In this document: piece by piece, positions 1 through 15,388 of the stretch
Layout: the number at the start of each line of letters is the position of its first letter
Position numbering within the stretch: position 1 is the first letter of the stretch
Source: Promethearchaeota archaeon
GTDB lineage: Archaea; Asgardarchaeota; Lokiarchaeia; Sigyniarchaeales; SOKP01
Direction of reading: 5' to 3'
Assembly: GCA_048937405.1 (NCBI GenBank)
Contig: JBHLNF010000026.1
Span: 1 to 15,388 of the forward strand
DNA length: 15,388 nucleotides
Notes under the pieces: model-generated
Told to the model about the DNA's origin: nothing
Database searches by the model: none
The model's input: only the letters and a program-made list of their open reading frames with translations
Made by a program: the position numbers and the translations under genes

Positions 1-381
1 AAAGATAATAGGGTTGAAGATGCTATTAATGATGCTCTTAATACACCATTATTAGATGTAAGTATTGATGGAGCAAAGGGTGCTTTAATTCATATTTGTG
101 GAGGAAATGATATGACATTAGCAGAAGCAAACTCAGTAGCTAAGAAAATTTCTGAAAAAATGGATATGAATGATTCAATGGTAATATGGGGCGCTCGAGT
201 TTCAGATGAATTTGATGGCTTATTACGAGTAATGTTATTAATAACTGGTATAAAATCACCACAAATTTTCGGTAGTGGGTATTCTTTGAATCATACTCTC
301 TATAATTCTAGAACAAATAGACCATCAAAATTAGGATTATCTGATGATATTTTCAATATTGGGGAAATTACCTTTGATTAA
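1..381 (+). CDS. ftsZ: Cell division protein FtsZ, C-terminal part (5' end outside window)
   Basis: Frame 1 is open from base 1: KDNRVEDAINDALNTPLLDVSIDGAKGALIHICGGNDMTLAEA...VIWGARV...LRVMLLITGI. This matches the archaeal FtsZ C-terminal domain (PLLD, GAKGAL, VIWGA, ITG). The ORF-track start at 112 is an internal Met. Confidence 0.95.
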   Translation, partial: KDNRVEDAINDALNTPLLDVSIDGAKGALIHICGGNDMTLAEANSVAKKISEKMDMNDSMVIWGARVSDEFDGLLRVMLLITGIKSPQIFGSGYSLNHTLYNSRTNRPSKLGLSDDIFNIGEITFD

Positions 382-428
382 TTTTCTTTTTAGTTTTACT
401 TTTTATAGCTCTTCAAAGATAATATTTT

Positions 429-797
429 ATGAATGATAAATATTCTCCAGAAATTCAAGTAGAATTAAATAAAATTATAGGAGATATAAAAAAATGGAAA
501 AATATTTTTGATTCTAAAATCGAATTCTATTATGATGGTTGGGCGATTTTTTTGAGGGAAAAGAATTCTTATCCTCGAGTAATCACTATTTTTAAATCCT
601 ATAAAAAAAAAAAATATTCAATTAAAAGTTTTGAAGTTACTCTGAAAGATCTCCAAAAAGAAGAATTTGAAGAATTATATTCAATCGAAAATATTGAAAA
701 TATAAATGAACTATTACATGAATTAAAGGATATTATATATGGTAAAGATCTAATAAAAGAGGTTTCAGAAATCCATGGTAATTCGTTCCTAAATTGA
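429..797 (+). CDS. Hypothetical protein (122 aa)
   Basis: ATG-started ORF that fills the gap between ftsZ and the convergent KH gene. Composition is typical of this genome; no family recognised. Confidence 0.75.
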   Translation: MNDKYSPEIQVELNKIIGDIKKWKNIFDSKIEFYYDGWAIFLREKNSYPRVITIFKSYKKKKYSIKSFEVTLKDLQKEEFEELYSIENIENINELLHELKDIIYGKDLIKEVSEIHGNSFLN

Positions 798-800
798 TAA

Positions 801-1358
801 TTAAAATTCAGGACTATAAATCTGCCTAAATTGCTCCTTTTTCTTTTCATTGTATTTATTTTCTAAAAACTTCAATACCACATGATGAGGCATACCATTT
901 ATTAACATACTTACAGCTTTTCTAGCAATTTGTAAATTGTCATAATCCGCGATAATAGAAATTGTCTTTCCATATACTGAGATAAAACTGTCAGCAAACC
1001 TTTCAATTGTTTTTCTCATTTCTCCATTTCTTCCAATTATTCGACCCTTTACACGTTTAATTCTATTTTCAGATTTCCCAATAATTTTTAATAAATTAAA
1101 TATCTCAATATCATGATTTTCTTCTAATAATTTCATAGCTTTAACGGGATTAAAACCTCTGTTTACAGCATTAACTACTTTTTGAGCCGTAAAGACATTT
1201 AATGGCAAATAATTTGGATTATCTAGATCTGGTATGATATCACAATTTCCAGATTTACTATCCAGGTCAATTTTAACTCCCAATTTATTTTGAATTTCTT
1301 GTTTTACTTCTCCATTACGACCAATTAGTACAGCAATTCTATTTTTTCCAATTTTCAT
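801..1358 (-). CDS. KH-domain RNA-processing protein (archaeal Dim2/Pno1/Krr1-like)
   Basis: Two KH GxxG motifs (LIGRNG, RIIGRNG), RGFNP and VYGKTISII...ARKAVSMLINGMPH. Lies in the usual position downstream of RIO1. Confidence 0.93.
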   Translation of the reverse strand: MKIGKNRIAVLIGRNGEVKQEIQNKLGVKIDLDSKSGNCDIIPDLDNPNYLPLNVFTAQKVVNAVNRGFNPVKAMKLLEENHDIEIFNLLKIIGKSENRIKRVKGRIIGRNGEMRKTIERFADSFISVYGKTISIIADYDNLQIARKAVSMLINGMPHHVVLKFLENKYNEKKKEQFRQIYSPEF

Positions 1359-1383
1359 TTTAATTCAACATTAATGCCATATC

Positions 1384-2235
1384 TTAATAATTTTCAAGGT
1401 TTATAACTTCATAATAAAATTCACGGGGATTAGGTGTTTCTATTCCTAACTTTTTAAAGTATTCAAAAATATTTTTTATATCCCTTACTAGATAAACTTC
1501 TGCTTTTGGATGATGAATAGATACTGCTTGAGAAATATCTATTATTATTGGTTTTTGATTATGATATAATATATTGAACTCACTAAGATCTCCATGGACT
1601 AATTTGGCTTTTTGGTATAAATTTTTTATAAATACTAAAATCTCATTCATTAAATGCTTAGGATTTTTAGGAAATTTAATATCTTTCAAGAGTGGAGCAG
1701 GAATTGATCCAAATCCAATATAATCCATAATTAAAATATTATCTTTGATAAATATCGGATTTGGTACATTTAAACCGACTTTATACGCTCTTTTTAGATT
1801 CTTATATTCTTTACTAGCCCATAAAAATATAACTTTTGAAACATTTCGTGGTATTTTCTTAAATCTGGGATCACCAATAATATAATTTCTCATCCATTTT
1901 GAAGTATTACTGTCAATCTTATAGATTTTAAGAGCAACTTCCTTTCCCTTTAAATCATATGCTAAATAGATATTTGCCTCCTTACCCGCGGAAATAACAC
2001 CTTCTACTCTTTTTAATGGTCCATTTCTTAATAACTTACTCAAGCTAAAAACAGTCCTTTCATCGAAAACTGACTCTATTGTTGCTTTTTTTTTTGATTG
2101 ATCTATTTTTCTTATTCTTTTATTATCGATTTTTCTTTTTTGAATTTCATCTATATTAGTTTCAAATTCTTCATCTATTTCAATATCTAAGATATCATCA
2201 TAGTCTTCTGAAGTATCCTTGTTATTTTCCTCCAA
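1384..2235 (-). CDS. rio1: RIO1-family atypical Ser/Thr kinase
   Basis: ISAGKEANIY P-loop, ALKIYK, YIIGDPRF, WASKEYKNL, LVHGDLSEFNIL catalytic loop, IIDISQAV, HPKA...RDIKNI. TTG start is uncertain. Confidence 0.95.
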   Translation of the reverse strand: MEENNKDTSEDYDDILDIEIDEEFETNIDEIQKRKIDNKRIRKIDQSKKKATIESVFDERTVFSLSKLLRNGPLKRVEGVISAGKEANIYLAYDLKGKEVALKIYKIDSNTSKWMRNYIIGDPRFKKIPRNVSKVIFLWASKEYKNLKRAYKVGLNVPNPIFIKDNILIMDYIGFGSIPAPLLKDIKFPKNPKHLMNEILVFIKNLYQKAKLVHGDLSEFNILYHNQKPIIIDISQAVSIHHPKAEVYLVRDIKNIFEYFKKLGIETPNPREFYYEVINLENY

Positions 2236-2246
2236 AAACTTTTCCT

Positions 2247-3161
2247 CTAAAGATTTTTTTTAATTATTTTTTCATTAAAAAAATAAGAATAGTCTTTTAT
2301 CAATTTAGTGTTATTTTCTCCTCTAAGAATTACTTTATTTTTTGTAATATTTTCAACTCTAAAATCTTGATTCTTAATAATGATAATGTCATTATTACTT
2401 AGTGGTAAAAATTTTATTAAAGCTTTAAATCTATAGAGATTTTTACCTCTTTGATTATCTCTTCCCACTAACTTTTTTGTTCGGTTTAGTAAAAAGTTAT
2501 ATTTTGACTTTAAAAATTTGATTATATAATTCATTAATTCAATTGTACTCAAATATAAATCTACTCCATATTTCTGATCCTCCATTTTAGAAATATATTG
2601 TCTATGATCTTCTTTAAAAATTCTGTCCGTAAAAGTGTTAATTTCATCTATAACATATTTAATCAAACCAAATTGTTCTTCGTCTTTGACACGTAATTGT
2701 ATAATTGATAAAAAATATGTTCCCCCCCTTAAATTAGAGCAATTCTTGCAAAGTATGTGATTTAAGTTTAATTTAACTGAATTTTGGTAATATATGTTTG
2801 TATCCTCCTTTAAGATACCTTTAATTATGATTTCAAGAGAAGTAAGTAGATCTTTCGAAGAAAAAACAAAACTATCTTCATTAAAAGAGATCTTGAAATT
2901 AATATTATTTTTCTTTACATATGATTTTAATATGAATTTGAAAGTAGCTTGCTTAATAATAGAAAAAAAATCATTCTCTAAGGGTTCAATCCACTCATCT
3001 TTTTTTGAAAAACTGCCACAATCAAGACAAATATTTAGTGAAAAATGATCAGGTAATTCGAATAGGGGGTGTTCTTTTAAATAACACTCAAGACACATTC
3101 CAAAATGAGGTTCATCTCCAACTAATGTTTTTCCACATATCGCACAGAATCGATTTGGCAT
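2247..3161 (-). CDS. nmd3: NMD3-family large-subunit biogenesis protein
   Basis: Four CxxC pairs (CAIC, CLEC, CLDC, CKNC), GGTYFLSIIQLR, GVDLYL and KKLVGRD. Start placed at ATG 3161 (MPNRFC), which overlaps the DUF424 stop as TAATG. Confidence 0.92.
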   Translation of the reverse strand: MPNRFCAICGKTLVGDEPHFGMCLECYLKEHPLFELPDHFSLNICLDCGSFSKKDEWIEPLENDFFSIIKQATFKFILKSYVKKNNINFKISFNEDSFVFSSKDLLTSLEIIIKGILKEDTNIYYQNSVKLNLNHILCKNCSNLRGGTYFLSIIQLRVKDEEQFGLIKYVIDEINTFTDRIFKEDHRQYISKMEDQKYGVDLYLSTIELMNYIIKFLKSKYNFLLNRTKKLVGRDNQRGKNLYRFKALIKFLPLSNNDIIIIKNQDFRVENITKNKVILRGENNTKLIKDYSYFFNEKIIKKNL

Positions 3162-3451
3162 TAAAACATCATCTTTATAGCCATAGGAATTCCACATATA
3201 GTTTTATAATGCTGAATCAACTCATTCTCAATAGCTTTCTCTATTATTTTTTCTCCAACTATATTGAAATATGACGCATTTTTTAAAATCATAATAGCCT
3301 CCTTGAGATGTAGTAGCTTTCCTCCAAAGAAACTATTAGAAATTTCAATTCTTAAATTTCCTTCTTTGAAAACTTGATTTAATAACTCTTCATCACAACA
3401 GGCTATAGTTTCAATATCCTCCTTAACATGAACTTTTAGGTATACTTTCAT
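3161..3451 (-). CDS. DUF424-family protein
   Basis: IACCDEELL, FFGG, NIVGEKII and GIPMA motifs. Conserved position between aIF-2beta and NMD3. Confidence 0.88.
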   Translation of the reverse strand: MKVYLKVHVKEDIETIACCDEELLNQVFKEGNLRIEISNSFFGGKLLHLKEAIMILKNASYFNIVGEKIIEKAIENELIQHYKTICGIPMAIKMMF

Positions 3452-3476
3452 CAATCAATCGTAGTTCGATTTTTCC

Positions 3477-3902
3477 TTATTTTTCTTTAATTTCTACTCT
3501 AGCTCCACAAGCAGTGCATTTTAAATATAATTTCCTGCCTTCTCTTTGAATTTGAGTGTCTGGTTTATTACAAATGCTACATAAAACATAGGTTTTGGTA
3601 TAATTTTCGATTAATCGATTTAGAACCTGATCTTTATATTGTCCTTTTAAAAACAATTGTTGACCACGAATTTCTCCCATTGTACCAGCTTTTTTCAGGA
3701 AGATTCCAAGAAAATGCTTCCTATCTCTATTAAGAGTACTAATTATTTTGTTAAAATTTGTGATAAATGTGTTCCTGCTTTCAATCCGAAGTTCTACTTT
3801 TGGAATTTCAAATCTTGATAATTTTCGAACATTCTCTGGAATCTTTTCATATGCTTTATCTAATAATTCATCGTAATTATTTAAATCCATAATTTTATTC
3901 AC
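3477..3902 (-). CDS. eif2b: Translation initiation factor aIF-2 beta subunit
   Basis: YDELLDKAYEKIP, RFEIP, TFITNF, LNRD and the zinc ribbon YVLCSICNKPDT...LKCTACGA. Confidence 0.95.
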   Translation of the reverse strand: MNKIMDLNNYDELLDKAYEKIPENVRKLSRFEIPKVELRIESRNTFITNFNKIISTLNRDRKHFLGIFLKKAGTMGEIRGQQLFLKGQYKDQVLNRLIENYTKTYVLCSICNKPDTQIQREGRKLYLKCTACGARVEIKEK

Positions 3903-3988
3903 TAACTACTTGTACTATAAGGATATAACTAAGCATAAGAAAAATAGTTTTCCTTTATTATCAAATAATTTTAAAATACTTGTTAAAA

Positions 3989-4723
3989 CTAAAAGGCTTC
4001 AAAATTATCATTATCAGATTCATAAATACGCGATTCTAGGATCAAATCTTTAATGATACTTCTTAATTTACCCTCGGGAATTTCAATTTCTTGTTTCAAG
4101 GTTTCAAAATTTATTCCCTCGCCTTTAGTAGAATATTCTTCTACTAATAGAAATACCTCTTCCTTTAAAATTTCATGTTTAGAACCTTCTCCATCCTTTT
4201 CAAATAGAGTATTAATATCTATTTCATCTGAGAAATCCTCTTTTTTATTATCTAATTGAAGAATATCTGGAATTTCTTGAATATCACCAGATTTTATCTT
4301 ATGAATAATTTCAGCATTCCTAAGTAAAATAAGATTTGGTTCATTAACCTTTTTCATTATATCTATCCATAAGGAGATATACTCTCCATACTTACTTATC
4401 CGTCCTATAACTTCTACAATATCACCTTTATTAAAAACATTAAATTTTTCAGGATTTATATTCCTTATTATAGCTCTAATCACACCAGTACTATCATCTA
4501 AGTCAAAATCAAGTCTAATATTTGAATGTAGGTCTTCCTCTAATCCCATATCCATATCAATTGCTTCTATTATCTGTTCTTTCTTATTTATAATAGTCCC
4601 AATAATTCGAACACGTTTTACCTGTCCAAATATAGTATAAAAAAATTTTTCGCTTTCATTATATTGCCCTTCTATAATATGTTTAATCCAGCATTGAATA
4701 GTGGGATTTCTCTTAAAACTCAT
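3989..4723 (-). CDS. RPA32/RPA2-like ssDNA-binding subunit (OB fold, acidic linker, C-terminal winged helix)
   Basis: OB-fold motifs VKRVRIIGTI, LDDSTGVIRA, GDIVEVIGR and EPNLILLR. Winged-helix-like tail GINFETL...IIKDLILESRIYE. Start placed at ATG 4723 (MSFKRNP) instead of the TTG at 4783, which reads through a poly-A tract. Confidence 0.82.
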   Translation of the reverse strand: MSFKRNPTIQCWIKHIIEGQYNESEKFFYTIFGQVKRVRIIGTIINKKEQIIEAIDMDMGLEEDLHSNIRLDFDLDDSTGVIRAIIRNINPEKFNVFNKGDIVEVIGRISKYGEYISLWIDIMKKVNEPNLILLRNAEIIHKIKSGDIQEIPDILQLDNKKEDFSDEIDINTLFEKDGEGSKHEILKEEVFLLVEEYSTKGEGINFETLKQEIEIPEGKLRSIIKDLILESRIYESDNDNFEAF

Positions 4724-4876
4724 GATATATTCTAACTCATAGCTTATTCTTATTTTAATATTATTAAATTTTTTTTTTTTCAATATAGAAATACCTATTA
4801 AGCTAATAATATCTAAGAGATTCCTCTCTTATAATGTTTGTAGGAATAAATTTTTTACTTAAAAGGAAAATTGAAT

Positions 4877-4881
4877 AAAAA
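4877..4881 (-). terminator. Candidate oligo-T terminator of the tRNA gene
   Basis: Minus strand reads CTA-TTTTT immediately after discriminator A73, followed by further T-rich tracts. Confidence 0.4.
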
Positions 4882-4898
4882 TAGTAGCGGGGGTTCGA

Positions 4899-4933
4899 TT
4901 TTCAGTCTGTTGGAAACCAACAAATTAGTTACC
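4899..4933 (-). other. tRNA intron 3 (35 nt, T-loop, position 59/60)
   Basis: GGTAACTAATTTGTTGGTTTCCAACAGACTGAAAA. Strict BHB: T-stem GUUCG/CGAAC, central UUCA/UGAA, bulges AA^G and AA^U, outer GU/AC plus the TGTTGG/CCAACA hairpin. Confidence 0.9.
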
Positions 4934-4946
4934 TTTGAACGAACGA

Positions 4947-4977
4947 ATCTGCCGATCCATCGGTTGTGAAGGATCGT
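4947..4977 (-). other. tRNA intron 2 (31 nt, variable loop, position 46/47)
   Basis: ACGATCCTTCACAACCGATGGATCGGCAGAT. Helix CGATCC/GGATCG, central CUGA/GCAG (3 of 4 pairs), bulges GA^A and AU^U. Removal restores AGAUC. Confidence 0.82.
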
Positions 4978-4986
4978 TCTCAGGGT

Positions 4987-5011
4987 CTCTCTATGGTGTT
5001 TACATGCCATT
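4987..5011 (-). other. tRNA intron 1 (25 nt, canonical position 37/38)
   Basis: AATGGCATGTAAACACCATAGAGAG. BHB-like: outer helix ATGG/CCAT, central CUCA/AGAG with one A-A mismatch, 3-nt bulges UA^A and AG^A, closed by the anticodon stem. Confidence 0.9.
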
Positions 5012-5093
5012 TATGAGCCCTGCGGCATAAACCAGGCTAGCCCACCCCGCTATATAAGCACGTATGAGCTTAAATCCTATGCATTATATCTAA

Positions 5094-5116
5094 TTATATA
5101 TATAACATTATATAAA
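5094..5116 (-). promoter_or_regulatory. Candidate TATA boxes for the tRNA gene
   Basis: TTATATATATAA (5094-5105) and TTTATATAA (5108-5116 on the minus strand) lie 43-65 nt upstream of the mature tRNA 5' end. Confidence 0.45.
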
Positions 5117-5248
5117 CTAACAATTTAATCTTTTTCGATTTTTAATAAGATTAGTCCTTTTAGTAACAAATTTTTCGATTCATAAACAATAACTTTAACT
5201 TCTAATTTAAATTAGATATCAAAAAAGGAATTACTTTGATAGAGTTTC

Positions 5249-7063
5249 ATGTCTTTGTTTAATGTGTTTTTAGATTTCATTTTGAATCCATGGTTTATTT
5301 TATCTTTATTATTTTGGGTTTTTGTTTTAATTTTAGTTCGTTTGTTGAGAAATAGAAAAGAAGCATATTTTCTCTGGTTTCCATTACTAGCAATGTTTAA
5401 AACAAGAAGGTTAAATAAATTTATAATGAAAATTTCCAGAAAAGCTCCAAAATTTTGGAAAATCTTTTGGACGATTGGTATATTTGTGTCATTTAGCTTT
5501 ACTATCTATGCTCTTTTTTTCTTTTTTACAAATTTTATTAATTTGCTAATTAGACCTAGTATTGAACAAGCTATAGTTCCTCTTATTCCCGGAGTAACAA
5601 TTGATTTACCTCTTCTTTTTTATTTAATACTTCCATTGTTGTTTATTATAACAACACATGAATTAGCTCACGGAATTTCAGCTGGTGCTGATGGAGTAGA
5701 TGTTAAATCTACTGGAGTTCTCGGGGTGGGTCTTTTTTTTCTTATAGGTTTTGGAGCATTTGTTGAAGTTGATGAAAGAGAACTAAGTTCTCATAAATTT
5801 CATAGAAATACAAGATTAAGAATCGCCGCTTCTGGTACTTATGTAAATGGTATAACAGCAGGAATTGCTTTTATCCTATTATTATGTTTTCCTCTGATCA
5901 TCTCTCCCTTTTATAGGCAAGTTACTCAAGTATATAGTGTTCTAACAGAAGAAGAGGGAGGAATCAATGAAGATAATTTAACTCATGGTGATGTTATTTT
6001 AGCTATTAAAGAGAAAGGAACGGAAGATAACGAATATGTGTCTCTTAACAATGATGAGGGAAAAAGCCTTACAGATATTTTAAATAACAGAACCAGTTTA
6101 AAGTGTTCTATAGGAGATAACTTAACATTCAGAATTTATAATCCTTCTACAGATAGCTATTCAGAAAAAAATGTAACATTAGGACCTCGATACTATTTAG
6201 GGATCCTCTATGAATATATCTCAAATACTACACTACGAATTACTAGAATCTACTCAGAAAGTGAAGGAGGAAATAATTATAATAAAAATCTGGAAGTAGG
6301 ATTAAATATTATAGAAATCAACGGAGTTCCAATTAATCTTTCCACTGGAGATACTTTAGGGAAAGCATTAACAATATTTAATTTGAATACTATTAATTTT
6401 AGTACAGAAACTGAAACATTCATTTTAGATATAAACACGACAGGAGTAAAAATTGGAATATACAGCAACCCGTATTATATGCACAAAAACGAAGTAGCTA
6501 AATTTTTTACTAGTTTTTGGCCAGAATTTTGGTTAAGAGAAATTGCATGGCTTTTTATTATTGCTTTCAGTATTACTCTTTTTAACATGCTTCCTTTGCC
6601 TGTGTTCGATGGTGATAGAATCATAAAAGAATTGCTTAATTGGGGTTTTGGAGAAGAATATAAAATAACTAAAAAAAAAAAAGAGAAAATGAGATTCAAA
6701 AAAGATGATAATGAACTTAATTTATCTGAATACAGGGTAGAAAAAGTTGAATATGTCAAAATCCTCATAGAAAATAAAAATAGCATAAGAGAGCAAAGTG
6801 AAATTATTTTATCGGATAATAATTATACTTTAATTGATAAAATTGGAGATGGATATAAAGATACAGTTACTTTAAATCTCCCTGAGCAAACAAAATTAGA
6901 GGAAGGTTCAATAATAGAGATTGGTTATGAATATTGGTATGATGAAAAACGAAAAATTAAGAATTCAATCATAAATATTCTACGCTACTTTACATTATTC
7001 ATTATAGCAGGAAATTTCATTTTATCTTTTATAAAGTTCGGTGGAATTTTGTTTTGGATATAA
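5249..7063 (+). CDS. Site-2 protease (peptidase M50) with two PDZ-like repeats
   Basis: HELAH (HExxH), GAFVEVD, RLRIAASG, NMLPLPVFDG (NxxPxxxxDG) and several TM helices. Two similar segments, VYSVLTEEEGG..LTHGDVILAI and ITRIYSESEGG..LEVGLNIIEING. Confidence 0.93.
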   Translation: MSLFNVFLDFILNPWFILSLLFWVFVLILVRLLRNRKEAYFLWFPLLAMFKTRRLNKFIMKISRKAPKFWKIFWTIGIFVSFSFTIYALFFFFTNFINLLIRPSIEQAIVPLIPGVTIDLPLLFYLILPLLFIITTHELAHGISAGADGVDVKSTGVLGVGLFFLIGFGAFVEVDERELSSHKFHRNTRLRIAASGTYVNGITAGIAFILLLCFPLIISPFYRQVTQVYSVLTEEEGGINEDNLTHGDVILAIKEKGTEDNEYVSLNNDEGKSLTDILNNRTSLKCSIGDNLTFRIYNPSTDSYSEKNVTLGPRYYLGILYEYISNTTLRITRIYSESEGGNNYNKNLEVGLNIIEINGVPINLSTGDTLGKALTIFNLNTINFSTETETFILDINTTGVKIGIYSNPYYMHKNEVAKFFTSFWPEFWLREIAWLFIIAFSITLFNMLPLPVFDGDRIIKELLNWGFGEEYKITKKKKEKMRFKKDDNELNLSEYRVEKVEYVKILIENKNSIREQSEIILSDNNYTLIDKIGDGYKDTVTLNLPEQTKLEEGSIIEIGYEYWYDEKRKIKNSIINILRYFTLFIIAGNFILSFIKFGGILFWI

Positions 7064-7095
7064 AATTTAAGTAATAATTTTTATAAAAGACTTTA

Positions 7096-8073
7096 ATGAG
7101 TAATTATAAAATATTCCTAGATACAGGAACATGTTCATATTGTAATAACATTGGAATAATCAAGAGAAAATATTCAGGTGAAAAACTATGTCCAGAATGT
7201 TTTCAAAAAAATATTGAAAAAAACATCTATAAGACTATTTCCAAGTATAAAATGCTAAAAACTAATGATAATATTATTGTTGCTCTCTCTGGAGGGAAAG
7301 ATTCAATTACCTTACTCTATAATTTAAAAATCATACAAAATCGAACATATAACTCTAAACCAATAATAGCTTTAATTATAGATGAGGGAATAAAAAATTA
7401 TCGAGAAAATAGTATTAAAAAAGCCAAAAATTTCTGCTCAAAATATAATATTGAATATAAAGTCAGTTCATTTAAAGATAAAATAGGAAAAACATTAGAC
7501 GAGATAATTGAATTAAAAAAGGATTCTTCAGATTATAAATATGCATGCAATTATTGTGCTACTATAAGAAGAAGACTATTAAATGATGGTGCAAAAGAAT
7601 TAAATGGAACTGTTTTAGCAATGGGACATAATCTCACTGATTTCGCTGAAACTTATCTAATGAATATCCTCTATAAACGTTTGGATATAATAGCAAATCA
7701 ATATTTTTTTAAGGAAGAGAATAATAAAATAGACCAATTTTATATAAAAAAAATCTCACCGTTAATAAGAATCCCTGAAGAAGAAATTTTTTTATATGCA
7801 AATATAAAACAATTAGATTATTATCCTTCTCACTGTCCTTATAGAGAAAAAGATCCAATTATCAGAAAAAGAGTTTTGGATTTCATTCAAGACTGTAGAG
7901 AATATAGTCCAGAATTAGAATTCAACCTATTTAATGGTTTTTTAGAATTATCTAAAACATTATATTATCATAGAGAAAAAAAGAATTACAATTTATGTCA
8001 AAAATGTGGTTATCCTTGTGGAAATGGAAACATTTGTACTTATTGTAGTTATTTTCAAGAATTTTCTCACTAA
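7096..8073 (+). CDS. tRNA 2-thiolation protein, Ncs6/CTU1/TtuA family (TIGR00269-like)
   Basis: PP-loop SGGKDS, DEGI..YR, CNYCATIRRRLL, GHNLTD, CPY, and N- and C-terminal CxxC zinc fingers. Confidence 0.93.
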   Translation: MSNYKIFLDTGTCSYCNNIGIIKRKYSGEKLCPECFQKNIEKNIYKTISKYKMLKTNDNIIVALSGGKDSITLLYNLKIIQNRTYNSKPIIALIIDEGIKNYRENSIKKAKNFCSKYNIEYKVSSFKDKIGKTLDEIIELKKDSSDYKYACNYCATIRRRLLNDGAKELNGTVLAMGHNLTDFAETYLMNILYKRLDIIANQYFFKEENNKIDQFYIKKISPLIRIPEEEIFLYANIKQLDYYPSHCPYREKDPIIRKRVLDFIQDCREYSPELEFNLFNGFLELSKTLYYHREKKNYNLCQKCGYPCGNGNICTYCSYFQEFSH

Positions 8074-8075
8074 TA

Positions 8076-9059
8076 TTATGTAATCAAATATTCTCCCATT
8101 TCTTTTAATTTATCATATTCTCTTATTTCTTCCTTAAATAATGGAACTTCAATCAAATTCTTATGCAATTTTTCACCAAATATTTCCCTTATCTTTTTTA
8201 GATTTCTATTTTGCATTTCTCGCCTACTTTTACAAAAATCACATAATTCAGTAGAGTCTTGGTATAATTGATTTACAACAATATTAGAAACAGGGATATC
8301 ATATTTAATTAATTCATTAAGTAGTCGACCAGTTTCCAATATTGCCATTTCTTCTGGTATCATAACGACAACAAATGAATTTTTTACTGGATTTGTTAAA
8401 TCTTCTCTTGCATTTAATATCGATAGATTCAACCTTTCTAACATTTCCAAAGAATTATCAGCTTTCTTCTCTTCTCGAGTGAACATCCTCTTTAGAGCAC
8501 CAAACATTTTTCCTAATTTCACTCTCATTTTTATAAGCTTACCAATCCATCCAGATAAAGTCTCTGGGAGTCCTAAAAACCTTAATGTGTGCCCTGTAGG
8601 GGCAGTATCAAAGATCACTAAATCATAATCGTGTTCTGTCTCAATAAACTCTAAAATCTTACCAAAAGCTAATGCTTCATCAATTCCTGGAGGATTCATT
8701 GAGGTTAAGTCTCCCAAATCACCTAATAAAGGCATTCCTCCCATCATATCTCCCATTCCCATATCTTCTAAAGGATTTATTTCAGTTAATCCTTGAAATT
8801 CTTCCATCTTAGCTTTTGGATTAATTTCTAAAGCAGTTAAATTTTTTATACCTTCTATTGGAGTTGGAATACCTGGTTCTAATTCAAATCCAAGACTATC
8901 TCCCAATGAATGAGCTGGATCAGTACTAATTATTAATGTATTTCTTCCTTGTTCCGCTGCCCATATTGCTGAACTTGCTGCACAGCTAGTCTTTCCAACT
9001 CCACCTTTCCCACCAAACATTACAATTTTTAAGTTTAATAACAAATGTCTCAATTCCAT
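8076..9059 (-). CDS. Get3/TRC40/ArsA-family ATPase (single domain, Get3-like)
   Basis: GGKGGVGKT, STDPAHSL, PGIDEA, DTAPTGHTLRFL, a Met-rich helical region, and C-terminal CDFC..RREMQ. Confidence 0.93.
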   Translation of the reverse strand: MELRHLLLNLKIVMFGGKGGVGKTSCAASSAIWAAEQGRNTLIISTDPAHSLGDSLGFELEPGIPTPIEGIKNLTALEINPKAKMEEFQGLTEINPLEDMGMGDMMGGMPLLGDLGDLTSMNPPGIDEALAFGKILEFIETEHDYDLVIFDTAPTGHTLRFLGLPETLSGWIGKLIKMRVKLGKMFGALKRMFTREEKKADNSLEMLERLNLSILNAREDLTNPVKNSFVVVMIPEEMAILETGRLLNELIKYDIPVSNIVVNQLYQDSTELCDFCKSRREMQNRNLKKIREIFGEKLHKNLIEVPLFKEEIREYDKLKEMGEYLIT

Positions 9060-9112
9060 TTTTAAATCTAAACCTCTTTCATAATTTGATGAAATCTGGA
9101 TTCAATTCTATA

Positions 9113-10393
9113 TTAATATTCAATTTTATAACGAAGAATTGCTGCTATTCCTCCAAAAGTACTATATAACATCTCTCCTTCTTCTGTTTCTGCTGATAAA
9201 ATATCAACAGAAGTTCCTGTTGCCTCAGCAATCTCCCCTAATTCTTCAATTATTGATTTTTCTTCAATTATATTAAATGTATTGGAAGTACACTCAGGAC
9301 AAGATTCACTTTGAATGTATGTTTTTAATTCATGAAGATCGTTTTCTTTAGTTGTTCTTGCTTCCACATAACCACAATTCGAACATTTTAATTTAATGTG
9401 ATAAGTATCCAATTTTTCTGAAAGAATTAAAGTATCAACAGCTCCATAGTTTAAAGCTTTTTGTATATCATCTAATCCATAGGAAGCTAAACCTGAATCA
9501 ATAGATATTTCTTTTAAAAAATTTTGCATAATTTGTTTTTCTCGTATATATTTTACATCCTCTATCTTATCCTTAACCTTTTCTATAAGTGCTCGAATAC
9601 CTTCAGTACCTCCATACCCAAGATCCACCACATCCATAATTTTTTCTCGTAATCTATAATCTAAACTCTCGTCATTAGCAAATTTTTCTTTAGATTGACC
9701 TGGACCACCGATAAAAATACCCTGAAGATCTTCCATAGGAAGGAAAAGTTCATTTACAGTATCCGAAATTCTTCGATAAAAAAGTTTCTCTCCTTCTTCA
9801 ATTAATCTTTCAAACCGTCTTTGAGATTGACCTCCGGCTCTATGTTTACTATGAATTCCAGATGTAAACTCTCTAATTATTTCTACTTTATTTCCTTTAA
9901 TATATCCTACAGCAGATTCTTTCCTACCAATAACTAATAATCCATAAGACTCTTTCGAGGTAAGCATTTCTTCCAATGGCCATAATAAAAACTCACTAGC
10001 GCAATGGTACCTAAATGTTACTACTCTATCAGGAGGTTCGACAATATACAACTCATTTTTTTCAGTACCAGGTGTATTGCTTTGAGGAATTGCTCCTGAA
10101 AACATAACTAATCCATTTTCAGGTACATCTTTAATATTTTTTAATTGACCTAAAAGACTGGAGATACTATCTAATACATTCTTTCGAGTTAATTTCGATT
10201 TTATATTCTGACTTTCACTAATTTCGTTTTTTAGATGATTAGTTACATCCGAAATTTTTCTGTCATGAGGAATGTATACAGAAATCAATTCAGTATGAAA
10301 TCCTCTCTTACTTTTAAGATTTTCTAACAATTGTTTTATTTTATATATACTTAAATCATTAGGCTTCTTTTTCACATCAGAACTCATAAACAT
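9113..10393 (-). CDS. prf1: Peptide chain release factor aRF1
   Basis: TELISVYIP, NIKS, YHCASEF (YxCxxxF), GGQS and C-terminal GGIAAILRY, with a CSNC/CPEC zinc mini-domain. Start at 10393 or 10387. Confidence 0.97.
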   Translation of the reverse strand: MFMSSDVKKKPNDLSIYKIKQLLENLKSKRGFHTELISVYIPHDRKISDVTNHLKNEISESQNIKSKLTRKNVLDSISSLLGQLKNIKDVPENGLVMFSGAIPQSNTPGTEKNELYIVEPPDRVVTFRYHCASEFLLWPLEEMLTSKESYGLLVIGRKESAVGYIKGNKVEIIREFTSGIHSKHRAGGQSQRRFERLIEEGEKLFYRRISDTVNELFLPMEDLQGIFIGGPGQSKEKFANDESLDYRLREKIMDVVDLGYGGTEGIRALIEKVKDKIEDVKYIREKQIMQNFLKEISIDSGLASYGLDDIQKALNYGAVDTLILSEKLDTYHIKLKCSNCGYVEARTTKENDLHELKTYIQSESCPECTSNTFNIIEEKSIIEELGEIAEATGTSVDILSAETEEGEMLYSTFGGIAAILRYKIEY

Positions 10394-10431
10394 CTACAAA
10401 ATTTAAAAATTATGCAAAAGATTAATAGTTT

Positions 10432-10457
10432 TTCTTTATATCAATCTATATAAAGAA
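10432..10457. promoter_or_regulatory. Inverted repeat forming opposed TATA boxes between the divergent aRF1 and pps genes
   Basis: TTCTTTATAT-caatct-ATATAAAGAA is a perfect 10-bp inverted repeat; each arm contains TTTATAT. Confidence 0.55.
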
Positions 10458-10481
10458 CAATATAAAAGGATTTGAAATAAT

Positions 10482-11279
10482 TTGACTCCGAATGAAACCC
10501 AAGATCATTCCGTCCCTAAATCCCACCCCCGCTATGAAAGTTTAAAATATCGTCATAAAATTATCGAAAATATGAAGAATCTCGTGGTTGCCGAAGCGGG
10601 GTTGATAGCACATGGGAGAGGTGAATGTTTTGACTATATTTTAGGTGAAAAAACATTAGATTCTGCAAAAAAAGCTATTAAAGCAGCTGTAGCTGCTTTA
10701 TTAATTGCTAAAAATCCTGTTATCAGTGTAAACGGAAATGTTGCAGCATTAGTTTCTGAAGAACTTGTAAAATTATCAAAAGATTTAAATGTTCCTCTTG
10801 AAATAAATTTATTTTATCAAAAAGAAGGGAGAATTGAAGCAATTAAAAATGTTTTACTTAACGCAGGAGCTACCAAAATTTATGGTGTTGATATCAAAAA
10901 TATGTCTGAACTTGAAGGTATTGAGAGTAATAGAAGAAAAGTAGAATTAATTGCTAAAGCAGATTTAGTTATGGTTCCATTAGAAGACGGCGACAGAACT
11001 GAAGCTTTGAAGAAATTAAATAAAAAAGTTATTGCAATTGATTTAAATCCATTGAGTAGAACAGCATTATGGGCAGACATTACCATTGTTGATAATATCA
11101 TACGAGTGATACCAGAAATGATAAAGTTCGCGAAAAAATTAAAAAAATTAAATCCAACACAATTAAGTAATATAGTTGAAAGTTTTGACAACAAAATTAA
11201 TATTCAAAACACATTAGAGCAAATTATTAGATATCTTGAAATTCAAAAAACAGAAGCTTTTGAAATTGTAAAAATTTAA
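10482..11279 (+). CDS. pps: 4-phosphopantoate--beta-alanine ligase (phosphopantothenate synthetase)
   Basis: VPKSHPRYESL, GLIAHGRGECFDYILGE, SVNGNVAAL, VPLEDGDRTEAL, IDLNPLSRTA and IVDNIIR. TTG start. Confidence 0.95.
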   Translation: MTPNETQDHSVPKSHPRYESLKYRHKIIENMKNLVVAEAGLIAHGRGECFDYILGEKTLDSAKKAIKAAVAALLIAKNPVISVNGNVAALVSEELVKLSKDLNVPLEINLFYQKEGRIEAIKNVLLNAGATKIYGVDIKNMSELEGIESNRRKVELIAKADLVMVPLEDGDRTEALKKLNKKVIAIDLNPLSRTALWADITIVDNIIRVIPEMIKFAKKLKKLNPTQLSNIVESFDNKINIQNTLEQIIRYLEIQKTEAFEIVKI

Positions 11280-11383
11280 TTATTACTGACTTTTTAATTC
11301 ATAAAAACTTAAAAGTATCAAATCCTATATTCCATATATCGATATTGTTATTTTCATTTCAAAATTCTAAAACCAAGATCTCG

Positions 11384-11908
11384 ATGACCACAAATAAAGA
11401 AAAAGAGACAAAAGTCTTCGATGTTGTTAAAACAGAGCAAGAATTTTTGATAAGAAAATGTACTTTAGATGATTTAGATGAGGTAATTGAAGTAAATGAA
11501 AGAGAATTACCTGAAGATTATCCCTATTTTTTCTATAAAAGCATTCTAGATAGTTTTCCAGAAAGTTTTTTAGTAGCCGTGAATAAAAATGGAAAGATCA
11601 TAGCATATATCATGTGGAGAGTTGAAAAGGCTCCATCTATAAACAGTTTAAAATATGAAAATAAAGCCCATCTCGTTTCAATAGCCGTGTCTGAAGGGTA
11701 TAGACGAAGAGGTATTGCGACTACTATGCTATCACTTAGCATGAAAGCAATAAAAAAACACAAAATTCAAGAGTATGTTTTAGAAGTCAGAGTTTCTAAT
11801 TACTCAGCAATTAAATTATATGAAAAATTTAATTACAATATAACGACTATTAAGAAGAATTATTATCGTGATGGAGAAAATGCATATTTTATGACTTTAG
11901 CAGCCTAA
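11384..11908 (+). CDS. Ard1/Naa10-like (RimI-family) N-terminal acetyltransferase
   Basis: NERELPEDYPYFFY, HLVSIAV..YRRRGIA, LEVRVSNYSAIKLY and YYRDGENAYFM. Start placed at ATG 11384. Confidence 0.92.
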   Translation: MTTNKEKETKVFDVVKTEQEFLIRKCTLDDLDEVIEVNERELPEDYPYFFYKSILDSFPESFLVAVNKNGKIIAYIMWRVEKAPSINSLKYENKAHLVSIAVSEGYRRRGIATTMLSLSMKAIKKHKIQEYVLEVRVSNYSAIKLYEKFNYNITTIKKNYYRDGENAYFMTLAA

Positions 11909-12912
11909 ATTTGTGAATTCTCTAATCCTTTAATTAAATAAGTTAGCATTTCATTAACAGGTACCTTCATTCCCAATTCTACAGCATATTTCAAGATTCT
12001 ACCGTTTATGAAATCAATTTCAGTAGCTTTTTTATTCAAGATATCTTGCAGCATTGAATTCTTATTATCTGCTGTGTTTTCTGCTACATTACAAGCTATT
12101 GAGAAATAATCCTTTTCAGGAAGCTTAATATCTTTTTTTTTTGCAACTTGGATTGCTTCCATTATCGCTTGTTTTAATAAATACTTTAATTTATCGTTTT
12201 TCAGTAATTCCCCATTAGGTAATCGCGTTAGAGCCCCGAGTGCATTGATTCCTGTATTCACAAAAACTTTTTCCCAACTTTCCATAATAATATCATTTAC
12301 TATAACTGTATGGAAACCAGCTAAATTCAAAATGTCTTTTAATAATTTCAAATTTGACTCTGATTTAGTGAATTGTTCTGAGCTTGAATTAGATTCGTTA
12401 TGATATGGAAATCCGATCTTCGTTATTCCTTTACCTGTGTGATAAAGATGACCCGGTTTGCTGAGTAATGCTCCATTAGAAGTAACTGCTCTTATAATTT
12501 TTGACCTATCATAGTATTTTGTAGCAAGATCCTCATTTCCAATTCCGTTTTGCAATATTACTAAATAATTACTCACATTAATTAGATCCTTATACTGAGT
12601 TAAAGCCTTTTCACTATCATAAGTCTTCGTTGTAAGAAACATATAATCGAATTTGAAAGAAGGATTATTCTTTATATCTTCTTTGAGAAACTTCTCATTT
12701 TCATAAGCAACTATATTTTTAACTACTATGATATCTTGATCTTTATAGATTTTTAACCCTTTTCTATTGATTATGTCAATTTTTGGGTCAATATTGAAAA
12801 ATATCACTTCTATTGAATAAATATCAGATTGAACATTAGCTAAATATCCTCCAAATAAACTACCTATTGATCCAGCCCCAATAAAACCAATTCTTAGGTT
12901 TTGTTTAGTCAA
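11905..12912 (-). CDS. panE: Ketopantoate (2-dehydropantoate) reductase
   Basis: GAGSIG Rossmann motif, TTKTYD, LQNGIGNE, WEKVFVNTGINAL, NSMLQD and TEIDFING. Overlaps the convergent acetyltransferase stop by 4 nt. TTG start. Confidence 0.94.
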   Translation of the reverse strand: MTKQNLRIGFIGAGSIGSLFGGYLANVQSDIYSIEVIFFNIDPKIDIINRKGLKIYKDQDIIVVKNIVAYENEKFLKEDIKNNPSFKFDYMFLTTKTYDSEKALTQYKDLINVSNYLVILQNGIGNEDLATKYYDRSKIIRAVTSNGALLSKPGHLYHTGKGITKIGFPYHNESNSSSEQFTKSESNLKLLKDILNLAGFHTVIVNDIIMESWEKVFVNTGINALGALTRLPNGELLKNDKLKYLLKQAIMEAIQVAKKKDIKLPEKDYFSIACNVAENTADNKNSMLQDILNKKATEIDFINGRILKYAVELGMKVPVNEMLTYLIKGLENSQI

Positions 12913-12934
12913 AATTTATTAAGTCTTATGTAAT

Positions 12935-13807
12935 TTATTTTATAAATTTATCCAAACTCATTTGATCTTTTGAAAATTCTCCTGATTTTTTCTTAATATC
13001 TAAAATTTTTACATCTTCTGGTGTATGCCTAGGGAGTACATTTAATTCCTTCATAAGCATTAATGAATTTTTAGTTGCATATCCCGAAAAGTGATTATTA
13101 AAATAAACACCAACTCGATCTGCTTTCTGAATAACTTCTCTAATTGGAGAAACCCATTTTTTTATTTCTTCCTCAGAAAAACAATAATCAAACCAGATCT
13201 TTTTACCATATCCATGGAACCTAATATACGCTAAAGTTGGATTTGTAACATCCATCCTTGGAGGTAATAATGGCTCAATAACTGAACAGTATGTTAATGA
13301 TTTTTCAGTTAAAAATTGAAAGACTTCCTCCCCCATCCATGATTCATCTCTAAATTCTACAACCAAACTATAACCATCTCTCTTAGGATTTCCTGGCCAA
13401 TTATCAATAAAATCCATTAAATTTCTAAAATGCTCGTTCCTTTTAAAAAAAGGTGGTAATTGAATTAATAATGCTAATAATTTTTTCGATATAATTAATG
13501 GTTCCATTGCGTTCAAAAAATGATTTAAATCCACAAAACAATTATTAACATCTAATTTATGCTCATGTGTTATTGATTGAGGTAATTTGGCTGAAAACAA
13601 AAAATCACTAGGGGTTTTATTTACCCAATTTTCCACAATCTTTCGGGGTGGAATATTATAAAAACTGGTATTTATCTCGTTAGTATAAAAAATCTCTGAA
13701 TAATAGACTAAATAATCCTCTTTTTTCAAACTTGAGGGGTAAAAAGGACCAACCCACTCATCGTATCCCCATCCAGAAGTTCCTATTAATACTTTCTTTT
13801 TTGACAT
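12935..13807 (-). CDS. DUF72 (YecE-like) protein with C-terminal PIP-box-like tail
   Basis: IGTSGWGY..W..PFYP, EINTSFY, FSAKLP..ITH, LIQLPP, VEFRDESW, YIRFHG and YFNNH. Tail QMSLDKFIK. Confidence 0.93.
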   Translation of the reverse strand: MSKKKVLIGTSGWGYDEWVGPFYPSSLKKEDYLVYYSEIFYTNEINTSFYNIPPRKIVENWVNKTPSDFLFSAKLPQSITHEHKLDVNNCFVDLNHFLNAMEPLIISKKLLALLIQLPPFFKRNEHFRNLMDFIDNWPGNPKRDGYSLVVEFRDESWMGEEVFQFLTEKSLTYCSVIEPLLPPRMDVTNPTLAYIRFHGYGKKIWFDYCFSEEEIKKWVSPIREVIQKADRVGVYFNNHFSGYATKNSLMLMKELNVLPRHTPEDVKILDIKKKSGEFSKDQMSLDKFIK

Positions 13808-14138
13808 TAGATGATATATGTCCTAATCAATCCACATTCTTTTCAAAATTTGATATGGGTATAATGAATAATTTACAGTATTCATAAATAAACTATAAAA
13901 GTTACTGTATTTTCTAATTTGTATTATCATTAAATTCTCCCTCTCCTTACTAACAATCATTTTTAAAGACTTAATCAAATTAACTCAAAGCCATCGTTTT
14001 ACATTTTAAAATTTATGATATTAGACCATAAAATTTTTAATTAAGTATTTACTCTAATATTTCGTCGATGGTAATTTTACAATCGATAATTATTGGTGAT
14101 AAAATATCTCATCATATATAGATGACATACACCTTTAA

Positions 14139-14306
14139 TTGGCAACGCCTCGTGGAAGTACATCTCATAAGGCGAAACATGCGAGAATTTGATGGCAAAG
14201 ACAACAAGATGAAAGAAAATCGTTTGTGCTGCGCATGGAATACCCTATGAATGAAGTGATACAGGAAACGATGTGCTACGCCAAGCATGAAAATCATGCT
14301 CATAGG
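14139..14306 (+). ncRNA. Structured non-coding segment, probably the 5' external transcribed spacer of the 23S gene
   Basis: Higher GC than its flanks, with stems CGCCT/AGGCG, CATGCG/CGCATG, CCTATGA/TCATAGG and GCATGA/TCATGC. No credible ORF. Strand is inferred from the 23S orientation. Confidence 0.5.
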
Positions 14307-14459
14307 AACATACTCCCTATTAATATTATGTCTTCTTATTATCGTCTCAAATCGTCATTAATGAAATTAAGCATTCACTAAAAAGAATCTTAATTGAATT
14401 ATCGACTCCGAATACGCTACCCTTATGCAAGCAATCTGAATCTTTCCTTAATTAGACGC

Positions 14460-15388
14460 CAAAACGCCTCCGCTATTTGGTGGATATCTTGGCTTGGGCA
14501 CCGATGAAGAGCGTGACAAGCTGCGATAAGCTCGGGTTAGTCGCAAGAAGACGCTGACCCCGAGATTCTCGAATAGGACATCCGCTTGCGGCCCAATAAT
14601 CCGCAAGATTCCCGGCAGGGAAGGGGAACCCTGGGAAGTAAAACATTTTAGTACCAGGAGGAAAAGAAAACAATAGTGATTCCGTAAGTAACGGCGAGCG
14701 AAAGCGGAACAGATCAAACCGAATCCCTAGGGAAACCTATGGGAAATGTGGTGTGTGGGCCTTGTACGGCCTCTCTAGAGAAGATGAATACCTCTGGAAT
14801 GCTGAGCCATAGAGCGTGATAGCCGCGTAATTATAATCTAGATGGCTGCTGCAAGAGTCCCCGAGTAGTGCGGGATGGTTTTCTCGTACGAATATACCAG
14901 ATACACGCTGGTAAATCTAAATATGTCCCAAGACCGATAGCGCAATAGTAGTGTGAACAAAAGATGAAAAGTAACCCGGAAGGGCTGTGAAAAGTGCTTG
15001 AAACCAAATAGCTTATTAAGGATGCAGCCTGAAAGGACAGATTCTGCATGAATGAGTTCTGGTGACAGAATATCAGAATACAGAGGACTAGGGTCGCATC
15101 ATCAGTCTGGAATCATTGGCCAGGGAGTTTATAGTAGTGGCAAGCTTAAGCGTCTTGCGGCGCGTAGGCATAGGGAAACCAATATTTTTGCAATCTAATT
15201 ATCACATTAGGAAGAATTACTCGTCAAAGGAGGGTTCTGCCTTCCTAAACACGTGTAGCTATTCCTTCTAAGGAATTAGACCAGAAAAATGGTCTTAAAG
15301 GGCCAAAAGTCTCTGCTATAATACCCGAAGCCGGTCGATCTATTCCTGGTTAAGATGAAGTCGTTCGAAAGGGCGATGGAGGTCTGCA
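14460..15388 (+). rRNA. rrl: 23S rRNA, 5' portion (5' end approximate; continues beyond window)
   Basis: Conserved LSU motifs in the expected order: GGTGGAT, CGATGAAG..CAAGCTGCGATAAGC, GGGGAAC..GAAGTAAAACAT..AGTACCAGGAGGAAAAGAAA, AGTAACGGCGAGCGAA, GACCGATAGCG, GGGAAACC and ACCCGAAGCCGGTCGATCTA. Confidence 0.98.

Follow-up and report, generated by a model that had tools for sequence, protein, structure and literature searches.

The DNA analysed here (the window) is the 15,388-nt stretch at positions 1-15,388 of contig JBHLNF010000026.1 (assembly GCA_048937405.1, Promethearchaeota archaeon), and window coordinates are used below unless a contig is named. The study genome is a metagenome-assembled genome (MAG) of 29 contigs and 4.47 Mb, rated 100% complete with 5.7% contamination. 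The window contains an initiator tRNA-Met(CAU) gene of 167 nt on the minus strand, with A1 at 5051 and the discriminator A73 at 4885, in which four exons are separated by three introns (Table 1). The introns account for 91 of the 167 nt (54%). An earlier note on this DNA had placed the gene at exactly these coordinates, leaving the strand unsaid, and its intron sum (25+31+35 nt) and internal exon lengths (9 and 13 nt) were reproduced on re-splicing. Three additional D-loop bases bring exon 1 to 40 nt, and canonical position 37 is therefore raw base 40. The gene does not encode CCA: A73 is followed by CUA (4882-4884, minus strand), and CCA must therefore be added post-transcriptionally. The same CUA is found in the related genomes L078, L097 and L056, and many relatives encode CCA directly after A73 (ccatttt...).

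Table 1. Features of the window and of other multi-intron tRNA loci in the study genome
Feature	Position	Strand	Basis
Initiator tRNA-Met(CAU) gene, four exons and three introns	4885..5051	-	Spliced product, orthologs, motif finder
Exon 1, 40 nt: acceptor 5' strand, D-arm, anticodon stem 5' strand, C32-A37 including the CAU anticodon	5012..5051	-	
Intron 1, 25 nt, canonical 37/38 (anticodon loop)	4987..5011	-	
Exon 2, 9 nt: A38, anticodon stem 3' strand C39-G43, A44-A46	4978..4986	-	
Intron 2, 31 nt, canonical 46/47 (variable loop, A44 G45 A46 / U47 C48)	4947..4977	-	
Exon 3, 13 nt: U47, C48, T-stem 5' strand G49-G53, U54-A59	4934..4946	-	
Intron 3, 35 nt, canonical 59/60 (T-loop)	4899..4933	-	
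Exon 4, 14 nt: U60, T-stem 3' strand, acceptor 3' strand, discriminator A73	4885..4898	-	
Run of five T, 4 nt past the discriminator, likely transcription stop	4877..4881	-	Sequence; T-rich trailers in orthologs
AT-rich block TTTATATAATG...ATATATATAA, about -40 to -65, candidate TATA/BRE promoter	5091..5116	-	Conserved among close relatives (upstream comparison)
OB-fold gene (PF01336) and aIF2-beta gene (PF01873), co-oriented with the initiator gene, which lies 102 nt upstream	3477-4783	-	
Divergent M50 peptidase gene, TtuA-like tRNA thiolase gene beyond	5249-8073	+	
23S rRNA, 5' 854 positions (archaeal), running off the contig end	14456-15388	+	
Multi-intron tRNA locus	C25:48566-48772	+	Finder
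Multi-intron tRNA locus	C25:130759-130921	+	Finder
Multi-intron tRNA locus	C7:512903-513070	+	Finder
Multi-intron tRNA locus, Leu-CAA	C29	-	Finder
Other multi-intron tRNA loci			Finder

About 100 related loci share the order of the tRNA, OB-fold, aIF2-beta and M50 peptidase genes. Adjoining the initiator locus is thus the gene for the beta subunit of aIF2, the factor by which initiator tRNA is carried. From their sequences we infer that the T-run after the gene is the likely terminator and that the AT-rich upstream block is a candidate promoter, which would imply a short 5' leader. Within the window, 16S rRNA is absent upstream of the 23S rRNA, so the rRNA genes may be unlinked.

Joining the four exons yields a 76-nt RNA that ARAGORN classifies as a full-length tRNA-Met(cat). 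After splicing, the anticodon loop is CUCAUAA (7 nt), with a CAU anticodon and U33. The acceptor stem is topped by A1:U72 (A at 5051 paired with U at 4886), an established mark of archaeal and eukaryotic initiators, and the anticodon stem (CAGGG / CCCUG) contains the three pairs G29-G31:C39-C41. The identical 76-mer is present as uninterrupted genomic DNA in the congener L020, where it scores 59.3 bits (E 1.3e-12) with Rfam model RF00005, for which the threshold is 29. The initiator identity that the earlier note had assigned to the spliced product is thus borne out by the ARAGORN call, by A1:U72 and by the three G:C pairs, and the covariance score, proposed there as a check, supports it.

The exon-intron junctions could be read directly from orthologs: 40 related genomes were searched at the DNA level, and the predicted 76-mer was then aligned to the matches with splicing allowed. 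The gene of L020 has no introns and agrees with the predicted spliced product at 76 of 76 bases, which fixes every junction, including AGAUC and not AGAUUC at the second. Congeners that carry intron 1 only, intron 2 only (L016), intron 3 only (L021), or the pairs 1+2, 2+3 and 1+3 show the same junctions with unchanged exons. Intron 1 is missing at the exact 37/38 junction in L003, L016, L020 and L021, intron 2 at the 46/47 junction in most orthologs, and intron 3 at the 59/60 junction in L002, L004-L009 and others. The number and positions of the introns read earlier from the window agree with the orthologs and with the motif finder described below. The earlier preference for a 31-nt over a 30-nt excision at intron 2 was also correct, as all intron-less and intron-2-less orthologs match AGAUC, and sliding of junctions 1 and 3, also noted there, leaves the product unaltered. 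When cuts are placed after the second bulge base on both sides, as had been suggested, all three predicted junctions give the sequence of the intron-less orthologs.

None of the standard searches recognized the gene. ARAGORN, with and without its intron mode, called no gene in the window or at the locus, and Rfam at the gathering threshold returned no tRNA from the whole window, with 23S rRNA as the only match. Relaxing Rfam to E<=10 on positions 4780-5160 gave no tRNA and two chance matches (TtnuCD17 and IRES_APC) downstream of the gene, and a search of the whole genome with RF00005 at E<=1 did not list the contig of the initiator gene. The prediction that standard pipelines would probably miss the locus therefore holds for ARAGORN and Rfam, and annotation based on either would make the study genome seem to be without an initiator tRNA. 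No second initiator was found elsewhere in the 4.47-Mb, 29-contig assembly. Genome-wide searches for A1:U72-type acceptor arms within 400 nt and for anticodon arms of the form GGG...CAU...CCC, whether or not a canonical intron interrupts them, each had the initiator locus as their sole match. Two other GGGCTCAT sites, on C18 and C28, were considered as a second initiator and rejected, since they lie in coding-looking sequence and tRNA features are absent.

The three introns differ in how closely they approach the bulge-helix-bulge (BHB) motif, for which the central helix (H) was taken as the four bases located two bases upstream of each cut, with 3-nt bulges cut after the second base. Intron 3 has the T-stem as outer helix, a perfect central helix (U54-A57:UGAA, that is UUCA:UGAA, 4/4 pairs), bulges AA/G and AA/U60 (the slash marks the cut), and a weak 2-bp inner helix (GU:AC) followed by a conserved hairpin, GUUGG-UUU-CCAAC. 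It has the strict BHB form, two 3-nt bulges on opposite strands with a 4-bp helix between them, which is paired in 33 of 33 variants. Intron 1 uses the anticodon stem as outer helix; its central helix consists of C32-C34:GAG plus an A35.A mismatch, its bulges are UA/A and AG/A, and its inner helix is AUGG:CCAU. Intron 2 lacks an outer helix and has a central helix of C41 U42 G43:CAG plus an A44.G mismatch, bulges GA/A and AU/U47, and a 6-bp inner helix (CGAUCC:GGAUCG). Introns 1 and 2 depart from the strict geometry, with 3 bp and a purine-purine mismatch at the fourth pair in both and no outer helix in intron 2. Only intron 3 is thus strictly BHB; intron 1 is a BHB apart from a single mismatch, and intron 2 is a relaxed HBh' motif. 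Introns 1 and 2 fit the relaxed hBHBh' and HBh' classes cut by alpha-beta enzymes (PMC5829648, PMC4090602). The earlier description of BHB geometry at each insert is accurate for intron 3; introns 1 and 2 are relaxed, and intron 2 is an HBh' and not a full BHB.

Covariation was counted over nonredundant orthologous introns: 61 for site 1, 18 for site 2 and 33 for site 3. In-register pairing reached 76%, 89% and 76% at the three sites, compared with 21-56% when the partner was slid by 1-3 bases. The first three pairs of the intron 2 central helix are invariant (18/18 each), all four pairs of the intron 3 central helix are paired in 33/33 with changes from U:A to U:G only, and the inner helices carry compensatory substitutions with 2-6 standard pair types per pair. 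At each site the covariation is evidence for a bulge-helix-bulge fold, which takes the strict form at 59/60 and a relaxed one at 37/38 and 46/47. The inner hairpin of intron 3 (YUGR-NNU-UCCA-R) is kept in every one of the 33 site-3 introns, the 5' third of which is free to vary; it may serve as a BHB stabilizer.

Predicted folding energies differ among the motifs as well. The intron 3 motif is almost free (-55.0 vs -55.4 kcal/mol for the minimum-energy fold), and the BHB register of intron 1 lies 3.9 kcal/mol above the minimum. The central helix of intron 2, which borrows three anticodon-stem bases and competes with the anticodon stem, is absent from the minimum-energy fold; forcing it into the full precursor costs 4.1 kcal/mol, a penalty that falls to 1.4 kcal/mol with introns 1 and 3 removed and that arises because three anticodon-stem pairs must be displaced. 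The invariant CAG inside this otherwise fast-evolving intron argues that the refold matters. It is plausible from the folding model that intron 2 is removed from a refolded conformer, perhaps late, which does not imply a fixed order.

A generic finder was applied to the whole genome. Its anchor is an acceptor stem together with a T-arm, in whose loop an intron is tolerated; candidate BHB elements are then excised, and the result has to pass a cloverleaf check and ARAGORN validation. It recovered the initiator locus unaided with exactly the same three introns, which places the initiator gene far beyond chance. Among its 28 loci, a lower bound since the finder needs a TTC[AG]A T-loop and fairly strict motifs, at least four other tRNAs have three introns: Leu-GAG (207 nt), Val-UAC, Leu-CAA (192 nt) and Asp-GUC. 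The Val-UAC gene contains three 30-nt introns, each scoring 8/8 on the motif, and six tRNA genes need two introns, including His, Pro-GGG, Asn and Leu-CAG. Some solutions are imprecise, namely Asp at 85 nt, Phe with one 60-nt excision, and Ile-UAU with excisions of 54 and 53 nt. The triple-intron state is normal for this genome. Standard tools detect just 21-27 tRNAs in the complete-rated 4.47 Mb, and inferences on completeness and codon usage for such MAGs are consequently biased.

The splicing machinery encoded in the study genome comprises two EndA paralogs and one RtcB. The 197-aa alpha EndA, an ORF on C27 in the region of 74089-74313, has the catalytic alpha subunit of Aeropyrum pernix (3p1z_B) as its best match (E 2.3e-33) and keeps the Tyr-His-Lys triad (...YKDLR...EHS...VRKK). 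Its loop GSPLGINKPR aligns with GQPLDVEKPR of A. pernix, so that K55 and R57 correspond to K44 and R46 of the Crenarchaea-specific (L1) loop, which confers broad substrate specificity according to mutagenesis and loop grafting (PMC3241643). The 200-aa beta-like EndA (C8 ORF, region of 5162-5410) has Ser in place of the catalytic His (KDSA vs KEHS of M. jannaschii) and would fit a structural beta subunit, as expected for a His-less paralog. Together they appear to form an alpha/beta endonuclease pair with the broad-specificity loop, whose substrate range is predicted by homology. The alpha subunit aligns end to end with that of the A. pernix alpha2-beta2 endonuclease (PDB 3P1Z; PMC3241643), including K-P-R. 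An alpha-beta type with the L1 loop has been assigned to Asgard archaea by Kaneta et al. 2018 (PMC5829648).

When species-representative genomes were scanned by pattern for the exon-1 core, 96 stretches matched, and exon 1 is identical in them. Most of their records are titled Promethearchaeota or Promethearchaeia, under which NCBI places the Lokiarchaeia-type Asgard lineage, a few being labeled Hermod-, Hod-, Thor- or Odinarchaeota, and the Asgard origin that had seemed probable from the letters is supported. The intron distribution was counted on the 90 genomes with flanking markers after duplicates were removed. Intron 1 alone is the commonest state (34/90), followed by introns 1+3 (23), 1+2 (9), intron 3 alone (8), introns 2+3 (6), no intron (6) and intron 2 alone (1). 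All three introns are present in only three genomes (3/90), namely the study genome, L078 and L075. Thus, all eight on/off combinations of the three sites occur among 90 related genomes, and the alignment of Asgard orthologs suggested earlier finds each site either occupied or empty. In the congeners G003 and G006, searches with exon 1 and exon 4 gave no match, the locus being unassembled or diverged there.

A quick maximum-likelihood tree of three flanking proteins from the 90 genomes, unrooted and built from linked genes only, places the study genome as sister to L078 in a clade (starred in the tree) that also includes two genomes with intron 1 only and one with introns 2+3; L075 falls in a distant clade. 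The minimum numbers of state changes on the 90 taxa are 14, 13 and 20 for sites 1-3, against shuffled-label means of 19.0, 17.3 and 29.3, and the tree signal at site 2 is no better than the best shuffle; because the tree is unrooted and made of linked genes, these counts do not tell gain from loss. The exons are 76/76 identical to intron-less orthologs, and the introns are about 50% diverged between sister genomes. In two independent sister pairs, L107/L097 and L048/L035, 1-kb flanks are 96.4-97.5% identical and one member has intron 1 only, the other introns 2+3. Such complementary sets in near-identical pairs suggest block loss or allele exchange, not slow single events. L061 and L094 share an identical intron 1 and differ in having intron 3 and intron 2, respectively. 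Site-2 introns are 31 nt long in 17 of 18 variants with an invariant CAGA, and all site-3 variants have in common an inner ...UCCA... hairpin. These likenesses suggest that each site had a single origin and that loss or exchange was frequent afterwards.

From these data the locus is, with little doubt, a single, functional initiator tRNA-Met gene of a Lokiarchaeia-type Asgard archaeon, whose three BHB-type introns would be cut out by the alpha-beta EndA and whose exons would be joined by RtcB. Two other explanations of the locus itself have to be weighed, both highly improbable. One is an assembly chimera, in which alleles of co-occurring strains, such as one with introns 1+2 and one with introns 2+3, were stitched into an artificial three-intron gene. 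Exons are indeed identical across strains, the same sediment runs carry other configurations of the gene, seen as joints and loose ends, and exon 1 collapses to a very high-depth node common to many strains. Exons 2 and 3 (9 and 13 nt), however, are shorter than the assembly word, so that neighboring introns are linked by direct words. One contig of metagenome run X1, which may be the MAG's own source sample, moreover covers 4700-5036 with zero differences and uniform depth and links introns 3, 2 and 1. The runs compared were of DNA contigs, and a look for RNA runs containing the locus gave none. All three introns recur in L075 and in the sister L078, which are species-level genomes of other projects. 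Equally improbable is a decaying copy with junk inserts, the working initiator being encoded on unassembled DNA; this would be compatible with the draft state of the MAG and with the failure of ARAGORN and Rfam to report a tRNA at the locus. Against it stand the identity of all 76 exon bases to intron-less orthologs while the introns have diverged, the splice motifs kept by compensatory change, the conserved synteny, the lack of any other initiator-like arm in the 4.47 Mb, and the many tRNAs of this genome that are built likewise.

Under the favored explanation of a functional gene, the minus strand would be transcribed from the AT-rich promoter region and end at the T-run, producing a precursor of about 170-200 nt. 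A heterotetramer-type alpha-beta EndA would cut six phosphodiester bonds to release the three introns, and RtcB would join the four exons, with end trimming and CCA addition to follow; we infer cleavage, ligation and any splicing order from the motifs and the enzymes encoded. Introns 1 and 3 would present their motifs on a cloverleaf-like fold, with the anticodon stem and the T-stem as outer helices, and intron 2 would have to refold locally so that C41-G43 of the anticodon stem pairs with the conserved CAG close to the 3' end of the intron. The introns would probably be removed from alternative conformers. As the gene is the sole initiator in the assembly, the earlier proposal that initiation depends on three splicing events, here predicted, is upheld. 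All translation initiation would then pass through six cuts and three ligations on one precursor, one of the removals needing a refold that breaks the anticodon stem, and this reliance would make the alpha-beta endonuclease and RtcB a potential bottleneck.

As to history, the three introns are best explained as old homologous insertions of the lineage that would have been lost or exchanged in most relatives, leaving the study genome among the few to keep all. It is less probable, though worth considering, that the three-intron state was instead built up recently in this lineage by new insertions or allele exchange. The weak tree signal at the three sites, and above all at site 2, would agree with a recent build-up, as would two independent cases of genomes that differ at all three sites and have flanks 96-97.5% identical. 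The intron 3 of the study genome is also nearer to that of the neighboring clade than to that of the sister L078, and repeated gains are inferred in other Asgard classes by the 2026 preprint discussed below. The constant length and CAGA of site 2 and the UCCA hairpin of site 3 nevertheless indicate one origin per site, L078 itself has all three introns, and the tree behind the weak signal is unrooted, quickly built and limited to linked genes. A further, only tentative proposal is that the initiator locus of Lokiarchaeia-type archaea is a hot spot of ongoing intron turnover, at which whole sets are swapped or lost in one step. It is based on the two pairs with complementary sets at 96-97.5% identical flanks and on the eight combinations around one invariant 76-nt tRNA. 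Such changes could come about by homologous recombination between lineages through the invariant exons and conserved flanks, or by copy-back of partly spliced tRNA. If true, the locus would provide a natural series for following the gain and loss of archaeal tRNA introns, a question that the 2026 census did not settle.

Multi-intron tRNAs have been described before. The earliest catalogue of them is for Thermoproteales (Sugahara et al. 2007/2008, as given in PMC4090602 and PMC11291895), in which, as far as these citing accounts go, a tRNA gene has up to three BHB/HBh'/hBH introns, as here, and the introns are cut by an alpha2-beta2 endonuclease with the Crenarchaea-specific loop; Thermoproteales belong to a different phylum. 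The earlier statement that three-intron tRNAs are known mainly from that order is out of date. In Atabeyarchaeia and Freyarchaeia, 92-95% of tRNA genes have introns, over half of them several (Valentin-Alvarado et al. 2024; PMC11291895). In a census of 90 Asgard genomes, single tRNA genes contained as many as five intervening sequences, the same positions changed state repeatedly, and T-arm introns had the cleanest motifs (Goswami et al. 2026; bioRxiv 10.64898/2026.10.13.758758). The initiator gene resembles the Asgard tRNAs of both studies in having several short BHB-type introns at non-canonical positions (variable region and T-arm) that are missed by annotation, and it resembles those of the census in the repeated on/off changes at the same positions and in a T-arm intron with the cleanest motif. 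Both studies center on Freyr-, Jordi- and Atabeyarchaeaceae, and the 2026 preprint mentions neither the initiator tRNA nor Lokiarchaeia, whereas the present case is an initiator gene from a Lokiarchaeia-type member of the Promethearchaeota. Also unlike those studies, all eight combinations of three sites are seen here around one invariant 76-nt tRNA. Several introns outside 37/38 and a protein endonuclease are known as well from Cyanidioschyzon merolae and nucleomorphs (PMC3728597; PMC4090602), where the enzyme and context are eukaryotic, and a relation by descent is not implied.

The gene is therefore genuine and very probably a functional three-intron initiator. The earlier judgment that such an initiator is unusual is right among orthologs, where having all three introns is rare (3/90), and does not hold within its own genome, where the state is ordinary and shared by at least four more tRNAs, or for Asgard archaea generally (PMC11291895; 10.64898/2026.10.13.758758), the case being modest against the published record. 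This kind of gene has already been described for Asgard archaea, and the combinatorial, fast-changing intron pattern around an invariant tRNA is the more interesting result. One invariant tRNA with three independently present or absent introns in about 90 genomes, including near-identical pairs with opposite sets, offers a compact test bed for the arrival and departure of BHB introns. In the more distant relatives L031-L034, which belong to other families of the order, the initiator introns are found elsewhere than at the three sites of this genus, in the D-loop at about 15/16-16/17, in the D-stem region and at another T-loop position.

Follow-up and report, generated by a model that had tools for sequence, protein, structure and literature searches.

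A triply interrupted initiator tRNA gene in a Loki-type Asgard archaeon, with a variable-region intron whose splicing motif overlaps the anticodon stem

Several archaeal and eukaryotic systems are known in which a single tRNA transcript must lose more than one intron. In the Thermoproteales (Pyrobaculum, Thermofilum, and Caldivirga), multi-intron tRNA genes with relaxed splicing motifs are a classic case, credited to Sugahara (2007/2008) and to Marck and Grosjean (2003) in two later papers (PMC4090602, PMC3728597). A 2026 preprint describes heavily interrupted tRNA genes hidden from annotators in other Asgard classes, chiefly the Jordiarchaeia and Atabeyarchaeia, against the background of an (αβ)2 splicing endonuclease (EndA). 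The red alga Cyanidioschyzon merolae removes three bulge-helix-bulge (BHB) introns in an order set by motif stability and position, as followed by RT-PCR of the intermediates (PMC3728597, PMC9602550). Asgard archaea are reported to have the (αβ)2 type of EndA with an L1 loop (PMC5829648), and experiments on the Aeropyrum pernix enzyme showed that the Crenarchaea-specific loop, Lys44 above all, confers the cutting of relaxed, off-position, and bulge-helix-loop introns (PMC3241643). Multi-intron Asgard tRNAs, (αβ)2 EndA, and ordered BHB processing are, in other words, already published.

The locus described here, the tRNAiMet(CAU) gene of a Promethearchaeota archaeon, resembles these systems in most respects. 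As in the Thermoproteales genes, BHB introns, up to three of them, interrupt the tRNA both at the canonical site and elsewhere, among other places in the variable region and at 59/60; a relaxed motif needs an alternative fold, and the (αβ)2 EndA with a specificity loop is assigned here by homology. Unlike those genes, it sits in an AT-rich Loki-type Asgard genome (29% GC both in the window, the whole 15,388-nt stretch analyzed, and in the 4.47-Mb genome), its introns are not nested, and each is found without the others. The Asgard tRNAs of the preprint share with it many introns at BHB-competent sites, concealment from standard finders, repeated intron gain and loss, and a permissive (αβ)2 EndA; the present family is instead of the Promethearchaeia type, and all eight intron combinations occur at one locus. 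Neither initiator tRNA nor the order of splicing came up in text searches of the preprint. The gene adds a well-documented case to the multiply interrupted archaeal tRNA genes, in the lineage closest to eukaryotes, and reveals no new mechanism. Our main reading, which we hold at a probability of roughly 0.6, is that it is a working single-copy initiator tRNA gene with three endonuclease-spliced introns, the second of which would be reached through a strand swap, and that any order of removal would be a statistical preference.

Anatomy and genomic setting of the initiator tRNA gene

The 167-nt gene lies on the minus strand (5051..4885) and was reconstructed by hand and by script. BHB geometry, in which each 3-nt bulge is cut behind its second base and 4 bp of helix separate the two bulges, gives exact exon/intron junctions for all three introns. 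These lie at 37/38, 46/47, and 59/60 and measure 25, 31, and 35 nt; their removal leaves a 76-nt initiator tRNA. Exon 1 (positions 1-37; 5012..5051) holds G26-C27-A28-G29 at 5023-5020, C32-A35 at 5017-5014, and the anticodon at 5015-5013. It is followed by intron 1 at the canonical site (4987..5011; intron strand of the central helix at 4992-4989) and by exon 2, a 9-nt segment from A38 to A46 (4978..4986) that carries C41-A44, the bases contested between two structures, at 4983-4980. Intron 2 interrupts the variable region (4947..4977), with its GCAG strand at 4952-4949, and the 13-nt exon 3, U47-A59 (4934..4946), has U54-A57 at 4939-4936. Intron 3 lies in the T loop (4899..4933; intron strand of the central helix at 4904-4901), and exon 4, U60-A73, is read from the sequence at 4885..4898. 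There is no encoded CCA. Three bases past A73, a run of five T (4877..4881) is likely a transcription stop. The interval that an earlier, sequence-only reading had singled out (5022..4934) corresponds exactly to C27 through A59 of the tRNA.

Once spliced, the sequence is identical to the intron-free orthologues L022 (from a congener), L038, L100, and L120. It displays the initiator traits A1-U72, the three G-C pairs G29-G31:C39-C41, and the anticodon CAU, and the genome contains no second initiator tRNA gene. When 134 genomes from this family were searched, the 5′ exon was located once each in 113, with 112 genes complete; the mature sequence is the same in 92 of these 112 (this genome and 91 others).

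ARAGORN calls no tRNA in the whole window, and Rfam, in both gathering and E-value modes, detects none in the site region at E up to 10, so that the genome's only initiator tRNA gene is invisible to both annotation tools. A gene that standard finders miss might be a decaying pseudogene or an assembly artefact, an idea that is barely credible here: the genome is rated 100% complete and has no other initiator gene, the exons match those of the 91 other genomes, all three splicing motifs are intact, and the same three introns recur in L067 and L113, one of which belongs to another genus.

Two further observations concern the setting. With intron detection on, ARAGORN finds only 21 tRNA genes in this genome, rated 100% complete, several of them questionable. 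Introns that are multiple or at non-canonical sites presumably conceal most of the others, and hidden, interrupted genes are therefore probably the rule in this genome. In addition, a large-subunit rRNA gene begins at 14456 (14456-15388) in this archaeal window. The 14 kb upstream of it hold protein-coding frames instead of a 16S gene, and the rRNA genes of this genome may therefore be unlinked.

Splicing motifs and the exon-intron helix of intron 2

Introns 1 and 3 have both the outer helix (h) and the inner helix (h′) of the strict BHB form. In intron 1, the central helix consists of C32-G, U33-A, and C34-G with an A35·A mismatch, flanked by bulges UA|A and AG|A, an inner helix AUGG/CCAU, and the anticodon stem as outer helix. 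Intron 3, of the strict hBHBh′ type, forms four Watson-Crick pairs (U54-A, U55-A, C56-G, and A57-U) between bulges AA|G and AA|U, with a G-C/U-A inner helix and the T stem as outer helix. Both motifs would build on the normal cloverleaf, with the anticodon stem closing that of intron 1 and the T stem that of intron 3, and would be independent of each other. Their central helices are kept among orthologues much as that of intron 2 is, and the C32-G pair of intron 1 is present in 69/69 distinct versions.

An AGAGAG repeat at the 3′ end of intron 1 (4987-4995) offers two pairing registers with C32-C34. The minimum-energy fold picks the non-BHB register, with a 1-nt bulge at A38, so that in the models the cutting-competent register of intron 1 is a minor conformer too, at a cost of 4.4 kcal/mol.

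Intron 2 is built differently. Its central helix pairs exon bases C41-G, U42-A, and G43-C, plus an A44·G mismatch, with the intronic GCAG at 4952-4949, just as the sequence-only reading had proposed; introns 1 and 2 accordingly have three Watson-Crick central pairs each, with A·A or A·G beside the 5′ bulge, and the earlier contrast with the strict intron 3 holds. The bulges are GA|A and AU|U, and a 6-bp inner helix joins CGAUCC (4976-4971) to GGAUCG (4958-4953). The sole possible outer helix, C39-G49 and A38-U50 beyond a C40·C48 mismatch, is present as first described, and its pairing probability in the folding ensemble is below 1e-5. Because h′ (6 bp, covarying) is present and no usable outer helix is, intron 2 belongs to the relaxed HBh′ class. 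The spliced sequence confirms that C41-G43 also form part of the anticodon stem that closes the intron 1 motif.

The intronic GCAG copies G26-C27-A28-G29, the natural partner of A44-G43-U42-C41, down to the 26·44 purine-purine contact. The central helix of intron 2 therefore mimics the upper part of the anticodon stem by strand exchange. This intron is found in 23 genomes as 19 distinct sequences. In an alignment of 18 distinct copies, C41-G and G43-C are retained in 18/18 and U42 faces A or G in 18/18; the fourth position is A·G in 16 and a true A-U pair in the other 2. Only two changes of GCAG occur among the orthologues, UCAG (which gives A44-U) and GCGG (which gives U42·G), and each keeps or improves the pairing. 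Since the exon side never varies, the support for the central helix is conservation and not covariation. The inner helix, by comparison, shows compensatory changes at 8 of 9 pairs in the orthologue alignment; 85.9% of its cells are paired versus 31-46% in slid controls, and its covariation score is 0.458 versus 0.200 for shuffled alignments, with 0 of 500 shuffles as high. By this alignment evidence the intron 2 helix is more than chance, and the kept central pairs together with the inner-helix covariation argue that an exon-intron helix competing with the anticodon stem is under selection. A competing hairpin within the intron, CCGA-UGGA-UCGG, had also been proposed. It does exist (4963-4952, minus strand), but with a pair probability of ~0.01 versus 0.86-0.97 for the inner helix it is negligible, and it is absent from the intron 2 orthologues.

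Folding ensembles were computed with ViennaRNA at 20 and 37 °C. They give the anticodon stem of the full precursor a probability of ~0.99 and the central pairs of intron 2 one of ~5e-4; in these models the intron 2 motif is never the ground state and always a minor conformer. One could suppose that the enzyme, by virtue of relaxed specificity, simply cuts intron 2 in its ground-state fold, while the anticodon stem is intact and no exon-intron helix exists, in which case the conserved GCAGA would have some other function, for example in ligation or in the excised intron. The dominance of the ground state in the modelled ensemble favors such a route, as does the ability of (αβ)2 enzymes with the specificity loop to cut bulge-helix-loop substrates (PMC3241643). 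That fold, however, has no 4-bp helix between the sites, the 5′ site falling 1 nt before and the 3′ site 6 nt after the inner helix. Judging from the enzyme-RNA complex (PMC3241643), such spacing would misfit the fixed distance between the two active sites of EndA even for a bulge-helix-loop substrate. Both natural GCAG changes, moreover, preserve or strengthen the pairing with C41-A44. We consider direct cutting of the ground state decidedly improbable.

In the reading that we prefer, BHB geometry at 46/47 would force the use of exon bases 41-44. Cutting of intron 2 would require the upper three pairs of the anticodon stem to open and swap partner to the intronic GCAG, an exchange that would apply to every precursor, with or without introns 1 and 3.

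Intron combinations among relatives and the order of splicing

All eight presence/absence combinations of the three introns occur at this locus among the 112 family genomes, which are related and not independent samples, so that our claim is limited to the existence of the eight states. Intron 1 alone is the state of 43 genomes and introns 1 and 3 together that of 28; introns 1 and 2 are combined in 11, intron 3 stands alone in 10, and introns 2 and 3 are paired in 8. Eight genomes have no intron, three have all of them (this genome, L067, and L113), and one, L018, has intron 2 only. Intron 1 is thereby present in 85/112 and intron 3 in 49/112. Each of the three genes with all introns has an intron-2 subtype of its own, whose nearest copies come from genes without intron 1 or 3, and the intron set therefore changes between close relatives. 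Such an eight-state mosaic on a near-invariant 76-nt product points to frequent, precise loss or gain of introns, perhaps by deletion or by conversion from RNA that was spliced fully or in part. As a side observation, intron 1 falls into length classes of about 21-32 and 47-51 nt among the orthologues (loci L003-L123).

These combinations bear on the proposal, made in the sequence-only reading, that mutually exclusive motifs impose a fixed series of refolding steps and make the gene a control point for initiator tRNA supply. Several facts speak for it. Introns 1 and 2 do overlap at C41-G43, the genome has a single initiator gene, and ordered removal of BHB introns has been demonstrated in C. 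merolae, while in some archaea the last nested intron forms its motif only after the others are gone (PMC3728597). In the unconstrained model of this gene, intron 1 also makes the intron 2 motif ~4 kcal/mol harder to form. The relatives contradict an obligatory order: since all eight states occur, each intron must be spliced without the others, and genes for the same mature tRNA carry intron 2 alone, with intron 1 only, or with intron 3 only, so that intron 2 is independent of both neighbors.

The folding calculations lead in the same direction. Nearest-neighbor models penalize 3-nt bulges and ignore protein, tertiary structure, modifications, and growth temperature, which makes the absolute costs that follow unreliable. 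Forcing the core motifs costs 4.4 kcal/mol for intron 1 and 3.2 kcal/mol for intron 3, the same whichever other introns are present. For intron 2, the free model gives 1.8 kcal/mol without intron 1 and 6.1-6.2 kcal/mol with it. Because this model offsets the intron 2 motif by pairing the 5′ strand of the D stem non-natively with the anticodon loop, the calculation was repeated with the acceptor, D, and T stems fixed in their native form, which gives 5.1 kcal/mol without and 6.6 kcal/mol with intron 1. The effect of intron 1 is consequently model-dependent, 1.5 kcal/mol with the body native versus 4.3 kcal/mol in the free model. When intron 1 is deleted in silico from ten other natural genes with introns 1 and 2, the cost shifts by no more than -0.5 to +1.5 kcal/mol (body native). 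No motif was found to form only after the removal of another intron, the free-model effect of intron 1 on intron 2 ranging from 0 to 4.3 kcal/mol. Across 22 natural intron-2 genes, the cost of the intron 2 motif is always positive, at 4-8 kcal/mol.

Whether the three sites can form together depends on how the motifs are defined. The strict motifs of introns 1 and 2 cannot coexist, because both compete for C41-G43, and to that extent the earlier claim of exclusivity stands. Minimal motifs can coexist: two outer-helix pairs of intron 1, G30-C40 and G31-C39, can persist directly beside the central helix of intron 2, and the two cores, when formed in the same molecule, show a coupling of only +0.4 to +1.5 kcal/mol. 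The further conflict once seen between introns 2 and 3 falls away, as it rests on the optional lower helix of intron 2 with its vanishing probability. Nor do C41-G43 become available once intron 1 is gone, since they stay paired in the mature anticodon stem. According to the models, the real constraint would be a local strand swap for intron 2 in every context.

Regulation fares no better. With 8 of 112 relatives intron-free and 92 of 112 sharing the mature sequence, the introns at this locus are dispensable and labile, unlike a conserved regulatory device, and the regulatory reading is therefore without support. A fixed, regulated series of steps is on balance unlikely. Most probably the order of splicing reflects a statistical preference and is neither an obligatory pathway nor a means of regulation. 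A soft preference is plausible from the models, in which introns 1 and 3 would tend to leave early and intron 2 late, because introns 1 and 3 form their motifs more readily and, as we infer, 5′-to-3′ transcription would act likewise. The locus shares with C. merolae the presence of three BHB introns in one tRNA gene and differs from it in that the alga is a eukaryote whose motifs fold independently and whose anticodon intron leaves last, whereas here the models place the variable-region intron last.

A more speculative pair of ideas may be added, to which we give little credence. The strand swap could act as a kinetic gate, the precursor that retains intron 2 being the long-lived last intermediate; separately, the eight-state mosaic could stem from gene conversion with reverse-transcribed, partly spliced intermediates. 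If the former were true, the conversion rate of the intron-2-retaining precursor would set the supply of the cell's only initiator tRNA. If the latter were, the genomes would be a fossil record of splicing intermediates that have existed.

Whatever its origin, the series forms a natural test set: across 112 genomes, one near-invariant 76-nt tRNA comes with all possible combinations of three homologous introns, and the matching endonuclease genes are identified. It is suited to measuring how relaxed, cloverleaf-disrupting introns are recognized and how far neighboring introns help or hinder.

The predicted splicing endonuclease

The genome has exactly two matches to PF01974, the tRNA-intron endonuclease family. 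The encoded proteins, EndA α (197 aa) and EndA β (200 aa), both contain PF02778 and PF01974; their reading frames lie at L001:1453-2046 (minus strand) and L002:1210-1812 (plus strand). EndA α aligns end to end with the α subunit of the Aeropyrum pernix enzyme (3P1Z_B, E 2e-33), and close relatives of it come from Promethearchaeota/Promethearchaeia (Loki-type) metagenome genomes. Its Y138/H146/K177 lie opposite the A. pernix triad Y125/H133/K164. In the segment INKPRLEYF, aligned with VEKPRGADF of A. pernix, K55-P-R57 stands opposite K44-P-R46 of the Crenarchaea-specific loop. EndA β is closest to the subunit of the Methanocaldococcus jannaschii homotetramer (1A79, E 7e-26); compared with that protein it has Ser at the position of the catalytic His and retains the Tyr and Lys, so that the full Tyr/His/Lys triad is found in one subunit only, α.

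The pair resembles the A. pernix enzyme (3P1Z/3AJV; PMC3241643) in the full-length alignment of α, the triad, the K-P-R loop, and the presence of a second, non-catalytic paralogue. It differs from that enzyme in that β is nearest to M. jannaschii 1A79 and, as known from its sequence, has lost only the His. By homology, the two paralogues would form an (αβ)2 heterotetramer with a broad substrate range, and in the proposed mechanism this two-subunit enzyme, with the Lys/Arg specificity loop on its catalytic subunit, would cut all three introns. The sequence-only reading had predicted a broad-specificity EndA and asked about its architecture and specificity loop. The α and β genes and the specificity-loop Lys and Arg encoded in this genome agree with that prediction and indicate an (αβ)2 type.

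A last regularity concerns the bases at the cleavage sites. The 3′ bulge starts with A in 69/69 distinct versions of intron 1, in 19/19 of intron 2, and in 36/38 of intron 3, and all 5′ cuts come after an A (A37, A46, and A59). This may reflect a sequence preference of EndA, or shared ancestry of the introns.
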